Source of the DNA: Escherichia coli
Lineage (GTDB): Bacteria > Pseudomonadota > Gammaproteobacteria > Enterobacterales > Enterobacteriaceae
Strand: one strand, 5' to 3'
Assembly (NCBI RefSeq): GCF_048403405.1
Contig: NZ_CP183129.1
Length of the DNA: 64,000 bases
This document shows positions 1 through 64,000 of this stretch, piece after piece. The position numbers were made by a program, and so were the translations under genes. The notes under the pieces were generated by a model. That model was not told where the DNA came from, ran no database searches, and worked only from the letters and a program-made list of their open reading frames with translations. Within the stretch, counting starts at the first letter, position 1. The number at the start of each line of letters is the position of its first letter.

Positions 1-885
1 ATTTGTCTTCGCTCGCCTCTACGGTACGGGTATCAGTCTGACGCGGCATCGGCGCAGGTGCCCACTCCACCAGACCATCCAGCATATGATCGACGCCGAA
101 GTTACCCAGCGCAGTACCAAAGAATACCGGAGTGATTTCGCCCGCAAGGAACAATTCTTTGTCGAACTCGTTAGACGCGCCTTTCACCAGCTCCAGTTCA
201 TCACGCAGCTGCTGCGCCAGATCTTCACCAACCGCAGCGTCGAGATCCGGGTTATTCAGCCCTTTAACAATACGGACTTCCTGAATGGTGTGGCCTTTAC
301 CGCTCTGATAAAGATAGGTTTCATCTTTATAAAGGTGGTAAACGCCTTTAAACAGCTTGCCGCAGCCAATCGGCCAGGTGATCGGTGCGCAGCCGATTTT
401 CAGCTCGTTCTCAACTTCATCGAGCAGTTCCATCGGGTCGCGGATATCACGGTCAAGTTTGTTCATAAAGGTGAGGATCGGCGTATCGCGCAGACGGGTA
501 ACTTCCATCAGCTTGCGGGTACGATCTTCAACACCTTTTGCGGCGTCGATAACCATCAGGCAGCAGTCCACCGCCGTCAGGGTACGATAGGTATCTTCCG
601 AGAAGTCTTCGTGCCCCGGGGTGTCGAGCAGGTTAACCAGGCAATCGTGATACGGAAACTGCATCACAGACGTAGTAATGGAGATCCCACGCTGCTTTTC
701 CATCTCCATCCAGTCCGACTTAGCGTGCTGGTTGGAACCACGGCCTTTTACTGTACCGGCGGTCTGAATGGCCTGTCCGAACAGCAGCACCTTCTCGGTG
801 ATGGTAGTCTTACCGGCGTCTGGGTGAGAAATAATTGCAAAGGTTCTTCTTTTCGCTACCTCTGCGGCCAAAAGGCTTGTCATAA
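1..885 (-). CDS. prfC: peptide chain release factor 3, partial (3' part runs off window start); first ~16 codons are prophage-derived
   Basis: Minus-strand translation from ATG at 883-885 gives [37 protein letters not shown]..., a GTPase G-domain matching RF3. Confidence 0.93.
822..835. repeat. att core copy (prfC-proximal junction), gggtgagaaataat
   Basis: Identical 14-mer at 49057..49070, about 20/23 identity over the extended repeat; encodes the AIISHP codons of prfC. Confidence 0.6.
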
Positions 886-1043
886 TTGTTGTCTCTTTGA
901 TTATGTACAATCATATGTACAAAGAAAAATTCATGCCGCTGATTGTACATTTTGGAGGTATCAGAGCATAGCAGAACATGATCAGTAGGTGTATTTGTAG
1001 CCAAAGAACATTTGTACATGCAGCAATCTTTGTTCCATTGACA

Positions 1044-1059
1044 CTGTTTATTCATACAG
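1044..1059 (+). promoter_or_regulatory. LexA (SOS) box 1, CTGT-N8-ACAG
   Basis: ctgtttattcatacag upstream of the dinI-like gene. Confidence 0.55.
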
Positions 1060-1071
1060 TTAAAAATAACA

Positions 1072-1087
1072 CTGTATACAAACACAG
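1072..1087 (+). promoter_or_regulatory. LexA (SOS) box 2, CTGT-N8-ACAG
   Basis: ctgtatacaaacacag, 16 bp upstream of the dinI-like start codon. Confidence 0.6.
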
Positions 1088-1102
1088 TGTAGAGGGATTT
1101 TT

Positions 1103-1351
1103 ATGCGTATTGAGATCTGCATAGCCAAAGAGAAAATGACTAAAATGCCAAACGGTGCTGTGGATGCGTTAAAGGAAGAATTAACTCGACGCATCAGTAA
1201 GCGTTATGACGATGTAGAGGTGATCGTAAAAGCCACCAGCAACGATGGCCTTTCTGTTACGCGCACCGCCGATAAAGATTCAGCTAAAACTTTTGTTCAG
1301 GAAACTCTGAAAGATACCTGGGAGTCTGCTGACGAGTGGTTTGTTCACTAA
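1103..1351 (+). CDS. DinI-family DNA-damage-inducible protein (prophage-encoded)
   Basis: 82 aa, MRIEI.IAK...[15 protein letters not shown] resembles E. coli DinI; RBS gaggga; SOS boxes upstream. Confidence 0.85.
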
Positions 1352-1420
1352 TTAACACGTAAAATCGGTAACGGCTGGAAATCATTCAATACTCGCACTA
1401 TCGGAAGTTCACCAGCCAAC

Positions 1421-1458
1421 CGCAGCACGTTCTTGCATACGACGTGTCTGCGGTTTTT
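1421..1458 (+). terminator. putative intrinsic terminator after dinI-like gene
   Basis: Imperfect hairpin cgcagcacg...cgtgtctgcg followed by a T-run. Confidence 0.4.
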
Positions 1459-1777
1459 CAACCATTCAGATACAGCACTCTCATCACATTCATTCTTCCG
1501 CATTAAAGTATATATGACCATATCACCTTAATATTTTTCTTCTTCAGATAAAAATTGTTATCTATGTATACTTTTAAACCGAATCCGTGTAGAGTCTCTA
1601 CCTAAGTTAGTTCACAGCTACCCCTTCAGTTTGCGCCATTAACTTCCTGACTTTTGCCGCTATCTGTAAGCATTCCTGTATACCTGAAACTACAGGGTTC
1701 ATCTACGAACTTTAAGAACACCCAGGATAAAAATTGTCAACTATATTATATATAACACCATACTAATTCGAGGCTAT

Positions 1778-1891
1778 ATGGACAGCATACTGATAATCAC
1801 TTCACTACTTATCATATTCAGCATTTTTAGTCATGCTCTAATAAAATTAGGGGTTGGCATATCCAATAACCCGGACAAAACCGATGTATAA
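1778..1891 (+). CDS. possible small hydrophobic peptide (37 aa)
   Basis: ATG with weak RBS; translation [37 protein letters not shown] has one predicted TM segment; AT-rich context. Confidence 0.25.
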
Positions 1892-1959
1892 GTCAACATA
1901 TCCTGAATCAGACATACAATATTGCAATGAAAACCAATAATATTTTAAGGAATATCTTC

Positions 1960-2193
1960 ATGAAATCAAATGACACCCTAAAGTGGTTCCCCGCGCAGCT
2001 TCCTGAAGTCAGAATTATCCTGGGAGATGCTGTCGTGGAAGTGGCAAAACAGGGAAGACCTATCAATACCAGAACATTGCTTGATTACATTGAAGGAAAC
2101 ATAAAGAAAAAGTCATGGCTGGATAACAAAGAATTATTACAAACAGCGATATCAGTTCTTAAAGACAACCAAAATTTAAATGGTAAAGTGTAA
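1960..2193 (+). CDS. YdfK/YnaE-like prophage cold-shock-associated protein
   Basis: 77 aa from MKSNDTLKWF...; lies next to a PinQ/PinR-like recombinase as in Qin/Rac. Confidence 0.6.
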   Translation: MKSNDTLKWFPAQLPEVRIILGDAVVEVAKQGRPINTRTLLDYIEGNIKKKSWLDNKELLQTAISVLKDNQNLNGKV

Positions 2194-2573
2194 TAAACAC
2201 CCCCTGAAAAATAATTTTTCAATGCATTAAAAAATATCAACAACTACGTTATTCCGCAACAACCTACTTTTTTTACCATTTTTCCACTTTAACAACTTTT
2301 TGCTCCACTTTTCCAAGACCAAACAAATTGAAATCTGGCTAAAACAACATACAACACTATTATTCGTCTTTCTCGAGTCCGCCCGGAGTTCGAAAAACAA
2401 ACCGAGTTAAAGCCATTTTTCAAAAAATCGATTTTAGGTTACACCAAAATTACGGGACTGCATCCAAATTTGTTTATTTTCGAACGTATACATACAAATA
2501 TGTGCAATAATAAGCGAAATAATTTTTGGATATGCATTATGATATGTACACCAATTTCGTATAGAGTCTCACT

Positions 2574-3164
2574 ATGTCTCGAATTTTTGCTTACTGTCGG
2601 ATATCAACTCTGGATCAGACCACCGAAAATCAACGCCGGGAAATCGAAAGTGCAGGCTTTAAAATCAAACCTCAGCAAATAATCGAAGAACACATTAGCG
2701 GCTCAGCAGCAACCAGTGAGCGTCCTGGTTTTAACCGGTTGCTTGCTCGCCTGAAATGTGGTGATCAATTGATTGTGACAAAACTGGATCGCCTTGGTTG
2801 TAATGCAATGGATATCAGGAAAACAGTGGAACAACTGACCGAAACAGGTATCAGAGTGCATTGCTTAGCATTGGGGGGCATTGACCTGACCAGTCCAACA
2901 GGAAAAATGATGATGCAAGTAATTTCAGCAGTCGCTGAATTTGAACGAGACCTTTTACTTGAACGCACTCATTCCGGGATAGTAAGAGCCCGGGGCGCAG
3001 GGAAACGTTTTGGTCGACCACCTGTGTTAAATGAAGAACAGAAACAGGTGGTATTCGAACGAATTAAGTCAGGTGTAAGTATAAGTGCCATTGCCCGGGA
3101 ATTCAAAACCTCGCGGCAAACCATTTTAAGAGCCAAAGCAAAACTTCAGACACCTGACATATAA
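2574..3164 (+). CDS. serine recombinase (PinQ/PinR-like resolvase/invertase family)
   Basis: 196 aa; N-terminal YCRISTLDQ catalytic-serine motif; C-terminal HTH. Confidence 0.85.
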
Positions 3165-3391
3165 AAAATAATCTCGGTGTGAGATGCTTTACGTCTTCCA
3201 AGCCCCCTTCCTTGCCGTAAATGGAAAGATACATCTAATTATAGAATTTATATGTTTTACCCTACGGCAGTGCTGGCCATTCAATATCCTGTGCAGTTGA
3301 CGTATCAACACGGTTCAGCAACACCCGATACTTTTTCCAGGCTTCCAGCAACGGGGTTTCTTCCTCCGTTGCATATACAGCTCACCTTTTT

Positions 3392-3691
3392 TCACCCACG
3401 ATTAACCAACAGCCAGACCAGCAGACACGCCACCACCGGCACAGCAAAATCCATCAGGCTTGCCACATCCCACACGCGCGGATCAAAACCGCCCCACCAC
3501 GGCATGTTAATCCTCTTGCCATGCCCAAACATTTCAATCCAGCGATATTCCGCCTGGGTGTGTTCACGCGCAATGAAGAACGTACAACCGGCTATCGCCC
3601 CGTAAGCCCAGTTCCCGGTAAAAAGACCAACCAGTAGCTGCGCAGCCACAGCACAAAGCGCATGAAGGAAAGGTGTTATATCCATTTTCAT
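3392..3691 (-). CDS. hypothetical small membrane protein
   Basis: About 99 aa with two or three hydrophobic segments, downstream of the tail fiber genes. Confidence 0.45.
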   Translation of the reverse strand: MKMDITPFLHALCAVAAQLLVGLFTGNWAYGAIAGCTFFIAREHTQAEYRWIEMFGHGKRINMPWWGGFDPRVWDVASLMDFAVPVVACLLVWLLVNRG

Positions 3692-3727
3692 CCTACCCAA
3701 TAAAACGGGGCGCTCGGCCCCTTGATA

Positions 3728-4768
3728 TTATTTAGACGCAAGCGCCGCCTCAATTGCAGATAATCTTTGTCTTAATTCTGCGTTTTCTTCTTCCAGTGCT
3801 GTTATTCTGTCGTCTGACTCTCTGGCTACCTGAACAAGCAAGCCAGTAACACCAGAATAATCTACTGTGTAATAACGTTCACCTTCTTCACCTTCCGATC
3901 CGCTTGCGCCGTCCTGATATTTCATTGCGGAACCTACAACTTCTGGGATTGCTTCCAGAGCTTCCTGTGCAATGACACCAGCATAGGGCATACCGTTTTC
4001 TTTAAGCGTGTATGTATAGCCGTTCATTTTACGGATGCGGTCGGTTGCATTATCGATCACCTGAATGTTGTCTTTCAGATCCCGGTCGGAATGCTGGTTA
4101 AATGCGGTGGCATGACATGCACCATTAACGCTTAACATATAGGTGTTATCGGTATTTTTTTGCGCATAGAACATATAAGCGCCACCATCAACACCGACTT
4201 CATAAACAACAGGACGGCTGGAGTTGCCCCACAATTGAGCAGTAACACCAGCATAAGCGGTTCCCTGTGTGTTTAATGTCATGGTTGACCCATGATTGGC
4301 ATATTTGATCTGTAATGTGTCGGTGTAATCAAATTTAATAAGCGCGTTACTTCCACGCTTGCTGTATGACATAAGGCAGTTACCCATTTTGAGGTATCCG
4401 CTGTCACCGGGAAAAATCATCGTACCGCCATAAAGGTTGGTAAAGTCCCAGCAAATGTTTGTCCCGTTATCGTTCAGGTTAAGGCGCGCCATTGCGTTAC
4501 CTGGACTGTCTATCCATTTTTTGAGGTATAGTTCGCAATACGCATCCTCAACACCTGCCGTCCTGTGAGTTGAGCGGAGTTTTCTCCCAAATATAGCTCC
4601 GCTAGTTGGCAATACCTGCTGATACCATGAAGCAGACCAGTCACCAACGATTTCATCTTTGCTGTCTACATATAATTTTGTTGCGTAGCTTCCTTGATCG
4701 TTTTTTAATTTGCTAACGTCGGATTTTAGCGTTTTGATGTCATCAGGAATTACTGTCGATGTAGCCAT
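3728..4768 (-). CDS. tail fiber/receptor-binding protein with C-terminal intramolecular chaperone (peptidase S74-like) domain
   Basis: 346 aa; C-terminal SDRDLKDNI...GYTYTLKENG...ALEAIPEVV followed by a coiled-coil tail, typical of auto-processing chaperone domains. Confidence 0.7.
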   Translation of the reverse strand: MATSTVIPDDIKTLKSDVSKLKNDQGSYATKLYVDSKDEIVGDWSASWYQQVLPTSGAIFGRKLRSTHRTAGVEDAYCELYLKKWIDSPGNAMARLNLNDNGTNICWDFTNLYGGTMIFPGDSGYLKMGNCLMSYSKRGSNALIKFDYTDTLQIKYANHGSTMTLNTQGTAYAGVTAQLWGNSSRPVVYEVGVDGGAYMFYAQKNTDNTYMLSVNGACHATAFNQHSDRDLKDNIQVIDNATDRIRKMNGYTYTLKENGMPYAGVIAQEALEAIPEVVGSAMKYQDGASGSEGEEGERYYTVDYSGVTGLLVQVARESDDRITALEEENAELRQRLSAIEAALASK

Positions 4769-4777
4769 TTTTCTTCC

Positions 4778-5059
4778 TCACATCCAGCCACGAAGTTGAT
4801 GCTCAACAGCAACCACGTATTCATCGAATAATGACGATATTTGCGAATCATTAATGATGCGCACGTTTACAAAATATCCGTCTTCCTTAACACATACCGG
4901 TTCGCCATCTTCAGTCAGTTCTCCGGTTTCTTTGTACACGTTACCTATCACGTCAATAAGAATATCATCCTGCATCAACTCGTCATCATAATAGCCAATG
5001 CTCTCCATAAAGGCCGAAAAGTCGGCCCTGTCGGGAAATTTGAGTGTTAAATCTTTCAT
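4778..5059 (-). CDS. hypothetical acidic protein (93 aa) between the fiber genes
   Basis: ORF overlaps the stf stop by 1 nt, suggesting translational coupling. Confidence 0.5.
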   Translation of the reverse strand: MKDLTLKFPDRADFSAFMESIGYYDDELMQDDILIDVIGNVYKETGELTEDGEPVCVKEDGYFVNVRIINDSQISSLFDEYVVAVEHQLRGWM

Positions 5060-7440
5060 TAGATTGACTCCCCCACCTGAGCATCAGTCAATGCCTTGTG
5101 CCATATTCTGAAATTCCTTACATGACCAAATAAATGACGTAACCCGGCTGTAGTCTGGCCTCCAATACGGATAATTGCGGTGTTCTGAATACAGGACCAT
5201 GTGGTTTTTGTTTCGCTGGATATACGCCCGTTACTTACTGCGCATGTAGACTGATCAGACTTTACACGCATCCCCATAACCATTTTTTCAAGTGATGCAT
5301 TTTCGTTTATCCGTCTGTTAGACCCACCAATATCGCAATAAGGAAATCCGTCGTAATCTGCTGAAGAACCGAAGCCAAGAATAATAGCCGCTCCGGTTTG
5401 ATGACCGCCGGTATCAAAAACACGCGGTGCTGCATTTGGCGTTTTATACCAGTTCTTATGTACCTCACAAAGAACCGTAAAAGGAAGATTATAAAGATTA
5501 TTCTTAATGGGAACTGTGACTATATCGCTTGCGCGGGTCGCCGCCGTCGTTCCTGATATAATAAAAGATGATACACAAGGCCCATTTTCTACTTGTGGGG
5601 TGGCCAGATAAATATAGTCACCAGATACGGTTGCCCCGCCCTGCTTAGGAGAATACTGTATCTGAGAACCTATTTTTAACTCCCCATCAATTGCCTGAAT
5701 TGTTGCCTCTGCAAAAATCCATCCGATAACTTCGTCCTTTCTGACTCTCGCTGTAATCCTTGAGGCAGCGCCGCCTGTCATATTAATTTCAAGCGTTTGT
5801 GTATCAATATACACATCACCAAGAAAAGTTGTTGCGCTACCGTCATATTTATCAAATCGGATACGCAACCTTACCTGCAGTTCTGTTTTAAAACGACATG
5901 AGGTTGTCACGTATTTATTATCGCCTGAGACATCAACTGACTTTGTTGCAGCAATTGATGCCATATTAATGGCTGAGGTTTGCCCAATCAGAGAATCGTT
6001 ACAGACAAACTTTCCATAGGTAAAACCAAAACTATCCGTCCCGGTTTCGGGAACATCCATATTTGACGATCGCCCCCAACTGGCAGGGCTTTCCGAATTG
6101 AGCATGTAGTTCGTTCTTTGCCCCTCAATAAGCAGGCCATCACGTTCAAACCGTGGCTCGTCAATGGCAGCCTCTGTCAGCACACCAGATTTATTAATAT
6201 AGGTTGCTTTCGATGCGCGTTTAAACTTAACAACCTTGTCGCCAGGCATCGTTATTTCATCATCACCAATAACAATCTTTTTATATGACGGCGAAAAGCC
6301 CGTAATCATATCCAGCGAATCGTTAAATGGTATCCACACATCAGGCAGCGGCTGTAAGACATATTTATACGGCTCCGCAGCCTGGCTTGCGTACTCTCTG
6401 GCTGCATCTTCGCTTGCTTTAGCTGCCGTCTGGCTTGCTGCCGATGCTTTCGCTGAGTTCGCAGCCGCTGTTTCGCTCACCTTTGCGTTGGTTTCACTGG
6501 TTTTTGCTGCTTTTTGACTGTTAGCTGATGCAGTGGCAGAAGCAGCAGCCGCGCTTGCAGAACCAGCTGCAGCACTCTCGCTTTCGGCTGCTGCATCCTG
6601 ACTGCTTTTCGCCGCAGTTTCGCTGGCTTTGGCATTCGTTTCGCTGGTCTTCGCTGCCGTCTGGCTGGACTTTGCGTTAGTTTCACTCGTCTTCGCTGCT
6701 TTCTGACTGTTAGCCGCAGCAGTTGCTGATCCAGCAGCTGAAGTCGCAGAACCGGCTGCCGCGCTCTCGCTTTCGGCTGCTGCATCCTGACTGCTTTTCG
6801 CCGCAGTTTCACTGGCTTTGGCATTCGTTTCGCTGGTTTTCGCTGCCGTCTGGCTGGACTTTGCGTTGGTTTCGCTCGTCTTTGCGGCTGTCTCGCTATT
6901 TTTCGCGTTGGTTTCTGATTTTTTGGCTGCTGTCGCGGAGTTTTCTGATGCAGTCTGTGAGGTCGCTGCCGCCTGTGCACTATTAGCTGCATTCGTTTCT
7001 GAGGTTTTCGCCGCGTTCTTCGATGATGCCGCTGCAGTTTCGGATTTCTTTGCCGCCGCTGCGCTCTGAGAGGCGGCTTCGGCGTTGCGTGCCGCTTCTT
7101 CCACCATTTCCTCAAAACGACGCAATGCCTCCGGCATGACATCATCTTCCGTCATGGCACCGAGAAAATCATTCAGCGTACCTGGTCTGGAACCTTCATA
7201 GACGGTAATGGTTCCGGCATGTGAAGGCGGAAAACCTTCAACAAGCAGGATAACGCTGTACTGGCCATACTCAACATCCATGCTGTAACGCCCGGCTTCA
7301 TCCGGATTTTCAGAGGCCACCGTGTTCACCAGTACCGTGGTGCTGTTACGCTTTGCCTTCAGTTGAATAGTGCAGTTCTGTATTGGTTTTCCCGCACCAT
7401 CTTTCAGCACACCTGAGATTTTTACTGCTGCCATATCCAC
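5059..7440 (-). CDS. stf: side tail fiber protein (lambda Stf-like N-terminus, Ala/Ser/Thr-rich repeats, distinct C-terminal domains)
   Basis: N-terminus MAAVKISGVLKDGAGKP..NCTIQLKA matches lambda Stf; C-terminus ends GHVRNFRIWHKALTDAQV (lectin/LamG-like motif). Confidence 0.85.
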   Translation of the reverse strand: MDMAAVKISGVLKDGAGKPIQNCTIQLKAKRNSTTVLVNTVASENPDEAGRYSMDVEYGQYSVILLVEGFPPSHAGTITVYEGSRPGTLNDFLGAMTEDDVMPEALRRFEEMVEEAARNAEAASQSAAAAKKSETAAASSKNAAKTSETNAANSAQAAATSQTASENSATAAKKSETNAKNSETAAKTSETNAKSSQTAAKTSETNAKASETAAKSSQDAAAESESAAAGSATSAAGSATAAANSQKAAKTSETNAKSSQTAAKTSETNAKASETAAKSSQDAAAESESAAAGSASAAAASATASANSQKAAKTSETNAKVSETAAANSAKASAASQTAAKASEDAAREYASQAAEPYKYVLQPLPDVWIPFNDSLDMITGFSPSYKKIVIGDDEITMPGDKVVKFKRASKATYINKSGVLTEAAIDEPRFERDGLLIEGQRTNYMLNSESPASWGRSSNMDVPETGTDSFGFTYGKFVCNDSLIGQTSAINMASIAATKSVDVSGDNKYVTTSCRFKTELQVRLRIRFDKYDGSATTFLGDVYIDTQTLEINMTGGAASRITARVRKDEVIGWIFAEATIQAIDGELKIGSQIQYSPKQGGATVSGDYIYLATPQVENGPCVSSFIISGTTAATRASDIVTVPIKNNLYNLPFTVLCEVHKNWYKTPNAAPRVFDTGGHQTGAAIILGFGSSADYDGFPYCDIGGSNRRINENASLEKMVMGMRVKSDQSTCAVSNGRISSETKTTWSCIQNTAIIRIGGQTTAGLRHLFGHVRNFRIWHKALTDAQVGESI
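6511..6888. repeat. tandem direct repeat, 189-bp period (about two copies), inside stf
   Basis: ctcgctttcggctgctgcatcctgactgcttttcgccgcagtttc occurs at about 6577 and 6766; protein repeat AAKTSETNAKSSQTAAKTSETNAKASETAAKSSQDAAAESESAAAGSA. Confidence 0.8.
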
Positions 7441-7498
7441 TCCACAAAAAAGCCCGCCTGAACCGGCGGGCTGTCATAACACTGTGTTACCTGGCTAA

Positions 7499-8098
7499 TC
7501 AGAATTTATAACCGACACCCACGATGAAACCGTCAGTGCGCCAGTCACCACTGCCGGAACCTTCATAAGCAAGGTCAATGGCCACGGATTCGGTCGGGTT
7601 AAACTGCACGCCAGCCCCCCACGCCAGAGACGTGTTGCTGTGGCGACCGTCATCACTTCCGGTCAGCACATCGTGCGTTTTCCCCTTGTTGTCAGTTACG
7701 CGGAGATAATCCCCGGAGAAGGTCGACACACGGCTGTAAGCCATACCCGCCATCGCATAAGCACTGAACCATTCATTCACGCGTACAGATGGCCCCGCCA
7801 TCATGCTGAACCAGCGGTTACGCACGGAATCTTCATGCCAGCGGGTATCGCTGTAATGCGTTTTTTGCTCATCTTTGGCATTGGCATAACTGAATGACGT
7901 CACCAGCCCCAGCGTGTCCGTAAATTCATAACGGTATTTCACGTTAATGCCCTTCAGGTCATCACTGCCTGGCATATCAGTATGGGTCTGAAGATACCCG
8001 GCGCTTAGTGTGGACTGATGCTCTGCTGCGCTCGCTGGCGTACCAGCGGCAACCAGCCAGACTACTGCGGACAGAATAACAGCACATAATTTACGCAT
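7499..8098 (-). CDS. lom: Lom outer membrane protein (Ail/Lom family)
   Basis: 199 aa with signal peptide, C-terminal ...GVGYKF; position after J as in lambda. Confidence 0.9.
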   Translation of the reverse strand: MRKLCAVILSAVVWLVAAGTPASAAEHQSTLSAGYLQTHTDMPGSDDLKGINVKYRYEFTDTLGLVTSFSYANAKDEQKTHYSDTRWHEDSVRNRWFSMMAGPSVRVNEWFSAYAMAGMAYSRVSTFSGDYLRVTDNKGKTHDVLTGSDDGRHSNTSLAWGAGVQFNPTESVAIDLAYEGSGSGDWRTDGFIVGVGYKF

Positions 8099-8165
8099 AA
8101 TTACCTCTCGCTTTTCTGCAATAAAAAAGGCGTCATTTCTGACGCCCGTATTGGGGTTATAAAAT

Positions 8166-11100
8166 TCAGCTGATACTGATGCCTGCGGTGGCTTTCTTCA
8201 TCACCACAACCAGCAAATCGCTGATACTTGCTGTGGGATACCAGTCATTTACCAGCCATGCTGACACCGAAAACTCCAGCGTCATGTGACCGTGACCGGC
8301 AGGCATATCAATAACGCCACTGTAAATCAGCGTATTATCCAGCGCGGTACGGTTATAAATTTCAGCACCGTTTTTCCGCACTATCAGACGGCATGAGGAG
8401 TAAATATCAGTATGCTCTCTCTCATGTTTAGCGCCGCTGAATGCCACCGCCGGAATAACAATCTGCCGGTCAAACGGCTGATCGTCATAAATCCTGACGG
8501 TAATGGTCCCTGATGGCCACCGTTCCGGTGCACGGGAGTCCCGGGGGAAAGCTTTGCCCACTGTTTTAACGAGATCGCCTTCAATCTGGTTCGCGGACAG
8601 TTTTCCCAGAACCCGGCAGTTCTCGTTAATCGTGACGTTGTTGAGCGTCCCGGAGTTCGCATTCACGTTACCGCTGATATCGGCATTTTTCGCCGTCAGC
8701 CGCCCGTCCGGTGTCAGGGAAAATGCCGGAGGATTACCGCCGCTGGTAATGGTGGGAGCCGTCAGATATTTCAGGAACACTTCATTCATAAATATCTGAT
8801 CGCCCTGACCAACAAACATCGGCTTTGTGTTGCCATTCGCAGGATTAACCATCGCAATCCTGTCCGCCGCCAGCAGCACCTGACTCTGCATACCGTCAGG
8901 AGTATTCTCAATACCGGCACCAATACCCGCGATATAAAGGCGTCCGTCCTGCATCTGCTGCAGCTTCACAGCCCACATGCTGTTCAGGTTATTATTTGTA
9001 TCAACCTGAACCTTCTGTATCTGCTGAATTACCGCACTCTGGTCTTCCAGTTTATTATTGACGGTCTGCGTGATTTCATTGCTGACATCCGTAATGGACG
9101 TCCTGATTTCAGCCAGGTCAGGCGCAAGCTGACCGTTATCAATCTGCGTCCACAGCTCCTGAGCCAGATGGCTTTTCCCTATCTCGCCTTTGAAAAAATC
9201 CAGATAGCCGGATGCATCATCACTCGGCTGGCCAACAGCCTCCACAAATGCCGATTTGCCAACGGTGTTCACACTGCGGATGTAAAAATAATAATCATGG
9301 CCCGGTTTGATATTGATACTGGTGGCTATCCAGTACAGCGCCGTGCCAAGATAGCGGGCTGTGGTTTCAACCTGCCTGATATCGGTAATCCGCGTTTCCG
9401 AGAACCAGAACTCAAACTGTACCGTCGGATCATAAACCGCAAGATGCGGCGTGGCAGTTATCTGAAAATAGCCCGGCGTCAGCTCAATCCGCGACGGCGC
9501 TGCCGGTGCGGCAATCCGGAACGATACCGATGCCGGATCGCCCTGCTGTCCCCACGCATTTACCGCCCGGACCGTCAGCGTGTAACGCCCCAGCGCCAGT
9601 TGCCTGAAGCGGTATGTGGTTTCCGTCGTCCTGGCCGTGCTGACCAGCCGCTCACTGCCGTCGTCCGCTGCCACGGTCAGGCGAAGCAGGAAGCTCACGC
9701 CCTTCACCACCTTCGGCGTGTCCCAGCGGGCCAGTACCTGATACTCCCCGCTGTCTGCGGTGACTTCGGCAGTCAGGTGCTGCACCGCTGGCGGCGTGAC
9801 ACCATTCACCGTGCCGCTCTGGTCACCGTCAAAGTGCGCCCCGTTATCCACGATGGCTTCTTTCTCCGGTACATGCTGCACGGCGGTGATGGCATACGTG
9901 CCATCGTCGTTCTCACGGATACTCACACAGCGGAACAGGCGCTGGCGCAGCGTCGGCAGCTTCAGCCCCCATACGCTGTATTCAGCAACACTGTCAGGAA
10001 CACGGCTCACTTTTACCTTCACGCCGTCGGTGACGGACTGAACCTCCACGCTGACCGGATTGCCACTTCCGTCAACCAGGCTTATCAGCGTGGTACCGGA
10101 GGATGGCAGCGTGATTTCACGGTCGAGCGTCAGCGTCCGGGTCTGGCTGTTCACCGCCAGTACACGACCACCGGTGCTGATACCGGCATAGTCATCATCA
10201 CAGATTTCAATAACATCGCCCGGTACATGGCGAAGCCCTTCTGCGCCGACGCTGAAATCCACGGTCTGCGTTTCCAGCAGTTCCGTTTTAATCAGCCACA
10301 GCCCGGCGCGGTGTGCCTGCCCCCGGCTGGTACAGCCAAAGGCATCCATCTTCGTGACGTTACGACCGTAACGGGCAATGGCCTGCGTGTCCTCCACAAG
10401 CTCTGTCGCCGTCTCCCAGCCGTTGTTCGGGTCAATCCAGTTCACCTCAACGGCATTATGGCGGTCCTTCAGGGCGCTGAAGCTGTAGCGGAACGGCGCG
10501 CCATCATCCGGCATCACCACATTACTGCGGTTATAGGTCCACACCTTATCCGACGGTCGGTCCTGCACGAATGTCAGCGTCTGCCCGTTCCATACCGGCA
10601 TACAGCGCATCGCCGAGCAGAAATCACTGAGCACATCCCACGCCTTGCGCTGTGTGGCCAGGTACGCATTACAGGTGATGCGCGGCTCCGTGCCGCCAAA
10701 ACCATCCGGCACCGACTGGTCGCAATACTGGCTGATGACATACAGCGCCCATTTATCCACATCTGCCGCACCAAGACGTTTCCCCATGCCGTAGCGCGGA
10801 TGGGTCAGCATATCCCACAGACACCAGGCCATGTTGTTGCTGTATGCTGGCTTAAACGTTCCGTCCCAGATACCGCTGTATTGCCGCGTCTGCGGGTTAT
10901 AGTTCGACGGCACCTGCAGAATGCGCCCGCGAAGATGATAATTACGGCTCACCTGCTGGCTGCCGAACTGCTCCGAATCCACCTGCACGCCGACCAGTGC
11001 CGTGTTCGGGTAGCACTGTTTCACATCGATGATTTCGGTGTATGACGACCAGAGCGTTTTGTTCTGCAGCTGGTCTGTGGTGCTGTCCGGCGTCATTCTG

Positions 11101-11645
11101 CGCATCCGGATATTAAACGGGCGCGGCGGCAGGTTATCCACCACCACCGAGGCCAGATACTGTGAGGTGGTTTTGCCCTTAATGGTGATGTCTTTTTCCG
11201 TCACCCAGCCACCATTACGCTGTATCTGAACCAGCAGGCGAACTTCCGACAGATTCCGGTCCCCCTTTGAGGTGGTTTCCACCAGTGCCTGCACACCGAA
11301 GGTAAAGCGCAGACGGTCGATGTTTGCAGACGTGATGGTCCGGGTAATCGGCGTGTCGTACTTCACTTCCGTACCCAGCACCGTCTCGGAGCCGGAGGAT
11401 TCAAATCCCTCCGGCGGTGTCTGCTCCTGCTCACCTGCCCGGAACACCACCGTGACACCGGAGATATTGGTATTCCCCTCACTGTCCAGCACTGGCGTAC
11501 TGTTCAGCAGCACACTTTTTAATCCGTCCACCGGACCTTCAACCGGCCCTTCACTGATGGCGTCTATCACGCTCAGCATCTGGGATGATTTCAGGTTGTC
11601 CTTCGCTTCGCGCGGGGTATGCCCCTTACTGCTGCCTTTACCCAT
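8166..11645 (-). CDS. J: tail tip / host specificity protein J
   Basis: 1159 aa, lambda J-like throughout. Confidence 0.95.
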
Positions 11646-11705
11646 TCGTCATGATCCATAAACGATAAAACCGCCCGGAGGCGGTTTCACATAAAACATT
11701 TTGCA

Positions 11706-12377
11706 TCAGCGACCAATCACCACAACCTGACCACCATCCCCTTCGTCTGCCGTGCTGATCTCCTGAGAAATCACGCGTGACCCCACGCGCATTTCACCGT
11801 ACAGAACGGGCAGAACATTCCCCTGGGCAACCATGTTATCCAGTGAGGAGAAATAGGTGTTCTGCTTACCGTTATCCGTTGTCTGTGTGCGGGGAGTTCT
11901 GGCTTTCGGTGCCAGCATCTGAGCCACACCACCGAGCACCATACTGGCACCGAGAGAAAACAGAATGCCGGTCATACCACCGGCACCAATGGCTGCCCCC
12001 CATGCTGCAAGGGTGGCTCCGGCGGTAAAGAATGATCCGGCAATGGCGGCTGCTCCCAGGACAATCTGGAATACACCACCTGACTTGGCCCCGGCGACTC
12101 TGGGAACAATATGAATCACAGCGCCATCAGGCAGAGTCTCATGTAACTGCGCCGTTAATCCGGACGTGCTGACGTCCCGCCCGGCAATCCGTACCTGATA
12201 CCAGCCGTCGCTCAGTTTCTGACGAAACGCCGGGAGCTGTGTGGCCAGTGCGCGGATGGCTTCAGCCCCCGTTTTCACACGAAGGTCGATGCGGCGGCCA
12301 AATCGTTGCAAATCCCCGTAAAGGCAGATGCGTGCCATTCCCGGTGACGCCAGAGGGAGTGTGTGCGTCGCTGCCAT
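11706..12377 (-). CDS. I: tail assembly protein I
   Basis: 223 aa, lambda I-like; overlaps K. Confidence 0.9.
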   Translation of the reverse strand: MAATHTLPLASPGMARICLYGDLQRFGRRIDLRVKTGAEAIRALATQLPAFRQKLSDGWYQVRIAGRDVSTSGLTAQLHETLPDGAVIHIVPRVAGAKSGGVFQIVLGAAAIAGSFFTAGATLAAWGAAIGAGGMTGILFSLGASMVLGGVAQMLAPKARTPRTQTTDNGKQNTYFSSLDNMVAQGNVLPVLYGEMRVGSRVISQEISTADEGDGGQVVVIGR

Positions 12378-13018
12378 TTGTCGGTATACCTCTCTCGTTT
12401 GCTCAGTTGTTCAGGAATATGGTGCAGCAGCTCGCCGTCACCACAGTAAATGGCGGCATGATTCGGCACCGATGAACCAAAGCAGCACAGCAGCACGTCG
12501 CCAGGCTGCGCCTCTGTCAGTGCGACACGGTAAAAACCAGTCGCCTCCATATTGTCAAGATAGAGATTCTGACCGTTACGCCACCAGTCATCCCCGCGAT
12601 GAAAATCCGGCATCTCAATCCCCGCCAGATGATAAGCATCCCGGAACAGCGTGTAACAGTCCGTCACCCCGTGCTCAAAGCGACGCCCGGTGAGATGCGG
12701 CACACAGCGGAACTTGTGAATCGCCCCCCGGCAGACCAGCCACCACGGCAAATCACTCTGCACCTGCAGCCGCCGGTCAGCCTCACTCAGCCAGGGCAGA
12801 CCACCGGGATGACTGTGGACCAGTGCCACAATCTCACCCTGCATCTCTGCCTGCAGCCAGTCCTCCGGAGCCATCCGGAAATAATCCTCCGGCTCACCGG
12901 AGATATTCACGCAGGGAAAATATCTTTCCCCCTCCGGCGTGCTTACCACGAAGCCGCACGACTCCGCTGGCGCACATCGCCGGGCGTGCGCCAGAATCGC
13001 TGATTCTGTCTCTGTCAT
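12275..13018 (-). CDS. K: tail assembly protein K (NlpC/P60 and JAB-like)
   Basis: Start set at MTETESAIL (internal to the longer ORF); HSHP motif. Confidence 0.85.
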   Translation of the reverse strand: MTETESAILAHARRCAPAESCGFVVSTPEGERYFPCVNISGEPEDYFRMAPEDWLQAEMQGEIVALVHSHPGGLPWLSEADRRLQVQSDLPWWLVCRGAIHKFRCVPHLTGRRFEHGVTDCYTLFRDAYHLAGIEMPDFHRGDDWWRNGQNLYLDNMEATGFYRVALTEAQPGDVLLCCFGSSVPNHAAIYCGDGELLHHIPEQLSKRERYTDKWQRRTHSLWRHREWHASAFTGICNDLAAASTFV

Positions 13019-13022
13019 GGGA

Positions 13023-13721
13023 TTACTGCGAAAGTTTGTTAATGGAAAGGAAGCCGCCAAAGTTGCCGACGTTATTGCGGAACTTACAGCCACTCAGGCA
13101 TTTGCTGCATTTATCCTTCGTGATATCGAACGTCGGCTGGTCATATTCATCCGCGACCGCCGGACCGCTATAACCGCACTCATCACCGCGATAGGTCCAG
13201 GTGCAGGTGTTGGCCAGCATGATGCGCCCCGGAAAAACAGCACCATCCGTTTCCGTCGGCGTGGACAACACAAAGGAGGCACTGACCGCGCTCAGTTCGC
13301 TGCACTGCTCGACGCGCCAGCGGCTGATCACCTCCTGCTCCGGATCGGCATCGCTGTTTCCGTTGACGAAATTCACCGCATCCAGAAAACGGGCGTAAAC
13401 CTTACGCCTGACCACCGTTCCGCCGACCAGACTCTGCAGATCTTCCACCATCCCGGTGACCATACCGTACAGGTTAGAAACCGTCAGCGTGGGGCGCGTA
13501 CTGGCGCCTTTGCCATTCAGTTCAAAACCGCTCCCCTGAATGGGATACGGCTGATACTGTCGCCCCTGCCAGGTGACCGGCTCACCTTTTTCGTTCTGCT
13601 CATTACAGAAAAAATAACGCTCTCCACCGACCTCTGTCAGATCGATTTCCCAGAGCACCACGCTGGCCGACTGCTCCGCACGGGTGCATTCATTCAGTGT
13701 TTCCTGTTGGATATCCTGCAT
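13023..13721 (-). CDS. L: tail tip protein L
   Basis: 232 aa, lambda L-like with cysteine cluster. Confidence 0.95.
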   Translation of the reverse strand: MQDIQQETLNECTRAEQSASVVLWEIDLTEVGGERYFFCNEQNEKGEPVTWQGRQYQPYPIQGSGFELNGKGASTRPTLTVSNLYGMVTGMVEDLQSLVGGTVVRRKVYARFLDAVNFVNGNSDADPEQEVISRWRVEQCSELSAVSASFVLSTPTETDGAVFPGRIMLANTCTWTYRGDECGYSGPAVADEYDQPTFDITKDKCSKCLSGCKFRNNVGNFGGFLSINKLSQ

Positions 13722-14050
13722 CAGTTCACCACCTGTTCAAACTCTGCGCTGAACTCAACACGCAACATACTGACCCGCGACGACCATTTTGCGCAGGTCA
13801 CCTTTATCTGCCGGTAGCCATAAGGCGGCGTCCACAGAAAGGCCTTCCAGCCCCCGTGCTCAGCCAGAAACGACTCCAGCGCCGCGGCCTCCCAACGGGG
13901 AACAGAAAGCGTCACGCTGTACGTTTTCAGGTCAGTGTTCAGCCCGGCAGGCGCTCGCTGGGAATAGCCATCACCAAAGCGCACCTTTCTTACGGAAGGG
14001 GCCGAAGCCACATCCATACCGGGTTTCACTTTCCAGCGGAAGGTTTTCAT
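13721..14050 (-). CDS. M: tail tip protein M
   Basis: 109 aa, lambda M-like. Confidence 0.95.
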   Translation of the reverse strand: MKTFRWKVKPGMDVASAPSVRKVRFGDGYSQRAPAGLNTDLKTYSVTLSVPRWEAAALESFLAEHGGWKAFLWTPPYGYRQIKVTCAKWSSRVSMLRVEFSAEFEQVVN

Positions 14051-16608
14051 CGTCCACCTCCGGAGAACAGACCACCATCGCGCATCTGCCCGGTCACAAC
14101 ATCCATTGCCGCCTTACGGGCTACGTCATAAACAGCCTTCAGCGCCTGTGGCCCTATCTGACCGTTCGTGCCGTCGTTGTTAATCACCACATGGTTATTC
14201 TGCTCAAACGTCCCGGACGCCTGCGACCGGCTGTCCGCCATGCTGCCCGGTGTACCGACATAACCACCGGTGGCATAGCCGCGCATCAGCCGGTAGAGAT
14301 TCCCCACGCCAATCCGGCTGGTTGCCTCCTTCGTGAAGACAAATTCACCACGGTGAACAATCCCCGCAGGCTCATATTTGCCGCCGGTTCCCGTAAATCC
14401 CCCGGTCGCAAAATGGAATTTCGCCGCAGCTGCCTGAATGGCTGTACCGCCTGACGCTGATGCGTCACCACCGACAGCACCGCCAATGACACTGCCCACA
14501 CTCCCGACGATCCCCACCATTGCCTGCTTAAGCAGAATTTCTGTCATCATGGACAGCACGGAACGGGTGAAGCTGCGCCAGTTCTGCTCACTGCCGGTCA
14601 GCATCGCCGCCATATTCTGCGCAATACCATCAAAGGTCTGCGTGGCTGCACTTTTAACCTGCGACATACTGTCCGTGGCACTCTCTTTCCACTCGCTCCA
14701 GCCGGACCTGAGGCCTGCCATCCAGTTCCCGCGAAGCAGGTCTTCAGCCGCCCAGGTCTTTTTCTGCTCTGACATGACGTTATTCAGCGCCAGAGGATTA
14801 TCGCCATACTGTTCCTTCAGGCGCTGTTCTGTGGCTTCCCGTTCTGCCTGCCGGTCAGTCAGCCCCCGGCTTTTCGCATCAATGGCGGCCCGTTTTGCCC
14901 GTTGCTGCTGTGCGAATTTATCCGCCTGCTGCGCCAGCGCGTTCAGGCGCTCCTGATACGTAACCTTGTCGCCAAGTGCAGCAAGCTGGCGTTTGTACTC
15001 CAGCGTCTCATCTTTATGCGCCAGCAGGGATTTCTCCTGTGCAGACAGCTGGCGACGTTGCGCCGCCTCCTCCAGTACCGCGAACTGACTCTCCGCCTTC
15101 CACAAATCCCGGCGCTGCTGGCTGATTTTCTCATTTGCTCCGGCATGCTTCTCCAGCGTCCGGAGTTCTGCCTGAAGCGTCAGCAGGGCAGCATGAGCAC
15201 TGTCTTCCTGACGATCGCCCGCAGACACCTTCACGCCGGACTGTTTCGGCTTTTTCAGCGTCGCTTCATAATCCTTTTTCGCCGCCGCCATCAGCGTGTT
15301 GTAATCCGCCTGCAGGATTTTCCCGTCTTTCAGTGCCTTGTTCAGTTCTTCCTGACGGGCGGTATATTTCTCCAGCGGCGTCTGCAGCCGTTCGTAAGCC
15401 TTCTGCGCCTCTTCGGTATATTTCAGCCGTGACGCTTCGGTATCGCTCTGCTGCTGCGCATTTTTGTCCTGTTGAGTCTGCTGCTCAGCCTTCTTTCGGG
15501 CGGCTTCAAGCGCAAGACGGGCCTTTTCACGATCATCCCAGTAACGCGCCCGCGCTTCATCGTTAACAAAATAATCATCCTTGCGCAGATTCCAGATGTC
15601 GTCTGCTTTCTTAAACGCAGCCTCTGCCTTAATCAGCATCTCCTGCGCGGTATCAGGACGACCAATATCCAGCACCGCATCCCACATGGATTTGAATGCC
15701 CGCGCAGTCCTGTCTGCCCAGGTCTCCAGCGTGCCCATGTTCTCTTTCAGGCGGCGGGTCTGGTCATCAAACCCTTTCGTTGCGGCCTCGTTCGCCGCCT
15801 GCAATGCCCCGGCTTCATCGCCGGAACGCTGCAACTGAGCAACATACGCAATCTGCTCCGCCGTCACGTTATGGAACTGGCGTGCCATCGCCGTCAGCCC
15901 CGACGTCGGGTCTGTGGTCAGCTTCCCGAAGGCTTCAGCGACCTTGTCCACCTCCACGCCGGATGCAGAGGAGAAACGCGCCACACTCTGGCTGATGGAC
16001 GCAATCTGAGCCTCACCGCTTACCCCCGCCTTAACCAGTGCGCTGAGTGACTCGCTGGTCTGGTTAAACGTCAGCCCTGCCGCCTGCCCGGCTCTGGACA
16101 GGACCAGCATACGATCTGCCGTCAGTCCCGCCTGATTGCCGGAAAGGACCAGCGTTTTGTTGAAATCGGACAGGGTTGAGTTGCCCTGATACCAGGCATA
16201 CGCCAGTGCACCGGTCGCCACCGCCAGCGAGGTGGCCCCCACCATCGGCAGGGTGATCGCACCGGCAAGCCCCCTGAACATGGGGATCATCCCGCCGAAG
16301 GAGTCCTTCACCTGCCCCCCCTGTTGCAGCAGGATGAGCCACGGATTCTGCCCCCCTGCAAGCTGCGTGGCCACGTCGGTGAACTGTGCAGGCAGCATAC
16401 GCATGGCGGCTTTATACTGCCCGACGGAAATCCCCGCTTTCTGTGCAGCCAGCGCCTGTCGGCTCAGCGACTGTTCAACGACTGCCGCTGTTTTTTTCGC
16501 ATCACTTTCCGTACCGGAAAAATGACGCCTGACTCTGGCCATCTGCTCGTCAAATCTGGCCGCATCCAGACTCAAATCAACGACCAGATCGCCTACCGGT
16601 TCAGCCAT
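14047..16608 (-). CDS. H: tail tape measure protein H
   Basis: 853 aa, lambda H-like. Confidence 0.95.
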   Translation of the reverse strand: MAEPVGDLVVDLSLDAARFDEQMARVRRHFSGTESDAKKTAAVVEQSLSRQALAAQKAGISVGQYKAAMRMLPAQFTDVATQLAGGQNPWLILLQQGGQVKDSFGGMIPMFRGLAGAITLPMVGATSLAVATGALAYAWYQGNSTLSDFNKTLVLSGNQAGLTADRMLVLSRAGQAAGLTFNQTSESLSALVKAGVSGEAQIASISQSVARFSSASGVEVDKVAEAFGKLTTDPTSGLTAMARQFHNVTAEQIAYVAQLQRSGDEAGALQAANEAATKGFDDQTRRLKENMGTLETWADRTARAFKSMWDAVLDIGRPDTAQEMLIKAEAAFKKADDIWNLRKDDYFVNDEARARYWDDREKARLALEAARKKAEQQTQQDKNAQQQSDTEASRLKYTEEAQKAYERLQTPLEKYTARQEELNKALKDGKILQADYNTLMAAAKKDYEATLKKPKQSGVKVSAGDRQEDSAHAALLTLQAELRTLEKHAGANEKISQQRRDLWKAESQFAVLEEAAQRRQLSAQEKSLLAHKDETLEYKRQLAALGDKVTYQERLNALAQQADKFAQQQRAKRAAIDAKSRGLTDRQAEREATEQRLKEQYGDNPLALNNVMSEQKKTWAAEDLLRGNWMAGLRSGWSEWKESATDSMSQVKSAATQTFDGIAQNMAAMLTGSEQNWRSFTRSVLSMMTEILLKQAMVGIVGSVGSVIGGAVGGDASASGGTAIQAAAAKFHFATGGFTGTGGKYEPAGIVHRGEFVFTKEATSRIGVGNLYRLMRGYATGGYVGTPGSMADSRSQASGTFEQNNHVVINNDGTNGQIGPQALKAVYDVARKAAMDVVTGQMRDGGLFSGGGR

Positions 16609-17439
16609 ACCGGACTCCTCCTGCGATCCCTTCTGATACTGTCATCAGCATTACGTCATCCTCCGTCATGTCCGCCACATCCGGGGAAGCGGAGATAACT
16701 TCATTCCCGTCCGGGCCAAAGCGGACACCTCCGGCAAGCCCTGCCGCTTTCTGCATCAGCACATCATCTTCAGGCTCTTCGTCAGCCTCGCGCCGGTTCA
16801 GCAGACTGAAATCCAGCGGATGCATATCCGGATCGCTGAAAAACAGGCTGAGCACGGTGTACGTCAGCCCGGAAAAGTGCATATCCAGCAGAACATCATG
16901 AAAATAATGGGTACTGTAAAAACGGTGCCAGTCGGCATACTCCGTGGATGACATCCCGGCAAGCATGGCACGCCAGTCGGGTCGCCCCATCTCACGCGCC
17001 AGTTTCAGGGCAAAACTCAGCTCACCGTCGAACACTTTCCCGCAGAAACAGGCTCTGCGGGCCCGGCGTCCTCTGTCTGTTCAGGGGCATTATTCACAAC
17101 AAACTCATACATACCGGACAGCCGGTACACCACGTTTTCAGCATGAGAAATTGCCTCTGTAGGCCAGGTGGTAAGCACTTCCTGCTCAATCTGTTTAACG
17201 GCTTCATTCATGGAAGGCATCTGCGTCTTCTGCGGATGGTTATGCCACAGGGACATCGCTACCACAAAAGCACCGGTTCTGATGGCGTCTTCCACAGTAA
17301 ACTTCCGGTTGCTGTCTGACTCCGCCTGTTCTGCCTGCCGTTTCATCAGGGCGAGATGCTCAATACGCTGCAGGGCTGACAGTTCAGAAAGCGTGACGGT
17401 CACACCGTTATGTTCAAATGATTCGGTTTTCAGGAACAT
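16601..17439 (-). CDS. tail assembly chaperone G-T (programmed -1 frameshift fusion)
   Basis: T frame ORF 16601..17035 overlaps the G 3' end; slippery GGGAAAG present. Confidence 0.8.
17017..17439 (-). CDS. G: tail assembly chaperone G
   Basis: 140 aa, lambda G-like. Confidence 0.9.
   Translation of the reverse strand: MFLKTESFEHNGVTVTLSELSALQRIEHLALMKRQAEQAESDSNRKFTVEDAIRTGAFVVAMSLWHNHPQKTQMPSMNEAVKQIEQEVLTTWPTEAISHAENVVYRLSGMYEFVVNNAPEQTEDAGPAEPVSAGKCSTVS
17033..17039 (-). other. slippery heptamer G GGA AAG for the G-T -1 frameshift
   Basis: Plus-strand ctttccc, 14 nt upstream of the G stop. Confidence 0.7.
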
Positions 17440-17454
17440 CTCTGACTCTCCGGA

Positions 17455-18195
17455 TTAACTGGCGGTGACGGTGATTTCTGCAACCGCAGCAAACTCACCA
17501 TTACCGGATACGACCGGAATGTTGACCTTACCTGCAGCAACGCCATTCACGGTGATGGTCATACCACTGACCGACACGGTGGCTTTTGTTTTATCCGCTG
17601 ACACCGCACGGAAGCTCTTGTCGGTTGCGCCTTCCGGCTGGAATGCCACGGTCAGCGTGGTGCTCTTCCCTTTCACTACGGAAGCGCTGGCTGGCGTCAC
17701 GGTCATACCGGTTGCCGCTGTTACCGTGCTGCGTTCTTCTGCCATCGACGGACGTCCCACATTGGTGACTTTCACCGTGCGGGTGATCACTTCCTTCGCC
17801 GTCACCGCCTTACCGATACTGCTGACCCAGCCACGGAACACATCGACCGTGCCGTTCGGGAAGCGGATTTTATAGGCACGGGTATCGCCTTCATTAAACC
17901 ACGCCAGCAGCGCCTGCTGCCCCTGCTCTCCGGGCATCCACGCCAGCGTGAAGCTGGTATCTCCGGCAGATTTCTGCCCCTGCCCGGTCGCGGTCCAGTC
18001 TGCATCTTCATCATCGAGATAGCTGTCGTCATAGGACTCAGCGGTCAGTTCGCCGGGCGTCAGGTCTTTAACTTTAGCCAGACGCGACCAGTCAACGTCT
18101 GAAAGCGGGTTCGCATAAGGGTCACCGTTCCCCTTATAAACCCACAGGGTGGTCCCGGCCCCTTTCACCGGCATTACTGGATTTGGTACAGGCAT
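17455..18195 (-). CDS. V: major tail protein V
   Basis: 246 aa, lambda V-like with C-terminal Ig-like domain. Confidence 0.95.
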
Positions 18196-18203
18196 ATCGT
18201 CCT

Positions 18204-18212
18204 CACATTTCA
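18204..18212. repeat. IS1 target-site duplication, left copy (cacatttca)
   Basis: Identical 9-mer at 18981..18989. Confidence 0.9.
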
Positions 18213-18267
18213 GGTGATGCTGCCAACTTACTGATTTAGTGTATGATGGTGTTTTTGAGGTGCTCCA

Positions 18268-18543
18268 GTGGCTTCTGTTTCTATCAGCTGTCCCTCCTGT
18301 TCAGCTACTGACGGGGTGGTGCGTAACGGCAAAAGCACCGCCGGACATCAGCGCTATCTCTGCTCTCACTGCCGTAAAACATGGCAACTGCAGTTCACTT
18401 ACACCGCTTCTCAACCCGGTACGCACCAGAAAATCATTGATATGGCCATGAATGGCGTTGGATGCCGGGCAACCGCCCGCATTATGGGCGTTGGCCTCAA
18501 CACGATTTTCCGCCATTTAAAAAACTCAGGCCGCAGTCGGTAA
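18268..18543 (+). CDS. insA: IS1 InsA
   Basis: 91 aa, [23 protein letters not shown]... Confidence 0.95.
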
Positions 18544-18965
18544 CCTCGCGCATACAGCCGGGCAGTGACGTCATCGTCTGCGCGGAAATGGACGAACAGT
18601 GGGGATACGTCGGGGCTAAATCGCGCCAGCGCTGGCTGTTTTACGCGTATGACAGGCTCCGGAAGACGGTTGTTGCGCACGTATTCGGTGAACGCACTCT
18701 GGCCACACTGGAGCGTCTTCTAAGCCTGCTGTCGGCCTTTGAGGTCGTGGTATGGATGACGGATGGCTGGCCGCTGTATGAATCCCGCCTGAAGGGAAAG
18801 CTGCACGTAATCAGCAAGCGTTACACTCAGCGAATTGAGCGGCATAACCTGAATCTGAGACAACATCTGGCAAGGCTGGGACGGAAGTCACTGTCGTTCT
18901 CAAAATCGGTGGAGCTGCATGACAAGGTCATCGGGCATTATCTGAACATAAAACACTATCAGTAA
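18462..18965 (+). CDS. insB: IS1 InsB (normally expressed as InsAB' by -1 frameshift)
   Basis: 167 aa ORF overlapping the insA 3' end. Confidence 0.9.
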
Positions 18966-19375
18966 GTTGGAGTCATTACCCACATTTCATAGGTAATGAC
19001 ATAAGTCAGATCGGCTGAACTCCACAGGCCCGCATCATCGTCGCGCCGGTAGTCATAGCCGCTGGCCACCATACTGGTGATCAAATCTGACAGTGCCGGG
19101 ATATCACTCATCACCGGATAAATCCGGGACTCCATCCACTCATCCAGCTCTGAATCCGGCACCTGAGCAGGCAGGAAAACTTCGATATGCAGCTCCGCCT
19201 GCCAGGTATCGCTGTCCAGCTCTTCGCCCGTGTATTCAGCGCCGGTGAGATAAACGGCAACTGCCGGAAAATCCGCCTCATCAAAAACAGCGGGGCGACC
19301 ATCAAAAAACGTCGCCCCGGTGTCATGCTTCTCCAGTGCATCCAGTACGGCTGCACGGAGTTCAGTATGTTTCAT
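18959..19375 (-). CDS. U: tail terminator protein U, stop codon displaced by IS1 (7 extra residues read from IS1)
   Basis: Lambda U-like to ...VITYEM, then WVMTPTY encoded by the IS1 end. Confidence 0.85.
18981..18989. repeat. IS1 target-site duplication, right copy (cacatttca)
   Basis: Identical 9-mer at 18204..18212. Confidence 0.9.
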
Positions 19376-19950
19376 CGCTTTATTACCATTCTCAGTTGAT
19401 GCTGCAGCGCATAGCCCAGCTCTTTCGGAAGACGCTCACGCCGTATCCGCTCAATATTTTGTTTAAACGCCGTGGTCAGCGGCACCGCCATCGGGATTTT
19501 CACTACATCAATGGGGTAACGGTTTTTCCCGGCCACACGCTGCATGACATGCCAGCGGCCATTTTTCAGTTGCTGAATAAACGCGCCGGGAATACGACGG
19601 TTTCCCACCACAAGCACGCTGCCGCCACCTTTCAGGGCTGAACGCTGCCCCTTTTTACGACGCCTGCGTCGGGACAGGACAATCCGCGCGTTACCCAGCT
19701 TGATTACGGGCAAATCCCCCCGGTTAACCTTGATTCTGGCCTGCGGATTTTTAACCGTAGCCCTTTTCAGCCTGGCCCTTTCCTTTACCAGTTTCCGGCG
19801 TACCTTTGTCTCACGGGCAACCTGTGACGCCGACTGCGATATCGCGGATGAAGCAACGCGGTTAATGGCCATTGCGGCGGCACCAGGCACCGCCGTTTTG
19901 CTGATACGGCTGAGGTTTTCAACGGCCTGCTCAAGACCTTTTATGGCCAT
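19372..19950 (-). CDS. Z: minor tail protein Z
   Basis: 192 aa, lambda Z-like. Confidence 0.9.
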   Translation of the reverse strand: MAIKGLEQAVENLSRISKTAVPGAAAMAINRVASSAISQSASQVARETKVRRKLVKERARLKRATVKNPQARIKVNRGDLPVIKLGNARIVLSRRRRRKKGQRSALKGGGSVLVVGNRRIPGAFIQQLKNGRWHVMQRVAGKNRYPIDVVKIPMAVPLTTAFKQNIERIRRERLPKELGYALQHQLRMVIKR

Positions 19951-19961
19951 ACATCCCCCTT

Positions 19962-20315
19962 TCAGCGGCGACGGTTAACGGCAGGCGGTACGCCCCGCCC
20001 AAGCCAGAGATGACAGCTTCCGCCATCATCCGGCGAAACACGATCTATCCAGAAGTTTTCCTCACCGATGGTCAGCGTGTCTCCACGCCGCAGTTGCCGC
20101 ACATCATCAGTCCGGACAAACAGGGACGGGCTGGAGCCTTCAACGCGCACGCCCTGTCCGGCATAGCTGATATTTTCAGGGTCATCAAAAACACCACGTA
20201 TCACAGCACCGGACTGCTCACCGGATGTCATGGTGGCTGACGTTCCCATGTACCCGCGTATCGTTTCATCAGCGCGGGCAATGGCAGCATCGAACAGGTT
20301 ATCGAAATCAGCCAC
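19962..20315 (-). CDS. FII: head-tail joining protein FII
   Basis: 117 aa, lambda FII-like. Confidence 0.9.
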   Translation of the reverse strand: MADFDNLFDAAIARADETIRGYMGTSATMTSGEQSGAVIRGVFDDPENISYAGQGVRVEGSSPSLFVRTDDVRQLRRGDTLTIGEENFWIDRVSPDDGGSCHLWLGRGVPPAVNRRR

Positions 20316-20326
20316 AGCGCCTCCCG

Positions 20327-20725
20327 TTATTGCATTCTGGCCAGGCCACGTTCTGTCATTTCGGCTGCCACACCGGCAGAGACACGAAACGCCGTTCCCG
20401 GCAGCACAAATGCCACAGGTTTATCCCGCGTGGCGTGAAGTGCATCAGTATGCAGCGTCACCAGTGCCACGACCGTGACCAGTTCAGCCGTATCCTGAAT
20501 CACGGTATCCGGCTGCGCTGATACAGCCTCATTTTCATGCCCGGTCAGCACATTTTCCGGGCTGAGAGGGGTGTCCTGACCGGCAGTGTCACCCGTGTCA
20601 TCAAGCTCTTCTTCCAGCTCTGCCACACGGAGCGCCAGTTCTTCTTTCGTCCCCGTCAGGCTGACATCACGGTTCAGTTGTTCACCCAGCGAGCGGAGAC
20701 GGGCAATCAGTTCATCTTTCGTCAT
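20327..20725 (-). CDS. FI: DNA packaging protein FI
   Basis: Start set at MTKDELIARL (internal to the longer ORF). Confidence 0.85.
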   Translation of the reverse strand: MTKDELIARLRSLGEQLNRDVSLTGTKEELALRVAELEEELDDTGDTAGQDTPLSPENVLTGHENEAVSAQPDTVIQDTAELVTVVALVTLHTDALHATRDKPVAFVLPGTAFRVSAGVAAEMTERGLARMQ

Positions 20726-20766
20726 GGACTTCTCCACAGAGAGACAATGGCCCCGAAGGGCCATGA

Positions 20767-21792
20767 TTACGCCAGTTGTACGGACACGAACTCATCAGGA
20801 TCAGCCAGCAGCATCAGCGGTGCTGACTGAATCATGGTGAACTCACGCGCCGGATCGCCGGTGGTCACCCAGTTTTTCGGGTAACGGGCAGAGGCGTTAA
20901 TGCCTTCGCGCTGTGCGTCCGCATCCTGAATGCAGCCATAGGTGCGCAGACCGCGAGCCTGAGTGTTCCCCAGCACCATCGTGTTGTCCGGCAGGAAGTT
21001 CTTTTTGACGCCGTTTTCCACGTACTGTCCGGAATACACGACGATGGCCACATCGCCATACATTCCCTTATAGGACACCGCTTTGCCCAGGTCTTTTACC
21101 GCTGTCTCCAGCTCGGAATGAGAGCCGCGACGGGTATCCAGCTTCTCCTTGACGGCTTTGAAGGAACGGAACAGCGCCCAGCCTTTCGGGTCAAACACGA
21201 TGATATTCACCACACCGCTGGCGTTCAGCGCGTAGGCTTCGATATCGTCGGTCGGGTCATACGTGGACTTGTCACGCTTGCTCCACTCCGTGCCGCCGGA
21301 CTGCGTGATGTTATTCGCCTCACTGCGGCCCATATCCACCTCAACCGGATCGAAGGCTTCACCGGTCATGGTATATTTGCCCTTAAGCACGGCAGAAACT
21401 GCCTGCATCTCTTCGACCTGGGCAATCGCCAGATTTTCATCCAGCATATTCTGCCGAATAATACGGCGACGACGGTAAGCCGGGTCAGCCAGGTTCTGCG
21501 GATCTTCATCCGGCAGGCGACGCAGGGTCATCTGCGGATTCACCTCATGCTTGGGTTTGACATAACCCGGCGTAAATTCAGAGGTGGAGCCGCCACGGGA
21601 TCGGATAACCTCACCGGAAACAATCGGCGAAACGTACAGCGCCATGTTTACCAGTCCCGGAATTTGTGAGAGATAGACTTTTTCCGTGGTGAAAGGATAG
21701 GTTTCACGGAAAAACAGGCGCAGAAACAGCGGATCGAACTTAAAGTGATGCTGGGTCGATGCCAGTAATTCTGCAGTTGTATATACAGACAT
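20767..21792 (-). CDS. E: major capsid protein E
   Basis: 341 aa, lambda E-like. Confidence 0.95.
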   Translation of the reverse strand: MSVYTTAELLASTQHHFKFDPLFLRLFFRETYPFTTEKVYLSQIPGLVNMALYVSPIVSGEVIRSRGGSTSEFTPGYVKPKHEVNPQMTLRRLPDEDPQNLADPAYRRRRIIRQNMLDENLAIAQVEEMQAVSAVLKGKYTMTGEAFDPVEVDMGRSEANNITQSGGTEWSKRDKSTYDPTDDIEAYALNASGVVNIIVFDPKGWALFRSFKAVKEKLDTRRGSHSELETAVKDLGKAVSYKGMYGDVAIVVYSGQYVENGVKKNFLPDNTMVLGNTQARGLRTYGCIQDADAQREGINASARYPKNWVTTGDPAREFTMIQSAPLMLLADPDEFVSVQLA

Positions 21793-21847
21793 AAATTATT
21801 TCCATAAAAAAAGCCGCACAGGCGGCCTTTGTTGATGAAGGGGAAGA

Positions 21848-22180
21848 TTAAACGATGCTGATTGCCGTTCCGGCAAACGCGGTCCGTTTTTTCGTCTCGT
21901 CGCTGGCAGCCTCCGGCCAGAGCACATCCTCATAACGGAACGTGCCGGACTTGTAGAACGTCAGTGTGGTGCTGGTCTGGTCAACAGCAACCGCCAGAAT
22001 GCCAACGGCTGCACCGTCGGTGGTGCCATCCCACACAACCAGCTTACGGGTAGTGCCATCCAGCATCAGTGGGGTCATTGCAGGCGTTTTCGCACTCAAT
22101 CCGCCAGGCGCAATTGCTGTATGAGCCGGATCACTGTTACCCAGCGGCTGGTAATGGTTAAACTCTTCTTTTGTCGCCAT
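21848..22180 (-). CDS. D: head decoration protein D
   Basis: 110 aa, lambda D-like. Confidence 0.95.
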
Positions 22181-22189
22181 AACTGCCTC

Positions 22190-23501
22190 TTATACCGGTA
22201 AAGCTTCAGGTGTATTAAGTAATTCTTTATTGGTATCAGATGCCAGGTTACCTGCAGCCAGCGGTGCCGCTGCACCCTGCATCAGACGATCCAGCGCAGT
22301 GTCACTGCGCGCCTGTGCACTCTGTGGTGCTGCGGCCAGAATGCGGCGGGCCGTTTCCACGGTCATTCCGGGGGTTTCTGCCAGAACGCGCGCCTGTTCT
22401 TCGCGTCCGTGAGCCTCCTCACAGTTGAGGATCCCCATAATGCGGCTGTTTTCTGCCGCAACCGCTGCGGTGATCTGTGCGTTCACATCCGGCTGCGCCG
22501 CGCTGGCGTTTTCGCCCTCCTTCGCAGGCTCCACGGTGGTGATGTCAGCCTGCGAAGCAGTGGCTGAAACAGTTGTTGATTGAGTCTCTTTGGTCATTCG
22601 CCCTCCTGAGAGACGGGATTTACGTGCATCCAGTGCATCACGCATGACGGTGATCGCATCGGTGCTGTTAACAAGTTCATCAGCCAGTCCGGCATCAATG
22701 GCCTCCTGACCGCTGTACACTGCAGCCTCGGTATCCAGCACAGCCTGCACAGACAGGCCGGTATATGCCGACACCTTCTGCGCAAACATCTGGCGGGTTG
22801 CATCCATCCGGGACTGCAGTGTTTCCCGGACGTCATCCGGAAGATGGCTGTAGGGGTTGCCATCCACCTTATGGCTGCCGCTGTAAATCAGCGTGATTTC
22901 CACGCCCTGTTTCTCCAGCGCAGCACCGTAATTGCTGTGAGCCATCATGACGCCGATGGAGCCTGTCCGGGCGGTCTGCGTGACCAGGCGCCGGGAAGCG
23001 GCACTGGCAAGCAACTGACCTGCACTGCAGTTCATGTCGTTGGCAAGCGCCCATACCGGTTTTATGTCACGCACACGGGCGATGATGTCAGCGCAGTCAA
23101 ATGCCCCCGCCACCATCCCGCCGGGCGTGTCCATATCGAGCAGAATGCCGTCCACCATCGGATCGCTGGCAGCCTGTTGCAGACGGGCGATAATGCCGTT
23201 GTAACCGGTCATCCCCGAATACGGCTGCAGCGCCCGCGTCCGGCTGACCAGCGTGCCGGAAACCGGCAGCACGGCGATGCCGTTCATGACCTGATAACTG
23301 CGGGCCTGTCGTGGCCCGCCATCATCACCGGATAACGCCAGCGTCGCGGGTGCCTCTCCGGCAGCCAAGCTGTCACCGGACACCGCATCCGTCAGGCGGC
23401 TGATCCCAAGCTGACCTGCAAGTGCACAAAAGAAAACCCGCGCATAGGCGGGTTCAAGCATCAGCGGCTCATTAAAGGCCATGCTGGCAATATGCGGGAG
23501 A

Positions 23502-23521
<20 letters not shown>
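22190..23521 (-). CDS. C: prohead protease/scaffold C (with in-frame Nu3 region)
   Basis: Lambda C-like from (V/M)TAELRNLPHIASMAF; probable GTG start at 23519-23521. Confidence 0.85.
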
Positions 23522-27202
<3,681 letters not shown>

Positions 27203-27228
<26 letters not shown>

Positions 27229-27748
27229 TCAGCAACCCCGGTATCAGTTCATCCAGCGCGGCTGCTTTGTTCATGGCTTTGATGATATCCCGTTTCAGGA
27301 AATCAACATGTCGGTTTTCCAGTTCCGGAAAACGCCGCTGCACCGACAGGGGGATCCCGTCGAGAATACTGGCAATTTCACCTGCGATCCGCGACAGCAC
27401 GAAAGTACAGAATGCGGTTTCCACCACTTCAGCGGAGTCTCTGGCATTTTTCAGCTCCTGTGCGTCGGCCTGCGCACGCGTAAGTCGATGGCGTTCGTAC
27501 TCAATAGTCCCTGGCTGGAGATCTGTCTCGCTGGCCTGCCGCAGTTCTTCAACTTCCCGGCGCAGCTTTTCGTTCTCAATTTCAGCATCCCTTTCGGCAT
27601 ACCATTTTATGACGGCGGCAGAGTCATAAAGCACCTCATTACCCTTGCCACCGCCTCGCAGAACGGGCATTCCCTGTTCCTGCCAGTTCTGAATGGTACG
27701 GATACTCGCACCGAAAATGTCAGCCAGCTGCTTTTTGTTGACTTCCAT
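27203..27748 (-). CDS. Nu1: terminase small subunit Nu1
   Basis: 181 aa, MEVNKKQLADIFGASIRTIQNWQEQGMP... Confidence 0.95.
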
Positions 27749-27925
27749 TGTTCATTCCACGGACAAAAACAGAGAAAGGAAACGACAGAGGCCAAAAAGC
27801 TCGCTTTCAGCACCTGTCGTTTCCTTTCTTTTCAGAGGGTATTTTAAATAAAAACATTAAGTTATGACGAAGAAGAACGGAAACGCCTTAAACCGGAAAA
27901 TTTTCATAAATAGCGAAAACCCGCG

Positions 27926-27937
27926 AGGTCGCCGCCC
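27926..27937 (-). other. cos site (cosN 12-nt cohesive end GGGCGGCGACCT on the minus strand), cosB region toward Nu1
   Basis: Plus-strand aggtcgccgccc, preceded by ...cgaaaacccgcg, matching the lambda left end in reverse complement. Confidence 0.85.
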
Positions 27938-28136
27938 CGTAACCTGTCGGATCGCCGGAAAGGACCCGAAAAATGATAATAATTATCATCTACATATCAC
28001 AACGTGCGTGTACGCCATCAAACCACGTCAAATAATCAATTATGACGCAGGTATCGTATTAATTGATCCGCATCAACTTAACGTAAAAACAACTTCAGAC
28101 AATACAAATCAGCAACACAGAATACGGGACAACCTC

Positions 28137-28331
28137 ATGTCAACGAAGAACAGAACCCGCAGAACAACAACCCGCAACATCCGCTTTCCTAACCAAATGA
28201 TTGAACAAATTAACATCGCTCTTGATCAAAAAGGGTCCGGGAATTTCTCAGCCTGGGTCATTGAAGCCTGCCGTCGGAGACTAACGTCAGAAAAGAGAGC
28301 ATATACATCAATCAAAAGTGATGAAGAATGA
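28137..28331 (+). CDS. hypothetical small protein, possible ribbon-helix-helix fold
   Basis: 64 aa MSTKNRTRRTTTRNIRFPNQMIEQINIALDQKGSGNFSAWVIEACRRRL...; beta-alpha-alpha pattern; the upstream in-frame extension crosses cosN and is rejected. Confidence 0.4.
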   Translation: MSTKNRTRRTTTRNIRFPNQMIEQINIALDQKGSGNFSAWVIEACRRRLTSEKRAYTSIKSDEE

Positions 28332-28581
28332 ATATCCCGGTTTCTTTACCTCCCCTCCCACCCCGCACAGGACTGGCGAGCGTGTGGGACAAATATGTGA
28401 GTCATAAACGCCTTATCCTCAGAAATGCAGTTGGCATCCGAACAGGACGATATTGTAAATTCACCTAATTACGAGGCATTGCAGTAGTTGAATTGTAGTT
28501 CTGTATTAGCCTGACAGTGACAGAATGCGATATTGACTCTGTCACAGGTGAAATAGTTTGAATGGTTAGCAGTTATGGTGA

Positions 28582-28788
28582 TCAGTCAACCACCAAGGAA
28601 TAATCCTTCGAATTCTTATCGTGCTTCACCAACGCTGCCTCAATTGCCCTGAATGCTTCCAGAGACACTTGATGTTCTATACATGCAATTACAACATCCG
28701 GGTAACCCATCGAAATGGTGCTATTAAGCATAGTTTTTACACGAATCTGCTCCTGGGAGGGGGCATCAGTGTATTGATCTTTATGCAT
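28582..28788 (-). CDS. hypothetical protein (68 aa)
   Basis: ORF only; cos-proximal late-region gene. Confidence 0.35.
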
Positions 28789-29083
28789 TTTGTCGCTCCA
28801 TGCGTTTGCTCTTCACTTGCGGCTAAAAATATAACGTCAAATCACTCAGCATGAAAGAGTGAAAGTTTCAGCGCGTTTCCCTTACATAATCTGTCATTTG
28901 TATTCTCTTCAGGCATACCGGAAAGACTAGGTATTGTCACACAACCAATACCATCGACAATCGAGATTTATATCTATTCGGTAATGTTTAAATATAACAA
29001 AACCCCGTAAAAACGAGGTTTATGGGTAATTTGTATTGTTGAATAGCATCTGATGAGAAATTGATGCTAATACTATAAACATA

Positions 29084-29257
29084 CTAGATTAAATCAATCT
29101 TGATATCATAGCTTTCAAGACCAGTCATTTTTTCCCGTGCAGTAAACTGGATACTGGTAACTTCTTTCCCGGTCTTTTTCTTAAGCTCAATGATTTTTTT
29201 TGTTATATATTCAGAAATATCTGCTTCTGTTTTTGTTTTTAACTCTTCAATGTTCAT
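29084..29257 (-). CDS. GnsA/GnsB-family protein
   Basis: 57 aa from MNIEELKTKTEADISEYITKKIIELKKKTGKEV...REKMTGLESYDIKIDLI. Confidence 0.6.
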   Translation of the reverse strand: MNIEELKTKTEADISEYITKKIIELKKKTGKEVTSIQFTAREKMTGLESYDIKIDLI

Positions 29258-29429
29258 CATTTCCTCTTTTAGTCTGTTATGACTTTCCTGGTACACAGTA
29301 GTGTCAATTATATGGAGCAAACGTATAAAAGATAAGATGAAACATCGCAATAATCAACATACGACGGTCTAAATTTCACACAAACAGATAAAGATGATTA
29401 TCATTTATTATCAATGCATTAGAATCAAA

Positions 29430-29660
29430 TCAATTCAAGAGTCTCATTGCTGCTTCCAGAATTTCTTCTGAAGTTACATGTCGATCCGCTGCTACATAAA
29501 TGACTTTATGATCTCCGGTCAGAGATGGAAACCCTGCAGCCATTACAGTGAGGTGTGTTGTTTCGCCATTTGGATATTCACGCATGATGGTGTTAACTCC
29601 GGTCATCACTGGCACTACCATTGCTGGTTCAGAGTTAAAAAAAACTATTATTTTTTTCAT
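29430..29660 (-). CDS. hypothetical protein (76 aa)
   Basis: ORF only, start chosen at MKKIIVFF. Confidence 0.35.
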   Translation of the reverse strand: MKKIIVFFNSEPAMVVPVMTGVNTIMREYPNGETTHLTVMAAGFPSLTGDHKVIYVAADRHVTSEEILEAAMRLLN

Positions 29661-29931
29661 AATGTTACCGTAATATGTGAGTATCCATCGACTAGACACT
29701 AAGCAAAAAAGCTCCCGAAGGAGCCTTCATTTTCACTTTCTTAAATCTAACGACAGACGGCTAACATTTAAGTATTGTGAAATATTATCAAATGTAATCA
29801 TCATTGATTTACAAAAGATACATTTTGCCCCGAAAGGATTCCTGTCAGAAACATCAAAAGATGATGTTCTATACTGAGAACCATGGCAACACGGGCATCT
29901 AAAGTGAATATGGTTTGTAATATTTTCTACC

Positions 29932-30144
29932 TCAAAGTGCCACTACATGAACAGCCGCGGGGCCTTTAGGTCCGTTCTCAATACCAAATTCGACTTCCTG
30001 ATTCTCAGTTAACGTTTTGAAATCGTTGCTCTGAATAGCTGAGAAATGGACAAACACATCTTTGCTACCATCTTTCGGCGTGATGAAACCAAAACCTTTT
30101 TCAGGGTTAAACCATTTCACTAAACCAGTCATTTTGTTAGACAT
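29932..30144 (-). CDS. cold-shock protein (CspA family, CspI-like)
   Basis: [23 protein letters not shown]...; RNP motifs. Confidence 0.9.
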
Positions 30145-30508
30145 CATTATTACCTTTTGAAGAAGTTAGCCCTTGGGCAGAATGGTCCGAAAAAAAAATA
30201 TCAGAGAGAAAAACCAACAAGGAAATCTCAAGAGGTACAAATAATAAATTTATAACAATGACTGCTTCAGATAATTTTGTAACAAACCAGAACACCATTA
30301 ACGCATGATTAACCAACCATAGCAAGGATTACTTTTGTAAAGAAAAACACACGAATGAAACAATAGCTTTATTTATTAATAAAACGTGTCATTCTGTCTA
30401 ATGACCTTTTATCTTACCCTTAAGATTTCAAGGATTTTGACTCATGGAAGAGTCCTTTTTATTTAAATTTCACATTCAGCGCTAAAAATAATCCGATTTA
30501 ATATTAAT

Positions 30509-31536
<1,028 letters not shown>

Positions 31537-31649
31537 GGATATTTATCAGGATTTATCGGCTTCAAATCCCTGGATATGTTAAATCTTACCTCACCAGTGA
31601 TGGGCACTGGCGGGAGGAGGATGTCAATCTGATAAACACAGAGGTGACT

Positions 31650-31910
31650 ATGGATTACACAAATCTACCAAAACAAACTTTTGCTGATTTAATCGCACTC
31701 AGGCAAGCAGTCGTAGCCCTAATCAACTTGTTGCCGGAGAAGGAAAAGGAATTAGTTAAAGCGCTTCTTAACAGAACTGCCGCCGATTTTTCATCATATC
31801 CACTGACAGATGACCTTGCGGACCTTCCTGAATTAATTGCAGCGTCCGCCATTAAGCTTACTGAAGAGATTTACCCTCCTCAAAAATCTTCACAAAATTC
31901 CTGCGAGTAA
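31650..31910 (+). CDS. possible antisense-oriented hypothetical protein (86 aa)
   Basis: Strong RBS gaggtg 5 nt before the ATG; lies in the R/ydfR-like intergenic region on the opposite strand. Confidence 0.25.
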   Translation: MDYTNLPKQTFADLIALRQAVVALINLLPEKEKELVKALLNRTAADFSSYPLTDDLADLPELIAASAIKLTEEIYPPQKSSQNSCE

Positions 31911-32409
31911 CTTCAATGCAATAATCGTAAAACGCCGCAAACTGCTCATCGCGGCGTTTTTTTTCATCTTCAGAAGGAATCAGCACCGACAATTTTTTAT
32001 TCAGATCAGCGACGCTGCCCTCCAGTTTTTCAATGGGCGATTCAATATCATCTTTTTCTGACCGCAATGCCGTCGGTGGCGTCTTCAGAGAACCAGTAAT
32101 TCTTCCCGGTAGCTTTCCTTTGTAGGTTATCCACACATTCTGCGCCTCTAAAATTATGGGGCGCTTTTCCGGCGACTGCTCATCCCCTTCACATAACCCG
32201 GCTGCAACTTCCAGGAAGACCTGTCTGATGCTCCTTCTGGCTGCTGCCTCATAAAACTCCAGCGCGGCACCTTCAACACGGTCCAGCGAGATGTCCAGGT
32301 CAAAAATTTCACCGTCAAAGCGTTTTTTGTCCCTTAATGCTACAGTTACCGCAACTTTATTCTCAAAATTGCGGATCCCTTTCACAATCAGTTCATAGTT
32401 TTGTGTCAT
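31858..32409 (-). CDS. hypothetical protein, YdfR-like, between holin and endolysin
   Basis: 183 aa from MTQNYELIVKGIRNFENK...; same position as ydfR in Qin. Confidence 0.45.
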   Translation of the reverse strand: MTQNYELIVKGIRNFENKVAVTVALRDKKRFDGEIFDLDISLDRVEGAALEFYEAAARRSIRQVFLEVAAGLCEGDEQSPEKRPIILEAQNVWITYKGKLPGRITGSLKTPPTALRSEKDDIESPIEKLEGSVADLNKKLSVLIPSEDEKKRRDEQFAAFYDYCIEVTRRNFVKIFEEGKSLQ

Positions 32410-32413
32410 TGAA

Positions 32414-32629
32414 TTACTCTCCCCGTGCAACCTTACGCTTGTCTTCTTTAATCTTGAAATAAAGGTTTGTCAGGTACGTCAGCAAGCCAAATACCAGACT
32501 ACCCAGCACACCGATTGCAGCCCACTGTGACGGAGTTACTTTATCGAGTAACTGCAATGCCCAGAAACCAGCATTACCAGCCGATGTGCCATAGGCGATA
32601 CCTGTTGTTAACTTATCCATTGATTTCAT
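32414..32629 (-). CDS. S: pinholin (phage 21 S-like holin)
   Basis: 71 aa [31 protein letters not shown]..., two TM segments, paired with a SAR endolysin. Confidence 0.85.
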
Positions 32630-32847
32630 ATCCTCACCCCGATGTACACAGATGGTGCAATATGTTTGAAAAGATCGGAGTCTATGGGGTAGTTTTTATA
32701 GCAAACGTTGTTCTCAACGGCGCTAAAAAACAGACACATTAAAAATGTGGGTAATTATTTTAAAAGAAAATCATATGTTAAATAATAATACGAGATATGT
32801 TTTCATATTTAGTGTACTGTATACGGCCATTTATACAGGAAAAGCCT

Positions 32848-33018
32848 ATGTCAGAACGTAAAGACTCAAAATCACGCCGTAATTATCTCGTTAAATGTTC
32901 CTGCCCAAACTGCACCCAAGAGTCAGAACACAGTTTTTCAAGAATACAAAAAGGTGCCCTTTTGATCTGCCCTCATTGCAACAAAGTATTCCAGACAAAT
33001 CTTAAAGCTGTAGCTTGA
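32848..33018 (+). CDS. YnfN-like small Cys-rich protein
   Basis: 56 aa MSERKDSKSRRNYLVKCSCPNCTQ...CPHCNK; CxC...CxxC zinc-ribbon-like. Confidence 0.5.
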   Translation: MSERKDSKSRRNYLVKCSCPNCTQESEHSFSRIQKGALLICPHCNKVFQTNLKAVA

Positions 33019-33075
33019 TTGATTTTATTCGTAACAAGTATTTTTTATATTTTAATAACATATTTAAAGCAGATA

Positions 33076-33097
33076 ATAAAAAACCCGCCTGAGCGGG
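33076..33097 (-). terminator. intrinsic terminator downstream of the cspB-like gene
   Basis: Hairpin cccgcctgagcggg with U-run on the minus strand. Confidence 0.4.
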
Positions 33098-33381
33098 TTT
33101 AATATTGTGGTACTTTTTGTGGGAGTCATCCACTTACGCACTTTGTTTTGCTATGCCAGCAGTTAGCTTCTGCTGTAAAACTATTCATGCAGCAAACCTG
33201 CACTTCACCACAATGGTTAGCATACTTTTCCTGATTAAGTTATTGCCAAATATGCTGGCCATTGTTTCATGTATTGGACCTCCTTACTATTTATTAAAGA
33301 GATCCAATATTCACCACTCTGTCTGTATCTCCACTCAGGCATCAGCCTTCTTCGTTATCGTATACAGACAAACTATGAATT

Positions 33382-33597
33382 TTAATCAGTAATTATGACA
33401 TTTGCTGCTGCAGGACCTTTAGCACCACTCTCTACAGAGAAGGTAACCTTTTGACCTTCAAATAAGGTTCGATAATTATCATTCTGAATCGCAGAAAAAT
33501 GCACAAACACATCTTTACTACCATCAACAGGAGAAATAAAGCCAAAACCTTTATCAGCGTTAAACCATTTTACTAAACCAGTCATTTTATTTGACAT
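33382..33597 (-). CDS. cold-shock protein (CspB/CspI-like)
   Basis: 71 aa [23 protein letters not shown]... Confidence 0.9.
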
Positions 33598-33896
33598 TCT
33601 ACATTCCTTAACTTGAGCCTTTCGGCATAAATGGCTTGTATAACAGAAACGACTTCGTACTTAATTGGAGAGACTCAAAGAAGGAATAAGTGAATAACAC
33701 CTGAAATGAGAACTGCTTTAGTAAACTACTTCGTATATCGTCTGTTCTTCAAACCGACGCAATCATTAACGCATAGTTGAACATATGAAGCAATGTTTAT
33801 TTTAGACATCCAGCCATCTTCAACCCCATCAAAAAACTATAGCTTTCTTCAGGAACGTGTGTATAGTGCGCCAAGTTATCAGTATTAAGGAATTTT

Positions 33897-34109
33897 TTGT
33901 CCCGTAAAATGACAGGAATTCTCAAAACCTTTGACGGCAAAAGCGGCAAAGGTCTTATAACCCCATCCGATGGTCGTATCGATGTCCAGCTTCATGTTTC
34001 AGCGCTCAATCTCCGCGATGCAGAAGAAATTACCACCGGATTACGCGTGGAATTTTGCCGGATAAATGGTCTGCGTGGACCATCAGCTGCCAATGTTTAC
34101 CTTTCATGA
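33897..34109 (+). CDS. cold-shock-like protein (CspF/CspH-like)
   Basis: 70 aa [23 protein letters not shown]... Confidence 0.85.
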
Positions 34110-34404
34110 GCTATATTAAAGCTTTAACTTCAAGCCCCATCGAATCAAACATGGAGAGTTTTCATGAATAAACCCGTCTGTCTTGATGACTGGTTGATTG
34201 GCTTTAAAAGCTTATGCTGTACTTTGACCTTAATAGCTCTGCTAATAATGTAATAAGCAAACTCATTGTATCTATGGACATTGTACTGGAAGAAAACATT
34301 TTAAACATCAGGCAAAAAACAAAGTCACCCGATAAATAATAAGTAAACTAACATGAATCCCGTAATGAGATTCAACATCTCTATTACCCTATTTAAAGCA
34401 CAAA

Positions 34405-34430
34405 AACCCGCTCATCAGCGGGTTTTCTAC
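34405..34430 (-). terminator. tR'-like intrinsic terminator of the short late-leader transcript
   Basis: Hairpin cccgctgatgagcggg followed by tttttg on the minus strand, about 45 nt downstream of the PR'-like promoter. Confidence 0.5.
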
Positions 34431-34471
34431 TTTTTCTTAACTTCGGGTATACAAAGCCCATCGTTGAAAAA

Positions 34472-34500
34472 ATTTTATCCATATTTTTTGAAAAATGCAA
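34472..34500 (-). promoter_or_regulatory. late promoter PR'-like (-35 TTGCAT, 17-nt spacer, -10 TAAAAT) with presumed qut region
   Basis: Read on the minus strand immediately downstream of the Q stop. Confidence 0.5.
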
Positions 34501-34531
34501 GCATCACGTCGCCATCTTCGGCGAAAATCAC

Positions 34532-35284
34532 TTATCTCGTCACCTTTCTCAATTGTGCTTCAGCGTAAGATTCCTCCTGCCAGCACTTTGTAACCAGTTT
34601 ATCAATGACATTTGCATATCCTTTATACCACTGATAATCACTCAGGTCCGGTACCAGCTTCTGGACATGATACCGCGCCAGTGTGGTTGGTAAACGACTA
34701 AACCGTTTTCCATTGCAACGCCCACAAATCTTATAAACAGGTGTGCCATGAAGCCGGGTCCTTTTTTCATCCAGGACAATACCTTTACCCTTACACCCTC
34801 TGCACGCTGTGCTGACTTCTCCCTTACCATGGCAATGCTGACATAGTTCCTTCACCCACTCTTCTTTGATAACAGATTCCCCGCTTCTGGAGTGTTTCAC
34901 CACTTCGCGCAATACATTATGAAATCCAGTACCAGCACAATGCTCACAACGAGCCTTACTTGCCGCAGACCTGGAATAATCAGCAAAGGCAAAATTCACA
35001 AGGTAAGGAATAATCTGTAGCCGGGTTTCTTCACTCAATTTATTCAATGTCGGGTTATCCAGTGCCATCGCGTAATTGAGCAGACCTTCAATCGCAAACT
35101 GAGGATCCTGAACACCAACTTTTGCCAGGAATAAGGCAAACCCAAGCGGTGCTTTCGATTGCACCATCCCCTGCGCAGCCATCACATCCGTAATCGTTAA
35201 ACCACCAGAGCCTGTCGCCGGTGCGTCATCACTCAATTTTGGAGATTTTGGGGAGTAATATTTTGGTAAGGCTTCAAGGTTCAT
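34532..35284 (-). CDS. Q: late antiterminator Q (phage 82/Qin QuuQ-like)
   Basis: 250 aa with multiple CxxC zinc-binding motifs, upstream of the late promoter. Confidence 0.8.
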   Translation of the reverse strand: MNLEALPKYYSPKSPKLSDDAPATGSGGLTITDVMAAQGMVQSKAPLGFALFLAKVGVQDPQFAIEGLLNYAMALDNPTLNKLSEETRLQIIPYLVNFAFADYSRSAASKARCEHCAGTGFHNVLREVVKHSRSGESVIKEEWVKELCQHCHGKGEVSTACRGCKGKGIVLDEKRTRLHGTPVYKICGRCNGKRFSRLPTTLARYHVQKLVPDLSDYQWYKGYANVIDKLVTKCWQEESYAEAQLRKVTR

Positions 35285-35297
35285 GCTCGTTCTCCAC

Positions 35298-36293
35298 TTA
35301 CGCCAGTACGCCTATTGCCAGCGCACGATCGATAAAACGAAATATCAGCTCCAGCTGGGAGCCATACTTCTCTTCAAATGCCACGGTATCCGCATGCAGC
35401 TCGTCGTGATGCTTTCTGCACAAAGGCAACACAAAAAGGTCATGCGCTTTTGTACCCATTCCCCCCTGACCGTGGCCTATCAGGTGGTGGGGATCATCAG
35501 CAGGTTTTCCACAACATGCGCACGGCTGCGTCTTAACCCAGCGCGTGTACTTTTCATTAACCCAGCGGTGACGTTTTGGGCGTAACATAAAAGACTCCGG
35601 CGACTCCGGATCCACTTTCAGCGCCAGCACCTTTTTCGCCTTATCCTGGATGATGCTGGTGGCAGGAACCGAAGGCACAAGGTCACTTTCCCGGGTAACA
35701 GACGGCACAACAGGCTTCGGTAATCTCAGTGCCTTACGGGCTGCACTTTCCGGTAAGGCATCCGCCAGATCATTACGAATCAGCCACCAGCACAGTTCCG
35801 GCATTGTCACAACATGACTGTCATCAAAACCGAGATCCCGACGCACAACAGACAACACCCAGCGGGCACAGTTATCCGTTGCCATTGATTCCAGCCGTTC
35901 CGTGAACTGATCGCGCAGCTGGTTATCGCAGTGCCAGCACAGACGGATTGCGCCCGGAGCGTGTCGCATTGTTGTCATATTCTCGCTGTGCCAGTCGGAA
36001 TGAGGCCACTGGCAGCCTTTTTCACGAAGTAACCAGCTTTCAAGACATTCCACGCCACCAGCACGACGGATCACTGCCTCATTGCGGAACACGGCCCGAA
36101 CGGCAGGATCATCCGCCAGCGGTTGTGATGCCGCCGGAACGGCACCACTGGCGAAAGATGAATAACGTTCCGGCTCAGGCTCCAGCAGGACACGCCCCTG
36201 CATAAACAAGGGCATCAGCTCTGAACCTGGTCTGAACAATACGATCCCCATACGCGGGGCAATTTCAGGGGTCAGTAGTGCTCTCACGGTCAC
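35298..36293 (-). CDS. DUF968-family protein (YdfU-like) with HNH-like Cys/His cluster
   Basis: 331 aa; C-terminal CACCGKPADDPHHLIGHG...CRKHHDELH. Confidence 0.65.
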   Translation of the reverse strand: MTVRALLTPEIAPRMGIVLFRPGSELMPLFMQGRVLLEPEPERYSSFASGAVPAASQPLADDPAVRAVFRNEAVIRRAGGVECLESWLLREKGCQWPHSDWHSENMTTMRHAPGAIRLCWHCDNQLRDQFTERLESMATDNCARWVLSVVRRDLGFDDSHVVTMPELCWWLIRNDLADALPESAARKALRLPKPVVPSVTRESDLVPSVPATSIIQDKAKKVLALKVDPESPESFMLRPKRHRWVNEKYTRWVKTQPCACCGKPADDPHHLIGHGQGGMGTKAHDLFVLPLCRKHHDELHADTVAFEEKYGSQLELIFRFIDRALAIGVLA

Positions 36294-36294
36294 C

Positions 36295-37122
36295 TCAATG
36301 AACGGTATCGAGCAGCTTTAACAGCTCAGGGAATCGGGATTCGAAGAAATGCGGCTGCGTCTCGCGCGGATTTGCAGGACTGGTGATGTTCTTGCCGAAC
36401 ATGCAGCCTTTCGCGGTCAGCGACCAGAATTTTTTGATGTTGTTAATCGCGGTACGACTGTATCGTTCGCGTTGTTCAACGATCCCCAGCTTCGCCATCT
36501 GGTGATATGCCTGATTAGCCGTCAGGCGGATACCATACTGCTTCAGCAGTGCACTCAGCGACAGCGTAGGGCGGCTTGAACCATCTGGCGCATCAGCAGG
36601 TGCATCAATGGCATAGATCGGCATAAGTTCAGGAAGACCAGCTACCTTTGATAATTTCTGGTATGCACCAAGTTTCGAGGAGTTTGACAGATTTAGAGTC
36701 TTTGCTGCTGATTCAAGCAGAATGACCCCGGATTTAATTTTGTCGGATGTGGTTTCTTCTGGTGATGAATTATGAAGCGCATCAAAAGTACGTATCACTT
36801 TTAAGCTGAATGCCGGGCTGATCCACATTGCATATGCATAGACCAGCTCTTTACAGACATACGTCCCACCATTGCGCCCCTGAATGGTGATGACAGGAAT
36901 ACTACGGGAATCTCCCGTAGTTTCTTCTTCCAATAATTCCACAAGAGCCTTCGTTTCAGGACGACGCATAAACTCGTGAACTTCCAGCGAACGGGAGGAG
37001 CGATTCTCACCAGCGGCAAGAAGAGCAGCTTTCTGAAGGTCGTTAAGACAGTAGTTAGATTCGAAGTACTGGCGCACAGAAACGCCATCAATTACAAGCA
37101 ACTGATTCATTGGTTTCTCCAC
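36295..37122 (-). CDS. KilA-N domain protein (antirepressor-like)
   Basis: 275 aa; N-terminal KilA-N-like region. Confidence 0.6.
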   Translation of the reverse strand: MEKPMNQLLVIDGVSVRQYFESNYCLNDLQKAALLAAGENRSSRSLEVHEFMRRPETKALVELLEEETTGDSRSIPVITIQGRNGGTYVCKELVYAYAMWISPAFSLKVIRTFDALHNSSPEETTSDKIKSGVILLESAAKTLNLSNSSKLGAYQKLSKVAGLPELMPIYAIDAPADAPDGSSRPTLSLSALLKQYGIRLTANQAYHQMAKLGIVEQRERYSRTAINNIKKFWSLTAKGCMFGKNITSPANPRETQPHFFESRFPELLKLLDTVH

Positions 37123-37272
37123 AAATTTTTATCCACGAGCGGGACTGCACTCCCTTTTCGTTGATGCAGGATGAACTTACTGCGATTTTTAATAGTTATC
37201 AAGGATACACTGTTCATAAATACAGTATCTTTAACGAGGTAATACCCAAATTTAGGGTGTTGCTCAATTCCG

Positions 37273-37668
37273 TTACCGAGTTGCTAATTTGCAACTCGCT
37301 TTTTCGTACTTACTGATAGTGATCTCGACCTTCCCCTCCGGGATAACCGGTCCCCACTCCACCAGCATTCTTTTCACCTGACTGTCGTCTTCCCACACAC
37401 CCGCGTGGGTCAGGGCGTCAAACAGCGCCTTGTTATAGTTGTCCAGATCGCGGATCCGGTTATCCGGAGGAAACAACACGATCTCCACTGAAGCAGGTGC
37501 CGACGTTGGTTTTGGCAGACGACGTAACTGCTCAACTATTGCTGCACACGCCGCGCTCTGGAATTTTCGCCCCGCCGCGCTTATCAGGCTCTTACCAGCA
37601 AACGCCCCTTTGTTGGGGTGTCGCCAGTACGTGTTCACGCTGGTCGGAAAAGGCAGGATCAGCTTCAT
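37273..37668 (-). CDS. rusA: Holliday junction resolvase RusA
   Basis: 131 aa; RDLDNYNKALFDALTHAGVWEDDSQV motif. Confidence 0.85.
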   Translation of the reverse strand: MKLILPFPTSVNTYWRHPNKGAFAGKSLISAAGRKFQSAACAAIVEQLRRLPKPTSAPASVEIVLFPPDNRIRDLDNYNKALFDALTHAGVWEDDSQVKRMLVEWGPVIPEGKVEITISKYEKASCKLATR

Positions 37669-37991
37669 ACTTTCAGGCCCCTCTCATGTAACCAGTGGGC
37701 TGCACGCAGCCTGGCGTTTTCCTCACCGGCAAGCAGTGAGCGGATAATCCCGACCGCCTCGCTGTCGTCGTCCTTCACCACGGTATGAAGCGTGATCCCC
37801 CGGGCCACACCACGCTTTATCGTGATGACGCCTTTTTTCTCCAGTGCGCGAAGATGCTCCACCGCTGCATTCACTGAACGGTATCCCAGCATGGTTGCCA
37901 CCTCCTGATTGGTTGGCGGGAAGCCACGTTCTTTCTGATAAGAAATCAGCATATCCAGCACCTGCTGCTGGCATTGAGTTAAAGTCGTCAT
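37665..37991 (-). CDS. LexA-type winged-helix DNA-binding protein (no peptidase domain)
   Basis: 108 aa; LTQCQQQVLDMLISYQKERGFPPTNQEVATMLGYRSVNAAVEHLRALEKKGVI. Confidence 0.6.
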   Translation of the reverse strand: MTTLTQCQQQVLDMLISYQKERGFPPTNQEVATMLGYRSVNAAVEHLRALEKKGVITIKRGVARGITLHTVVKDDDSEAVGIIRSLLAGEENARLRAAHWLHERGLKV

Positions 37992-38641
37992 GCCGCCATC
38001 TCCCTGACCAGTTTTTCCGCCTGCTGGCGAACCTGCGCCAGAAACGCCTCACCACATGCCTCAAGTTCATCGCGCCCGATGTAGCTGATTGCCGGTCCCT
38101 TCCAGGTCTTGTCGAAAACAGCAATAGCACCAGCGAAGAAAGCGCCTGTCGGCACCTGCTTCTCATCTTTCGGGATAAACCAGGCAGGCAGTTCAAAACC
38201 AATACGCCCGCGAATAAAAGCAATATGATCTGCATCTTCCGGCCACCACACTTCGCTGGTGGCAGCTTTGATCAGGAAAACATAGCGCCCGCCTTTATCA
38301 CGCATGGCACTGGCATGTTTCATGATGTAACGCATGCCGGTGATGTATTGCCCCTCATGCTGACTGGCGCGGCTGTATGGGGGATTACCAAAGGCAGCAC
38401 CTTTAAGCTCCGCAAGACGTTCTGACCAGTCATGCGCCAGCGCGTTGTCTTCCGCCGTGTAATACGCGGTACATTTGGCGTTATCACCGTCAGTAAACAG
38501 ATCCAGGACAAACGGGCCAAACAGGGTGTTAATTCCCCAGAAAATGTTATCCGGCGTGCGCCACTGATCGCCCACTTCCTTCAGTTCATGGGCTGGTTTG
38601 TTCCGCAGCTCCACCAGCTCCTGGCAATATTTATTACTCAT
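37988..38641 (-). CDS. phage DNA N6-adenine methyltransferase (Dam family)
   Basis: NPPY motif (GNPPYSR); start set at MSNKYCQ. Confidence 0.8.
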   Translation of the reverse strand: MSNKYCQELVELRNKPAHELKEVGDQWRTPDNIFWGINTLFGPFVLDLFTDGDNAKCTAYYTAEDNALAHDWSERLAELKGAAFGNPPYSRASQHEGQYITGMRYIMKHASAMRDKGGRYVFLIKAATSEVWWPEDADHIAFIRGRIGFELPAWFIPKDEKQVPTGAFFAGAIAVFDKTWKGPAISYIGRDELEACGEAFLAQVRQQAEKLVREMAA

Positions 38642-39129
38642 TAAGCCCCCACGTAATTCCCTGACAGATACCACTCATCACCCGATACAGCGCGCTTGCT
38701 GCTTTTCCGTAAGCACCGCTCACGACGTGCCAGAAAATTGTTTCGTTCTGGCTGGGAGTGGCTTTCACGGAATGCCGCCATCCACACGGTTGCAGCACGA
38801 CGGTATAAGCCCCTGGACTCCAGTTCTTCAGCCTGGCGGGTCAGGCACAAAATCACCCGGGGATCGTTAGTGCCGACATAGAAATTGCGCACAGGTCTGG
38901 TTTCACGAACTGGTTGTGGTTCCGGCTCCTGCGCTCTCTCAGTCAGGCGCGGGAAATGTCTGCGTGTATATCCTTCACAACGGTGAGCCACACGCCCACT
39001 CTGACGTAACTTGCTTGCAGACTGCAGAACGCGCTGCCGTGAGTAACCTGCAAAAGCATCCGCAATGTCTCCGGAAGTACACCCCGGATGGGCTTCAATG
39101 AATTTCTGAACTTCATTCAAAAGACTCAT
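38641..39129 (-). CDS. PerC-family-like transcriptional regulator
   Basis: C-terminal LESRGLYRRAATVWMAAF...RRERCLR resembles the PerC/Pch signature. Confidence 0.5.
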   Translation of the reverse strand: MSLLNEVQKFIEAHPGCTSGDIADAFAGYSRQRVLQSASKLRQSGRVAHRCEGYTRRHFPRLTERAQEPEPQPVRETRPVRNFYVGTNDPRVILCLTRQAEELESRGLYRRAATVWMAAFRESHSQPERNNFLARRERCLRKSSKRAVSGDEWYLSGNYVGA

Positions 39130-39131
39130 GA

Positions 39132-39950
39132 TTATCCCCTGAATCCTGCCGGGATCTGGCTGTAGTCCACGTTGTCGTAACTGGCTTTGAAGTACGGGTC
39201 CTCGCGTCTGGCTGCAGATACCGCAGGAACTTCCCAGGATTCTTCGAAATGACGATCCGGACCAAAGAACGTGACAGCCTGTTTCACAAATTGTGTGCCG
39301 CTGTTACCCATCGCAGATACCCAGCCCGCGTAGCGTTTCACACCTTCCAGCATGGTTTCGGGTTTTACCCCCTCATTCAAACGGGCTTTCCAGGCTTTGA
39401 AGGCTGCAGATTTTGAATTGCCACCAGCACGTTTGGGGTATGCCAGCCATGCCTGCTCAAACTCCGGAGAGTATTCCGGTCGGTTTGAACGAACTCGCAC
39501 AGACTCATCAGCAGATGCACCAACAGCTATTGGTTCATTGACTGGTTCTTTGACTGGTTCAAAAGAGTGACTGGTTCTGGGTGAATCTCCTGCACCACCC
39601 CCTGGTGCAACTCCTGCACTACCTGGTGAATTTGCTGCACCAGATAGTGAATTATTTGCACTACCCCCTAGTGAATCTCCTGCACCATCAAGATGAAGGA
39701 GATAGATATTACTTGAGTTACCTTTTTCACCTTTCCGGGTGACTTTTTTTACCAGCCCGGAATCACAAAGGGCCGCAATATGATTCATCACAGAACGTTT
39801 GCTAATCTCGCACTGGTCAGCAATATGCTGGTAGCTGGGCCAGCACTCACCCTGATCGCTGGCATTATCAGCCAGCTTGATCAGAACCAGTTTTCGCAAT
39901 GGATTACCCACTCGAATTTTCATCGCTTTAACCATCAGCTCCATACTCAT
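39132..39950 (-). CDS. replication initiation protein (O-like N-terminal wHTH; DnaT-like C-terminus)
   Basis: C-terminus ...YSQIPAGFRG parallels host DnaT ...[10 protein letters not shown] encoded at 56947..57486; start uncertain. Confidence 0.7.
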   Translation of the reverse strand: MSMELMVKAMKIRVGNPLRKLVLIKLADNASDQGECWPSYQHIADQCEISKRSVMNHIAALCDSGLVKKVTRKGEKGNSSNIYLLHLDGAGDSLGGSANNSLSGAANSPGSAGVAPGGGAGDSPRTSHSFEPVKEPVNEPIAVGASADESVRVRSNRPEYSPEFEQAWLAYPKRAGGNSKSAAFKAWKARLNEGVKPETMLEGVKRYAGWVSAMGNSGTQFVKQAVTFFGPDRHFEESWEVPAVSAARREDPYFKASYDNVDYSQIPAGFRG

Positions 39951-40183
39951 GCTGCACCTCCGAGATGCTTCATGTTTTTTCCGGAGCAAAAGGCTATAAG
40001 CGGCATACTGATGCGGTAATTACGGCCCAGCGGTTCACAAATCACCTTCTGACATTCACGGTCAACCAGGCTAACACGTAGAACATGCCCTGCAGGCGTG
40101 GTGTACCACTGCCCAACTGTAGGAATTGATGTTTTTTTACGCTGAAGCAAACGGCAAATATTGAGGATCAACGGATTAAGCAT
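39947..40183 (-). CDS. hypothetical protein (78 aa), translationally coupled in the replication operon
   Basis: Overlaps neighbouring ORFs at both ends. Confidence 0.45.
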   Translation of the reverse strand: MLNPLILNICRLLQRKKTSIPTVGQWYTTPAGHVLRVSLVDRECQKVICEPLGRNYRISMPLIAFCSGKNMKHLGGAA

Positions 40184-41012
40184 GACGATGCCCTCCGCTG
40201 ATATTCAGGAGACGGTGAATATGAAAATTAGCCTTATCCGCCAGACGAATACGTTCAGCCTGCAAGTTAAGAAGGGTTTCTACCAAAACCTGATGCGCCT
40301 GCGGATCCGAAAGAGTTACCTTGCGCAGAGCACGTAGTGCAGTTGTTACATAACTGAGTTTATGTAAGTCTTCATCATTCAGACGAGTGAGGGCTGGGAC
40401 AGTAGCCATGATGGCAGCCTCCGATAACAGTGAATTACCTTCACCACCGGAAACGCCAATTTCGCTGGTGGTGAACTGAACGGGGTTGGCGTAACCGGCG
40501 TTATCGGAAACCGGCGCACCTTTCGGTGCCCCCGTCCAGCCCACCATAATTTGGGTGTGCACAGACGCAGACGATAAAAAAGACGCTGGCGCGTCATATA
40601 TCGCCGATAACATTTCCAGGACGCCAATCCCGTCACCCGCTTTATAAGGTGCCTGAACAGTGTAACGTCCCGGAATGGCAGAATCAATGTGCTGGTGGTC
40701 CTTCACACTCAACAAAATCACGCCTGAATTTCCACAAAGGACTAAAGCACTCATGCGGGTAGTCTTTGCGAAGATAGATAACGCGCTGTGTTTCTGGTTC
40801 CCAACGAATAACATGGACATAAAGCCCTCTTCCGTCACGAAACCAGCGGTTAAGTTCCCGCACAACTCGCCCCCCACAGTCAGGTAAAGTTCTCTGTGGT
40901 TACTTACAGCCAGGTAATTTGGTAATCTGCATTCATGCCGTAACAACAGGTGTTCAGCGACACTGACCACCAGCTGTTGCGACAAACGGTTATTTGCCGT
41001 TAAACTGTTCAT
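40176..41012 (-). CDS. hypothetical protein (278 aa), translationally coupled between the CII-like and O-like genes
   Basis: ATGA overlap with the upstream gene; no recognisable motif. Confidence 0.5.
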   Translation of the reverse strand: MNSLTANNRLSQQLVVSVAEHLLLRHECRLPNYLAVSNHRELYLTVGGELCGNLTAGFVTEEGFMSMLFVGNQKHSALSIFAKTTRMSALVLCGNSGVILLSVKDHQHIDSAIPGRYTVQAPYKAGDGIGVLEMLSAIYDAPASFLSSASVHTQIMVGWTGAPKGAPVSDNAGYANPVQFTTSEIGVSGGEGNSLLSEAAIMATVPALTRLNDEDLHKLSYVTTALRALRKVTLSDPQAHQVLVETLLNLQAERIRLADKANFHIHRLLNISGGHRHA

Positions 41013-41572
41013 GCGTTAGTTTCTCCACAGACACAAAACGCCACGACGCCCGGAGCTGCACACTCGCGGGCGTCACTCTTTTCTGGAGCGCAAAAGATTT
41101 TGTAGACCAGTGCTGCATGCTCTTGGAGCTTCGAAATTGACAGATACAACTCATCATTAATTGCTGTCTGCTCGTGTGGCTCCACGACCCCATCTTCGAT
41201 TGCCGAACGAATCTGCTTTGAGTAATTCCCGATCTGTTCGATGACTTCCAGCAGGCGCTGGTTTATATCGGCGTTCTCTACTTCCTCAATTTCAGGAAGC
41301 GATACGAACACCCCACCAGCAGACTGTGCGACAGCATCCGCAATGTAGTGAGTGCCAGCCGCGCGCTGTAAAACCATTGCCCATCCCAGCGGGAAAATCT
41401 GATCGCCATCGGCACGAAGGCGGTTAAATAATGCGTTCTCTGTTACATCCAGCCAGTCAGCTGCTTCAGCGTAACCACCCGGCAACGCTGCGATAGTTTT
41501 TCTGACAGCTTTCACGTACCACTCAGGCTGTTTTTCTACTTTCCAGTGATACTTACCCACGGTTAGCCTCAT
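41009..41572 (-). CDS. CII-like regulator (YdaT-family-like)
   Basis: 187 aa, immediately downstream of the cro-like gene. Confidence 0.5.
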   Translation of the reverse strand: MRLTVGKYHWKVEKQPEWYVKAVRKTIAALPGGYAEAADWLDVTENALFNRLRADGDQIFPLGWAMVLQRAAGTHYIADAVAQSAGGVFVSLPEIEEVENADINQRLLEVIEQIGNYSKQIRSAIEDGVVEPHEQTAINDELYLSISKLQEHAALVYKIFCAPEKSDARECAAPGVVAFCVCGETNA

Positions 41573-41603
41573 CGTTCTGTGGTTAAAAATTGAAGGTGTT
41601 CTG

Positions 41604-41804
41604 TTAATCTTTCGGATAGATATCCGGTCTTAAGTCAGATTTCGTAATTGCACCTGACGTGCATTGCTCAAGTTTTTTCGCCAGCACAAAACTGGCTTTT
41701 TTATAACCATTGAAAACCAGCCGTAAGTAGCCAGGTGTTGAGCCAACTTTTCCGGCCAACTCGCCCTGCTGTTCTTTGGTTAAAGAGTCCCAATACGCTT
41801 TCAT
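41604..41804 (-). CDS. cro: Cro-like HTH regulator (YdaS-like)
   Basis: 66 aa from MKAYWDSLTKEQQGELAGKVGSTPGYLRLV...; RBS ggagg; divergent from cI. Confidence 0.7.
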   Translation of the reverse strand: MKAYWDSLTKEQQGELAGKVGSTPGYLRLVFNGYKKASFVLAKKLEQCTSGAITKSDLRPDIYPKD

Positions 41805-41826
41805 ACAATATGTACCTCCGGTATAC

Positions 41827-41854
41827 ATATTACATGATTGAAATGAACCTTCAA
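41827..41854 (-). promoter_or_regulatory. PR-like promoter (-35 TTGAAG, 16-nt spacer, -10 TAATAT)
   Basis: Read on the minus strand upstream of cro. Confidence 0.4.
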
Positions 41855-41860
41855 GATACT

Positions 41861-41877
41861 TGTACCTTATCGGTACA
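41861..41877. promoter_or_regulatory. operator-like 17-bp perfect palindrome TGTACCTTATCGGTACA
   Basis: Between the divergent cI and cro starts; related half-sites nearby and at the PL-like promoter. Confidence 0.5.
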
Positions 41878-41894
41878 AAGGTTTTAATTTCGTT

Positions 41895-42569
41895 ATGAAA
41901 ACAATCCATGACATCCGGCGGTCTAACGCCAGAAAACTGAGAGATGGTGTTGGCGGAAATTCATCCTTTGCCACCATGATTGATCGCGAGCCAACCCAAA
42001 CCAGCAGGTTTATGGGGGATGGCGCTACTAAAAATATCGGTGACAGCATGGCACGGCACATCGAAAAATGTTTCGACCTGCCTGTCGGATGGCTTGATCA
42101 AGAACACCAGACAACGAACATCACAAAAAAACCTGATGTTTCAATCACTAACAAACAAATAACGTTAGTCCCTGTCATATCATGGGTACAGGCCGGAGCA
42201 TGGAAAGAAGTTGGCTATTCTGAGGTTGATTTGAGCACAGCAGAAACGTATCCCTGCCCTGTACCCTGTGGCGAAATGACTTATATCTTGCGGGTGATTG
42301 GTGATTCAATGATTGATGAGTACCGCCCTGGAGACATGATTTTTGTTGATCCCGAAGTCCCTGCCTGCCACGGTGACGACGTTATTGCATTGATGCACGA
42401 TACAGGCGAAACCACCTTCAAGCGATTGATAGAAGATGGAACACAGCGTTATCTCAAAGCATTAAACCCAAACTGGCCTGAGCCTTACATTAAGATTAAC
42501 GGTAATTGCTCTATAATTGGTACAGTGATTTTCTCGGGAAAACCAAGAAGATACACAATAAAGGCCTAA
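41895..42569 (+). CDS. cI: CI-like repressor (HTH plus S24 LexA-like peptidase domain)
   Basis: 224 aa; Ala-Gly site in VQAGAW, Ser in GDSM, Lys in TFKRL. Confidence 0.9.
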   Translation: MKTIHDIRRSNARKLRDGVGGNSSFATMIDREPTQTSRFMGDGATKNIGDSMARHIEKCFDLPVGWLDQEHQTTNITKKPDVSITNKQITLVPVISWVQAGAWKEVGYSEVDLSTAETYPCPVPCGEMTYILRVIGDSMIDEYRPGDMIFVDPEVPACHGDDVIALMHDTGETTFKRLIEDGTQRYLKALNPNWPEPYIKINGNCSIIGTVIFSGKPRRYTIKA

Positions 42570-42582
42570 TCAATATTTATGA

Positions 42583-42604
42583 ACCTGCTTCGGCAGGTTT
42601 TTTT
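42583..42604 (+). terminator. intrinsic terminator after cI
   Basis: acctgcttcggcaggt followed by ttttttt. Confidence 0.6.
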
Positions 42605-42608
42605 ATAC

Positions 42609-42636
42609 TTGACAATGTACCCATGAGATACATAAT
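42609..42636 (+). promoter_or_regulatory. PL-like promoter (-35 TTGACA, 16-nt spacer, -10 CATAAT)
   Basis: Directly after the cI terminator, directed toward the early-left genes. Confidence 0.5.
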
Positions 42637-43039
42637 GTATCCAAAAGAAACATGAGGCAGGCAAGATTCAAACAAAATTTGGTTGTAACACGGCGTATGG
42701 CACATGCGTCGTTAGCGGTCTGGGGACGTTAAAGGGGACAATCCACTTCTTGCTCGGGCAAACAAACCAGGTAGTCGGAATGTGCAAGTCAATGATGATG
42801 CTGATAAGACGCCTAACCAGCGTGGCGATCCGGTTTGACGCCTGGGAAGAGACCAGGGTGCAACGATGAGGGCATTTATGGAGCCGCGACAAAGTGTGGT
42901 GCCGTAACTGGCTAAGTGCTCTCAGCGTTGTGGTAATCCGCGAAATGGCGCGGCGGTAAGTATGGCGGGGTTACTCTTTCCCCGTTGAGGACACCGGATT
43001 GTCAGGTTGACCATACGCCTGAGTGACAACCCCACCACA

Positions 43040-43100
43040 ACAGCCACTGCTTTGGCGGTACCAGTTTGTACACTTGCTTCCGGCTGGTACCGCTCTTTTT
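43040..43100 (+). ncRNA. DicF-like sRNA candidate ending in an intrinsic terminator
   Basis: tttggcggtaccagttt resembles the DicF core as I recall it; perfect 10-bp stem gcggtaccag/ctggtaccgc (43055..43093) followed by tcttttt. Confidence 0.4.
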
Positions 43101-43237
43101 ACAAAACAGAGAAGAGCATCACCGGACGACAGGCTCATAACCCAATCCATCCGGGCGGCTGCCACCGCAGGTGTTCTTCTCTGTTTTGTGGAGAAACCAA
43201 CCGACCTTGCAGGGTCGATATGATGAGGAGCAGCAAA

Positions 43238-43600
43238 ATGGCTAGCGAACGCAGTACTGATGTGCAGGCATTTATCGGGGAGCTGGACGGCGGCGTATTT
43301 GAAACCAAAATCGGCGCAGTTCTCAGTGAAGTCGCTTCCGGTGTGATGAACACGAAAACCAAAGGTAAGGTCTCACTCAACCTGGAAATCGAACCATTTG
43401 ATGAGAACCGTGTGAAAATCAAACACAAACTCTCATATGTTCGCCCGACTAACCGCGGGAAAATTTCCGAAGAAGACACCACCGAAACGCCGATGTATGT
43501 CAATCGCGGTGGTCGCCTGACTATTCTGCAGGAAGACCAGGGACAATTACTGACTCTTGCCGGTGAACCTGACGGAAAACTACGCGCAGCAGGTCATTAA
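43238..43600 (+). CDS. hypothetical protein (120 aa), first gene of the early-left operon
   Basis: RBS aggag 8 nt upstream of ATG GCT AGC (MASERSTDV...). Confidence 0.5.
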   Translation: MASERSTDVQAFIGELDGGVFETKIGAVLSEVASGVMNTKTKGKVSLNLEIEPFDENRVKIKHKLSYVRPTNRGKISEEDTTETPMYVNRGGRLTILQEDQGQLLTLAGEPDGKLRAAGH

Positions 43601-43665
43601 TATCGTTCTTAATTAACTGATTATTTATCTCATCACTGAATATCTTTATATAGTGAGGACTTATT

Positions 43666-44490
43666 ATGTCTCAGAACTTAGACGCAACCGCAATTAATCA
43701 AATCCATGCCCTTATTTCTGCTCAGGGTGTTAATGAAATTATCAGTAATATTGGTGCCGATGCTGTGGCATTGCCTGAGAATTTCCGCATTCATGATCTG
43801 GAAAAATTTAATTTAAATCGCTTCCGTTTCCGTGGTGCGCTTTCCACTGCCAGCATCGATGACTTTACCCGTTATTCTAAAGATCTTGCAGATGAAGGCA
43901 CCCGCTGCTTTATCGATGCTGATAATATGCGTGCCGTCAGTGTACTTAACCTGGGTACTATTGATGAACCAGGTCACGCAGATAACACCGCCACTCTCAA
44001 ACTGAAAAAGACAGCACCGTTCTCTGCCCTGTTGTCTGTTAACGGCGAGCGTAACTCCCAGAAGTCACTGGCAGAATGGATTGAAGACTGGGCCGACTAC
44101 CTTGTGGGCTTTGATGCTAATGGTGACACCATTCAGGCAACAAAAGCGGCTGCGGCAGTCCGTAAAATCACGATTGAAGCAAACCAGACCGCTGATTTTG
44201 AAGATAATGACTTCAGCGGCAAACGCTCCCTGATGGAATCTGTCGAAGCGAAGACCAAAGACATTATGCCAGTGGCATTTGAATTTAAATGCGTTCCGTT
44301 TGAAGGTCTGAAAGAACGTCCGTTTAAATTACGCCTCAGCATTATCACTGGCGATCGTCCTGTACTGGTTCTGCGCATTATTCAGCTGGAAGCGGTGCAG
44401 GAAGATATGGCTAACGAATTTCGTGATCTGCTTGTTGAGAAATTCAAAGACAGCAAAGTAGAAACCTTTATTGGTACTTTCACCGCCTGA
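43666..44490 (+). CDS. YfdQ-like protein
   Basis: 274 aa; same length and position as CPS-53 yfdQ, upstream of an HD-domain gene. Confidence 0.5.
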
Positions 44491-44617
44491 TTTCATTACT
44501 GCAAATGCCCCTGCGGGGGCATTTATGGAAACGTAATTAACTCAATAATCACCGGATGGTGAGGGCTTCCTTTTACCCAAACTCAGCGCGGTGCAGCGCA
44601 TATACGTGGAGAACAAA

Positions 44618-45154
44618 ATGTCATTTATTAAAACTTTTTCCGGGAAGCATTTTTATTATGACAAGATAAATAAAGACGACATCGTGATTAACGATATCGC
44701 GGTTTCCCTTTCAAATATCTGCCGCTTTGCCGGTCATCTTTCTCACTTCTACAGTGTCGCCCAACATGCGGTGCTTTGCAGCCAGCTGGTGCCGCAGGAA
44801 TTTGCTTTTGAAGCGTTAATGCATGATGCAACAGAAGCGTATTGCCAGGATATTCCCGCTCCACTGAAACGCCTTCTTCCTGACTATAAACGGATGGAAG
44901 AAAAAATTGACGCCGTAATCCGTGAGAAATACGGGTTACCCCCAGTTATGAGTACGCCCGTGAAATATGCCGATCTTATCATGCTGGCAACCGAACGCCG
45001 CGATCTCGGGCTTGATGATGGCTCTTTCTGGCCTGTACTGGAAGGCATCCCGGCAACAGAGATGTTCAACGTGATTCCACTGGCACCTAGCCATGCCTAC
45101 GGGATGTTTATGGAACGTTTTAACGAGTTATCGGAGTTACGCAAATGCGCATGA
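44618..45154 (+). CDS. HD-domain phosphohydrolase (YfdR-like 5'-deoxynucleotidase)
   Basis: H...HD motifs (SVAQHAVL, MHDATE); start at MSFIKTF. Confidence 0.7.
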   Translation: MSFIKTFSGKHFYYDKINKDDIVINDIAVSLSNICRFAGHLSHFYSVAQHAVLCSQLVPQEFAFEALMHDATEAYCQDIPAPLKRLLPDYKRMEEKIDAVIREKYGLPPVMSTPVKYADLIMLATERRDLGLDDGSFWPVLEGIPATEMFNVIPLAPSHAYGMFMERFNELSELRKCA

Positions 45155-45507
45155 ATGTTTTCGAAATGGAAGGGTTTCTTCGCGGGAAATGTGTACCGCG
45201 AGATCTGAAAGTGAACGAAACAAATGCTGAGTACCTGGTACGTAAATTCGACGCGCTTGAAGCTAAATGTGCGGCACTGGAAAACAAAATAATACCAGTG
45301 TCAGCTGAACTGCCACCAGCAAATGAAAGTGTTCTGTTATTTGATGCTAACGGAGAAGGCTGGCTGATTGGCTGGCGTTCTCTCTGGTACACCTGGGGAC
45401 AAAAAGAAACCGGAGAATGGCAGTGGACATTTCAGGTCGGGGACCTTGAAAACTTCAATATCACTCACTGGGCAGTAATGCCAAAAGCGCCGGAGGCTGG
45501 AGCATAA
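45145..45507 (+). CDS. YfdS-like hypothetical protein (120 aa)
   Basis: ORF overlaps the yfdR-like stop. Confidence 0.45.
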   Translation: MRMNVFEMEGFLRGKCVPRDLKVNETNAEYLVRKFDALEAKCAALENKIIPVSAELPPANESVLLFDANGEGWLIGWRSLWYTWGQKETGEWQWTFQVGDLENFNITHWAVMPKAPEAGA

Positions 45508-46127
45508 TGACCACATTTACCAATAAAGAACTGATTAAAGAAATCAAAGAACGAATCAGCAGCCTAGAGGTTCGAGACGATATTGAGCGCCGTGCTTATG
45601 AAATTGCTCTGGCATCGCTAGAAGAGGAGCCGGTGGCATGGCTGCATTCAGAAAATGGCTTAGGTATTCCGGCAATAACGAGGAGTAAAAACATTGCTGA
45701 CAGTTGGTTATCAAAGGGCTGGTATGTTCAGCCGCTATATATAGCCAAGCCAGTGCCGATGGTGCCAGATGCTCGTCCGTCTTTAAATAATGGCATAGTC
45801 GGCTTTGATGAAGGCTGGAACGCCTGCCGCGCCTCCATGCTTAATGGTGCCGAACCTGTAAGCCAGACTTATAAGTTGAACGAGCTGTCGGGCAACTCTC
45901 CGGTAACTCCGGATGGTTGGATAAGCTGTAGTGAGCGAATGCCGAACGATAAACAGTATGTTTGGTGTTGGGGTAAGTCTTACGGCTGGACTGAGTGCGA
46001 TACCTTCGAAGGGTATTACGATTGTTCGAGAAACAAATGGTGGGCAGTTACTGACAATGGGGAAGAACCGGCATCGAAAGTAACCCACTGGATGCCGCTA
46101 CCGGAGCCGCCGCAGGAGGTGAAGTAA
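45507..46127 (+). CDS. DUF551-domain protein (YfdT-like)
   Basis: C-terminal WISCSERMPNDKQYVWCW...THWMPLPEPP. Confidence 0.55.
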   Translation: MTTFTNKELIKEIKERISSLEVRDDIERRAYEIALASLEEEPVAWLHSENGLGIPAITRSKNIADSWLSKGWYVQPLYIAKPVPMVPDARPSLNNGIVGFDEGWNACRASMLNGAEPVSQTYKLNELSGNSPVTPDGWISCSERMPNDKQYVWCWGKSYGWTECDTFEGYYDCSRNKWWAVTDNGEEPASKVTHWMPLPEPPQEVK

Positions 46128-46321
46128 TGAACAACTTAATGACAACTAAACAAGTCGCCGATTTCTGTGGTGTTTCAGTATCGACAGTTCTTCGCTGGAA
46201 CAGCGTAAACAGGAGAACTGGCCAGAAATACAGGCCTGACTTTCCAGATCCTGATATTAAATCCTGCCCAAATAAATGGGCATCACACAAGATTTACAGA
46301 TTTGCGGGAGTGATTGATTAA
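46127..46321 (+). CDS. xis: AlpA/excisionase-like HTH protein
   Basis: 64 aa; MTTKQVADFCGVSVSTVLRW HTH; adjacent to the integrase module. Confidence 0.6.
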   Translation: MNNLMTTKQVADFCGVSVSTVLRWNSVNRRTGQKYRPDFPDPDIKSCPNKWASHKIYRFAGVID

Positions 46322-46597
46322 TATGTATTAGCTTAGATGTGAGCTGACACATCTATGATTAGATGCCAAACCTAATCTGAGCGTCCACTCTTTACCAAGA
46401 GCGGACGTTACCAATGACCATATGACATGAATCGATAAGATCAAAACATTATCGCCAAGAAATGTATTGATACAAATAAAATTGATTACCCCCTTACTCT
46501 TGTTGAAAAGTTAGTCGTAGAGTACCTATCGCAATGTAATCAGCTTTAATCATCTGAAAATTACTCCTTAAAAATTAGCTTTTATATACTGAACAAA

Positions 46598-47317
46598 TTA
46601 AATCTCTGTTTCTTTTCCTGTTCGGCTCAACCAATACTCCATTGTTTGAGTATGAATCTTTTCAGCGTATATTTTTTCAATTAATTTATCTCGTTTTTCT
46701 TTAATGACTTTACGCAGTGAATCATATAACATAAAAAAACGTTCATCATCTTCCTCATTATTACCGTAATTTATTTGATTGAGTTCTGAAAAAATATGAT
46801 AGCACCTTTTTTTCTTGGTCCCCGGCAATATTAAAACCAAGCCGCATTGATCATATTCAAATTCACCTTTATGGGCAGCAAAGTTATGTCTAACATTCAT
46901 AATAGAATCATGTAAATCTCTGTATTTTTCTGGCACATGCTTTCTCTGCAATGTGAATCGACGCCCTTTCGCCTCTGTAAAACACTTACCGTAAGTAACA
47001 ACTTTTGATATAAATAAAGACTTTAATATTAGATTCTTTTCTAAATCAGGATAAATAAAGTGTTGTTCTCTATTAATGTTATTACAAATGTTTTTTATTA
47101 TATTCTCCCAACCAATAACATTCCGAAGATCTTTATCCAGCAACTGTAAGGCCACATATTGTTCTACAAAGCGGCCTTTTAAAGGTATTCGTGGTAATAT
47201 TACACCTTTCTGCTTATAAACTCTTTCTATCGTATTATCTGGATATTGGATCTTCCTTATTTCTATTCCGTCTTCTTCTGATACCCTTACTAATGGTTCA
47301 TTTTTTAACTTTGACAT
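46598..47317 (-). CDS. hypothetical protein (239 aa) in an AT-rich moron between xis and int
   Basis: Visibly AT-rich relative to neighbours; own upstream intergenic region of 283 bp; R-x5-H motif at residues 143-149. Confidence 0.6.
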   Translation of the reverse strand: MSKLKNEPLVRVSEEDGIEIRKIQYPDNTIERVYKQKGVILPRIPLKGRFVEQYVALQLLDKDLRNVIGWENIIKNICNNINREQHFIYPDLEKNLILKSLFISKVVTYGKCFTEAKGRRFTLQRKHVPEKYRDLHDSIMNVRHNFAAHKGEFEYDQCGLVLILPGTKKKRCYHIFSELNQINYGNNEEDDERFFMLYDSLRKVIKEKRDKLIEKIYAEKIHTQTMEYWLSRTGKETEI

Positions 47318-47602
47318 GTTAACCCTCTTAAATAAAAAACTAACTTTATCCAGATAGTGTCCGTTAAGAAGTTTTCGTTACAACTAAGTTTCTAGGTAAA
47401 TCATGAATCAACCTATAGTATCAAAAACATTTGGTGGTAAACATCTGCATTTATCAAATAGCAGGAGCGATTTAGGGGCATAGGGATAGTGATGATATCT
47501 ATACCCGTGCCCTCTTATGTCAACACAATGGCGTAAACTTAACGCTCACATCTCGCTCAAAGTGTGCTAGGAGATTTGGTTATGTTCAGGTGATACAAAC
47601 CG

Positions 47603-48826
47603 TCAGTTTGAATCAGAGATAGTACAATTAACAATCGATTCAACCCTCTTCCACCATGCCAGGTAAGCTTTACGCTGTTCTTCTAGATAATCGCTCTTAT
47701 CATAAACTTGCCATACCCCTGGCAGCTTATGACCAAGCATAATTTCTGCGATATGAGGCGCAGTAAGATCAGAAAAATTTGTTCGTGCTGTCCGTCTCAA
47801 GTCATGAAGAGACCAATGAGGGAATTGATATCCTAAACGCCGCCACGCGTACTGCATTAAATTGTAAGGCAGCGACTGTAATGATGTCCTACCGACTGGC
47901 TCCCTGCTTCCTTCCTTAGTAAAAAGCATATCGGAACCGTTGTTCATAGAGATAACGTATTTTATAAGCTCTTCAACCGGTTCAATAATGGGCCGCTTTA
48001 GCGGTTCGCCTGTTATGTCCCCTGTCTTATGTCGTTCAGGTGGTACAGTCCATACCTTATTTATGAAATCAAAATCACCCACCCTAGCAGTAATTAGCTC
48101 CGAACTACGGCAACCAAAATGCAGTAATAGTTTAATGAAGGCCCTGTATTTGGGAACCATTCTAGAGCCATCGATCGCAGCATAAAGAATTTTAATTTCA
48201 TCGTGTGTCAGAAACCGTTTCTTCTGACCTTTACGGATATCCATATCTTTACCCGTGATATCCGACAGCGGGCGAGTTTCAATAAGCTTTCTCTTATACG
48301 CCCAGACATGGGCCTGCTTTGCGTTAATTAGCAATCGGTCTGCTATTGCTGGAGTCTTAGTGCTAAGAGGCTCCAGGACTTCTAACCAATCATGCAATGT
48401 AGCTGCATCGTGAGGGATATTCCCGATTTTAGAGAACAGGTGCAGCTCAAACGAGCGGAGTATCTGTTCAGAACTCTTTTTATTTTTTACACAATATGCT
48501 TCATACCAGGCACGGATCACAGACTCTACCGTCATGGCTTCAGTAGCTTTTCGTTTTTCAGCCTGCTTGACCAATCGTGGATTACGGTTTGACTCGAGTT
48601 CACCACGGAGACGGATAACTTCTTCTCTGGCCTCTTTTAATCCAGTTGCCGGGTAAGTTCCGATATCAAGACGCTCACCTTTCCCTGCCCATTGATAACG
48701 ATATTGGAACACTACGCGACCTTTCGGTGATACTCTGACAGACAGACCATCACGATCGGATTTAACCAAAACCTTATCACGTTCCTTTCCAACGACTGAA
48801 CGCAACCACGCATCAGACAGCGCCAT
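47603..48826 (-). CDS. int: tyrosine integrase (P4-type)
   Basis: 407 aa; catalytic R (GCRSSEL), H-x-x-R (HDLRRT) and C-terminal Y. Confidence 0.95.
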   Translation of the reverse strand: MALSDAWLRSVVGKERDKVLVKSDRDGLSVRVSPKGRVVFQYRYQWAGKGERLDIGTYPATGLKEAREEVIRLRGELESNRNPRLVKQAEKRKATEAMTVESVIRAWYEAYCVKNKKSSEQILRSFELHLFSKIGNIPHDAATLHDWLEVLEPLSTKTPAIADRLLINAKQAHVWAYKRKLIETRPLSDITGKDMDIRKGQKKRFLTHDEIKILYAAIDGSRMVPKYRAFIKLLLHFGCRSSELITARVGDFDFINKVWTVPPERHKTGDITGEPLKRPIIEPVEELIKYVISMNNGSDMLFTKEGSREPVGRTSLQSLPYNLMQYAWRRLGYQFPHWSLHDLRRTARTNFSDLTAPHIAEIMLGHKLPGVWQVYDKSDYLEEQRKAYLAWWKRVESIVNCTISDSN

Positions 48827-49055
48827 TACTCACCTTGTACAAATCGCAAAACACCTCTGCTGCTTTGTACATTATGTACAAGCATATGTACAGATTTTTG
48901 ATGAAAGCAACCTGATCGATTTAAAGTTACATGAAAGAATTTTCAATTAAAGAAGCCACATAACCATATGTATTTAAATGAGTTATATAACCAGACCTCA
49001 ATTAACTGAAAGGATTTTGAAAGAGTAAAAGAGCTTTAATTTGGGATTAATTATT

Positions 49056-49121
49056 GGGGTGAGAAATAATGGCAAAAGTGCGGCGCTTCGCCACCTCTTG
49101 CAAATAAGGAGACAACGTCAT
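49056..49121 (-). pseudogene. prfC: orphaned original 5' end of prfC (first 22 codons, [22 protein letters not shown]), with its native upstream region to 49210
   Basis: Minus-strand ATG at 49119..49121; frame ends in phage DNA after about 24 codons. Confidence 0.7.
49057..49070. repeat. att core copy (integrase-proximal junction)
   Basis: Direct repeat of 822..835, 230 bp beyond the integrase start. Confidence 0.6.
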
Positions 49122-49210
49122 AATTCTTTCTTCTTGAGTAAGCGGCATCGCGCCGCGCTTGTTGAAAACGAAAAATTGCGGCTATTTTACCCATCAACGG
49201 GGGGAGGCAA

Positions 49211-49888
49211 TCAGTGTTTACACAGGAGCTGCTCCAGTTCGTGCAACGAAGAAACGGTCCAGGTGGGCGCGATGCCTTCTGGTTGCTCGCGATTGTGCGC
49301 ATTCAGCCAGCAGGTCGCAAGCCCGGCGTTGATGCCACCGAGAATATCGGACTCGGCAGTGTCGCCAACCATCAGCACGCGTGAACGGTCAGGATTGCCC
49401 GCCTGTTCCAGCGCATAATCGAAAATTTTCTTATTCGGTTTGGCAACGCCAACTTCTTCGGAAATCACCAGCAAATCGAAATAATCACGCAGGCCCGTGC
49501 GTTCCAGACGCACTTGCTGCAAGGCGCTAAAGCCGTTGGTGATGATGCCAATTTTAGCGTTGCCACGAATGGCGTTAAGCAGAGAAACCGCGCCCGGCAG
49601 CGGCGTACAGATTTCCGCCATCGCATTAATAAAGGCTTCGTTGAGTTTACCCGGCTCGACGTTCAGCCGTTCGGCCCAGCTCTCAAACCGCCCGTGCTGA
49701 AGCTGTAATGAAGTGATCGCGCCGTTTTGATAATCCACCCACAGTGGCTTGTTAACGGCCTGATAGTCCTGAAAATCTTCAGCGGTAAAGGTGACGCTGT
49801 AATCAAGAAACATCCGCTGCAGGCCGGTGAATGAGTCAAAGGTAAACAGCGTTTCATCGGCATCAAAGAAAATCCAGTCCCACTTCAT
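49211..49888 (-). CDS. yjjG: pyrimidine 5'-nucleotidase YjjG (HAD family)
   Basis: 225 aa; DxD motif FFDADETL. Confidence 0.9.
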
Positions 49889-49902
49889 TATTCCACCTTG
49901 TC

Positions 49903-50349
49903 TTACATACTGATTGGCAACGCCATGATGATGGCGTCTTCGCGACCGTCCGTGGTGGGGTAGTAATTGCGGCGAATTGTCGCCTCGTTAAAGCCTAAAC
50001 TTTCGTACAGGGCAATGGCGGCAGCGTTTGAAGCACGGACTTCCAGCCATAGTGTCGCCACGCCGCGTTTTTCCAGTTCGTCGATCAGATGTTCCAGCAG
50101 CGCCCTTCCCAATCCCTGACGCTGATAGTCAGGATCGACCGCAATATTGAACAATGTAGCTTCATCCAGCACCACTTGCGTAATCGCAAACGCCGCCATT
50201 TTGCCGTTTTGCGTTAACTGAAAGTTGAGATAACGCTCGCCCTGGTTGCTGGCAAAGGTTTTTTCACTCCACGGAAAGGCGTGGGCGCGTTGTTCAATGT
50301 GGTAAGCCGCTGGTAAATCAGTCGTTTCGAGGGAAGAAATCGTGTTCAT
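49903..50349 (-). CDS. rimI: ribosomal-protein-S18-alanine N-acetyltransferase
   Basis: 148 aa GNAT; Q/RxxGxG/A motif. Confidence 0.9.
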
Positions 50350-50731
50350 ATGTGCAAATTTGTTGCCATAACGCGGCGCGTGCCGTTGGGTTTGCCCGTA
50401 ATTCGGTGAGCGCCGGTGATGCCACCTGAGCGCCTTCCAGTGATAGCGGTTCGTCAGTACCCAACCGCCAGCTGTTGCAGCGACTGCCTTGTGGCAGCAT
50501 CGCGATTTTTTCTGGCGTCAGTTGCAGCACTTGATCGGGGCTGACGGTTAATGCGCGCAGAACATCGCTCACCAGAGGATCGGTCAGGGCGGGAAGATCG
50601 TTTGCCACCATCACCAGACGGACGTGTGCCGGGATCGCAATCGCAATCTCCCCCTGCAACGCGCCAGGGCGACGCAGCGACCACTGGGTAATGCCCAGTT
50701 GCTGTAACTGCCAGTCTCGTCGGGATGTCAT
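50318..50731 (-). CDS. holD: DNA polymerase III psi subunit
   Basis: 137 aa, MTSRRDWQLQQLGITQW... Confidence 0.9.
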   Translation of the reverse strand: MTSRRDWQLQQLGITQWSLRRPGALQGEIAIAIPAHVRLVMVANDLPALTDPLVSDVLRALTVSPDQVLQLTPEKIAMLPQGSRCNSWRLGTDEPLSLEGAQVASPALTELRANPTARAALWQQICTYEHDFFPRND

Positions 50732-50833
50732 AGCGAATCGCTCCTGTTGTCAGGGGCGCAAATATAGCAAATTCGTCGATACCGCGCCAACATATGGCTA
50801 TAATCGCCGCCAGTATCAATTGAGGAGCATTCC

Positions 50834-51865
50834 ATGTCTGCATTTACCCCGGCAAGTGAAGTCTTGCTGCGTCACAGTGATGATTTCGAACAAAGCCGTA
50901 TTCTGTTTGCCGGAGACTTACAGGATGACCTGCCCGCGCGTTTAGATACCGCGGCCAGCCGTGCTCATACCCAGCAATTCCACCACTGGCAGGTATTAAG
51001 CCGCCAGATGGGGGATAACGCCCGTTTCAGTCTGGTCGCCACGGCGGATGATGTCGCAGATTGCAATACGCTGATTTACTACTGGCCGAAGAACAAACCG
51101 GAAGCCCAGTTCCAGTTGATGAATTTACTTTCTCTACTGCCGGTGGGCACGGATATTTTTGTCGTTGGCGAGAACCGCAGCGGCGTGCGCAGCGCCGAAC
51201 AGATGCTGGCAGATTATGCGCCGTTGAATAAAGTCGATAGCGCCCGTCGCTGTGGCCTCTATTTTGGTCGTCTGGAAAAACAACCGGAATTTGATGCCGA
51301 TAAATTCTGGGGCGAATACAGCGTCGATGGCCTGACAGTCAAAACGCTGCCTGGCGTGTTTAGCCGCGACGGTCTGGATGTCGGTAGCCAGTTGCTGCTC
51401 TCGACGTTAACTCCGCACACGAAAGGTAAAGTGCTGGATGTCGGCTGCGGCGCGGGCGTGCTTTCGGTTGCCTTTGCGCGCCATTCACCGAAAATTCGTC
51501 TCACTCTGTGCGATGTCTCTGCACCAGCGGTAGAAGCCAGCCGCGCAACACTTGCGGCCAACGGTGTTGAAGGTGAAGTCTTTGCCAGTAACGTCTTTTC
51601 CGAGGTGAAAGGTCGTTTTGATATGATCATCTCCAACCCGCCGTTCCACGATGGGATGCAAACCAGCCTCGATGCGGCGCAAACGCTGATTCGCGGCGCG
51701 GTGCGTCATCTTAATAGCGGCGGCGAGCTGCGAATTGTAGCGAACGCCTTCCTGCCTTACCCGGACGTGCTGGATGAGACATTTGGCTTCCACGAAGTGA
51801 TCGCGCAAACCGGGCGCTTCAAGGTGTATCGCGCCATTATGACCCGCCAGGCGAAGAAAGGTTGA
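50834..51865 (+). CDS. rsmC: 16S rRNA (guanine1207-N2)-methyltransferase
   Basis: 343 aa; SAM motif [11 protein letters not shown] and NPPFH. Confidence 0.9.
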
Positions 51866-52064
51866 GTATCTGATATCTGTCGCCGCATACCGTGTCGGAT
51901 GCGGCGTACACGCCTTCTCTGACCGACAAACGAATTATCCACAATCCGCTGATGGACATTTTTCCAGCAATTACACCTCCGGCGATAATTAACTATTGAC
52001 GAAAAGCTGAAAACCACTAGAATGCGCCTCCGTGGTAGCAATTCTTTTTAAGAATTGATGGTAT

Positions 52065-52150
52065 GCGAAGGTGGCGGAATTGGTAGACGCGCTAGCTTCA
52101 GGTGTTAGTGTCCTTACGGACGTGGGGGTTCAAGTCCCCCCCTCGCACCA
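52065..52150 (+). tRNA. leuV: tRNA-Leu (anticodon CAG)
   Basis: gcgaaggtggcggaattggtagacgcg...ttcaagtcc...cgcacca; long variable arm; CUUCAGG anticodon loop. Confidence 0.9.
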
Positions 52151-52178
52151 AAAACCACGTTGATATTGCTCGCACTGG

Positions 52179-52264
52179 GCGAAGGTGGCGGAATTGGTAG
52201 ACGCGCTAGCTTCAGGTGTTAGTGTTCTTACGGACGTGGGGGTTCAAGTCCCCCCCTCGCACCA
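52179..52264 (+). tRNA. leuP: tRNA-Leu (anticodon CAG)
   Basis: Near-identical tandem copy. Confidence 0.9.
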
Positions 52265-52298
52265 AACGAGGCGATATCAAAAAAAGTAAGATGACTGT

Positions 52299-52385
52299 GC
52301 GAAGGTGGCGGAATTGGTAGACGCGCTAGCTTCAGGTGTTAGTGTCCTTACGGACGTGGGGGTTCAAGTCCCCCCCCTCGCACCA
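52299..52385 (+). tRNA. leuQ: tRNA-Leu (anticodon CAG)
   Basis: Near-identical tandem copy. Confidence 0.9.
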
Positions 52386-52423
52386 ATTATCTTTACTTCC
52401 TTTCTTGTTTCTTCCCTGTTTTA

Positions 52424-52660
52424 TCATCCCTGATTCAAATTCATTAGCATCAGCATGATGCCAGCACTAAGCGCCAGGCACGATGGCAGCAAAACGTAAT
52501 GCCGCAACTGTTTGTGATACAACATCACCGGCGTCAATATTAATCCCATCAGAATGACAATCCGCCACTGATCCGGCGATAAATCCGCATACATCAGCCC
52601 TGCAATCAGCAATCCCGGCAGCAACACTCCCCAGCCACTGCCCAGCGTACGTTGCAACAT
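52424..52660 (-). CDS. yjjZ: small membrane protein YjjZ
   Basis: 78 aa from MLQRTLGSGWGVLL...; hydrophobic. Confidence 0.55.
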   Translation of the reverse strand: MLQRTLGSGWGVLLPGLLIAGLMYADLSPDQWRIVILMGLILTPVMLYHKQLRHYVLLPSCLALSAGIMLMLMNLNQG

Positions 52661-52800
52661 GGTTTCATCTCTTTCATTGATAATGATAACTAATATCATA
52701 TGATAATTTTTATCATTTGCAAGCCAGAGAAATCCCTTGCTATCGGGTAAACCTATCGCTAGGATTAGCAATCATTATCATTTAGATTACTATCACGATT

Positions 52801-53589
52801 ATGGCCTATCGTTCCGCACCGCTCTATGAAGATGTTATCTGGCGAACGCATCTCCAGCCGCAGGATGCTGGGCTTGCACAAGCCGTACGGGCGACGATCG
52901 CCGAACATCGTGAACATTTGCTCGAGTTTATCCGCCTGGATGAACCCGCTCCGCTTAACGCCATGACGCTGGCGCAATGGTCATCACCGAATACGCTAAG
53001 TTCTCTACTGGCGGTCTATTCCGATCATATCTACCGCAACCAACCCTTGATGATCCGCGAGAACAAACCGCTGATCTCACTATGGGCGCAATGGTATATC
53101 GGCCTGATGGTGCCACCATTAATGTTGGCGCTGCTGACGCAGGAAAAAGCATTAGATGTGTCGCCGGAACATTTCCACGTTGAGTTTCACGAAACCGGAC
53201 GCGCCGCCTGTTTCTGGGTCGATGTGTGTGAAGATAAAAACGCAACACTACATTCGCCGCAGCAGCGAATGGAAACGTTAATCAGTCAGGCGCTTGTTCC
53301 GGTAGTGCAGGCATTAGAAGCAACGGGAGAGATCAACGGCAAACTTATCTGGAGCAATACCGGTTATTTGATCAACTGGTATCTGACTGAGATGAAACAG
53401 CTGCTCGGCGAGGCGACGGTTGAATCGCTGCGCCATGCCCTCTTTTTTGAGAAAATGCTCACGAACGGTGAAGATAATCCACTCTGGCGTACCGTGGTAC
53501 TGCGCGACGGCCTGCTGGTGCGCCGCACTTGCTGTCAGCGTTATCGCTTACCGGATGTGCAGCAATGTGGCGATTGTACGCTGAAATGA
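52801..53589 (+). CDS. fhuF: ferric-siderophore reductase FhuF
   Basis: 262 aa; C-terminal C-C-x10-C-x2-C cluster (RRTCCQRYRLPDVQQCGDC). Confidence 0.9.
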   Translation: MAYRSAPLYEDVIWRTHLQPQDAGLAQAVRATIAEHREHLLEFIRLDEPAPLNAMTLAQWSSPNTLSSLLAVYSDHIYRNQPLMIRENKPLISLWAQWYIGLMVPPLMLALLTQEKALDVSPEHFHVEFHETGRAACFWVDVCEDKNATLHSPQQRMETLISQALVPVVQALEATGEINGKLIWSNTGYLINWYLTEMKQLLGEATVESLRHALFFEKMLTNGEDNPLWRTVVLRDGLLVRRTCCQRYRLPDVQQCGDCTLK

Positions 53590-53626
53590 AAGCACTGCCG
53601 GGGAAGTAAACCCGGCATCATGCGGA

Positions 53627-54304
53627 TTAATAGGGATGCAACACATTACTTGCTTCGCAATGCCGCATACATAACAGAATATCTGCGGCCTCCAACAACC
53701 CTGCATCAGAACTGACGCCCAGTTTCGACATCACATTAAATTTATGTGCACGGATCGTTTTGATATTGCGTTTAAGCTGCTCGGCAATTTGTGTCATTGA
53801 GTAGCCACGCGACATAAAGCGCAATATTTCTCTCTCCGTCGGGCTTAGCGTTCGGCTTTGATTAATGTACCACTGATTGTTCAGTCGGTCGGTCGCCTGA
53901 CGTACACCATTTAATGACAAAAAGAGTTCCTGATGAAAAATCTCCAGCGTTGACGCTTTACTTAATACACCGTCCAACGGTGATGGCGACAAAGAACCAA
54001 TCAGCCGAGCTTCAATATCATCATCCGCAATAACTAAACGCCGGGTACGCGGAAACTTAATCGCCAGTTCAGTCAGGCAAGATAATCCCTCTCTGCGCTC
54101 ACTTCTCATGGCAGAAAAAGAAAAAATGACCGCCGCAAACGAGATCCGCGACATGGCATCCTGAAATGACTCCTGACTGGTATAGGTATGGAGCTTATAA
54201 GGGTTACCCGCAAACTTTCTGAATAAACTCTCAATACCGATACTACTCATGACGCATTTTTCTATGAGTGCGACATTTCTCTTCTTAATTCGGCTGTGTT
54301 CCAT
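53627..54304 (-). CDS. bglJ: LuxR-family transcriptional regulator BglJ
   Basis: 225 aa with C-terminal LuxR HTH. Confidence 0.85.
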
Positions 54305-54987
54305 TCTGCGGCATCTCCATAAACAGAAGGCAAGTTAAGTTCTCTTGCACCCTGCGCGCTATTTATCCATGCATACATTTCAGCGTTGCTGTGAATTGCC
54401 AGTCGACGCATCGCACTGTTTTTTTGGGCGCTGATAGTTTTATTACTTTTCTTAAGCAATGAAGCTATCTGGTTGATGCCCCATCCTTTACCTAATAGCC
54501 GCAGTACCTTGCGCTCTGAAAGAGTGAGAATGACGGAGCGATAGCTAAAATCATGAGTTTCAGTCATTGCCGGAGAGGTCAGCATGGCGCTGATACGCTC
54601 TGCGTGCGTATTGCCGGAACGTACGGTCTTGACCAGATTCTCAATGGGTTCAACATCAGACAATAACGTCGCCGTAGGGCACATGAGCAATTCTACTGCC
54701 TGGGAATACCAGGAGCGTGACACCATGAAAACCCAGTGAATTTCCCGATATTGCGAGATTAAAGAATAATAATGTTCACAAACAGAACGTGGATCTTCAC
54801 TTTCACCGGCTAAATCAGCAATGACTAATCCGGAACGACGTAATTGTAATAAGGTAAGGTCCTCCGCAGAGGCGCTGGATATTATTTCATATTCAGGGAA
54901 GTGAGTCCTCATGACCTCTTTTAACCCTGCTTGCATAACAGGTATTTTACTGATAACAATTCCATTTTTGCAGCATCCTGGCAACAT
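54262..54987 (-). CDS. yjjQ: LuxR-family transcriptional regulator YjjQ
   Basis: 241 aa with C-terminal LuxR HTH. Confidence 0.85.
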
Positions 54988-55605
54988 ATTTCCTCCACAT
55001 CCACTGTCTAAAAATCATGATGGTTTATTCAGGATATTCATTCCTTAAATGTTTCCAGCAAATTAATAGATTAAGCGAATAAATTATCCTTAGCATTCAC
55101 TTTCATATCAGCATACTCCTGCTGCACAACAACTCCACTGCATGTGTCAGAAGGTTAGCATCAAATGATAACCTGGTGAAATAGCCTGGAGACATTTAAA
55201 ATATCTACATTAAGTTGTTAGAAATACTTAATGAAAAACAGAATTCTCATTCATTTAATTTATAATTAACTGATATCCCTTCCTGCAGAATACAAAATCA
55301 CACAATCAATATTTATTCAATAAAATCTGATAGTTTTAACTTGTAAAAATTAAAAAACGCGCCCAGTTATCTTTTATCCTGATTCGTAAAGGCTAAACAA
55401 TAAATTCATTATAGTGATAATATTCATGTGATAATTTGTTTGCGACGAGAGATAATTCGCTTTTTATCACCGAGCTTCTCCTGATAACCAGGATTAATCA
55501 GCGCAATTTTGATCTTAACCTACCGCAAAACAACCGTGCTTCATGATACAAATGGATTCTCATTATCTGAACAATACGCAGCACGTCTATGACAAAGGGC
55601 GAGTT

Positions 55606-56376
55606 ATGCAAACTGAGCAACAGCGAGCCGTAACACGGCTTTGTATCCAGTGTGGATTATTTCTTTTGCAACATGGTGCGGAAAGCGCGTTGGTTGATGA
55701 GCTTTCCTCACGACTGGGTCGGGCGTTGGGAATGGACAGCGTCGAAAGTTCTATCTCTTCGAACGCCATAGTGCTGACAACCATCAAAGATGGGCAATGC
55801 CTGACATCGACACGAAAAAATCACGATCGCGGCATTAATATGCATGTGGTGACTGAAGTCCAGCACATTGTGATTCTGGCGGAGCATCATCTGCTGGATT
55901 ACAAAGGTGTAGAGAAACGATTTAGCCAAATTCAGCCATTACGTTACCCGAGATGGCTGGTAGCCTTAATGGTCGGCCTTTCTTGCGCCTGTTTCTGTAA
56001 ACTCAATAAAGGTGGCTGGGATGGTGCCGTCATCACCTTCTTTGCCAGTACGGTCGCGATGTATATCCGCCAGCTGCTGGCACAACGTCATCTTCATCCA
56101 CAGATCAACTTTTGCCTCACCGCTTTCGCCGCCACCACCATTTCCGGTTTGCTTTTGCAACTTCCCACTTTCAGCAATACACCCACTATCGCGATGGCCG
56201 CCAGCGTTCTGCTGCTGGTGCCGGGTTTTCCGTTGATTAATGCCGTCGCCGATATGTTTAAAGGCCACATCAATACCGGACTGGCACGCTGGGCGATCGC
56301 CAGTCTGCTGACACTGGCTACCTGCGTCGGCGTAGTAATGGCACTGACGATTTGGGGGCTACGCGGATGGGTGTGA
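55606..56376 (+). CDS. yjjP: inner membrane protein YjjP
   Basis: 256 aa from MQTEQQRAV... Confidence 0.8.
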
Positions 56377-56840
56377 TCGAATTTCTGTTAGCGTTGGCGC
56401 AGGATATGATCCTCGCCGCCATTCCTGCGGTCGGCTTTGCGATGGTGTTCAACGTTCCCGTGCGGGCGTTACGCTGGTGTGCGCTGCTTGGCTCGATAGG
56501 TCATGGTTCCCGAATGATCTTAATGACCAGCGGGCTGAATATTGAGTGGTCAACTTTTATGGCTTCTATGCTGGTCGGCACCATTGGTATTCAATGGTCG
56601 CGCTGGTATCTGGCGCATCCGAAAGTGTTTACCGTGGCGGCTGTTATTCCTATGTTCCCTGGCATATCGGCTTATACCGCAATGATTTCGGCGGTAAAAA
56701 TCAGCCAGCTAGGTTACAGCGAACCGTTGATGATTACCCTGTTAACCAACTTTCTTACAGCTTCATCAATTGTTGGTGCGTTATCCATCGGTCTTTCCAT
56801 TCCTGGATTATGGTTGTACCGCAAGCGCCCTCGCGTATAA
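56367..56840 (+). CDS. yjjB: inner membrane protein YjjB
   Basis: 157 aa, overlaps the yjjP stop. Confidence 0.8.
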
Positions 56841-56946
56841 AATTGCCTCGCTTAAGCACACGGATGAGAGACAGCCTCCTCTCCTCCGTGTGTTACTATA
56901 AAAGTTATCTCCCTTCTCGTTCATCGTTCCATATTTGAGAAACAGT

Positions 56947-57486
56947 ATGTCTTCCAGAGTTTTGACCCCGGACGTCGTTGGTATTGACGCCCTGGTACAC
57001 GATCACCAAACCGTTCTGGCAAAAGCTGAAGGCGGTGTGGTTGCCGTATTTGCTAACAATGCCCCGGCGTTTTATGCCGTCACGCCTGCACGCCTGGCTG
57101 AACTGCTAGCGCTGGAAGAAAAGCTGGCGCGTCCGGGAAGCGATGTCGCTCTGGACGATCAACTCTATCAGGAACCGCAAGTTGCTCCCGTTGCTGTACC
57201 CATGGGGAAATTCGCCATGTATCCGGACTGGCAACCCGATGCCGACTTTATCCGCCTGGCGGCGCTATGGGGCGTGGCACTAAGAGAGCCGGTGACCACC
57301 GAAGAACTGGCCTCATTCATTGCCTACTGGCAGGCGGAAGGTAAAGTCTTTCACCATGTGCAGTGGCAACAAAAACTGGCGCGCAGCCTGCAAATCGGTC
57401 GTGCCAGCAACGGCGGACTGCCGAAACGAGATGTGAATACGGTCAGTGAACCTGACAGCCAAATTCCACCAGGATTCAGAGGGTAA
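56947..57486 (+). CDS. dnaT: primosomal protein DnaT
   Basis: 179 aa, ends ...SQIPPGFRG. Confidence 0.9.
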
Positions 57487-57488
57487 CG

Positions 57489-58226
57489 ATGAAAAACGTT
57501 GGCGACCTGATGCAACGCCTGCAAAAAATGATGCCTGCCCATATCAAACCTGCGTTCAAAACGGGTGAAGAACTACTGGCCTGGCAGAAAGAACAAGGGG
57601 CGATCCGCTCCGCCGCTCTCGAACGTGAAAATCGGGCGATGAAAATGCAGCGCACCTTTAACCGCTCCGGTATTCGTCCACTGCATCAGAACTGCTCCTT
57701 TGAGAACTATCGCGTTGAGTGTGAAGGGCAGATGAATGCGTTAAGCAAAGCGCGCCAGTATGTCGAAGAGTTTGACGGCAACATCGCCAGCTTCATCTTT
57801 TCTGGTAAGCCAGGAACCGGCAAAAACCATCTGGCGGCGGCAATCTGCAACGAGCTGCTGCTACGCGGTAAATCCGTATTGATTATCACCGTGGCCGATA
57901 TTATGTCGGCGATGAAAGATACCTTCAGGAATAGCGGTACCAGCGAAGAACAACTGCTTAACGATCTGAGCAATGTTGATCTGCTGGTGATCGATGAGAT
58001 CGGCGTGCAAACCGAATCGAAATACGAAAAAGTGATCATCAACCAGATCGTCGATCGCCGCTCTTCTTCCAAACGCCCAACCGGGATGCTGACCAACAGT
58101 AATATGGAAGAGATGACCAAGTTGCTGGGCGAACGCGTGATGGACCGTATGCGCCTGGGTAACAGTTTGTGGGTGATCTTCAACTGGGATAGCTACCGTA
58201 GCCGGGTAACGGGTAAAGAGTATTAA
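57489..58226 (+). CDS. dnaC: helicase loader DnaC
   Basis: 245 aa; Walker A GKPGTGKNHLA. Confidence 0.95.
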   Translation: MKNVGDLMQRLQKMMPAHIKPAFKTGEELLAWQKEQGAIRSAALERENRAMKMQRTFNRSGIRPLHQNCSFENYRVECEGQMNALSKARQYVEEFDGNIASFIFSGKPGTGKNHLAAAICNELLLRGKSVLIITVADIMSAMKDTFRNSGTSEEQLLNDLSNVDLLVIDEIGVQTESKYEKVIINQIVDRRSSSKRPTGMLTNSNMEEMTKLLGERVMDRMRLGNSLWVIFNWDSYRSRVTGKEY

Positions 58227-58271
58227 TCCCCGTTTCTGGCGGTATACTGCGACACAATTCCACCTTGAGTA

Positions 58272-58769
58272 ATGATGATGAAAACTGTTAAACATCTTCT
58301 GTGCTGTGCCATTGCCGCCAGCGCATTAATTTCCACCGGGGTGCATGCTGCGTCCTGGAAAGATGCGCTCTCCAGCGCCGCCAGCGAACTTGGCAACCAA
58401 AACAGCACGACACAGGAAGGCGGTTGGTCGCTCGCGTCATTAACTAACTTGCTTAGCAGCGGAAACCAGGCCTTAAGCGCAGATAACATGAACAATGCCG
58501 CAGGCATTCTGCAATACTGCGCGAAGCAAAAGCTGGCTTCGGTAACCGATGCCGAAAACATCAAGAATCAGGTACTGGAAAAACTGGGCCTGAACAGTGA
58601 AGAGCAAAAAGAAGACACCAACTATCTGGATGGCATTCAGGGTTTGCTGAAAACTAAAGATGGTCAGCAACTCAATCTGGATAATATCGGAACGACTCCG
58701 CTGGCAGAAAAGGTGAAAACCAAAGCCTGCGATCTGGTGTTAAAGCAGGGGCTGAACTTCATTTCCTGA
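58272..58769 (+). CDS. yjjA: secreted protein YjjA
   Basis: Signal peptide MMMKTVKHLLCCAIAASALISTGVHA. Confidence 0.8.
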   Translation: MMMKTVKHLLCCAIAASALISTGVHAASWKDALSSAASELGNQNSTTQEGGWSLASLTNLLSSGNQALSADNMNNAAGILQYCAKQKLASVTDAENIKNQVLEKLGLNSEEQKEDTNYLDGIQGLLKTKDGQQLNLDNIGTTPLAEKVKTKACDLVLKQGLNFIS

Positions 58770-59022
58770 ACCGCGAAACGCCGCGTTTTAGCTGTTACCC
58801 GGCTGACGCGGCTCTCTCCTGCCCTTTTCCCTGCTCCTGGACGGTTTTCCCCCTGTTACACGGGAAGCGACCGTAATCAAAAAAGTCTGTTTATAAACTA
58901 ATTCCTAACAACATCGCATTTTTTTGACACTAGAATTGCAGCAATATGGCGACGCCATTACATTGTGCTTCTCAAAAAGCTTAAACGTTGGCTAAACGGC
59001 CCGGTTTAGTGAGGATCGCCCG

Positions 59023-61314
59023 TTGTCAGAACTACTCTCTTTCGCCCTTTTTCTCGCCTCTGTGCTGATTTACGCATGGAAAGCGGGACGTAACACCTGG
59101 TGGTTTGCAGCCACATTAACGGTACTGGGGCTATTTGTCGTTTTAAATATCACCCTGTTTGCCAGCGACTATTTTACTGGCGATGGTATTAACGACGCGG
59201 TTCTCTATACCTTAACCAACAGCCTGACCGGTGCTGGTGTCAGTAAATACATCCTGCCTGGTATCGGCATTGTGCTGGGGCTGACGGCGGTGTTCGGTGC
59301 GCTGGGCTGGATCCTGCGCCGTCGTCGCCATCATCCGCACCATTTTGGTTACAGCCTGCTGGCACTCTTACTGGCGCTGGGCTCAGTGGATGCCAGCCCG
59401 GCATTTCGTCAGATAACGGAACTGGTGAAATCCCAGTCACGCGACGGCGACCCGGACTTTGCGGCTTATTATAAAGAGCCGTCGAAAACTATCCCTGACC
59501 CGAAACTCAACCTGGTTTATATCTACGGCGAAAGTCTCGAGCGGACCTATTTTGATAACGAGGCTTTCCCGGATCTCACGCCTGAACTGGGCGCGTTGAA
59601 AAATGAAGGCCTGGATTTCAGCCACACGCAGCAGCTGCCGGGAACAGATTACACGATTGCGGGCATGGTGGCTTCTCAGTGTGGCATTCCGCTTTTTGCC
59701 CCCTTTGAAGGCAACGCCTCCGCTTCTGTCTCCAGCTTCTTCCCGCAGAACATCTGTCTGGGCGATATCCTGAAAAACTCGGGTTATCAGAACTATTTCG
59801 TGCAGGGCGCGAATCTGCGTTTTGCCGGTAAAGATGTGTTCCTGAAGTCGCATGGCTTCGACCACTTATACGGCTCAGAAGAGCTGAAAAGCGTGGTGGC
59901 CGACCCGCACTATCGCAACGACTGGGGATTCTACGACGATACCGTTCTCGATGAAGCGTGGAAAAAGTTTGAAGAGCTTTCCCGCTCAGGTCAGCGATTC
60001 TCACTGTTTACCCTGACAGTCGATACCCATCACCCGGATGGTTTTATCTCGCGTACCTGTAACCGCAAAAAATATGATTTTGACGGTAAGCCGAATCAGT
60101 CATTCAGCGCGGTAAGTTGCAGCCAGGAGAATATCGCGACGTTTATCAACAAAATCAAAGCGTCACCGTGGTTTAAAGATACTGTTATCGTCGTCTCTTC
60201 TGACCATTTAGCGATGAACAACACGGCGTGGAAATACCTTAATAAGCAGGATCGCAATAACCTGTTTTTTGTCATCCGTGGCGACAAGCCGCAGCAAGAG
60301 ACGCTGGCAGTGAAGCGTAACACGATGGATAACGGCGCGACGGTGCTGGACATTCTCGGTGGCGATAACTATCTCGGACTTGGTCGTAGCAGTTTATCCG
60401 GGCAGTCGATGTCGGAAATCTTCCTCAATATCAAAGAGAAAACATTGGCGTGGAAGCCGGATATCATCCGCCTGTGGAAATTCCCTAAAGAGATGAAAGA
60501 GTTCACCATCGACCAGCAGAAAAACATGATTGCCTTCTCGGGTAGCCATTTCCGTTTGCCGCTGCTGTTGCGGGTTTCAGACAAACGCGTGGAACCGCTG
60601 CCGGAAAGTGAATACTCAGCACCGCTGCGTTTCCAGCTGGCCGATTTCGCTCCACGCGACAATTTCGTCTGGGTTGACCGTTGCTACAAGATGGCACAAC
60701 TTTGGGCTCCGGAACTGGCACTCTCCACCGACTGGTGTGTCTCGCAAGGGCAGCTTGGCGGTCAGCAAATTGTCCAGCATGTTGACAAAACAACATGGAA
60801 GGGCAAAACGGCATTTAAAGATACGGTCATCGACATGGCGCGTTACAAAGGCAATGTCGATACGCTGAAGATTGTTGATAACGATATTCGCTACAAAGCC
60901 GACAGTTTCATCTTTAACGTCGCTGGTGCGCCAGAAGAGGTGAAACAGTTTAGCGGGATTTCTCGTCCAGAGTCGTGGGGCCGCTGGTCCAACGCACAGC
61001 TGGGCGATGAAGTAAAAATCGAGTACAAGCATCCGCTGCCGAAGAAATTTGACCTGGTGATTACCGCCAAAGCATACGGCAATAACGCCAGCCGTCCTAT
61101 TCCGGTACGCGTAGGCAATGAAGAACAAACCCTTGTGCTGGGCAATGAAGTGACCACCACCACACTGCATTTCGATAACCCAACCGATGCAGACACACTG
61201 GTAATTGTGCCGCCGGAACCTGTCTCAACCAACGAAGGGAATATCCTCGGACACTCGCCGCGTAAGCTCGGGATCGGCATGGTGGAAATTAAAGTGGTAG
61301 AACGTGAAGGGTAA
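59023..61314 (+). CDS. opgB: phosphoglycerol transferase I (OPG biosynthesis)
   Basis: 763 aa; N-terminal TM segments plus sulfatase-like domain. Confidence 0.9.
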
Positions 61315-61452
61315 TTCCTGACTGATGTGTAGGTCGCATAAGGTGCGACCTACACACCTTCTCCGGCCTACAAAACATCATTGAGAAACAGAAAAAAACA
61401 GCGCCCAACACTTCCCCGGACGCTGCATGGCAACTTTAATAATCTCGCCTTA

Positions 61453-62475
61453 TCAGAAAGTAATTACACCCTTAATCAACTCACGATTGTTAATCACATC
61501 GCGCTCGTAGGTTTCTGCCAGCGTGGCGAACGGATAGCGATGGGTTAACATCATGTCGGCAGTGATTTTCCCTTCCGCCATCAGTCGACCGACTTTAGCG
61601 AAATCTTCCGGCGTGGCGTTGCGGCTGCCCATCATCGTCGTTTCTTTTTTATGGAATTCCGGATCGGAGAACTGCAACTCACCTTTAAACAGGCCGACAA
61701 ATACCACCGTGCCGCCGTGACGAATCAGATTCACGGTGTTATTCATCGCATGTTGATTACCTGTCGCGTCGATCACTTTCTGCGCCAGAGAACCACCAAA
61801 CTGCGCCCGCAGCTGCGCGTCAAAATCTTCGGCTGACGGGTCCAGTACAGGTAATTCCAGACGTGTTGCCACATGTTCACGGCGCGCCGGACTGGTATCC
61901 GCCACCACCACCTGTGCGCCATCGGCTTTAGCGATTGCCGCCGCGCCCAGACCGATTGGCCCCGCCCCGACCACCAGCACCTGCTCGCCGGGAGCAATGG
62001 CTGCGCGACGCACCGCATGAGCGCTAATAGCGAAAGGTTCAATCAATGCTGCCGCCTGCGGGTCAATACCATCTGCGGGCAAAATGTTCGCCACCGGCAC
62101 GCTCAAATACTCACTAAAACCGCCATCCTGATGCACGCCAATGACTGAAATTTTTTCACAGCAATTGGTACGCCCGCTTTTACACGCCGGGCATTGCTGA
62201 CAGGCAACATAAGGGATCACCGCTACTTGCTGTCCATTTTTAAGATTTGCAATATTTTTACCCAGCCCAACAATCTCCCCACATATTTCATGGCCTAAAA
62301 CGCGTGGATAACTAAAAAATGGTTGATTTCCACCCCAGGCATGAATATCGGTACCGCAAATCCCGACAGACTTAATTTTTATTAATGCTTCATTGTCACC
62401 CGGAATAGGTATCTCGCGTTGTTTCCAGACTAATTCTTTCGGCTGCTGGCAAATTAAAACATTCATCGTAGACAT
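61453..62475 (-). CDS. lgoD: L-galactonate-5-dehydrogenase (Zn-dependent alcohol dehydrogenase family)
   Basis: 340 aa from MSTMNVLICQ...; GHE..GE and GxGxxG motifs. Confidence 0.85.
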   Translation of the reverse strand: MSTMNVLICQQPKELVWKQREIPIPGDNEALIKIKSVGICGTDIHAWGGNQPFFSYPRVLGHEICGEIVGLGKNIANLKNGQQVAVIPYVACQQCPACKSGRTNCCEKISVIGVHQDGGFSEYLSVPVANILPADGIDPQAAALIEPFAISAHAVRRAAIAPGEQVLVVGAGPIGLGAAAIAKADGAQVVVADTSPARREHVATRLELPVLDPSAEDFDAQLRAQFGGSLAQKVIDATGNQHAMNNTVNLIRHGGTVVFVGLFKGELQFSDPEFHKKETTMMGSRNATPEDFAKVGRLMAEGKITADMMLTHRYPFATLAETYERDVINNRELIKGVITF

Positions 62476-62613
62476 GATTCGGCTCTCCATTTTTTGTTGC
62501 CTTAGATATCAATGAAAATGAAAAATGGCAGCGGAACGGAAAATCTGTTTTGTGAAAACACACGCATAAAAATGTTTTAAATCGGGTTTTAATGGACTCA
62601 CAAGGAGGAAAAT

Positions 62614-63528
62614 ATGAGTCGTTCACAAAATTTACGCCACAATGTGATTAACCAGGTCATTGATGATATGGCGCGGGGTCATATCCCTTCCCCACTTCCA
62701 TCGCAAAGTGCGCTGGCGGAAATGTACAACATCAGCCGCACTACAGTGCGTCATATTCTCAGCCACTTACGCGAATGCGGCGTCTTAACGCAGGTTGGAA
62801 ACGACTATGTTATTGCGCGTAAACCTGACCATGATGACGGTTTCGCCTGTACTACCGCTTCAATGAGTGAACAAAACAAAGTGTTTGAGCAGGCTTTTTT
62901 CACGATGATAAACCAGCGCCAGTTACGCCCTGGGGAAACTTTTTCTGAACTGCAACTGGCTCGGGCCGCGGGTGTCAGCCCGGTTGTAGTAAGAGAATAT
63001 CTTTTAAAATTCGGCCGTTATAATCTTATTCAAAGCGAAAAGCGCGGCCAGTGGAGCATGAAGCAATTCGATCAATCCTACGCCGAGCAGCTGTTTGAAC
63101 TACGCGAAATGCTCGAAACACATTCACTTCAGCACTTTCTCAACCTGCCTGATCATGATCCCCGCTGGCTGCAGGCGAAAACCATGCTCGAACGTCATCG
63201 GCTACTGCGTGACAACATCGGCAATAGCTTTCGCATGTTCTCGCAACTTGACAGAGATTTTCACTCCTTACTGCTTTCAGCTGCCGACAATATCTTTTTT
63301 GATCAATCTCTTGAGATCATCTCAGTCATCTTTCATTTTCACTATCAATGGGACGAAAGCGATCTTAAACAGCGCAATATCATTGCCGTTGATGAGCATA
63401 TGACCATTCTCAGCGCTCTGATTTGCCGCAGTGACCTTGATGCCACCCTTGCGCTCCGTAACCATTTGAATTCAGCTAAACAATCAATGATTCGATCCAT
63501 TAATGAGAACACGCGTTATGCTCATTAA
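62614..63528 (+). CDS. lgoR: GntR-family transcriptional regulator LgoR
   Basis: 304 aa; N-terminal GntR HTH. Confidence 0.85.
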   Translation: MSRSQNLRHNVINQVIDDMARGHIPSPLPSQSALAEMYNISRTTVRHILSHLRECGVLTQVGNDYVIARKPDHDDGFACTTASMSEQNKVFEQAFFTMINQRQLRPGETFSELQLARAAGVSPVVVREYLLKFGRYNLIQSEKRGQWSMKQFDQSYAEQLFELREMLETHSLQHFLNLPDHDPRWLQAKTMLERHRLLRDNIGNSFRMFSQLDRDFHSLLLSAADNIFFDQSLEIISVIFHFHYQWDESDLKQRNIIAVDEHMTILSALICRSDLDATLALRNHLNSAKQSMIRSINENTRYAH

Positions 63529-63742
63529 GTACGGATTAAAAACAGCAAACTATTAGCGGGTGCACGGTTTTATCAAAAGATAAATACCGGGAAATTCCCG
63601 CTTACCTATGCTCACAATCAGTCGACTAAAAATGTTTTTGTGAGCGGTAGTAAAGTCCTAAAACTTTAACCTGCCGTTAATGTCAACCTTGCGTAATGCA
63701 CAATTACGTAAACAATTAAAATTATAAATACAGGAGTCCGGC

Positions 63743-64000
63743 GTGGAAAAAGAAAATATCACCCTCGATCCGCGTTCTTCATTTACTCCATCTTCGTCGG
63801 CAGATATTCCCGTGCCACCAGATGGATTAGTTCAACGCAGTACCCGAATTAAACGCATTCAAACCACCGCCATGTTGTTATTATTTTTTGCGGCGGTAAT
63901 CAATTATCTCGACCGCAGTTCGCTGTCGGTAGCAAATTTAACGATTCGTGAAGAATTGGGATTAAGTGCCACCGAAATCGGCGCTTTGCTCTCCGTGTTT
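63743..64000 (+). CDS. lgoT: L-galactonate transporter (MFS), partial, probable GTG start
   Basis: RBS caggag then gtg gaa aaa gaa aat...; hydrophobic segment LLLFFAAVINYLDRSSLSVANL; not in the ORF track because it runs off the window. Confidence 0.65.
   Translation, partial: MEKENITLDPRSSFTPSSSADIPVPPDGLVQRSTRIKRIQTTAMLLLFFAAVINYLDRSSLSVANLTIREELGLSATEIGALLSVF

Follow-up and report, generated by a model that had tools for sequence, protein, structure and literature searches.

Genes and features between cos and the lysis genes

The interval at 28137-29660 lies in a window of 64,000 nucleotides (the whole stretch of Escherichia coli DNA that was analysed) and is an ordinary accessory, or "moron", region of the kind that lambda-like prophages carry between the lysis genes and cos. 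Four small open reading frames and an inverted repeat had been picked out in an initial annotation, and all of them are present in the sequence and in the list of open reading frames. Their placement between cos and the lysis cassette is borne out as well, for the block fills the slot between Rz and cos in which lambda carries bor, p78 and p79. The features of the block and its flanks are these:

25303-27228, minus strand: gpA, large terminase, left of cos
27203-27748, minus strand: Nu1, small terminase, left of cos
27926-27937: cosN cohesive-end sequence aggtcgccgccc, read from the sequence
27961-27967: aggaccc heptamer, cosQ-like, read from the sequence
27973-27989: palindrome ATGATAAT-A-ATTATCAT, after the cosQ-like heptamer, from an inverted-repeat scan
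28137-28331, plus strand: ylcI/ynfO-family gene (DUF3950), 64 aa, antisense to the late operon
28328-28468, plus strand: 46-aa open reading frame whose start overlaps the ylcI stop (ATGA)
28509-28549: whole inverted repeat or hairpin, its arms extended by CCTG/CAGG, with a 4-nt bulge
28517-28524 and 28538-28545: perfect 8-nt arms GTGACAGA/TCTGTCAC of that repeat, 13 nt apart
28582-28788, minus strand: lambda p79/YbcW homologue, 68 aa, late-operon direction
29000-29021, minus strand: intrinsic-terminator-like hairpin, then a T run, downstream of gnsB
29084-29257, minus strand: gnsB, GnsA/GnsB family, 57 aa (PF08178, PGAP)
29430-29660, minus strand: ynfN, 76-aa form (phrog_3425, PGAP)
29705-29724, minus strand: terminator GGCTCC-TTCG-GGAGC, then TTTTTT, parting cspI-ynfQ from ynfN-gnsB, read from the sequence
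29733-30292, minus strand: cold-shock unit just outside the block (ynfQ, cspI and leader)
29733-29921, minus strand: ynfQ/ymcF-like 62-aa CxxC open reading frame with an ATT start
29886-30292, minus strand: cspA-type thermoregulator leader of cspI (RF01766, 112 bits against a gathering score of 78)
29932-30147, minus strand: cspI (CSD, PF00313, E 2e-31)
30509-31006, minus strand: Rz, right of the accessory block
31003-31536, minus strand: lysozyme, right of the accessory block

The terminator scan itself reported the hairpin at 29705-29724 on the plus strand. The sequence aggtcgccgccc is the reverse complement of GGGCGGCGACCT, the cohesive-end sequence of lambda, and the aggaccc heptamer is presumably cosQ on the same model. 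Heptamer and palindrome together (27961-27989) belong to a highly conserved 170-bp leader that runs from cos to ylcI and whose DNA hardly varies among about 50 IMG/VR loci.

Rz and lysozyme both lie on the minus strand, so the late operon runs on that strand. The genes for the p79/YbcW homologue, GnsB and YnfN point in the late-operon direction, with terminator hairpins between units, and ylcI is the sole gene of the block oriented against it. The hairpins that follow gnsB and cspI-ynfQ make the block a string of separate morons: it consists of several small independent transcription units and is not one system. A terminator of its own, as expected of a moron, is provided by the hairpins 29021-29000 and 29724-29705, and also by the hairpin that follows ylcI in BP-4795.

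The locus itself is not new, and all four genes have already been annotated. The segment 27750-30200 of the window matches a prophage of E. coli YDC107 and three other genomes at 100% identity, and CFT073 at 99.3%. In CFT073, PGAP names ylcI (YlcI/YnfO family), gnsB and ynfN and calls the 68-aa product hypothetical, with ynfQ and cspI outside the block. Parts of the segment are contained in 4832 of 5426 complete E. coli genomes, and over its first 1155 bases it matches the right end of phage lambda and HK630 at 92% identity. Broader scans added little. PADLOC assigned no defence family to any of the four proteins (64, 68, 57 and 76 aa), and a sigma-70 scan gave 9 sites against 8.5 expected, a number not above that of shuffled sequences, with none on the plus strand upstream of ylcI. 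Over the same region Rfam returned only the cspA thermoregulator, which is outside the block, and two spurious miRNA matches on the cosB inverted repeat.

The ylcI gene and its family

The 64-aa reading frame is a member of the YlcI/YnfO family. It matches PF13132 (DUF3950) with 71.4 bits against a cutoff of 25 (E 5e-20), NF041551 with 36.6 bits against a cutoff of 30, and also phrog_949, and the FSAWV motif of the family is found in it as FSAWVIEAC. A lambda record contains the 64-aa reading frame, with one residue different, at complement 48113-48304, and HK630 contains it, unannotated, with one residue changed. Its Shine-Dalgarno sequence is weak, and several lambda records leave the gene unannotated. 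A 155-aa extended frame (27864-28331) was considered and rejected; it crosses cos and is supported only over the DUF3950 core.

The pattern of substitutions marks ylcI as a genuine gene that is subject to purifying selection. In its first 50 codons it differs from its BP-4795 counterpart by 14 synonymous and 6 non-synonymous changes, and from a diverged homologue in a second prophage by 21 and 6, respectively. Because both of these elements have a different cos and terminase, the constraint acts on the YlcI protein rather than on the cos DNA. The protein is nearly invariant across 51 loci. Another 141 "representative" homologues were mostly set aside as evidence of diversity, since they look like error-ridden copies of lambda. 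A literature search brought up no functional study of YlcI, YnfO or DUF3950, resequencing papers mentioning them only as incidental variant calls, and YnfO is counted among the uncharacterised genes of Qin (PMC11551758).

A predicted ribbon-helix-helix fold

The initial annotation had seen in the 64-aa frame the strand-helix-helix pattern of Arc/MetJ-type repressors and had proposed structure prediction as the check; the prediction agrees with that pattern. A cleaned alignment of 20 YlcI homologues, reaching down to 31% identity, follows the pattern x-K-N-I-R-F-P ... N-F-S-A-W-V-x-E-A-C, in which N-F-S stands at the start of helix 2. Residues I15, R16, F37 and V41 are invariant, positions 12, 14 and 16 are polar, and what follows residue 50 is a short, mosaic tail.

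AlphaFold2 gave helices at residues 19-32 and 37-62 for the YlcI monomer. Ribbon-helix-helix (RHH) proteins fold only as dimers, so two copies of YlcI were joined for prediction, using a 15-residue linker for which single-chain Arc is reportedly the precedent, and were modelled in AlphaFold2 with a matching alignment. Both halves of this tandem model have a strand at 10-18 and helices at 19-32 and 37-57 (core pLDDT about 80, pTM 0.58), figures that belong to an artificial single chain of moderate confidence. The strand-helix-helix topology of an RHH protein is predicted here, as is an intertwined dimer with a two-stranded antiparallel ribbon.

Sequence searches by themselves do not tie DUF3950 to an RHH family. 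Pfam returned DUF3950 only, with no RHH family at E values up to 1. A profile search of the PDB gave StnY as the best CopG-family match, at an E value of 0.95 and amid coiled-coil noise; phmmer against the PDB found only a spurious match to uL16, and BLASTP produced no alignment with Arc. As a prediction, an RHH dimer of the Arc/CopG/MetJ type is well supported for YlcI, and this predicted fold assignment for DUF3950 is the modest gain of the analysis. The word "repressor" in the earlier reading covers two things, of which the fold is upheld by the model and the activity is one that we infer from it.

Position, orientation and a proposed role

Synteny was surveyed in 80 IMG/VR loci that carry a close YlcI homologue. 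Nu1 lies immediately to the left of ylcI, on the opposite strand, in 69 of the 80. On the right the neighbour varies: 43 loci have p79 there, and about 28 have Rz directly. The DUF3950 gene of BP-4795 is likewise antisense. It separates Rz from HNH-terS-terL, with 42 bp to the start of HNH, and is followed by its own hairpin and T run; a second prophage of the BP-4795 type has the same layout. The place of ylcI beside cos and the small terminase is kept across two unrelated terminase types, Nu1 and HNH-TerS-TerL. Cos is not a constant neighbour for more distant members of DUF3950, which are also met after cdtABC, within a fimbrial/R-M island and next to the integrases of satellites. In K-12, the transcripts of ybcW and ylcI converge and overlap in at least 50% of RNA-seq samples (PMC12288877).

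These observations suggest how the gene might work. YlcI would be produced from the resident prophage and would bind DNA through its beta-ribbon, with contacts made by the invariant I15 and R16 and by the outward-facing N14 and T12. It would then serve as a small repressor whose likeliest target is its own highly conserved leader. In a lysogen the convergent ylcI unit may also limit read-through from moron promoters toward cos and the terminase genes, a barrier that Q-modified polymerase would override in lytic growth; Q antitermination in lambda is the basis for this last step. Such an insulator role is purely conjectural. No operator common to the flanks of lambda-type and BP-4795-type ylcI was found; the two sets of flanks share only two AT-rich 9-mers, which stand in a different order and are about as many as chance would give. 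Taken as a whole, the account in which a moron region holds a YlcI repressor and a p79 3' hairpin (see below) is the one that we favour, and we regard it as reasonably probable.

The main rival makes YlcI a DNA-binding factor associated with cos and terminase, which would modulate packaging or take part in a packaging conflict between phage and satellite. It draws on the fact that ylcI abuts cos and the small-terminase gene in phages of two unrelated terminase types, and on the presence of DUF3950 paralogues in PICI-like satellites, where they lie between alpA and the replication genes. Some of these paralogues are fused to a small-terminase helix-turn-helix (HTH): five protein clusters, of 120-129 aa and 44-67% identical with the same ends, join DUF3950 to the N-terminal HTH of a Terminase_2 small terminase. 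One satellite with such a fusion is lodged within the terL gene of a prophage that has its own ylcI alongside. However, PGAP calls the fusion frames pseudogene fragments, and some DUF3950 members exist far from any cos. The antisense orientation also counts against this reading, since a gene that runs against the late operon would not be co-expressed with terminase. Moreover, the packaging of lambda in vitro and of cosmids is known to require only cosQ-cosN-cosB together with Nu1, A, IHF and FI. On balance we consider a role for YlcI in packaging or satellite conflict unlikely.

The same evidence can be extended to the family, with DUF3950 as a dedicated class of RHH DNA-binding proteins that go with the packaging sites of phages. 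In the lysogen, the cos-adjacent antisense unit of ylcI would then guard the terminase operon or cos itself, and the satellite paralogues would recognise helper-phage packaging DNA or compete for it. Were this so, the cos-proximal RHH gene would be part of a phage-satellite packaging conflict and not a passive moron, an idea to which we give little credence.

The inverted repeat

The repeat begins 33 nt past the stop codon of the 68-aa gene, in the space between that gene and ylcI. Considered alone, its perfect 8-bp form is no more than chance expectation: in a first-order Markov simulation of the 2451-nt region, a perfect 8-bp repeat with a loop of 3-20 nt arose in 56% of cases (mean 1.1, observed 2), and for the 250-nt intergenic space by itself P is about 0.05. 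The 8-mer GTGACAGA has no second copy in the 64-kb window.

Its possible use as a binding site for the RHH protein had been implied in the initial annotation, and there is some attraction in the idea. The arrangement GTGACAGA-N13-TCTGTCAC would place the centres of the arms 21 bp apart, or two helical turns, a spacing at which two RHH dimers could sit on the same face of the helix. The repeat lies close to ylcI, and the extended arms are identical here and in lambda where the loop and immediate flanks show many differences. About 80 loci yield two haplotypes only, with invariant arms and a variable loop, and no compensatory change. Yet the repeat follows the wrong gene. It occurs together with the p79 gene in 41 loci, and both are missing from 37 loci in which YlcI is at least 95% identical, with 2 exceptions; nor is the repeat present near the BP-4795 ylcI, whose product has an identical beta-strand. 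Because it co-segregates with p79 and not with ylcI, the repeat belongs to the p79 module and is probably not a YlcI operator. Its single copy in 64 kb, its chance-level occurrence at this length, and its position downstream of ylcI instead of at a promoter all weigh the same way, and an operator bound by YlcI at this place now seems quite improbable. Thus the repeat itself stands and the link to the RHH protein falls away: conspicuous as it is, the repeat can be dropped as a candidate operator for YlcI because it segregates with the neighbouring gene.

The repeat probably forms a hairpin at the 3' end of the p79/ybcW transcript, where this runs up against the convergent ylcI unit. RNA folding gave a dG of -14.6 (z -3.2) for the minus strand, which is the sense strand of p79, and -13 (z -1.4) for the plus strand. 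The p79 hairpin has no U tract and hence is not a canonical terminator.

The p79/YbcW homologue, gnsB, ynfN and the cold-shock unit

The 68- and 76-aa frames, described as unassigned in the initial annotation, in fact belong to named families. The first matches phrog_657 over its full length (E 5e-48, residues 1-68 of 68), and its homologues are labelled "similar to coliphage lambda p79" in HK630 and YbcW in Tritos; the full-length profile match and the position beside ylcI and cos both place it in the p79/YbcW family. The second matches phrog_3425 over its full length (E 1e-55, residues 1-76) and corresponds to "protein YnfN" of PGAP in CFT073, while its residues 26-76 match phrog_4911, the shorter 51-aa form of YnfN found in K-12. 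PDB sequence searches with the 68- and 76-aa proteins gave no matches. The GnsB-like gene was correctly recognised from the start: it matches PF08178 from end to end (114.5 bits, cutoff 27, E 2e-33, profile 1-54 of 54).

GnsB and YnfN, together with YnfQ and CspI, would make up a moron block concerned with stress and cold shock. The gnsB-cspI part of the locus is 92% identical to Tritos, and in LF82 lysogenic for Tritos the transcripts of cspI, the gnsB/ynfN pair and ybcW clearly exceed the background level of the prophage, with the ybcW transcript rising in macrophages (PMC9928086). In a CRISPRi screen, lambda p79 was scored essential though it is known to be dispensable, and bor and p78, on the other strand, were scored non-essential (PMC10695390). 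The p79 score may well arise because late transcripts run across p79 and cos to reach the terminase genes, so that a block at p79 is polar on them.

The presence of gnsB bears on another reading, which casts YlcI as an RHH antitoxin in a type II toxin-antitoxin pair, with either GnsB or the frame that overlaps ylcI by ATGA as the toxin. The overlap of the 46-aa frame with the ylcI stop is the sort of arrangement that invites such a view, and the Pfam name of the GnsA/GnsB family is "GnsAB_toxin". The 46-aa frame (28328-28468), however, has no family in Pfam, NCBIfam or PHROGs, and an 87-bp indel (28348-28434) relative to lambda cuts it to only 17 codons there, so that the main support for this reading is gone; the frame is probably not a gene. 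As for gnsB, it is encoded on the opposite strand at a distance of 750 bp, with the p79 gene and a terminator of its own in between. Beyond this, ylcI stands alone beside Rz in BP-4795 and in at least 27 IMG/VR loci, and the YlcI tail past residue 50 is short and mosaic. The gene layout, with no conserved toxin gene adjacent to ylcI and co-directional with it, largely refutes a toxin-antitoxin pair, which we rate as very unlikely.

That all of the small frames are chance reading frames, conserved by DNA-level constraints of the cos region, can be dismissed as exceedingly improbable: the nearly invariant leader from cos to ylcI, the weak Shine-Dalgarno sequence and the gaps in lambda annotation would suit it, but it is refuted for ylcI by the synonymous excess against homologues that adjoin a different cos and terminase, curated family models are matched above their cutoffs, and diverged homologues (35-50% identity) retain the same core.

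The region can be annotated with existing names, as ylcI, a ybcW/p79 homologue, gnsB and ynfN. DUF3950, part of the E. coli "y-ome" and often unannotated in lambda, gains a predicted RHH fold and with it a DNA-binding activity that can be put to the test. The antisense position at the side of cos and the satellite fusions to a small-terminase HTH suggest concrete experiments on a gene of lambda that has been overlooked for decades.

Comparison with known systems

The moron concept is due to Hendrix, and the lambda morons bor and lom are the natural points of reference for this block: they too are extra genes between Rz and cos, with their own terminators, some of them antisense, and expressed from the prophage. 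The bor gene has a defined product and phenotype, unlike YlcI, p79/YbcW and YnfN, which have none. Tritos and Qin carry ydfO/ybcV (DUF1398) between gnsB and the ybcW homologue, a gene that is missing here.

The closest relatives of the 64-aa gene with names of their own are YlcI of DLP12 and YnfO of Qin, both in K-12, which are placed in the same family by curated HMMs. They occupy the same place beside a Nu1 homologue (nohD/nohA) and are convergent with ybcW. The tail of YnfO beyond residue 50 differs from that of the 64-aa protein, but no difference of substance sets the 64-aa gene apart from them.

Among RHH proteins, Arc and Mnt of P22 and CopG/MetJ have no detectable sequence relationship to YlcI. 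The G-x-S/T/N turn that is usual in the fold is replaced in YlcI by a conserved N-F-S, and YlcI is encoded at the junction of lysis and packaging genes and not in an immunity region. TraY, the relaxosome accessory protein of the F plasmid with tandem RHH units, is a natural single-chain double RHH protein. It is 9% identical to YlcI, a match that reflects the shared fold only, and YlcI would differ from single-chain TraY in being a homodimer.

Sequence around ylcI and cos

The 64-aa ylcI gene encodes a predicted ribbon-helix-helix (RHH) protein. An 87-bp segment (28348-28434), absent from lambda and HK630, begins right after its stop codon, and the presence of this segment creates a 46-aa ORF that overlaps the ylcI stop by ATGA. 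On the cos side, a perfect palindrome, ATGATAAT-A-ATTATCAT, lies within 27973-28002, adjoining a cosQ-like heptamer. It overlaps a promoter-like site on the - strand, TTGTGA-18-TATCAT, directed towards cos and Nu1, and lambda keeps it with small changes. The palindrome could be a protein-binding site.

A neighboring cold-shock unit

Next to the block of accessory ("moron") genes between lysis genes and cos, the prophage carries cspI, on the - strand, behind a cspA-type leader. Two features of this unit are listed here:

29886-30292, - strand, cspA-type thermoregulator leader, matching RF01766 at 112 bits (gathering score, 78)
29733-29921, - strand, 62-aa ORF with an ATT start, annotated by PGAP as cold-shock small protein YnfQ/YmcF

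With this leader ahead of cspI, the neighboring unit is probably cold-inducible at the RNA level. The 62-aa ORF, missing from the ORF listing because of its ATT start, contains two CxxC pairs and weakly matches the ECs_2282 zinc-binding family.

DUF3950 paralogues and apparent family diversity

Relatives of ylcI (DUF3950) also occur in a PICI-like satellite of about 8 kb, located within terL of a BP-4795-type prophage (locus L094, NZ_CP027459.1, 3713-3721.6 kb) and adjoined by the prophage's own ylcI. In L094 the satellite carries int, an AlpA-like HTH gene, a 120-aa RHH + TerS-HTH fusion and a 60-aa paralogue of YlcI, together with an Icd-like gene, a DUF4222 gene, a primase gene, terS, and a capsid-like gene. 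Five clusters share the architecture of the fusion (120-129 aa, 44-67% identity, same ends), although PGAP annotates it as pseudogene fragments.

Hundreds of YlcI "variants" (proteins P0001-P0120 and many of P0121-P0258) are encoded on ENA contigs about 3.5 kb long that contain frameshift-like errors; some carry the label Staphylococcus, Veillonella or Klebsiella. Their appearance is that of error-laden copies of the right end of lambda, the source of which is probably sequencing control DNA, and they make DUF3950 seem more diverse, and its host range wider, than is warranted.

Comparison with other prophages

Elsewhere, a 62-aa DUF3950 gene lies immediately 3' of, and in the same direction as, cdtABC (cytolethal distending toxin; L089/L090). 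The arrangement fits a location of cdt in the same lysis-to-cos slot of a degraded lambdoid prophage.

LF82_0907, 27-fold above background, is "YnfN" in Table 1 of PMC9928086, whereas supplementary file 5 names this 174-nt gene GnsB; the labels of its block seem to be off by one gene in one table.

In Qin-type prophages, ynfO is followed co-directionally by ydfO (DUF1398), and read-through fusions occur in databases (P0161; L093, 869-1294). Phage Tritos has a DUF1398 gene between gnsB and ybcW, whereas the window has none.

What the first reader, a model, noticed from the sequence alone, without database searches (positions are those of the whole stretch)
31650..31910. Antisense-oriented ORF with a strong RBS inside the lysis cassette
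An 86-aa ORF on the plus strand lies in the gap between the endolysin and the YdfR-like gene, overlapping the latter's 3' end on the opposite strand. It has a good Shine-Dalgarno sequence; if expressed it could act as a lysis regulator or antisense element.
Basis: inference. Interest (0 to 1): 0.25.

Follow-up and report, generated by a model that had tools for sequence, protein, structure and literature searches.

The report
Antisense accessory gene in prophage lysis cassette
The ORF is a real, already annotated but uncharacterised small phage gene that runs against the lysis operon, and it is one of at least seven unrelated small genes that different prophages carry at this same spot; there is no evidence that it controls lysis.

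Summary
There is an 86-codon + strand ORF at 31650-31910. An AGAGG Shine-Dalgarno sits 5 nt upstream. The ORF lies between the SAR endolysin rrrQ and a long-form ydfR gene, and overlaps the ydfR 3' end by 53 nt.

ORF length alone proves nothing: the window holds 155 ORFs of at least 86 aa. Comparison shows the gene is real:
- RefSeq annotates it as hypothetical protein WP_001306174.1.
- It matches PHROG phrog_2572 (unknown function).
- Relatives 41-57% identical occur in Salmonella prophages and metagenomes, with in-frame indels.
- Codon-position divergence runs 2<1<3, and pN/pS is lowest in this frame.

The gene looks like an independent unit. It has conserved -35/-10-like hexamers (TTTATC-N17-TATGTT), a lower GC content, and a hairpin plus T8 terminator lying inside the convergent gene.

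The conserved promoter-like motif next to the endolysin start occurs in at least 120 viral contigs. Downstream of it sit at least seven unrelated small-protein families, or no gene at all.

Best reading: it is one allele of a variable antisense "moron" slot, encoding an acidic three-helix cytoplasmic protein. Its function is unknown. Neither a lysis-regulator nor an antisense role is shown, and expression is untested.

The parts
31539..31557 (+). Conserved motif ATATTTATCAGGATTTATC, a tandem ATTTATC(A/G)G repeat, 2 nt from the rrrQ start codon (CAT at 31534-31536)
   Evidence: It is invariant between E. coli, metagenome and Salmonella cassettes whose proteins are only 41-57% identical. Exact matches occur in at least 120 IMG/VR contigs. 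In Salmonella it travels with the gene even though no endolysin start is adjacent.
31552..31580 (+). Promoter-like element: -35 TTTATC (31552-31557), a 17-nt spacer, and -10 TATGTT (31575-31580). The predicted start of transcription is near 31587.
   Evidence: The hexamers never vary while the spacer does. TATGTT sits at this offset in 61 of 63 loci that have a + gene and in 18 of 52 loci that have none; the table tested also counts two TATATT loci as -10-like (20 of 52). Fisher p is 1.5e-12, not corrected for shared ancestry. The consensus scan did not pick it up, since it matches only 7 of 12 positions. No experimental start site is known.
31594..31610 (+). Inverted repeat CCAGTG-N5-CACTGG in the predicted 5' UTR. 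It could be a 5' stem-loop or an operator.
   Evidence: The predicted UTR folds at -21 kcal/mol, z = -2.0. The block GTGGTGGGCACTGG is shared by several slot alleles.
31640..31646 (+). Shine-Dalgarno AGAGGTG, with AGAGG 5 nt before the ATG
   Evidence: Read directly from the sequence. The distant relatives have TAAGGA in the same place.
31650..31910 (+). 86-aa gene, WP_001306174.1, PHROG phrog_2572. The product is acidic (pI 4.6) and predicted to form three helices.
31929..31964 (+). Terminator-like hairpin AAAACGCCGC-N12-GCGGCGTTTT followed by a T8 run, 19 nt after the stop codon and inside the - strand coding sequence. On the - strand it is also followed by a T-rich stretch, so it may work in both directions.
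   Evidence: It folds at -14.6 kcal/mol. The stem is kept in E. coli, Salmonella and metagenome cassettes: 92% of cells are paired, with one compensatory G-C to A-U change and two G-U changes. The scan tool missed it because the loop is 12 nt.
31858..32409 (-). Long-form ydfR, 183 aa. Residues 1-112 are the DUF1327 domain and the rest is a C-terminal module. The last ~40 codons (about 31861-31980) always accompany the + gene.
   Evidence: Pfam DUF1327 and a full-length match to phrog_2091. The C-terminal module also occurs as a separate 67-73 aa gene in L048, L052, L056 and L062. PGAP marks the gene as a pseudogene in two genomes.
31003..31536 (-). rrrQ, a SAR-type endolysin and the next late gene after the slot
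   Evidence: Pfam Phage_lysozyme, E 2.6e-24; RefSeq annotation.
32414..32629 (-). essQ, a P21-type class II holin that starts the lysis cassette
   Evidence: Pfam Phage_holin_2_1, E 1e-33.

Best explanation
The ORF is a genuine small gene and an independent transcription unit of the "moron" type. It sits in a variable slot between the ydfR-family gene and the endolysin of a Qin/P21-type lambdoid lysis cassette, and it points against Q-dependent late transcription.

Shown here:
- The gene is conserved as a protein. Relatives are 41-57% identical, indels are in frame, and this frame has the lowest pN/pS.
- It has a Shine-Dalgarno sequence and a lower GC content than its surroundings.
- It is present in some related phages and absent from others.
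- It always converges on, and overlaps by 53-59 nt, the 3' end of a late-operon gene.
- The same slot, behind the same conserved upstream sequence, holds at least seven unrelated small-protein families in other phages.

Inferred, not shown:
- Transcription starts at the conserved TTTATC-N17-TATGTT element, near 31587.
- Transcription ends at the hairpin plus T8 (31929-31964) inside ydfR.
- The product is an acidic, cytoplasmic three-helix protein that works by binding another protein.
- It is made mainly from the repressed prophage, and is overridden by convergent late transcription after induction.
- It serves an accessory, host-phage-conflict role rather than a core lysis role.
- The roughly 100 nt of its transcript that is complementary to the late mRNA is a side effect, or at most dampens leaky late expression.
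For: The gene is real:
- RefSeq annotates it as a CDS.
- It matches phrog_2572 over its full length, E 1e-53.
- It occurs in 352 of 5426 complete E. coli genomes and in inducible phages such as 2H10, PhiR63_1 and the PhiR12 phages.
- An exhaustive HMMER search and a profile search found 89-93 aa relatives in Salmonella and metagenomes.
- Between clades, divergence by codon position runs 2<1<3.
- The + frame pN/pS is 0.39-0.59, the lowest of all six frames in all six between-clade comparisons.
- The antisense frame is broken by a stop codon in L056.
- The chance of the ORF surviving random substitution is about 0.03 per diverged lineage.

It looks like an independent unit:
- The -35 and -10 hexamers are invariant and the spacer varies.
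- The -10 hexamer is associated with the presence of a + gene.
- The motif travels with the gene in Salmonella, away from any endolysin start.
- The hairpin plus T8 is conserved, with one compensatory change.
- GC content is 42% against 50% for the window.

The slot is variable:
- Alternative genes from phrog_2411, 18136, 1853, 21218, 25324 and 10490, plus a gene of about 210-233 aa with no PHROG match, each have their own Shine-Dalgarno, and the four alleles read by eye (phrog_18136, 25324, 10490 and the long gene) are followed by a hairpin and T-run.
- These families are not detectably related to one another.
- 51 of 120 motif-bearing loci have no + gene.

The late operon is on the - strand: Q, holin, endolysin, Rz, Nu1, gpA and portal are all there.
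Against: - No transcript, start-site or translation data were available.
- The promoter matches the sigma-70 consensus at only 7 of 12 positions, and the scan missed it.
- The motif is also the normal ydfR-endolysin intergenic sequence in phages with no + gene. Its conservation could therefore serve the late mRNA or recombination rather than a promoter.
- Codon usage is unlike the neighbouring genes: log-likelihood 0.02 per codon against 0.18-0.40.
- Purifying selection is only moderate, and within the Salmonella-type clade pN/pS is noisy (0.5-0.96) and not lowest in this frame.
- The hairpin arms are also constrained by the - strand codons, and only one compensatory change was seen.
- The structure model has only moderate confidence (pLDDT 70) and no fold match.
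- No functional clue came from Pfam, NCBIfam or PADLOC.
Confidence: 0.6

Rival explanations
1. The working product is the antisense RNA, not the protein. A + strand transcript complementary to the 3' end of ydfR, and so to the polycistronic late mRNA, would lower late-gene expression. This could silence leaky lysis genes in the lysogen, or exclude incoming related phages, as the BTP1 antisense RNA STnc6030 does.
For: - The convergent 53-59 nt ORF overlap is found in every context. With the hairpin inside ydfR, the transcripts would overlap by about 100 nt.
- The promoter-like element persists in loci with no + gene, where it would fire antisense into ydfR and the holin gene.
- Within E. coli the cassette is more conserved at the nucleotide level (pi 0.03) than rrrQ (pi 0.11).
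- There is a precedent: STnc6030 in prophage BTP1 (PMC7067206).
Against: - Protein-level signals are present: a conserved start codon and Shine-Dalgarno, in-frame indels, the 2<1<3 codon-position pattern, and the lowest pN/pS in the + frame.
- Some slot alleles do not overlap the - gene at all and have a terminator in between. Overlap is therefore not a general property of the slot.
- Rfam gave no match.
Confidence: 0.15
2. The protein regulates lysis, or acts against its convergent partner. It would bind YdfR (its C-terminal tail or DUF1327 domain), the holin or the endolysin, and so set lysis timing or neutralise YdfR activity.
For: - The gene is always linked to the last ~40 codons of a ydfR-family or standalone 67-73 aa late gene.
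- It always lies in or at the edge of the lysis cassette.
- The protein is acidic.
- K-12 YdfR binds the RNase E catalytic domain and co-purifies with RNA (PMC13232886), so a partner that modulates it is conceivable.
Against: - The linkage follows trivially from the physical overlap.
- An AlphaFold2 model of the protein fused to the tail, using paired alignments, was poor (pLDDT 47, pTM 0.27) and worse than the protein alone.
- The protein has no membrane segment and no similarity to known lysis regulators.
- Its position relative to holin and endolysin is not fixed.
- Unrelated genes fill the same slot.
- A gene oriented against the late operon is not co-expressed with lysis genes.
Confidence: 0.15
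3. The ORF is an untranslated chance reading frame that gene callers have propagated. The region would be non-coding spacer, or the - strand 65-aa ORF at 31655-31852 would be the real gene.
For: - ORFs of this length are common by chance.
- Codon usage is uninformative for both strands.
- The - strand wobble-matched frame is also open in most variants and shows a low pN/pS of 0.47-0.68.
Against: - The + ORF keeps its start, end and length (86-93 aa) at 36-42% nucleotide divergence, and indels are in frame.
- The - ORF has no Shine-Dalgarno and its start is not conserved (ATG, TTG, or absent).
- The - ORF carries an internal stop in L056, and its pN/pS is higher than the + frame in all six comparisons.
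- The gap is not a decayed piece of the 296-aa YdfR form.
Confidence: 0.07

Closest known systems
Lambdoid "morons", for example lambda bor (my own knowledge of Juhala/Hendrix 2000 and of bor; morons are also discussed in PMC7067206 and PMC4104026)
   Same: It is an extra gene wedged between two late genes, present in some relatives and absent from others. It has a promoter-like element and a terminator-like hairpin of its own, and a lower GC content. Like bor, it sits next to the lysis genes and points against late transcription. In Salmonella the cassette occupies the bor-like position between Rz and the terminase genes.
   Different: It has no lipoprotein signal, so the product is cytoplasmic. 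It overlaps the 3' end of a late gene, and its terminator lies inside that gene. The slot has a shared upstream sequence and many unrelated alleles. Expression from the prophage has not been shown.
STnc6030 antisense RNA of Salmonella prophage BTP1 (PMC7067206)
   Same: It is a transcription unit inside the late region, antisense to late genes. STnc6030 is expressed from the prophage, and its 3' end pairs with the late mRNA to exclude superinfecting phage.
   Different: STnc6030 is a non-coding RNA of more than 700 nt lying opposite tail genes. Here the unit carries a conserved 86-aa coding frame with a Shine-Dalgarno. No exclusion phenotype or transcript has been shown.
Convergent small-RNA pairs at the moron site downstream of pR' in EHEC lambdoid prophages (PMC4104026)
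   Same: These are convergent transcription units at a conserved position in the late region of lambdoid prophages, with related but non-identical alleles in different prophages.
   Different: Those are 51-60 nt Hfq-bound RNAs between Q/pR' and the holin gene. This is a protein-coding unit between ydfR and the endolysin.
3'-overlapping convergent type I toxin-antitoxin pairs of Bacillus prophages, such as txpA/RatA and bsrG/SR4 (my own knowledge)
   Same: Two convergent units overlap at their 3' ends, and they are carried on a prophage.
   Different: The - partner is hydrophilic (GRAVY about -1.0) with no membrane helix, and the + partner codes for a protein. These defining features are not met.

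Membership tests
PHROG phrog_2572 (phage protein family, unknown function) | A significant full-length match to the family HMM | tested here: met
   E 1.2e-53 over residues 1-86 of an 86-position profile. The distant relatives P0141 and P0142 match at 3.5e-27 and 8.5e-40.
Moron (independent accessory transcription unit in a phage genome) | Present in some closely related phages and absent from others at the same inter-gene position | tested here: met
   51 of 120 motif-bearing loci have no + gene, and others carry unrelated genes. The 296-aa ydfR loci lack it.
Moron (independent accessory transcription unit in a phage genome) | Its own promoter | tested here: inconclusive
   TTTATC-N17-TATGTT is conserved, the hexamers are invariant, and the -10 is associated with the presence of a + gene. 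It matches only 7 of 12 consensus positions, the scan did not find it, and no start-site data exist.
Moron (independent accessory transcription unit in a phage genome) | Its own factor-independent terminator | tested here: inconclusive
   A hairpin of -14.6 kcal/mol plus a T8 run lies 19 nt after the stop codon. The stem is conserved with one compensatory change. The T-run is weaker in the Salmonella and metagenome cassettes, and termination has not been measured.
Moron (independent accessory transcription unit in a phage genome) | Base composition different from the flanking phage genes | tested here: met
   The ORF is 42% GC against 50% for the window, and its codon usage is atypical.
Moron (independent accessory transcription unit in a phage genome) | Expressed from the repressed prophage | not testable with these tools
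   This needs RNA-seq or a reporter in a lysogen.
Lysis regulators (antiholins; T4 RI/RIII-type, P1 LydB-type, P2 LysA/LysC-type) | A membrane or periplasmic segment, or sequence similarity to a known regulator, together with co-expression with holin and endolysin | tested here: not met
   There is no hydrophobic segment (GRAVY -0.11). Pfam, PHROG and NCBIfam give no match to any lysis family. The gene is oriented against the late operon.
Type I toxin-antitoxin with 3'-overlapping convergent transcripts | A small hydrophobic toxin peptide and a non-coding antitoxin RNA | tested here: not met
   The - partner is hydrophilic (GRAVY -1.0 to -0.5). The + unit carries a conserved coding frame.
Bor-type lysogenic-conversion lipoprotein | A lipoprotein signal peptide with a lipobox cysteine | tested here: not met
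   The N-terminus is MDYTNLPKQTFADL, and the only cysteine is residue 85.
Pfam DUF1823 (the label given to this gene in the PhiR12-type phage records) | A match to the Pfam model | tested here: not met
   hmmscan at E up to 0.1 returned only a sub-threshold ABATE hit. The label is seen.
Known anti-phage defence proteins (PADLOC-DB) | A match to any PADLOC model | tested here: not met
   No hit at E up to 1 for the protein, its relatives or the - partners.

The most novel reading that the evidence does not exclude
The junction between ydfR and the endolysin in Qin/P21-type lysis cassettes may be an undescribed cargo hotspot. A fixed, conserved antisense promoter beside the endolysin start would drive at least seven unrelated small-protein genes, each convergent with the late operon and often ending inside it. 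On this reading the small proteins are prophage-expressed conflict factors, such as superinfection exclusion, defence or counter-defence. Late transcription would switch them off by collision, and swapping cassettes would also rewrite the C-terminus of the RNase E-binding protein YdfR.
Probability: 0.3. Interest if true: 0.6.

Novelty: new member of a known kind. Interest (0 to 1): 0.35.

Why it matters
The ORF itself is modest: an annotated hypothetical protein of unknown function.

Its context is more useful. A short conserved sequence marks a slot in a very common prophage lysis cassette. Behind it, many unrelated small genes are lined up in the orientation expected for genes expressed during lysogeny. 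The motif ATATTTATCAGGNTTTATC can be used to collect these candidates cheaply from E. coli, Shigella and Salmonella prophages.

The layout also offers a natural case for studying convergent transcription between a prophage accessory gene and the Q-antiterminated late operon. It may also explain why YdfR-family proteins come with so many different C-termini.

Tried and rejected
Protein family and structure searches that gave nothing:
- Pfam, NCBIfam and PADLOC gave no hit for the protein, its relatives or the - partners. The DUF1823 label in the phage records could not be reproduced.
- A PDB sequence-profile search found nothing.
- Foldseek of the AlphaFold2 model against PDB and BFVD gave nothing better than E 0.9.
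- An AlphaFold2 model of the protein fused by a linker to the - tail, with paired alignments, was poor (pLDDT 47, pTM 0.27). It gives no support for a complex, though this is a weak test.

RNA and coding-potential tests:
- Rfam gave only a sub-threshold GcvB-like hit, 18 bits against a cut-off of 42.
- A codon-usage log-likelihood does not separate the + ORF from the - ORF.
- pN/pS among close E. coli variants (0.56) and within the Salmonella-type clade is too noisy to choose a frame. Only the between-clade comparisons were informative.

Alternative readings considered and rejected:
- The - strand 65-aa ORF at 31655-31852 was rejected as the real gene.
- A decayed remnant of the 296-aa YdfR form was rejected. 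Its C-terminal domain has no match in the gap.
- The HMMER hit to a 975-aa TPR/CHAT protein (P0140) is repeat-driven and was judged spurious. P0143 looks like a corrupted translation.
- hhalign between the slot's protein families found no relationship, with probability at most 1.5%.

Wider searches:
- A scan of GTDB species-representative genomes found no relative.
- Literature searches for the accession, the PHROG, DUF1327/YdfR and lysis-cassette hotspots found no description of this gene or slot.
- I tried to take the whole-window context from the best-matching genome, NZ_CP027579.1. That record is identical to the window only over about 27,970-34,620, so its IS3 insertion and integration site were not carried over to the window.

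Full report
**1. What is there**

The window carries the late region of a Qin/P21-type lambdoid prophage on its - strand. The genes in order are:
- antiterminator Q (34532-35284);
- a P21-type holin, essQ (32414-32629);
- a ydfR-family gene (31858-32409);
- the SAR endolysin rrrQ (31003-31536);
- Rz (30509-31006);
- Nu1, gpA and portal further on.

In the 320-nt gap between ydfR and rrrQ there is a + strand ORF at 31650-31910. It is 86 aa from the ATG, or 88 aa from the GTG at 31644. AGAGG lies 5 nt before the ATG. Its last 53 nt overlap the 3' end of ydfR on the other strand.

**2. Is it more than chance?**

ORF length alone says nothing. The window has 155 ORFs of at least 86 aa, and 4% of shuffles of the gap contain one. 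Codon usage is also unhelpful. The case rests on comparison with other sequences.

- The ORF is already an annotated CDS in RefSeq, as hypothetical protein WP_001306174.1.
- It matches PHROG phrog_2572 (unknown function) over its full length, E 1e-53.
- The DNA occurs in 352 of 5426 complete E. coli genomes and in inducible phages.
- Among 37 distinct E. coli/Shigella variants it is intact in 36. One lineage (three of the variants) has ATG changed to ACG but keeps the upstream GTG, and the only frameshifted variant belongs to that lineage.
- An exhaustive HMMER search and a profile search found 89-93 aa relatives, 41-57% identical, in Salmonella prophages and metagenomes.
- Those alignments show in-frame indels of 4 and 7 codons and conserved hydrophobic positions.
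- Between clades, divergence by codon position runs 2<1<3, for example 0.27, 0.34 and 0.48.
- pN/pS in the + frame is 0.39-0.59, the lowest of all six frames in all six comparisons.
- Random substitution at that divergence would leave the ORF open only about 3% of the time per lineage.

The antisense frame that shares wobble positions (a 65-aa - ORF at 31655-31852) is also open in most variants, so I tested it as a rival. It has no Shine-Dalgarno. Its start is not conserved. It carries a stop codon in L056. Its pN/pS is always higher than the + frame. I conclude that the + ORF is a real gene under moderate constraint.

**3. Anatomy of the unit**

*Upstream.* The block ATGNATATTTATCAGGNTTTATC is invariant between cassettes whose proteins have diverged by half. 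It is followed by TATGTT (TATTGT in Salmonella). Read as a promoter, this gives -35 TTTATC (31552-31557), a 17-nt spacer and -10 TATGTT (31575-31580). The hexamers never vary, while the spacer does.

*Downstream.* Nineteen nucleotides after the stop codon lies the hairpin AAAACGCCGC-N12-GCGGCGTTTT with a T8 run (31929-31964, -14.6 kcal/mol). It sits inside the ydfR coding sequence. The stem is kept in the E. coli, Salmonella and metagenome cassettes. In L055 a G-C pair has become A-U, through changes that alter an amino acid in both arms of the - strand protein (R to H and A to V).

*Composition and product.*
- GC content is 42% against 50% for the window.
- The protein is acidic (pI 4.6).
- It has no signal peptide or membrane segment.
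- It is modelled as three helices with moderate confidence: pLDDT 70, pTM 0.41.

A promoter-like element, a Shine-Dalgarno, a small gene, a terminator-like hairpin and odd composition together make the classic moron layout. I could not test whether the promoter and terminator actually work.

**4. Context elsewhere**

In every locus the gene converges on a late-operon gene and overlaps its 3' end by 53-59 nt. The last ~40 residues of that partner are homologous across loci. What lies upstream of that tail differs:
- a DUF1327 (YdfR) domain, as in the window;
- a 67-73 aa standalone gene (L048, L052, L056, L062);
- other N-terminal parts (L055, L063, L064).

In Salmonella the pair lies after Rz and before the terminase genes, not between holin and endolysin. 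The gene is therefore tied to that tail, not to holin or endolysin.

**5. The slot**

Searching IMG/VR for the motif ATATTTATCAGGNTTTATC gave at least 120 contigs. In most of them the motif lies 2 nt from an endolysin start codon, the flank reading ..TTCATGG.

Going in the + direction from the motif, I found several arrangements:
- this gene;
- an unrelated small gene from phrog_2411, 18136, 1853, 21218, 25324 or 10490, or a gene of about 210-233 aa with no PHROG match, each with its own Shine-Dalgarno; the four alleles I read by eye (phrog_18136, 25324, 10490 and the long gene) are followed by a hairpin and T-run;
- no gene at all, with short ydfR running straight up to the motif (51 of 120 loci).

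The families show no detectable relationship to one another (hhalign probability at most 1.5%). All are listed as unknown function.

The -10 hexamer TATGTT is present in 61 of 63 loci with a + gene and in 18 of 52 without; the table tested also counts two TATATT loci as -10-like (20 of 52). The odds ratio is 49 and p is 1.5e-12, uncorrected for shared ancestry.

Each allele comes with its own ydfR 3' end. This probably explains why YdfR-family proteins range from 114 to 296 aa. The finding is thus one allele of a polymorphic antisense slot.

**6. Mechanism**

My best-supported reading (confidence about 0.6) is that this is a moron. It would be transcribed from its own promoter against the late operon and end inside ydfR. 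It would yield a small acidic cytoplasmic protein that acts by binding another protein, in an accessory role.

Expression mainly in the lysogen, and shut-off by colliding late transcription, are inferred from the orientation and from what is known of morons generally. They are not shown.

The rivals are:
- an RNA-level antisense function, with the STnc6030 precedent (PMC7067206), at 0.15;
- a spurious ORF, at 0.07.

The YdfR link is worth noting. [quoted passage not shown] However, an AlphaFold2 fusion test gave no support for a complex between this protein and the tail.

**7. Comparison with known systems, and novelty**

- The gene is a member of phrog_2572.
- It meets the testable features of a moron, with the promoter and terminator inconclusive and expression untested.
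- It fails the defining features of the other families considered:
  - antiholin-type lysis regulators;
  - type I toxin-antitoxin pairs;
  - Bor-type lipoproteins;
  - DUF1823;
  - PADLOC defence proteins.
- I found no paper that describes this gene or this slot.

The gene is a new, uncharacterised member of a known kind. The shared-promoter, many-allele slot is the more interesting by-product, and it is directly testable.

Noticed in passing
window 31858-32430 (- strand): PGAP marks this ydfR as a pseudogene ("missing C-terminus") in CFT073 and in strain 2013C-4282. It is nevertheless an intact 183-aa ORF that matches phrog_2091 over its full length. YdfR-family proteins occur in sizes of 114-116, 168-183, 211, 243, 268 and 296 aa, sharing the DUF1327 N-terminus but carrying different C-termini.
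   Followed up: partly
L048 3209-3412; L052 1558-1779; L056 6224-6445; L062 2236-2457: The C-terminal module of long YdfR also exists as a separate 67-73 aa late gene with its own start codon and Shine-Dalgarno. It always forms the convergent partner of the + gene.
   Followed up: partly
window 31933-31956; L055 about 683-710: The hairpin arms are the RR and AA codons of the - strand protein (KKRRDEQFAAF). In L055 the stem is kept through paired changes that alter both amino acids (R to H and A to V). This suggests selection on the structure at the expense of the protein.
   Followed up: partly
window 31535-31582 (+ strand); L056 about 5867-5914: A 15-codon mini-ORF ([15 protein letters not shown]) overlaps the conserved motif. 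It has the same length in Salmonella (MYIYQALSALMLWLL). It has no Shine-Dalgarno, and synonymous sites are conserved too, so the constraint is probably on the nucleotides rather than on a peptide.
   Followed up: partly
L067-type loci (for example L067, L089, L096): In cassettes with no + gene, the TTTATC-N17-TATGTT element is still present between short ydfR and the endolysin. If active, it would fire antisense into ydfR and the holin gene.
   Followed up: partly
L075, and L070 1090-1200: The commonest slot allele (phrog_2411, 90 aa, MDN(S/N)TISLQELL...) has a different inverted repeat (GCCTG-N6-CAGGC) at the place where this cassette has CCAGTG-N5-CACTGG (window 31594-31610). A stem-loop or operator at that position may be a shared feature of the slot.
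   Followed up: no
proteins P0012 and P0019: Two truncated versions of the protein, broken after residue 64 and after residue 22, continue into the same foreign tail (VNRPGFPGE.FICELRLPDH.FRWKHNKLFLLLPEEYGP). This suggests that one mobile element inserted at different points in the gene.
   Followed up: no
window 29932-30147 (-), 33382-33597 (-), 33897-34109 (+), 32797-33018 (+): Qin-type accessory genes are scattered through the late region: the cold-shock genes cspI, cspB and cspF, and the zinc-binding gene ynfU. The region therefore holds several other small independent genes in both orientations.
   Followed up: no
window about 27,970-34,620: The best-matching complete genome (NZ_CP027579.1) is identical to the window only across this stretch of about 6.6 kb. 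Outside it the match is diverged or shifted. The prophage is therefore a mosaic, and the lysis and cold-shock block moves as a unit.
   Followed up: no

Follow-up and report, generated by a model that had tools for sequence, protein, structure and literature searches.

What do three small genes, which encode a DNA methyltransferase, a protein with a PerC domain and a protein with a LexA DNA-binding domain, contribute to a prophage that carries them as one block? The genes form a translationally coupled set (yfdN-type, dam, LexA-like) on the minus strand at positions 37665-39129 of the window, the whole 64-kb stretch of Escherichia coli DNA that was analysed, and all open reading frames of the block were recovered at the coordinates assigned to them. 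An earlier note had named these three families and placed the genes among those transcribed with the early-right functions; both the family names (Pfam and TIGR profiles) and the operon context (coupled junctions) were borne out. The best explanation of the locus is an accessory ('nin-like') segment in the early-right operon of an SfV/mEp460-type lambdoid prophage with an e14-like immunity region. We give a probability of about 0.55 to this explanation as a whole, in which the nin-like segment is taken jointly with the roles proposed below for Dam, for YfdN and for the LexA-like protein as a LexA mimic. As it stands, the result is of little import, being a correct reading of a very common, annotated prophage block. 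The main lead is the protease-less LexA paralogue, which is found in SfV, SfII, SfIV, mEp460, the cdtI phage, numerous Stx2 phages and a large share of E. coli genomes.

Gene layout and distribution of the block

The block follows a replication-initiation gene (O/DnaD-like; 39132-39950, minus strand), identified by the HTH_36 and DnaD_N Pfam profiles, phrog_270 (replication initiation protein) and the RefSeq annotation. The stop codon of this gene lies 2 nt ahead of the ATG of the yfdN-type gene (38641-39129, minus strand; 162 aa), which was assigned from PF06069 (PerC), its identity to K-12 YfdN, an AF2 model and Foldseek. The next gene, dam (37988-38641, minus strand; 217 aa; PF05869, TIGR01712 and PADLOC), encodes an orphan phage N6-adenine DNA methyltransferase, and its start codon has one base in common with the yfdN stop codon. 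The LexA-like gene (37665-37991, minus strand; 108 aa; PF01726, partial TIGR00498 and AF2) encodes only a LexA DNA-binding domain and is joined by ATGA overlaps both to dam upstream and to the Holliday-junction resolvase gene rusA downstream (37273-37668, minus strand; PF05866 RusA, phrog_34), the final member of the coupled run. In gene order, the junctions read TAA-tc-ATG, TAATG, ATGA and ATGA. A 150-nt gap between rusA and kilA-N contains a strong LexA (SOS) box, TACTGTATTTATGAACAGTG (37208-37227; exact CTGT-N8-ACAG, PWM score 21.8), and the kilA-N domain gene (36295-37110, minus strand; PF04383 KilA-N, RefSeq start at 37110, 66% identity to SfV orf44) lies directly downstream of the box.

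Within 36900-39400, no minus-strand terminator-like site was found by a simple scan and no sigma-70 consensus promoter by a promoter scan. Pairwise dN/dS values, based on small counts, were 0.04-0.42 across all three genes, which are real and under selection, far beyond chance. Because they lie on one strand behind the replication gene, each stop overlapping or nearly touching the next start, the three genes would be expressed jointly, and presumably only once the prophage repressor is inactivated.

An annotated E. coli chromosome carries the block with 100% identity, and mEp460, Stx2c phages and others carry it with about 98%; about half of the complete E. coli genomes (2741 of 5426) have it in part or in full. 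It was also found in Stx2a/Stx2c phages and in an O104:H4 prophage. Shigella phage SfV carries the same genes in the same order, orf40-dam-orf42-orf43 (rusA), with 96-100% protein identity and approximately 98% DNA identity. The same arrangement, at these levels of identity, is found in mEp460, SfII, SfIV, the cdtI phage, phage 1720a-02 and the Stx2c/Stx2a phages, and in SfV-type phages the block likewise sits between the replication gene and rusA/kilA-N/DUF968/Q. The 150-nt rusA/kilA-N spacer with its SOS box and the diverged KilA-N N-terminus are absent from SfV, but are common to the window, SfIV, PhiR49_1 and 185 E. coli genomes. The K-12 prophage CPS-53 (KpLE1) retains a remnant, yfdO-yfdN-yfdM, in which YfdN has 95% identity, YfdM corresponds to aa 1-89 of the methyltransferase (98%) and ends right after NPPY, and yfdO is a truncated replication gene; the remnant lacks both the LexA-like gene and rusA. 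The block is ordinary, common and already annotated in E. coli/Shigella lambdoid prophages. A literature search on this gene module, or on a LexA-controlled KilA-N antirepressor, found nothing.

The methyltransferase and the YfdN protein

The dam product matched PF05869 (Dam) over profile positions 3-167 of 169 (E=1.4e-45; 155.4 bits against a cutoff of 28.1) and the TIGR01712 equivalog 'phage N-6-adenine-methyltransferase' over its full length (1-165/165; 253.9 bits against a cutoff of 97). Its length of 217 aa is counted from the ATG; extension to a GTG would take the ORF to 38674, into yfdN, and the annotation does not use that start. The NPPY motif is intact at aa 86-89 (nt 38386-38375) inside GNPPYS (aa 85-90), and the MTase_II/oMTase models of PADLOC matched Dam. 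Neighbour annotation and PADLOC revealed no restriction endonuclease or defence partner beside dam, whose neighbours encode YfdN, the LexA-like protein, RusA and the replication protein; a DUF968/HNH gene lies two genes downstream and is present in mEp390 without dam. The earlier identification of an orphan N6-adenine methyltransferase with an NPPY motif therefore holds (PF05869/TIGR01712, no adjacent endonuclease), and by profile and motif Dam is a SAM-dependent N6-adenine DNA methyltransferase of the small phage 'Dam' family. A search by sequence for similar solved structures returned none.

The sole family member with a cited specificity, M.EcoVT2Dam (ECs_1196 of Sakai Sp5), is a GATC enzyme (PMC6602927). 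Dam shares with it the Pfam family, NPPY, the nin-region location and orphan status, but is 42 aa longer (217 versus 175 aa) and only 30% identical over 144 aa, and because identity is this low the specificity of M.EcoVT2Dam is not transferable to Dam. By family analogy the target of Dam is probably GATC. GATC was not depleted in the early-right region (O/E 0.90), a value that is uninformative as to the target. Dam would most likely methylate replicating phage DNA, so that progeny DNA is fully modified; that it alters host methylation, as had also been proposed, is speculation. Since the block is 98% identical in O104:H4 strains, identity with the non-specific enzyme M.EcoGII of O104:H4 was considered, and was rejected: Dam is a PF05869 protein of 217 aa, whereas M.EcoGII is a 349-aa beta-class enzyme with DPPY/FxGxG motifs (PMC5778455). 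The counterpart of M.EcoGII is probably SfV orf48, an annotated 350-aa methyltransferase gene after Q, as judged by size and position only. The MT-A70 rRNA methyltransferase of Stx phages (PMC10810198) was likewise rejected as the identity of Dam, which belongs to the PF05869 family.

In the 162-aa protein, the C-terminal PerC/Pch-like signature was confirmed by a profile search, the test that the earlier note had itself named: PF06069 (PerC) matched with E=1.9e-9 and 38.1 bits (gathering cutoff 22.6). The match was confined to aa 98-151, which cover profile positions 5-58 of 90. With 95% identity to K-12 YfdN over 164 aa and a shared position between the O-like gene and dam, the protein is, from sequence and synteny, a YfdN orthologue and not a Pch group-1 activator. 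The AF2 model (pLDDT 78.8) placed a three-helix PerC domain at aa 90-144 (nt 38862-38698), an N-terminal winged helix at aa 1-60 (nt 39129-38950) and a disordered linker at aa 61-89. Foldseek related the N-terminal domain to ArsR/SmtB/BlaI/MarR winged helices (rmsd approximately 2 A over about 60 aa, with weak E values of 0.03-0.1), and the architecture of winged helix plus PerC was kept in homologues down to about 24-25% identity. The PerC domain had no specific match in a Foldseek search of the PDB, and a sequence search returned no solved structure similar to YfdN.

YfdN shares the PerC helical domain with PerC/Pch of EPEC/EHEC, and the core 'LE..GLYRRAA..W' aligns to PchE. PerC and PchA-E are small single-domain proteins (about 90-105 aa), whereas YfdN has an additional winged helix and linker; PchE (90 aa) matches PF06069 from end to end at 152.8 bits, whereas the match of YfdN is partial. 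The two are distant, with 40% identity over only 52 aa, and identity of YfdN with PchE, which is encoded in the PICI-like Sp7, was rejected. A weak, sub-threshold match to the ANR family (23.5 bits) was also obtained; a resemblance between PerC and ANR proteins has been remarked (PMC11773190). Pch relieves silencing by H-NS (PMC4764244). On the model of Pch, which displaces H-NS, and of the ANR proteins, the PerC module may act through protein-protein or nucleoid contacts, while the winged helix would provide DNA targeting, to phage or host promoters and not to the LEE. The H-NS/ANR-type mechanism is a weak inference from these relatives.

The LexA-like protein and the SOS boxes

The 108-aa protein matched the entire 65-residue profile of PF01726 LexA_DNA_bind (1-65/65; E=2.9e-19), and its best PDB matches were E. 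coli LexA structures (1lea, 1jhh and 3jso; E approximately 1e-15). The full-length LexA model TIGR00498 was reached only at positions 1-91 of 203 (71 bits against a cutoff of 111), and no Pfam match to Peptidase_S24 was obtained; the protein ends at aa 108. AF2 secondary structure comprised a wHTH at aa 1-69, a flexible linker and a conserved two-helix tail at aa 78-103, and the tail is kept in homologues from mEp390 and Klebsiella (45% and 38% alignment identity, respectively). Compared with E. coli LexA, identity was 43% over aa 1-90 and the recognition-helix residues were retained, but the S24 peptidase/dimerisation domain is lacking, hence neither RecA*-stimulated autocleavage nor a LexA-type dimer interface is expected. 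Thus the earlier label of a LexA-type DNA-binding protein stood as far as the DNA-binding domain is concerned and did not extend to an SOS-cleavable LexA-type repressor, as there is no S24 peptidase. Not being autocleavable, the protein should be beyond inactivation by RecA* through that route. 'LexA family' on this gene does not equal an SOS-cleavable repressor.

Residues S39, N41, A42, E45 and R64 of LexA, which we take to be DNA-contact residues (LexA-DNA structure 3JSO), are kept in the LexA-like protein and are largely conserved across its family. LexA E44 and R28 are replaced by Val and Asn in the phage protein, and because of these replacements its specificity may differ. The isolated N-terminal domain of LexA binds operators poorly without dimerisation, and AF2 modelling of a linker-fused dimer of the LexA-like protein gave a pTM of 0.38, with no evidence of a dimer. 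The closest characterised analogue is gp6 of the Bacillus phage GIL01, which is also essentially a LexA DNA-binding domain without the protease and is encoded among the early genes of an SOS-inducible temperate phage (PMC6182141). GIL01 is a Gram-positive tectivirus, gp6 is a shown late-promoter activator, and the phage protein described here has in addition the conserved two-helix tail; the two were likened through the shared LexA domain. Many frameshifted or fused variants of the LexA-like protein are present in the protein database.

The box TACTGTATTTATGAACAGTG is one of only three sites that scored above 12 in the 64 kb. The other two lie at a prophage dinI-like gene (1042-1089), and all three precede SOS-type prophage genes; temperate phages in general often have SOS boxes at dinI-like morons (PMC7556043). 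The kilA-N box is located about 440 bp downstream of the LexA-like gene and is conserved in diverged copies. It may serve host LexA as an operator and, more tentatively, the LexA-like protein as well, and the kilA-N gene is presumably LexA-controlled. SfV and mEp390 carry the LexA-like gene, and neither has an SOS box in the nin region (one box is found elsewhere), so a kilA-N box beside the LexA-like gene is not obligatory. The kilA-N box was also rejected as a conserved partner, being absent from the nin region of SfV and mEp390 and, of 80 related IMG/VR loci, found in 15. Among the same loci, 51 had one or more of four recurrent box sequences, a plain count that does not measure enrichment. 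The KilA-N protein showed no similarity to the Sp5 'antirepressor' ECs_1199.

We tentatively propose that the LexA-like protein is a RecA*-proof LexA mimic, possible but less likely to be right than wrong, that re-occupies SOS operators after induction, during cleavage of host LexA, and so uncouples the SOS regulon from DNA damage. The protein would occupy CTGT-N8-ACAG operators while host LexA is being destroyed, the candidates being the kilA-N box and the two dinI-like boxes, and its binding would re-set SOS-controlled promoters during lytic growth. Among the prophage's own SOS-box genes, kilA-N here and the dinI-like genes would be putative targets, joined in relatives by the gene for the M.EcoGII-like methyltransferase; the protein might also act on SOS genes of the host and on antirepressors that rival prophages keep under LexA control. 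Such a mimic would be the Gram-negative counterpart of GIL01 gp6, with the opposite sign. Were the LexA-like protein to bind SOS boxes, induction of the phage would act back on the SOS regulon, with possible consequences for other mobile elements under SOS control, among them Stx phages, colicins and antirepressors.

Alternative roles for the three proteins

Rather than occupying SOS operators, the LexA-like protein might activate a later phage promoter, which we consider unlikely. The precedent is gp6, a truncated LexA homologue that consists mainly of a DNA-binding domain and activates the late promoter P3 of GIL01, itself repressed through LexA boxes (PMC6182141). The E. coli protein shares the architecture of gp6, and its gene lies upstream of Q and the late functions in all contexts seen. 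However, late control in these phages is exerted by the Q antiterminator, and the likeness to gp6 is that of a shared LexA domain only. The Q-proximal and intergenic regions examined showed no conserved palindrome apart from SOS boxes; an inverted-repeat search for non-SOS operators that covered the surroundings of Q/PR', the rusA/kilA-N spacer and the immunity region gave only a terminator and the immunity operators. Less probable again is that YfdN regulates virulence by turning on LEE/ler or further pathogenicity loci of the host, in the way that PerC and PchABC activate LEE1 (PMC5931665, PMC4764244). The PerC match is genuine and above the Pfam cutoff, and the same block is carried by Stx2a/Stx2c phages and an O104:H4 prophage. 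Yet only 54 of the 90 PerC profile positions are matched, identity to PchE is limited to 40% over 52 aa, and the protein is YfdN (95%), which is present in K-12; to our knowledge, K-12 has no LEE. Because yfdN occurs in K-12 and the block in about half of E. coli genomes (2741 of 5426), a LEE or virulence role of YfdN is unsupported. Among the relatives that have been tested, PchD and PchE have a minimal effect on ler (PMC5931665), and the PerC-like proteins of PICIs either leave LEE1 unaffected or repress it (PMC11773190). The suggestion that the PerC-like protein activates virulence loci was therefore not supported, and 'PerC family' on a prophage gene should not be equated with virulence activation.

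The reading of Dam as a methyltransferase that acts by itself would change if, by analogy with another phage enzyme, Dam did not act alone on DNA and either YfdN or the winged-helix LexA-like protein served as its targeting subunit. An MT-A70 enzyme of Stx phages depends on a wHTH partner, PNB-2, with which it prefers 16S rRNA (PMC10810198), dam is translationally coupled to a winged-helix gene on both sides, and enzymes of the Dam family are small (175 aa in Sp5, 217 aa here). This arrangement would nevertheless be quite improbable. Dam belongs to PF05869 and not to MT-A70, and M.EcoVT2Dam of the same family is listed as a GATC enzyme (PMC6602927). The proposed partners are also separable from the enzyme: the Sp5 homologue ECs_1196 lies between ninB and an antirepressor with neither neighbour, E2863 carries dam without yfdN, and mEp390 and a Klebsiella phage have the LexA-like gene but no dam. 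Most improbable of all, and largely refuted, is the reading of one or more of the genes as decaying remnants, for example of a truncated LexA/CI-type repressor without current function. K-12 does carry truncated yfdM and yfdO, frameshifted or fused variants are numerous in the protein database, and the segment 'LLAGEE' aligns to the Ala-Gly cleavage region of LexA ('VAAGEP') as if surviving from it. Against decay, the length of the LexA-like protein is constant at 104-108 aa throughout thousands of sequences, its C-terminal tail is conserved down to 38-45% identity, dN/dS is 0.04-0.42 and the start/stop coupling is intact. In some homologues the AG of 'LLAGEE' gives way to AN or VG, and AF2 models the segment as a helix; because of this replacement, the tail appears to be conserved as a helix and not as a cleavage site.

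Organization and distribution of the gene block

The segment at 37665-39129 contains three open reading frames, all on the minus strand, as the earlier note had described. These encode a 162-aa YfdN-type protein (38641-39129), which matches the Pfam PerC profile (E=1.9e-9) over aa 98-151 only, a methyltransferase of 217 aa counted from its ATG (37988-38641; Pfam Dam PF05869, E=1.4e-45), and a 108-aa LexA-like protein (37665-37991; Pfam LexA_DNA_bind, E=2.9e-19, all 65 profile residues matched). PHROGs and NCBIfam assignments were consistent with Pfam. The methyltransferase start in RefSeq is the ATG at 38641, and a GTG-extended frame (to 38674) would overlap the upstream gene. The genes are tightly coupled, with the junctions TAA-tc-ATG (replication gene/yfdN), TAATG (yfdN/dam), ATGA (dam/lexA-like) and ATGA (lexA-like/rusA), and simple scans of 36900-39400 identified neither a terminator-like site on the minus strand nor a consensus promoter. 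Given this position, the genes would be expressed from the early-right operon once the repressor is inactivated. In pairwise comparisons of the copies in the window, SfV and K-12 and two diverged ones from E. coli, dN/dS lay at 0.04-0.42 for each of the three genes, with few substitutions to count.

The 2.7 kb that run from rusA up to the replication gene match the E. coli YDC107 chromosome at 100% identity; RefSeq there names the products 'PerC family transcriptional regulator (yfdN)', 'phage N-6-adenine-methyltransferase', 'LexA family transcriptional regulator' and 'RusA'. The YDC107 yfdN is given as 164 aa, which would place the start at an ATA at window position 39135; the first ATG of the window gene, at 39129, yields 162 aa, and K-12 yfdN has an ATG at the longer position. 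The same 2.7-kb block is found at 97-99% identity in PhiR63_1, 1720a-02, mEp460, phiSTEC1575-Stx2k, Stx2a_WGPS2 and fifteen Stx2c phages. Of 5426 complete E. coli genomes, 2741 carry it in part or whole, and 735 carry at least 80% of its length. The LexA-like protein is 96-100% identical in SfV (orf42), SfII, SfIV and the cdtI phage. The gene order in SfV is orf39 (replication), orf40, dam, orf42, orf43 (rusA), orf44 (KilA-N), orf45 (DUF968/HNH) and Q. In K-12, the cryptic prophage CPS-53 retains a remnant, yfdO-yfdN-yfdM, in which YfdN shares 95% identity with its counterpart in the window and YfdM corresponds to methyltransferase residues 1-89 (98% identity), stopping directly past NPPY. The surrounding prophage carries an e14-type immunity region (ymfK/ymfT/ymfL homologues), one O/DnaD-like replication gene, Q, lysis genes and lambda-like structural genes. 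The block is accurately annotated but ordinary: all of its genes are already named in RefSeq, and sequenced phages have contained it from SfV onwards. On the host side, approximately 3 kb past the prophage integrase gene (47603-48826), there are three tRNA-Leu(CAG) genes in tandem (52064-52385).

The orphan adenine methyltransferase

The proposal of an orphan N6-adenine methyltransferase with an NPPY motif was borne out. In addition to PF05869, the protein matches the TIGR01712 'phage N-6-adenine-methyltransferase' equivalog at 253.9 bits (cutoff 97), NPPY lies at aa 86-89, and the neighboring genes encode regulators, a resolvase and a replication protein. PADLOC matched the protein to methyltransferase models only and reported no partner. 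Homologues were found in 586 phage records from many hosts. Other prophage enzymes were considered and rejected as belonging to different families: M.EcoGII/M.EcoGI, which are beta-class enzymes of 349 aa with DPPY and FxGxG motifs (PMC5778455), and the MT-A70 (DPPW) enzyme of Stx phages (PMC10810198). The 350-aa SfV orf48, annotated as a methyltransferase and located after Q, is, by size and position alone, probably the M.EcoGII/M.EcoGI counterpart.

By family, the window enzyme would place adenine methylation on phage DNA, possibly at GATC. The nin-region 'DNA methylase' of Sakai Sp5/VT2-Sa, ECs_1196, scores 218 bits against PF05869 and, given this score and its location, is most likely the E. 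coli prototype of the family and the same as M.EcoVT2Dam, an enzyme that PMC6602927, with reference to Radlinska and Bujnicki 2001, lists as orphan and specific for GATC. The methyltransferase of the window is 42 aa longer, however, and because it shares just 30% identity with ECs_1196 over 144 aa, GATC specificity is a guess at the level of the family. GATC is under-represented in the late/structural region (3700-34500; O/E 0.54) and not in the early-right region that contains the Dam-family gene (34500-41600; O/E 0.90).

The PerC-like protein YfdN

The PerC-like protein is the YfdN orthologue, and its PerC assignment was upheld by profile search. An exhaustive HMMER search identified full-length, two-domain homologues of approximately 140-165 aa down to 24-25% identity. 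The AlphaFold2 model built on the homologue alignment (mean pLDDT 78.8) predicted a winged helix at aa 1-60, composed of three helices and a beta-hairpin (pLDDT 82-89), a disordered linker at aa 61-89, and a three-helix domain at aa 90-144 (pLDDT 91-95). In Foldseek, winged helices of the ArsR/SmtB, BlaI/MecI and MarR types superposed on the N-terminal domain with an rmsd of approximately 2 A across some 60 residues, at weak E values (0.03-0.1); nothing specific was returned for the PerC domain. The latter (38698-38862) also aligned with the ANR (AraC negative regulator, Aar-type) model NF033650 below threshold (E=3.6e-5, 23.5 bits, cutoff 32). By analogy with Pch and ANR proteins, YfdN might couple a DNA-binding winged helix to a PerC module acting on nucleoid or regulator proteins.

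The functional suggestions of the earlier note were in part unsupported, among them virulence activation by the PerC-like protein. Pch proteins work by lifting the silencing that H-NS imposes (PMC4764244). In ler-lacZ assays, for which yfdN ('the K12 unique PerC homologue') had been removed as a safeguard, activation of ler was 4-fold or more with the group-1 proteins PchA/B/C, below 2-fold with PchE and absent with PchD (PMC5931665). PchE represses csgD, curli and flagella (PMC6265319, PMC7369912). Among PerC-like proteins of PICIs, one represses LEE1 and two have no effect, and a resemblance to the ANR family was remarked (PMC11773190). That yfdN is ubiquitous in commensal and K-12 backgrounds argues for a phage-centred function. 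Sakai PchE differs from YfdN in being a 90-aa single-domain protein, encoded on the PICI-like Sp7, with 40% identity over only 52 aa. The part of Sp7 seen (pchE at 41772-42044) contains integrase, primase and capsid/terminase genes and no tail or lysis genes; by gene content it looks like a satellite or PICI-like element, which agrees with the statement that PerC-like genes are common in PICIs (PMC11773190).

The LexA-like protein and SOS boxes

What remains of interest is a LexA paralogue that lacks the protease, is very widespread and may interact with SOS boxes carried by the same prophages. The description 'LexA-type' holds for the DNA-binding part, which matches the full PF01726 profile, and overstates the rest, as the S24 domain is missing: TIGR00498 aligned over model positions 1-91 of 203 only (71 bits, cutoff 111). 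Identity to E. coli LexA residues 1-86 is 43%, and the match of the LexA-like protein to LexA in the PDB is independent of the reference sequence used for the identity, family and tail alignments. Of the residues that we take to be the DNA contacts of LexA in 3JSO (S39, N41, A42, E45 and R64), S39 and R64 are invariant across the family and N41 is nearly so. The protein differs from LexA in having Val for E44 and Asn for R28. Behind a short acidic linker lies a tail with the consensus ..IIRALLAGEENARLRA.HWLHERG.KV, which is kept in the mEp390 and Klebsiella homologues (aligned at 45% and 38% identity). The stretch opposite the Ala-Gly site of LexA is not strictly conserved, reading AN or VG in some homologues, and in the AlphaFold2 model it forms the earlier of two short helices (78-87 and 93-103). 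Modeling two copies fused through a linker gave a pTM of 0.38, which speaks neither for nor against dimerization. Comparison with the prophage's own CI-like repressor revealed no relation. The only characterized analogue found was gp6 of the Bacillus phage GIL01, a truncated homologue of LexA that activates P3, a late promoter repressed by LexA-gp7 (PMC6182141). The retained contact residues and nearby operators suggest that the LexA-like protein would bind CTGT-N8-ACAG sites, from which RecA* would not remove it.

A scan of the 64 kb with a rough weight matrix, based on 27 SOS boxes of E. coli, identified only three sites scoring above 12. Two are in tandem at 1042-1061 (score 22.4) and 1070-1089 (19.3), directly upstream of a gene at the far prophage end (1103-1351, plus strand) encoding an 82-aa DinI-like protein (PF06183), the arrangement of a classic LexA-regulated moron. 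The third, TACTGTATTTATGAACAGTG (37208-37227), scores 21.8 and is located in the 150 nt that separate rusA from kilA-N. In 30 mononucleotide shuffles the mean maximum was 13.4, and one shuffle reached 21.8. The kilA-N box is unaltered in two diverged copies despite changed flanks, and the spacer occurs in SfIV, PhiR49_1 and 185 of the 5426 E. coli genomes and is missing from SfV. The location of the box suggests SOS control of the downstream kilA-N gene (36295-37110, minus strand), the product of which is possibly an antirepressor. A literature search on the kilA-N box found no paper.

The LexA-like gene can occur without the kilA-N box, as the nin regions of SfV and mEp390 contain no SOS box; the one box in SfV lies over the first codons of orf48, and the one in mEp390 is upstream of dinI. 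In the Klebsiella phage ST846-OXA48phi9.1 a strong box (3994-4013, score 22.2) is found upstream of two genes that form a divergent operon directly behind Q. In the stretch 1-969 of this locus, a distant LexA-like homologue (38% alignment identity) is encoded two genes past dinI. One of four recurrent box sequences was found in 51 of 80 IMG/VR loci with a LexA-like gene, all of which are at least 97% identical and hence not independent. As this count covers only loci that carry the gene, and as morons of the dinI type with SOS boxes are frequent among temperate phages (PMC7556043), the apparent association between SOS boxes and the LexA-like gene is a lead and not a result.

Two palindromes of SOS-box grade recur. 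The first, TACTGTAAAAATAAACAGTG, is located in SfV at 34170-34189, over codons 4-10 of the methyltransferase gene of approximately 350 aa downstream of Q, and is present in about 27 of the 80 IMG/VR loci (e.g. L023:15134). We take this gene, by size and position only, to be M.EcoGII-like; M.EcoGII is reportedly silent in lysogens (PMC5778455). The second, TACTGTTTTTA[C/T]ATACAGTA, lies within a CI-like S24 repressor gene in 25 of the 80 loci (e.g. L013:4676, L015:5073, L034:798), 21 nt ahead of an internal Met at the start of the peptidase domain. This may be a coincidence, or the palindrome may mark an internal, LexA-controlled start of a product consisting of the C-terminal domain only.

Follow-up and report, generated by a model that had tools for sequence, protein, structure and literature searches.

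The window, i.e. the whole stretch of 64,000 nucleotides of Escherichia coli DNA that was analysed, contains an SfV/2H10-like lambdoid prophage, in whose early region a YmfL-family regulatory gene heads a translationally coupled run that continues with the genes for a 278-aa protein (p278), a 78-aa protein (p78) and the replication initiator Rep (table 1). The coupling of the 278-aa and 78-aa open reading frames, proposed in an earlier reading of the sequence alone, is borne out by their start–stop overlaps: the YmfL stop and the p278 start overlap by 4 nt (41009-41012), p278 and p78 by 8 nt (40176-40183), and the p78 stop and the Rep start share the letters ATGA (39947-39950), with GGAGGTG just before. 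A longer open reading frame with a TTG start, which reaches 39989, is probably not used as the start of rep, and the start of the YmfL-family gene was adopted from the annotation of phage 2H10. This latter gene had been called CII-like; it occupies the CII position but encodes a YmfL-family protein (NF041471) instead.

Table 1. Features of the prophage replication region and of the host dnaT–dnaC locus in the window.
Feature	Position	Strand	Remarks
162-aa PerC/ANR-like regulator	38641..39129	minus	phrog_1324 'transcriptional activator'; NCBIfam ANR_neg_reg
rep, 272-aa replication initiator	39132..39950	minus	ATG at 39950, stop 39132-39134
Rep DnaT-like tail DYSQIPAGFRG	39135..39167	minus	IPxGFRG core kept
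Rep helical C-terminal domain, residues about 160-245	39216..39473	minus	no Pfam model
Three GAACCAGTCA direct repeats adjoining the iterons	39539..39577	minus	local GC 0.43
Putative origin, five 18-bp iterons RGTGCA-N5-TTCAC	39579..39686	minus	spacing 24/21/21/24 bp
Rep N-terminal winged-helix DNA-binding domain, residues 1-85	39696..39950	minus	
p78, 78-aa protein	39947..40183	minus	phrog_1153; coupled to both neighbours
p278, 278-aa Ash-domain protein	40176..41012	minus	Pfam Phage_ASH; phrog_3960, phrog_821
YmfL-family regulatory gene, CII position	41009..41560	minus	NCBIfam NF041471, E = 1.9e-50; phrog_101
Host dnaT	56947..57486	plus	NCBIfam NF002770, E = 1e-104
Host DnaT tail, residues 161-179	57427..57483	plus	reference copy of the motif
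Host dnaC	57489..58226	plus	NCBIfam NF005931, E = 8e-149; tblastn

The two genes between the YmfL-family gene and rep had been thought to lack recognisable motifs and to have a possible role in replication. p78 has no Pfam match but belongs to phrog_1153; p278 carries a Phage_ASH domain (PF10554) at residues 117-210, which covers model positions 1-104 of 107 (E = 5e-17). In addition, p278 matches PHROG 'transcriptional regulator' families, and its homologues are annotated as Ant, Rha, Ash family or Icd; by these matches it is a putative Ash-domain regulator or antirepressor-type protein. Together with p78 it would form a regulatory or antirepressor-type cassette, which is co-transcribed and translationally coupled with rep but would stand outside the loading machinery. 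A role of the pair in replication itself, as an unrecognised loader or origin-remodelling factor, would fit its translational coupling to rep and its invariable linkage to rep in all those near-identical loci that extend far enough upstream. We nevertheless regard it as very unlikely, since the Ash domain is common to proteins annotated as Ant, Rha and Icd, and since p78, which in all phage regions examined is flanked by an Ash-domain gene on one side and an initiator gene on the other, follows Ash-domain genes regardless of the type of initiator or loader downstream, also where a different initiator is accompanied by DnaC-like and DnaB-like genes of its own. Moreover, with homologues that are 70-75% identical to Rep, this slot holds a KilA-N or other gene and p78 is missing, i.e. 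there are close relatives of Rep that lack both p278 and p78.

Rep itself matches the PHROG family 'replication initiation protein' (phrog_270, E = 1.5e-88), Pfam recognizes HTH_36 and DnaD_N in it, and its counterparts in phages 2H10, Ayreon and SfV (orf39) are annotated as 'replication protein'. Compared with PDB sequences, the profile of its family gives only weak matches, to winged-helix and DnaD N-terminal domains. The C-terminal domain is one of a widely distributed family, with 4430 representative proteins at E <= 0.001, and is predicted by AF2 to consist of three helices (pLDDT 91-95). Its hhalign probabilities against the C-terminal domains of DnaT (9.7%), lambda O (0.2%) and Gifsy O are all below 10%, with the reservation that these runs used small alignments from which very remote kinship between the domains could escape. 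The idea that it is a diverged DnaT domain was dropped, because hhalign among the four C-terminal domain families found no kinship. The DnaT profiles of Pfam and NCBIfam do not match Rep either, and two profiles that the sequence-only reading had suggested as informative, DUF1376/YdaU and the DnaT C-terminal domain (PF17948), have no Pfam match in it; all that Rep and DnaT have in common is the tail. The NCBIfam model phage_O_Nterm (TIGR01610), which Gifsy-2 O matches with E = 5e-28, does not match Rep. The term 'O-like initiator' is thus appropriate for its function, but not in the sense of homology, as there is no match to the N- or C-terminal domain of lambda O.

A functional likeness is seen in the putative origin, the five iterons of which sit in the segment of rep that codes for a disordered Gly/Ser/Ala linker. 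Their core motif has no other occurrence in the whole 64 kb, and the homologues of Rep fall into length classes of 250, 272 and 294 aa, i.e. into steps of 66 bp, which equal three iteron periods. A stretch with a GC content of 0.37-0.40 (39670-39759) overlaps the first iteron and runs beyond that side of the array which is opposite to the direct repeats. A putative iteron origin within the initiator gene, one mark of lambda O-type initiators, is present at the rep locus. As in lambda O/P, this origin lies in the inter-domain linker segment of the initiator gene, and that gene stands behind cro and the occupant of the cII position; the N-terminal domain would likewise contact DNA, and the choice of the helicase-loading partner would rest with the C-terminal end. 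In contrast to lambda, the rep locus has no P gene, the N-terminal domain of Rep is HTH_36/DnaD_N-like rather than phage_O_Nterm, and the C-terminal domains of Rep and lambda O show no detectable kinship; whereas lambda O ends with ...TDWIYGVDL, Rep ends with a DnaT-type tail.

That the prophage encodes no P- or DnaC-like loader, as had been noted before, is confirmed at two levels. Profile searches, which covered all early open reading frames of 150 aa or more, detected no protein resembling DnaC, P or DnaB; in tblastn of the whole window with host DnaC, two phage DnaC-like proteins, lambda P and E. coli DnaB as queries, the sole match was host dnaC at 57489. The slot that P occupies in lambda, 2 nt downstream of rep, is taken by the gene for the 162-aa regulator, of which a fusion homologue matches Pfam PF06069 and MarR_2; this protein was ruled out as a DnaC-type or P-like loader because it matches PerC/ANR-like regulator families only. 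A category of initiator-only phage replication modules is said to have been described by Weigel and Seitz in 2006. The combination that characterizes such modules, i.e. an origin inside the initiator gene of a phage that codes for neither helicase nor loader, is found here, and a literature search for the category name 'initiator-solo' yielded nothing.

The C-terminus of Rep reads DNVDYSQIPAGFRG. Its near identity to the end of DnaT, first noticed in the sequence alone, holds up as eight identities in nine residues (SQIPAGFRG in Rep, SQIPPGFRG in host DnaT) at the extreme C-terminus of both proteins, to which the BLASTP alignment of Rep with DnaT is also confined. A match of this quality in one fixed register has a chance of about 3e-10, as estimated by hand for uniform composition. 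The genes rep and dnaT are 17.8 kb apart. A recent exchange of DNA between them as the source of the tail was ruled out, as most of the tail codons differ at synonymous positions; the likeness therefore has been kept at the protein level. In Rep the tail is predicted to be disordered (AF2 pLDDT 43-59). With DnaT, Rep thus has the terminal IPxGFRG-COOH in common and also a presumed task, i.e. handing DnaB–DnaC to exposed single-stranded DNA, but it has neither the N-terminal oligomerization domain nor the acidic PriB-binding linker nor the three-helix PF17948 domain of DnaT. In the host, dnaC starts 2 nt past the dnaT stop, a layout which is mirrored by the initiator–DnaC gene pairs of many phages.

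Is this tail a conserved element in its own right? In 105 DnaT orthologues, conservation reaches 97% or more at each of twelve tail positions (R161, D162, N164, S167, P169, D170, I173, P174, G176, F177, R178 and G179), which is on a par with the core of the domain and indicates that the DnaT tail is under selection. A related-locus search with the Rep family alignment returned only loci of 96-100% identity, which served to establish synteny rather than diversity, and tails were therefore sought by degenerate DNA patterns. In 119 of 120 viral contigs that matched such a pattern, PDxxIPxGFRG is in frame and 0-9 residues from the stop codon, and most of the proteins concerned are full-length, with about 250-400 aa. 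The tail, with the consensus RDxNxxSxPDxxIPxGFRG, is found on at least four types of C-terminal domain in phage initiators (mutual hhalign probability below 10%), on YdaU of the Rac prophage of E. coli K-12 and on two families of plasmid initiators, RPA-family and Rep_3-like; one tail-bearing plasmid that was inspected in full has no annotated loader. In data with one genome per species, all genuine matches are from Enterobacterales. In the lambda O family, homology ends about 22 residues before the C-terminus, and different tails follow. From this distribution the tail is a true C-terminal and portable motif. Its conservation, which had been raised as a point to check, thus extends across DnaT orthologues and initiators, but not to the upstream RDxNxxSxPD half in Rep, which has diverged (...ASYDNVDY as compared with ...NTVSEPD in DnaT). 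Since Rep keeps only 9-11 of the 19 consensus positions and was not retrieved by the PD-anchored pattern, the function of its own tail is extrapolated.

At the level of domains, a link between O-like initiators and DnaT has already been noted: DopC and the phage 'primosomal protein I' initiators combine HTH_36 with DnaT_C (Brezellec et al. 2017, PMC5509034). These proteins resemble Rep in joining an O-like HTH_36 N-terminal domain to DnaT-derived C-terminal sequence, but they contain the folded C-terminal domain of DnaT, whereas Rep has the tail alone, and on a different domain. Our literature search for PGFRG, deletions of the DnaT tail and YdaU/YdaV found no paper on the tail motif or its correlation with loaders.

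Short, conserved and disordered docking peptides are familiar from SSB, whose C-terminal tail DDDIPF generally tethers partners in replication and repair. The DnaT-type tail is presumably comparable, in that an acidic segment precedes an Ile-Pro...Phe pattern, but it differs in sequence and in its terminal residues, with RG after the Phe. Two candidate explanations, a beta-clamp-binding motif and mimicry of the SSB tail, were set aside because the Gln varies among the phage versions and the Phe is not C-terminal.

The tail also tracks the type of helicase loader. Directly after tail-bearing initiators, the next gene is DnaC-like in 61 of 109 cases and no loader in the other 48, and in none is it P-like or DnaB-like. 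Conversely, all 78 initiators upstream of Gifsy-type DnaC-like genes have the tail, and none of the 80 upstream of lambda P does, this latter set being nearly clonal. Within the C-terminal domain family of Rep there is an alternative tail, LSGLGxMSDxFG...F, after which an IstB-like loader and a DnaB-like helicase are encoded at 70 of 72 loci. Next to the DnaT-type tail, the DnaC-like proteins align with the whole of the DnaC model, whereas the loaders adjoining the alternative tail match only its AAA+ part. Gene neighbourhoods at these loci, which are phylogenetically non-independent, indicate that the tail is found solely alongside loaders of the DnaC type or where a loader is lacking. Since many tail-bearing initiators adjoin a phage DnaC-like gene, the tail goes along with DnaC-type loading rather than standing in for a loader. 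The sequence-only reading had taken a loader gene elsewhere in the prophage as evidence against its view; there is none here, but such genes are frequent next to the tail, and this rule has to be adjusted.

Overall, we propose that this SfV-like prophage relies on Rep as its sole replication protein. By analogy with lambda O, the winged-helix domain of Rep would bind the five iterons within rep, and the C-terminal domain with the flexible tail SQIPAGFRG would project from the resulting origin complex. The tail, a short linear docking motif that also terminates host DnaT, may then recruit the host DnaB–DnaC helicase/loader complex to the opened origin, which is the job that DnaT is thought to do at restarted forks, and the phage would need no loader of its own for this reason. 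We assign a probability of roughly 0.6 to this reading, in which Rep binds the iterons of its own gene, the tail recruits host DnaB–DnaC and p278 and p78 are regulatory. The earlier suggestion that the tail hijacks host primosome partners thus gains comparative support from the portability of the motif, its tracking of loaders and the swapping of tails, but this does not extend to the identity of the partner, as the comparative data are compatible with host DnaB as the contact and also with DnaC. An AF2 model of E. coli DnaC fused to the DnaT tail via (GGGGS)6, computed from a paired alignment with 26 rows of phage DnaC-like/tail fusions, showed no confident docking (mean pLDDT 61.7, tail 38-46) and is uninformative, i.e. 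it speaks neither for nor against DnaC.

A protein-level alternative is that a protease or chaperone (ClpXP, Lon, DnaK/DnaJ) recognizes the tail as a C-terminal tag and thereby governs turnover or activation of the initiator. C-terminal tags are common, ClpXP degrades lambda O, and remodelling by DnaK/DnaJ or ClpX is known for plasmid initiators; in line with this, the tail-bearing plasmid pKPC3_SZ codes for a J-domain protein. To our knowledge, however, the tail is unlike the known classes of C-terminal ClpX tags. DnaT is not known to be unstable, and a tag would explain neither the exclusive link to DnaC-type loading nor the restriction to Enterobacterales, which makes this explanation highly improbable.

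Another alternative would keep the tail within the primosome but direct it to PriA or PriB, such that a PriA-type primosome is seeded at the phage origin, as in phiX174 or ColE1, and DnaB–DnaC arrives via host DnaT. PriA and PriB are established partners of DnaT (PMC13377028), and the reference copy of the motif belongs to a restart protein. In structures from 2026, however, PriA is contacted by a hydrophobic face on the folded C-terminal domain of DnaT, and PriB by the acidic DnaT linker; tail-bearing initiators with unrelated C-terminal domains possess neither element. As docking on PriA or PriB would also leave unexplained the all-or-none link to DnaC-type loaders and the absence of the tail with lambda P, we consider it unlikely. 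The tail might also act within or between copies of the same protein, i.e. in cooperative binding of single-stranded DNA or formation of a filament on the melted origin, with no partner. Removal of residues 154-179 from DnaT lowers its affinity and cooperativity for single-stranded DNA (Liu et al. 2014, PMC4132743); in binding to dT30, DnaT 84-153 is about two-fold weaker than DnaT 84-179 and shows less cooperativity. Such a homotypic function would, however, have to fit at least four unrelated C-terminal domains as well as two plasmid initiator folds, and the correlation with loader type would find no explanation; we rate it as quite unlikely.

Docking of the tail on DnaB–DnaC would also bear on replication restart in the host. 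[quoted passage not shown] 2026). The tail would be a different element of only 10-19 residues, which is directly testable, and in the comparative pattern mobile elements carry a copy of it precisely where they depend on DnaC-type loading. Tentatively, and with somewhat less than even confidence, we suggest that PDxxIPxGFRG is the missing DnaT element for recruiting DnaB–DnaC during restart, that it has repeatedly been added to unrelated phage and plasmid initiators in Enterobacterales, and that the last approximately 20 residues of an initiator may serve as an exchangeable address label for a loader/helicase set. As part of the same suggestion, the DnaT-type tail would be paired with DnaC-type loading, TDWIYGVDL with lambda P, and LSGLGxMSDxFG...F with a loader and DnaB of the element's own. 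If so, work on binding, structure and inhibitors would have a defined peptide to use, the route of helicase loading of a phage or plasmid initiator could be predicted from its last 20 residues, and there would be evidence on the proposed descent of dnaT–dnaC from a phage initiator–loader pair.

E. coli K-12 contains a second copy of such a pair in its Rac prophage, which makes genetic analysis straightforward. YdaU, whose C-terminus is VNTVSLPDSAIPPGFRG, has the same motif as Rep and occurs in the same host clade, but differs from Rep in having a DUF1376 N-terminal domain, a C-terminal domain of the Gifsy O type and a DnaC-like partner of its own. In the literature searched, the only mention of this partner, YdaV, concerns an unrelated predicted interaction; its gene starts 7 nt after ydaU, and the protein shares 50% identity with DnaC along its entire length.

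The C-terminus of the prophage initiator Rep (...DNVDYSQIPAGFRG) shares eight of nine residues with that of host DnaT, at the very end of both proteins, which bears out the sequence-only reading that the initiator has a DnaT-like end. The codons for this tail in rep and dnaT differ at synonymous sites, so that the tail is conserved at the protein level and a recent DNA transfer between the two genes is ruled out. Except for the tail, Rep is no homologue of DnaT, and by its domain content it stands outside the lambda O family. Residues 91–155 are a disordered linker rich in Gly/Ser/Ala, whose DNA contains five 18-bp iterons (RGTGCA-N5-TTCAC; 39579–39686) with a spacing of 24/21/21/24 bp, followed by three GAACCAGTCA repeats; the iteron core is unique to this array within 64 kb. 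Rep homologues occur in length classes of 250, 272 and 294 aa, each class differing from the next by 66 bp, the length of three iteron periods, and the layout is like that of lambda O, with the origin inside the initiator gene. Residues 160–245 are predicted with confidence to form a helical domain (pLDDT 91–95), for which there is no Pfam model and whose family comprises 4430 representatives at E ≤ 0.001, and the final ~25 residues are predicted to be disordered.

The window holds enterobacterial chromosome with a lambdoid prophage: its dnaT and dnaC match the E. coli equivalog models, and the prophage is near-identical to E. coli phages. Since the replication region shares 99.8% identity with Escherichia phage 2H10 and 97% with phages Ayreon and SfV (orf36–39), the locus is an ordinary prophage replication module of a type already sequenced. 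A TTG four codons ahead of the ATG would lengthen the dnaT ORF (56935–56947, plus strand), but the alignment to the NCBIfam model begins at residue 5 of this longer version, so that dnaT probably starts at the ATG (56947). Two conserved early-region proteins, phrog_210 (274 aa, 43666–44490, plus strand) and phrog_8440 (239 aa, 46598–47317, minus strand), do not resemble replication proteins.

Features of the prophage and the adjoining host chromosome, with positions in the window
Feature	Position	Strand	Remark
Prophage structural genes	1–28000		
RusA gene		minus	after the LexA-like gene
LexA-like N-terminal-domain-only protein, 108 aa	37665–37991	minus	
N6-adenine methyltransferase	37988–38674	minus	overlaps end of PerC-like gene by 34 nt
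PerC/ANR-like regulator, 162 aa	38641–39129	minus	2 nt downstream of rep, lambda P slot
rep	39132–39950	minus	
p78, 78-aa ORF	39947–40183	minus	
p278, 278-aa ORF	40176–41012	minus	
YmfL-family regulator, CII position	41009–41560	minus	
cro-like gene	41604–41804	minus	first in early gene order
Integrase	47603–48826		
Host genes	from about 49200		include three tRNA-Leu genes
Host dnaT	56947–57486		
Host dnaC	57489–58226		

The prophage indeed lacks a P/DnaC-like loader, as had been proposed from the sequence: profile searches of all early prophage ORFs of at least 150 aa revealed no helicase or loader, and tblastn with host DnaC, two phage DnaC-like proteins, lambda P and E. coli DnaB matched host dnaC only. 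In lambda terms, the Rep module works like O without P. The lambda P position encodes a PerC/ANR-like regulator, which has a MarR-like N-terminus and an ANR-like C-terminus, and similar genes also follow other loader-less, tail-bearing initiators (e.g. at the retrieved locus L176).

The tail itself is a conserved and portable motif. Across 105 DnaT orthologues, most of which come from named Enterobacteriaceae genera, R161, D162, N164, S167, P169, D170, I173, P174, G176, F177, R178 and G179 are each at least 97% conserved, on a par with the core of the folded domain. When 2.9 million viral contigs were scanned with a degenerate DNA pattern for PDxxIPxGFRG, at least 120 loci matched; in 119 of the 120 matches listed the motif is in frame and 0–9 residues before the stop, and most of these proteins are full-length, at about 250–400 aa, the one other match being internal and due to chance. 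The proteins that carry the motif vary in their N-terminal domains and have at least four types of C-terminal domain (DnaT type, Rep type, Gifsy-O type and lambda-O type), among which hhalign detects no relationship (all probabilities below 10%). Residues 171–277 of lambda O are 39% identical to a tail-bearing relative, beyond which the sequences diverge, lambda O ending in ...TDWIYGVDL and its relative in ...RCVNHISEPDTEIPPGFRG. In E. coli K-12, YdaU of Rac ends with the tail (...PDSAIPPGFRG; MG1655 1421119–1422729, locus L496), and YdaV, encoded directly after it, shares 50% identity with DnaC; YdaU–YdaV is thus a K-12 copy of the initiator–DnaC pair that is handy for experiments. Plasmids contribute two further carriers, an RPA-family initiator on the IncU/IncX6 plasmid pKPC3_SZ (L373, NZ_KU302800.1 1–1029), which has no annotated loader, and a Rep_3/RepM-like initiator on 46-kb Serratia plasmids (L374, NZ_CP132300.1). 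Both plasmid initiators are followed by a 151-aa protein that appears to have hydrophobic membrane-like segments.

The motif is also taxonomically restricted. A scan of one genome per species (about 100,000 species) gave at least 120 rows; 74 of the 120 listed scored as full-length DnaT and the remaining 46 were mostly prophage initiators, together with some dnaT copies clipped by the locus edge or the start-codon rule. Among the matches listed, isolate-genome rows with a genuine motif are Enterobacterales by record title; two rows scored as full-length DnaT are labelled as coming from outside this order, one as a 'Proteobacteria bacterium' MAG and the other as a Chryseobacterium assembly. Three MAG matches in Actinomycetes, Chloroflexi and Xanthobacteraceae are chance occurrences in short ORFs. 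Initiators of E. coli-phage type with the same tails as other loci (...QRCVNHISEPDTEIPPGFRG) are encoded on three short contigs from MAGs assigned to Collinsella and Lachnospiraceae (L435, L436, L482); these contigs probably represent binning contamination in public MAGs.

Moreover, the tail is linked to the type of loader. Among the matches listed, the next gene is DnaC-like in 61 of 109 tail-bearing viral initiators (about 248 aa, 42–54% identity to host DnaC, starting 0–7 nt past the initiator stop), 48 have no loader downstream, and in none of the 109 is it lambda P-like or DnaB-like; host dnaT–dnaC, with its 2-nt spacer, shares the layout of these phage pairs. Conversely, IPxGF(R/K)G forms the end of all 78 initiators that precede a Gifsy-2-type DnaC-like gene and of none of the 80 that precede a lambda P-like gene, the latter ending without exception in TDWIYGV(D/E)L; these and the following counts are phylogenetically non-independent, the lambda P set being nearly clonal, but despite such kinship the pattern holds over many domain architectures. 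The contrast is sharpest within the family that has the C-terminal domain of Rep. Close Rep homologues (70–75% identity) and the phiP27 and Stx1 phage initiators combine this domain with different conserved tails, ...LSGLGxMSDxFGxSxxxLxF or ...SGFSEQDYGxxxxxW, both ending in an aromatic residue (loci L208–L210, L371, L372, L497–L568), and have genes for an IstB/DnaC-like ATPase (about 295 aa) and a DnaB-like helicase downstream. The first of these tails, sought by pattern, was found at 72 loci; it is C-terminal in all 72, a Rep-type domain is present in 71, and loader and helicase both lie downstream in 70, the other two being short of downstream DNA; a helicase follows none of the 31 Rep-type domains with a DnaT-like tail among the matches listed. 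DnaC-like proteins beside the DnaT-type tail match the NCBI DnaC model over its full length, and loaders beside the alternative tail match its AAA+ portion alone. A related tail, ...HSGFxxRDYGxTxxPxWA, is seen on more distant representatives. The DnaT-type tail could alternatively be a degradation or chaperone tag; that it is a selected docking motif is the reading we adopt, with a probability of about 0.9.

In mechanistic terms, Rep would bind the iterons and open the origin, and the flexible tail would then dock on the host DnaB–DnaC complex and deliver it there. The task proposed for DnaT is to bring DnaB–DnaC to the preprimosome, by a mechanism that 'remains unknown' (PMC13377028). A rival partner of the tail is PriA or PriB; according to the same paper, DnaT contacts PriA through a surface of its folded domain and PriB through the linker, the 84–153 crystal structure was fitted into the CTD filament density, and the sections covered give DnaT residues 154–179 no role. 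A role in cooperative ssDNA binding, the other rival, is suggested by truncation data (Liu et al. 2014, PMC4132743). With a tail that is near-invariant in DnaT and has no role in those sections, the simplest unifying idea is that it docks DnaB–DnaC in all carriers, and we lean towards this complex as its partner. Within it, operon structure and gene neighbours favour DnaC as the contact. DnaA and plasmid initiators contact DnaB directly, and by analogy this precedent favours DnaB. A single AF2 attempt with DnaC–linker–tail and a paired alignment gave a poor model without docking and was uninformative either way. Of the earlier proposal that the initiator enlists host primosome partners through its tail, the tail itself has stood as a real and non-random feature.

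That O-like HTH_36 initiators are connected with the DnaT C-terminal domain has been noted for DopC (PMC5509034), and some phage initiators are annotated as 'primosomal protein I'. In the searchable literature we found nothing on the terminal motif, on its occurrence in unrelated domains or plasmid initiators, or on the way it pairs one to one with the type of loader. The tail leads to a testable hypothesis of how DnaT and the mobile elements of Enterobacterales recruit the helicase.

The genes upstream of rep are a different matter. The start/stop overlaps taken as translational coupling are present (ATGA at 41009–41012, 8 nt at 40176–40183, and ATGA at 39947–39950 with GGAGGTG upstream). Both ORFs had been described as devoid of recognizable motifs, yet p278 has a Pfam Ash domain (residues 117–210, E = 5e-17), and p78, which has no Pfam match, is a member of phrog_1153. 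In 80 viral loci with a Rep 96–100% identical to that of the window, p78 lies beside rep in all 80, and YmfL, p278 and p78 accompany it at every locus that extends far enough upstream, with one exception lacking YmfL and p278. Homologues of p78 (48–79% identity) lie between an Ash-domain gene (annotated as Ant, Rha or regulator) and the initiator, even where the latter differs in its N-terminal domain and has DnaC-like and DnaB-like genes of its own; next to Klebsiella and Citrobacter Rep homologues, the slot is occupied by a KilA-N gene or a 248-aa gene without Pfam domain, and p78 is missing. Since linkage to rep thus breaks at greater distance while the Ash-domain association persists with other initiators, the suggested replication role is abandoned, and the pair is best read, from domain content and neighbourhood, as a putative regulator or antirepressor-type cassette in the early-right operon that pairs an Ash-domain protein with a small partner.

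Downstream of rep, the N6-adenine methyltransferase gene is found in most of ~70 near-identical viral loci with enough downstream DNA, is absent from about a dozen and is not annotated in phage 2H10, and so behaves as an insertion/deletion cassette. The adjacent 108-aa protein, whose match to LexA is confined to the N-terminal DNA-binding part (TIGR00498 positions 1–91), has no protease domain and could be a LexA-box competitor or decoy.

Follow-up and report, generated by a model that had tools for sequence, protein, structure and literature searches.

DicF is one of the few prophage small RNAs with an established effect on the host, and the locus described here raises the question of whether a second RNA of this kind lies in the early-left leader of an Escherichia coli prophage, behind its cI-like repressor gene. 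The preliminary description of the window (the whole stretch of DNA analysed, 64,000 nucleotides in length) had seen there a DicF-like small RNA, had noted that DicF in the Qin prophage inhibits translation of ftsZ, and had left unclear how early-left transcription would pass the strong terminator in which the RNA ends. The window is from an E. coli prophage, and its leader is 100% identical to that of strain YDC107. We find that 'DicF-like' is right as a statement of ancestry and architecture, and wrong as a statement of family membership and predicted function.

The leader is bounded by the following features, in the order repressor gene, terminator, promoter, leader and first early-left gene:

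41895-42569, + strand: cI-like repressor gene of the ymfK type, LexA/S24 family (open reading frame; RefSeq 'LexA family protein'; PHROG 4, transcriptional repressor, 7.5e-49)
42581-42607, + strand: intrinsic terminator of the repressor gene, an 8-bp stem GAACCTGC-TTCG-GCAGGTTT at 42581-42600 followed by a T run
42609-42641, + strand: PL-type sigma-70 promoter, with -35 TTGACA at 42609-42614 and -10 CATAAT at 42631-42636
43238-43600, + strand: yfdP, the first early-left gene (open reading frame and RefSeq)

In a promoter scan, TTGACA-16-CATAAT matched 11 of 12 positions. Two operator-like palindromes overlap this promoter, ATGTACC-N5-GATACAT at 42615-42633 and GATACAT-A-ATGTATC at 42627-42641, and a similar one, ATGTACC-TCC-GGTATACAT, is found at 41810-41828 in the cI-cro spacer; SfV carries the same promoter and operator. 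We infer from these palindromes that they are operators of the repressor, which would thus control transcription of the leader. The order of repressor, promoter and leader recurs in SfV, cdtI, mEp460, pPE4, HannyBb, F1055 and P1.

The surroundings were as previously described. The cI-like gene ends at 42569, with its terminator stem at 42581-42600 and the PL-like promoter behind it, and the leader up to 43238 is poor in open reading frames; RefSeq annotates no gene between 42570 and 43237 in the identical strain YDC107, a silence that is uninformative for small RNAs, as canonical dicF is also unannotated in a non-K-12 genome. No dicB-like gene follows the hairpin, the downstream genes being yfdP, yfdQ and yfdR, and homology with Qin does not extend past the terminator. 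Nor is an N-like antiterminator annotated among the first five early-left proteins.

Within the leader we distinguish six elements:

42680-42905, + strand: leader domain A, a conserved structured RNA (homologues and covariation; no Rfam match)
42917-43048, + strand: leader domain B, the DicF-precursor domain, a three-hairpin junction (covariance model R1 and covariation)
43042-43053, + strand: short linker AGCCACUGCUUU; the aligned stretch of Qin is 31 nt long and contains the RNase E site and DicF nt 1-12
43054-43100, + strand: DicF-related intrinsic-terminator hairpin, the 'class 2' variant (13-bp stem, 15-nt loop, UCUUUUU tail)
43101-43189, + strand: long hairpin directly 3' of the terminator (89 nt, 20-bp uninterrupted outer stem, -44.3 kcal/mol)
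43202-43217, + strand: small hairpin 5' of the yfdP ribosome-binding site (GAGGAG, 43226-43231), seen in the sequence and in relatives

For the leader as a whole (42643-43240) the predicted folding energy is -230.9 kcal/mol (z = -4.9 against shuffled sequences). The motif that resembles DicF, TTTGGCGGTACCAGTTT / tttggcggtaccagttt, occupies 43051-43067 and is its sole copy in the window, where 0.05 would be expected by chance. The perfect 10-bp stem noted before is there: the 5' arm GCGGTACCAG (43055-43064) pairs with CTGGTACCGC (43084-43093), and G-U pairs at 43054/43094, 43065/43083 and 43066/43082 bring the stem to 13 pairs. It closes a 15-nt loop, UUGUACACUUGCUUC, and is followed by a TCTTTTT tail at 43094-43100, so that a strong terminator, about 455 nt into a long untranslated leader, was correctly described; its predicted fold energy is -20.8 kcal/mol, against -15.9 kcal/mol for DicF. 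A simple terminator scan, which allowed loops of up to 8 nt, missed this hairpin for the sole reason that its loop is longer than that limit.

Two other readings of short motifs in the hairpin were rejected. GGTACC and TGTACA resemble operator half-sites, probably by coincidence, since the hairpin accompanies yfdP under different repressors (as in mEp460). Likewise, CGCUCUUUUUACAA (43091-43104) resembles boxA of a nut site; ST64B, Kp4866-6, L116 and Qin have CGACCUUUUU, CGCCCUUUUU and the like at the corresponding positions, and because of these differences we treat the resemblance as chance.

We then asked how the hairpin is related to DicF itself. The Rfam DicF model (RF00039) gave no match anywhere in the window at its gathering score (48 bits), and none even at E<=10 on 42500-43300 (801 nt) or 43015-43110 (96 nt), while K-12 Qin and phage HannyBb, as positive controls, scored 76.7 and 72.5 bits. 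Membership of the Rfam family, one half of what 'DicF-like' might mean, therefore falls. The other half stands. A covariance model of the region upstream of dicF (R1), trained on 13 sequences that excluded the window type and came from Qin-type loci, P1, P7, Salmonella phage F1055 and phage pPE4, matched 42917-43048 at 136.1 bits (E 8.9e-34), its only match in the window and immediately upstream of the hairpin, as the folded precursor domain is in the dicF locus. The approximately 125-132 nt upstream of the hairpin share about 90% identity with the stretch that precedes dicF in Qin, the domain-B region is matched in more than 4000 genomes, and the 5' arm of the hairpin agrees with DicF nt 13-29 at 16 of 17 bases. 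By these alignments the hairpin is a member of the dicF locus family by descent.

Alignment with Qin also located what differs. Relative to Qin, 19 nt (TATCAATTTTCTGGTGACG) are missing from the window, a stretch that holds the RNase E site and DicF nt 1-12 (UUUCUGGUGACG); the loop and the 3' arm are unrelated to their DicF counterparts. The window stem is perfect, whereas that of DicF is interrupted. The flanks differ too: the window continues with the 20-bp hairpin and yfdP, but Qin with the dicB spacer and dicB, and the shared domain of about 130 nt is preceded in the window by the non-coding domain A and in Qin by ydfABC. Both RNAs nevertheless belong to the operon of a repressor-controlled leftward promoter (in the window, with repressor control as the operator-like palindromes suggest), and the window RNA, with its 13-bp stem and UCUUUUU, is predicted to share with DicF a 3' end at a Rho-independent terminator with a U5 tail.

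In Qin, the DicF transcript starts at the repressor-controlled dicBp and DicF arises from it by termination and processing, the 5' end of a 190-nt form being made by RNase III and a 53-nt form by RNase E (PMC10448788). Segment 42917-43048 corresponds to the 5' part of the 190-nt species. The closing stem of domain B, GUUGUGGU (42927-42934) with ACCACAAC (43034-43041), is conserved, and by analogy RNase III would cleave at the base of the domain; such processing at the domain base, with a stable RNA as its product, has been reported for Qin only (PMC10448788).

Both leader domains show covariation. Homologues of domain A lie between trnI and ban in P1, just upstream of tRNA-Arg in Uetakevirus phages, in Klebsiella phage Kp4866-6 and, in mEp390, just 3' of the repressor gene. 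Over seven sequences and 26 pairs, 98.4% of cells were paired; compensatory changes occurred at 12 of the 26 pairs, compared with 6.3 in shuffles (0/500 shuffles reached this), and in a control with slid partners merely 30-38% were paired. For domain B, 48 distinct sequences gave 96.7% of cells paired and compensatory changes at 7 pairs, compared with 2.1 in shuffles (0/500). A candidate pseudoknot within domain B, GUAUGG (42960-42965) with CCAUAC (43011-43016), was always paired, and in P1 reads GCAUGG:CCAUGC. We found no Rfam family for either domain. The remaining novelty of the locus lies mostly in these conserved domains around the hairpin which, supported by covariation and absent from Rfam, are concrete candidates for new structured phage RNAs.

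The leader of the P1 ban operon (AF234172, 68791-68892) provides a parallel for domain B, which is annotated there as a 'dicF-like region'. As in the window, it stands directly 3' of a repressor-controlled (C1) promoter, with an intrinsic terminator behind it, and the same operon holds a copy of domain A together with tRNA genes. The P1 terminator, GCCCAUC-UUCG-GGUGGGC, is however unrelated to the window hairpin, the GUUGUGG/CCACAAC closing stem is absent and the modules come in a different order. The dicF locus is one version of a modular leader in which a conserved folded domain is combined with an interchangeable terminator hairpin.

A pattern scan of viral contigs, from which the variant classes are defined, resolved two major classes of hairpin, one represented by Qin DicF and the other by the window ('class 2'), besides the rarer variants L116 and L121. 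In these variants the 5' arm is retained, the 3' arm shows covariation (C:G to U:A) and the loops are unrelated. The class-2 unit, counted as the terminator hairpin plus the long hairpin after it, is present in 2490 of 5426 complete E. coli genomes (46%), at 95-100% conservation, and in 60 phage records; carriers include cdtI, mEp460, Ayreon, 2H10, Stx2c and Stx2a phages, SfV, SfIV and SfII. In every case the hairpin is immediately 5' of a yfdP homologue, and it is found under several different repressors. CPS-53 of K-12 is without the element. By sequence, then, class 2 is a widespread variant distinct from DicF, about as common as the textbook form, and its carriers include Stx2 phages and Shigella serotype-converting phages. 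We found the class-2 variant neither named nor described in the records inspected or the literature searched (a scope outside which Faubladier and Bouche 1994 and the P1 genome paper fall), and a literature search with the hairpin sequence returned no papers.

Comparison of these copies showed that mosaic breakpoints coincide with the conserved stems. Class-2 copies occur in three upstream contexts, and their common sequence starts no earlier than ACCACAAC; for SfV-type copies it starts at TGGCGGTACC, and between Qin and class 2 it is confined to the 17-mer. Behind domain B or its alternative versions, we counted at least 8 unrelated stable hairpins with U tails across phages.

We propose that the hairpin acts as a leaky terminator: transcripts that end there would become a processed leader RNA resembling the DicF precursor, and those that read through would be cut at the long hairpin. 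To this reading we give a probability of roughly 0.6. Inactivation of the LexA-like repressor would allow the PL-type promoter at 42609-42636 to fire. A part of the polymerases would then stop at the hairpin, giving a stable, structured leader RNA of about 455 nt, which RNase III would probably shorten to about 175 nt by cutting at the stem that closes domain B, and the remaining polymerases would read through into yfdP-yfdQ-yfdR. Cleavage of the 20-bp hairpin at 43101-43189 would separate the yfdP mRNA from the leader. Should the leader RNA act in trans, it would be expected to do so through the new loop or the linker, not through DicF-ftsZ pairing, and it would then be an uncharacterised prophage regulator, switched on at induction in many pathogens; if it acts in cis only, it offers a way into the control of early-left transcription in lambdoid phages that have no N.

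Two reported systems are consistent with this leaky-terminator reading. In Qin, transcripts that end at dicF coexist with read-through to dicB (PMC10448788). In ST64B, RNA-seq detected a non-coding RNA, STnc1310, in the homologous leader that runs from a cI-like repressor to the yfdP and yfdQ homologues (PMC7067206). It ends at a GGCGG...CCGCC terminator and is induced along with the two genes by DNA-damaging stress; after peroxide or nitric oxide shock, the RNA and the yfdP and yfdQ homologues reached about 2300, 1200 and 200 TPM (PMC7067206). For the class-2 variant itself we infer termination efficiency, processing sites and RNA stability.

Several observations count against a terminator with a processed RNA product. 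STnc1310 ends at a different, upstream terminator of the ST64B leader (about 1153-1226 of L138, the positional counterpart of the window hairpin being at about 1441-1506), is unrelated to the window hairpin in sequence and so is an analogue rather than the same RNA. The linker is without the A/U-rich RNase E site of DicF, and a small mature form may therefore not exist. The unrelated terminators behind domain B, at least 8 in number, suggest that what is selected may be the presence of a terminator and not any particular trans-acting sequence, and this speaks for a role in cis alone. The window also holds no convincing target: a duplex scan with the loop region over its 64 kb returned an antisense self-match and a background tail, and no start site.

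The main rival, in our view unlikely, is a regulated attenuator in cis, in which domain A, domain B or both decide whether polymerase passes, by put-type antitermination, a switch driven by a factor or ligand, or protection from Rho, and the RNA is a by-product. The conservation and covariation of A and B across unrelated phages (P1, lambdoid and Uetakevirus) speak for it, as do the exchangeability of the terminator behind them, the lack of an N-like protein among the first early-left genes and the fact that all yfdP-type phages keep a stable terminator before genes that need expression. Domain A, moreover, starts about 35 nt past the predicted transcription start, a position like that of putL just after PL (PMC9378689). 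The leaders of lambda PL and HK022 putL are comparable in general layout, with a structured untranslated leader, a hairpin of the RNase III type ahead of the first gene, and terminators that early transcripts have to pass, but the window differs from the lambda arrangement (nutL, the RNase III site of the N leader and tL) in having no N gene and no conserved boxA/boxB. When the leader was compared by blastn with HK022 23000-32000 for a put-like antiterminator, only chance matches of 10-14 nt were obtained, so that similarity to the HK022 immunity region (putL, putR) is lacking at the level of sequence, to which this comparison is confined; a search for the putL/putR inverted repeats in HK022 yielded nothing usable. 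Against an attenuator, furthermore, no pairing that competes with the terminator appears in minimum-energy or centroid folds, the Qin transcripts are explained by plain partial read-through and processing (PMC10448788), and SfV and ST64B, which lack domain A and a Qin-type domain B, carry the same terminator together with yfdP.

A broader form of the same idea is that domains A and B constitute a new cis-acting RNA device, common to P1-like, lambdoid and epsilon15-like (Uetakevirus) phages, by which an adjacent terminator or Rho is passed without N, and that DicF-type hairpins are swappable terminator or small-RNA cassettes behind it. Where the promoter is known (the window, P1/P7 and lambdoid relatives), A and B do lie on repressor-controlled early transcripts, and they precede exchangeable cassettes, either terminators or tRNA-like modules; we nonetheless regard a common device of this kind as rather improbable.

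It is very doubtful that the hairpin is a recombination scar, in which the 5' arm is simply the boundary at which phage modules are joined and the rest an ordinary, merely insulating terminator of the yfdP module. Mosaic breakpoints that fall exactly at conserved stems would fit such a scar, and so would the loss of the element from CPS-53 of K-12 without obvious consequence. Yet the layout of domain, linker, terminator, long hairpin and small hairpin is kept in phages of E. coli, Salmonella and Klebsiella, the compensatory changes in the stems point to selection on the RNA, and conservation of 95-100% across the 2490 genomes also counts against a scar.

The possibility first raised for this locus, a functional equivalent of DicF that blocks ftsZ translation and cell division on prophage induction, we consider highly improbable. 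Its ancestry and position are those of dicF, the 5' arm UUUGGCGGUAYCAGUUU is conserved and division inhibitors are encoded in the early-left operons of many phages (PMC3961180), but RF00039, as reported above, does not recognise the sequence. DicF pairs with ftsZ through its 3' region and with xylR and pykA through its 5' end (PMC5069750). The 5' end (nt 1-12, responsible for xylR and pykA pairing, with the RNase E site) is deleted from the window. The 3' region, with its complementarity to the ftsZ ribosome-binding site and manX, is absent as well, the loop and 3' arm having been replaced.

Predicted duplexes bore this out. We calculated hybridisation energies alone, leaving accessibility out of these figures, and expressed them as z against shuffled sequences. 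With ftsZ from -50 to +30, DicF formed a duplex of -38.5 kcal/mol (z -2.1), compared with -24.1 kcal/mol (z +0.3) for the window RNA; with manX, z was -2.0 for DicF (site 149-166) and -0.5 for the window RNA. Both DicF duplexes run through its loop and 3' arm. In this duplex calculation the window RNA thus paired with ftsZ or manX no better than shuffles did. Judged by alignment, every stretch that DicF uses on ftsZ, manX, xylR and pykA is gone from the window hairpin. Repression of ftsZ is not expected because the predicted pairing is lost and the mapped targeting segments of DicF are deleted or replaced.

That the region encodes a small protein, be it the 66-codon GTG open reading frame at 43023-43223 (+ strand), an in-frame upstream extension of yfdP from 43007 or one of the minus-strand frames given in some phage records, is hardly credible: candidate frames exist in the leader and a 'hypothetical protein' has been annotated here (cdtI orf40, mEp460 gp36/gp37 and some RefSeq genomes), but in a comparison of five homologues the three codon positions differ little in their number of substitutions (17/15/13 for ST64B, 16/18/17 for Kp4866), 1-2-nt indels break the frame, no Shine-Dalgarno sequence lies 5' of the GTG, RefSeq leaves this stretch of the identical strain YDC107 unannotated and the compensatory changes fit RNA stems. 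Given the lack of codon periodicity and the 1-2-nt indels, the stretch from the terminator to yfdP is RNA and not coding.

This stretch contains the remaining two elements of the leader. In six sequences from phages of E. coli, Salmonella and Klebsiella, the 33 pairs of the long hairpin were 92.4% paired with 5 compensatory changes, and the hairpin is a probable RNase III processing site in the read-through RNA. The small hairpin before the yfdP ribosome-binding site is present in all relatives, with versions of different sequence in ST64B and Kp4866-6, and may serve as a 5' stabiliser.

A tRNA in the leader of the window was considered and rejected, as ARAGORN called none in 42500-43300 and there was no Rfam tRNA match. 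At locus L121, a tRNA (38.2 bits) with the same GUUGUGG as its acceptor sequence stands in place of domain B, and this replacement suggests that closed leader modules and phage tRNAs are interchangeable cassettes.

The untranslated leader contains a conserved structured RNA, which we call leader domain A, and, in the DicF-precursor domain downstream of it (domain B, 42917-43048), a candidate pseudoknot; some phage records place minus-strand reading frames across the hairpins of this region.

42680-42905 (core 42690-42860), plus strand: leader domain A, conserved structured RNA with covariation
42960-42965 with 43011-43016: candidate pseudoknot GUAUGG:CCAUAC, inside domain B
42971-43165 and 43135-43503, minus strand: ORFs over the hairpins, 'hypothetical proteins' in some phage records

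Covariation in domain A was strong, with compensatory changes in 12 of 26 pairs and 98.4% of cells paired, and its G-U pairs were compatible with the plus strand only. The motifs GGAAUGUGCAAG and GGCGAUaCGGUGUGAC were invariant, and the domain has a GGAAGAG loop. The domain had no match in Rfam; it was also found in P1, P7, D6, SJ46, Uetakevirus phages, Klebsiella phage Kp4866-6 and mEp390, and tRNA genes often adjoined its copies.

Within domain B, the candidate pseudoknot pairing was kept in all 48 distinct sequences, two of which carried the G-U intermediate. P1 has the doubly changed version GCAUGG:CCAUGC, and support for the candidate amounts to one independent compensatory event. The minus-strand calls (cdtI orf40; mEp460 gp36 and gp37) are probably spurious, since RNA covariation is present across these hairpins and a coding signal is absent.

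In one viral contig (L121), a 127-nt tRNA (2274-2400; 38.2 bits with Rfam, not called by ARAGORN) lies upstream of a DicF-like hairpin at 2416, in exactly the position that domain B has in the window. It has a long insertion and a His-like GUG anticodon loop, and its acceptor stem and the closing stem of domain B both read GUUGUGG...CACAAC.

Terminators positionally equivalent to the DicF-related hairpin of the window were seen in ST64B (L138, 1441-1506) and Kp4866-6 (L139, 1442-1510). In both, the terminator loop contains AGGAGGAAG, a strong Shine-Dalgarno sequence, with a GTG or ATG after it. The reading frames from this start differ between the two, so that a conserved peptide is improbable; translation initiating within the loop could influence termination. 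In the D23580 annotation, the yfdP homologue STMMW_20251 begins at about this place. In phage pPE4 (about 1590-1720 of L136), the linker and DicF-like hairpin unit appears to be duplicated in tandem form, or repeated, after domain B. The neighbouring genes dicA, ydaT and kil form an E. coli-like set, which makes the recorded host, Actinobacillus, seem odd.

Other RNA features were found elsewhere in the window.

40464-40551, minus strand: C4 antisense RNA, Rfam match, 82.8 bits
40576-40652, minus strand: isrK, Rfam match, 55.4 bits
29886-30292 and 33319-33758, minus strand: two cspA-thermoregulator matches, 112 and 157 bits
52065-52382, plus strand: three clustered tRNA genes, their variable arms long

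The C4 and isrK matches are adjacent, and the immunity region lies about 1.3 kb away; the pair is a P1/P7-type antirepressor control module of the same prophage. The cspA-thermoregulator matches represent 5' UTRs together with their cold-shock-protein genes.
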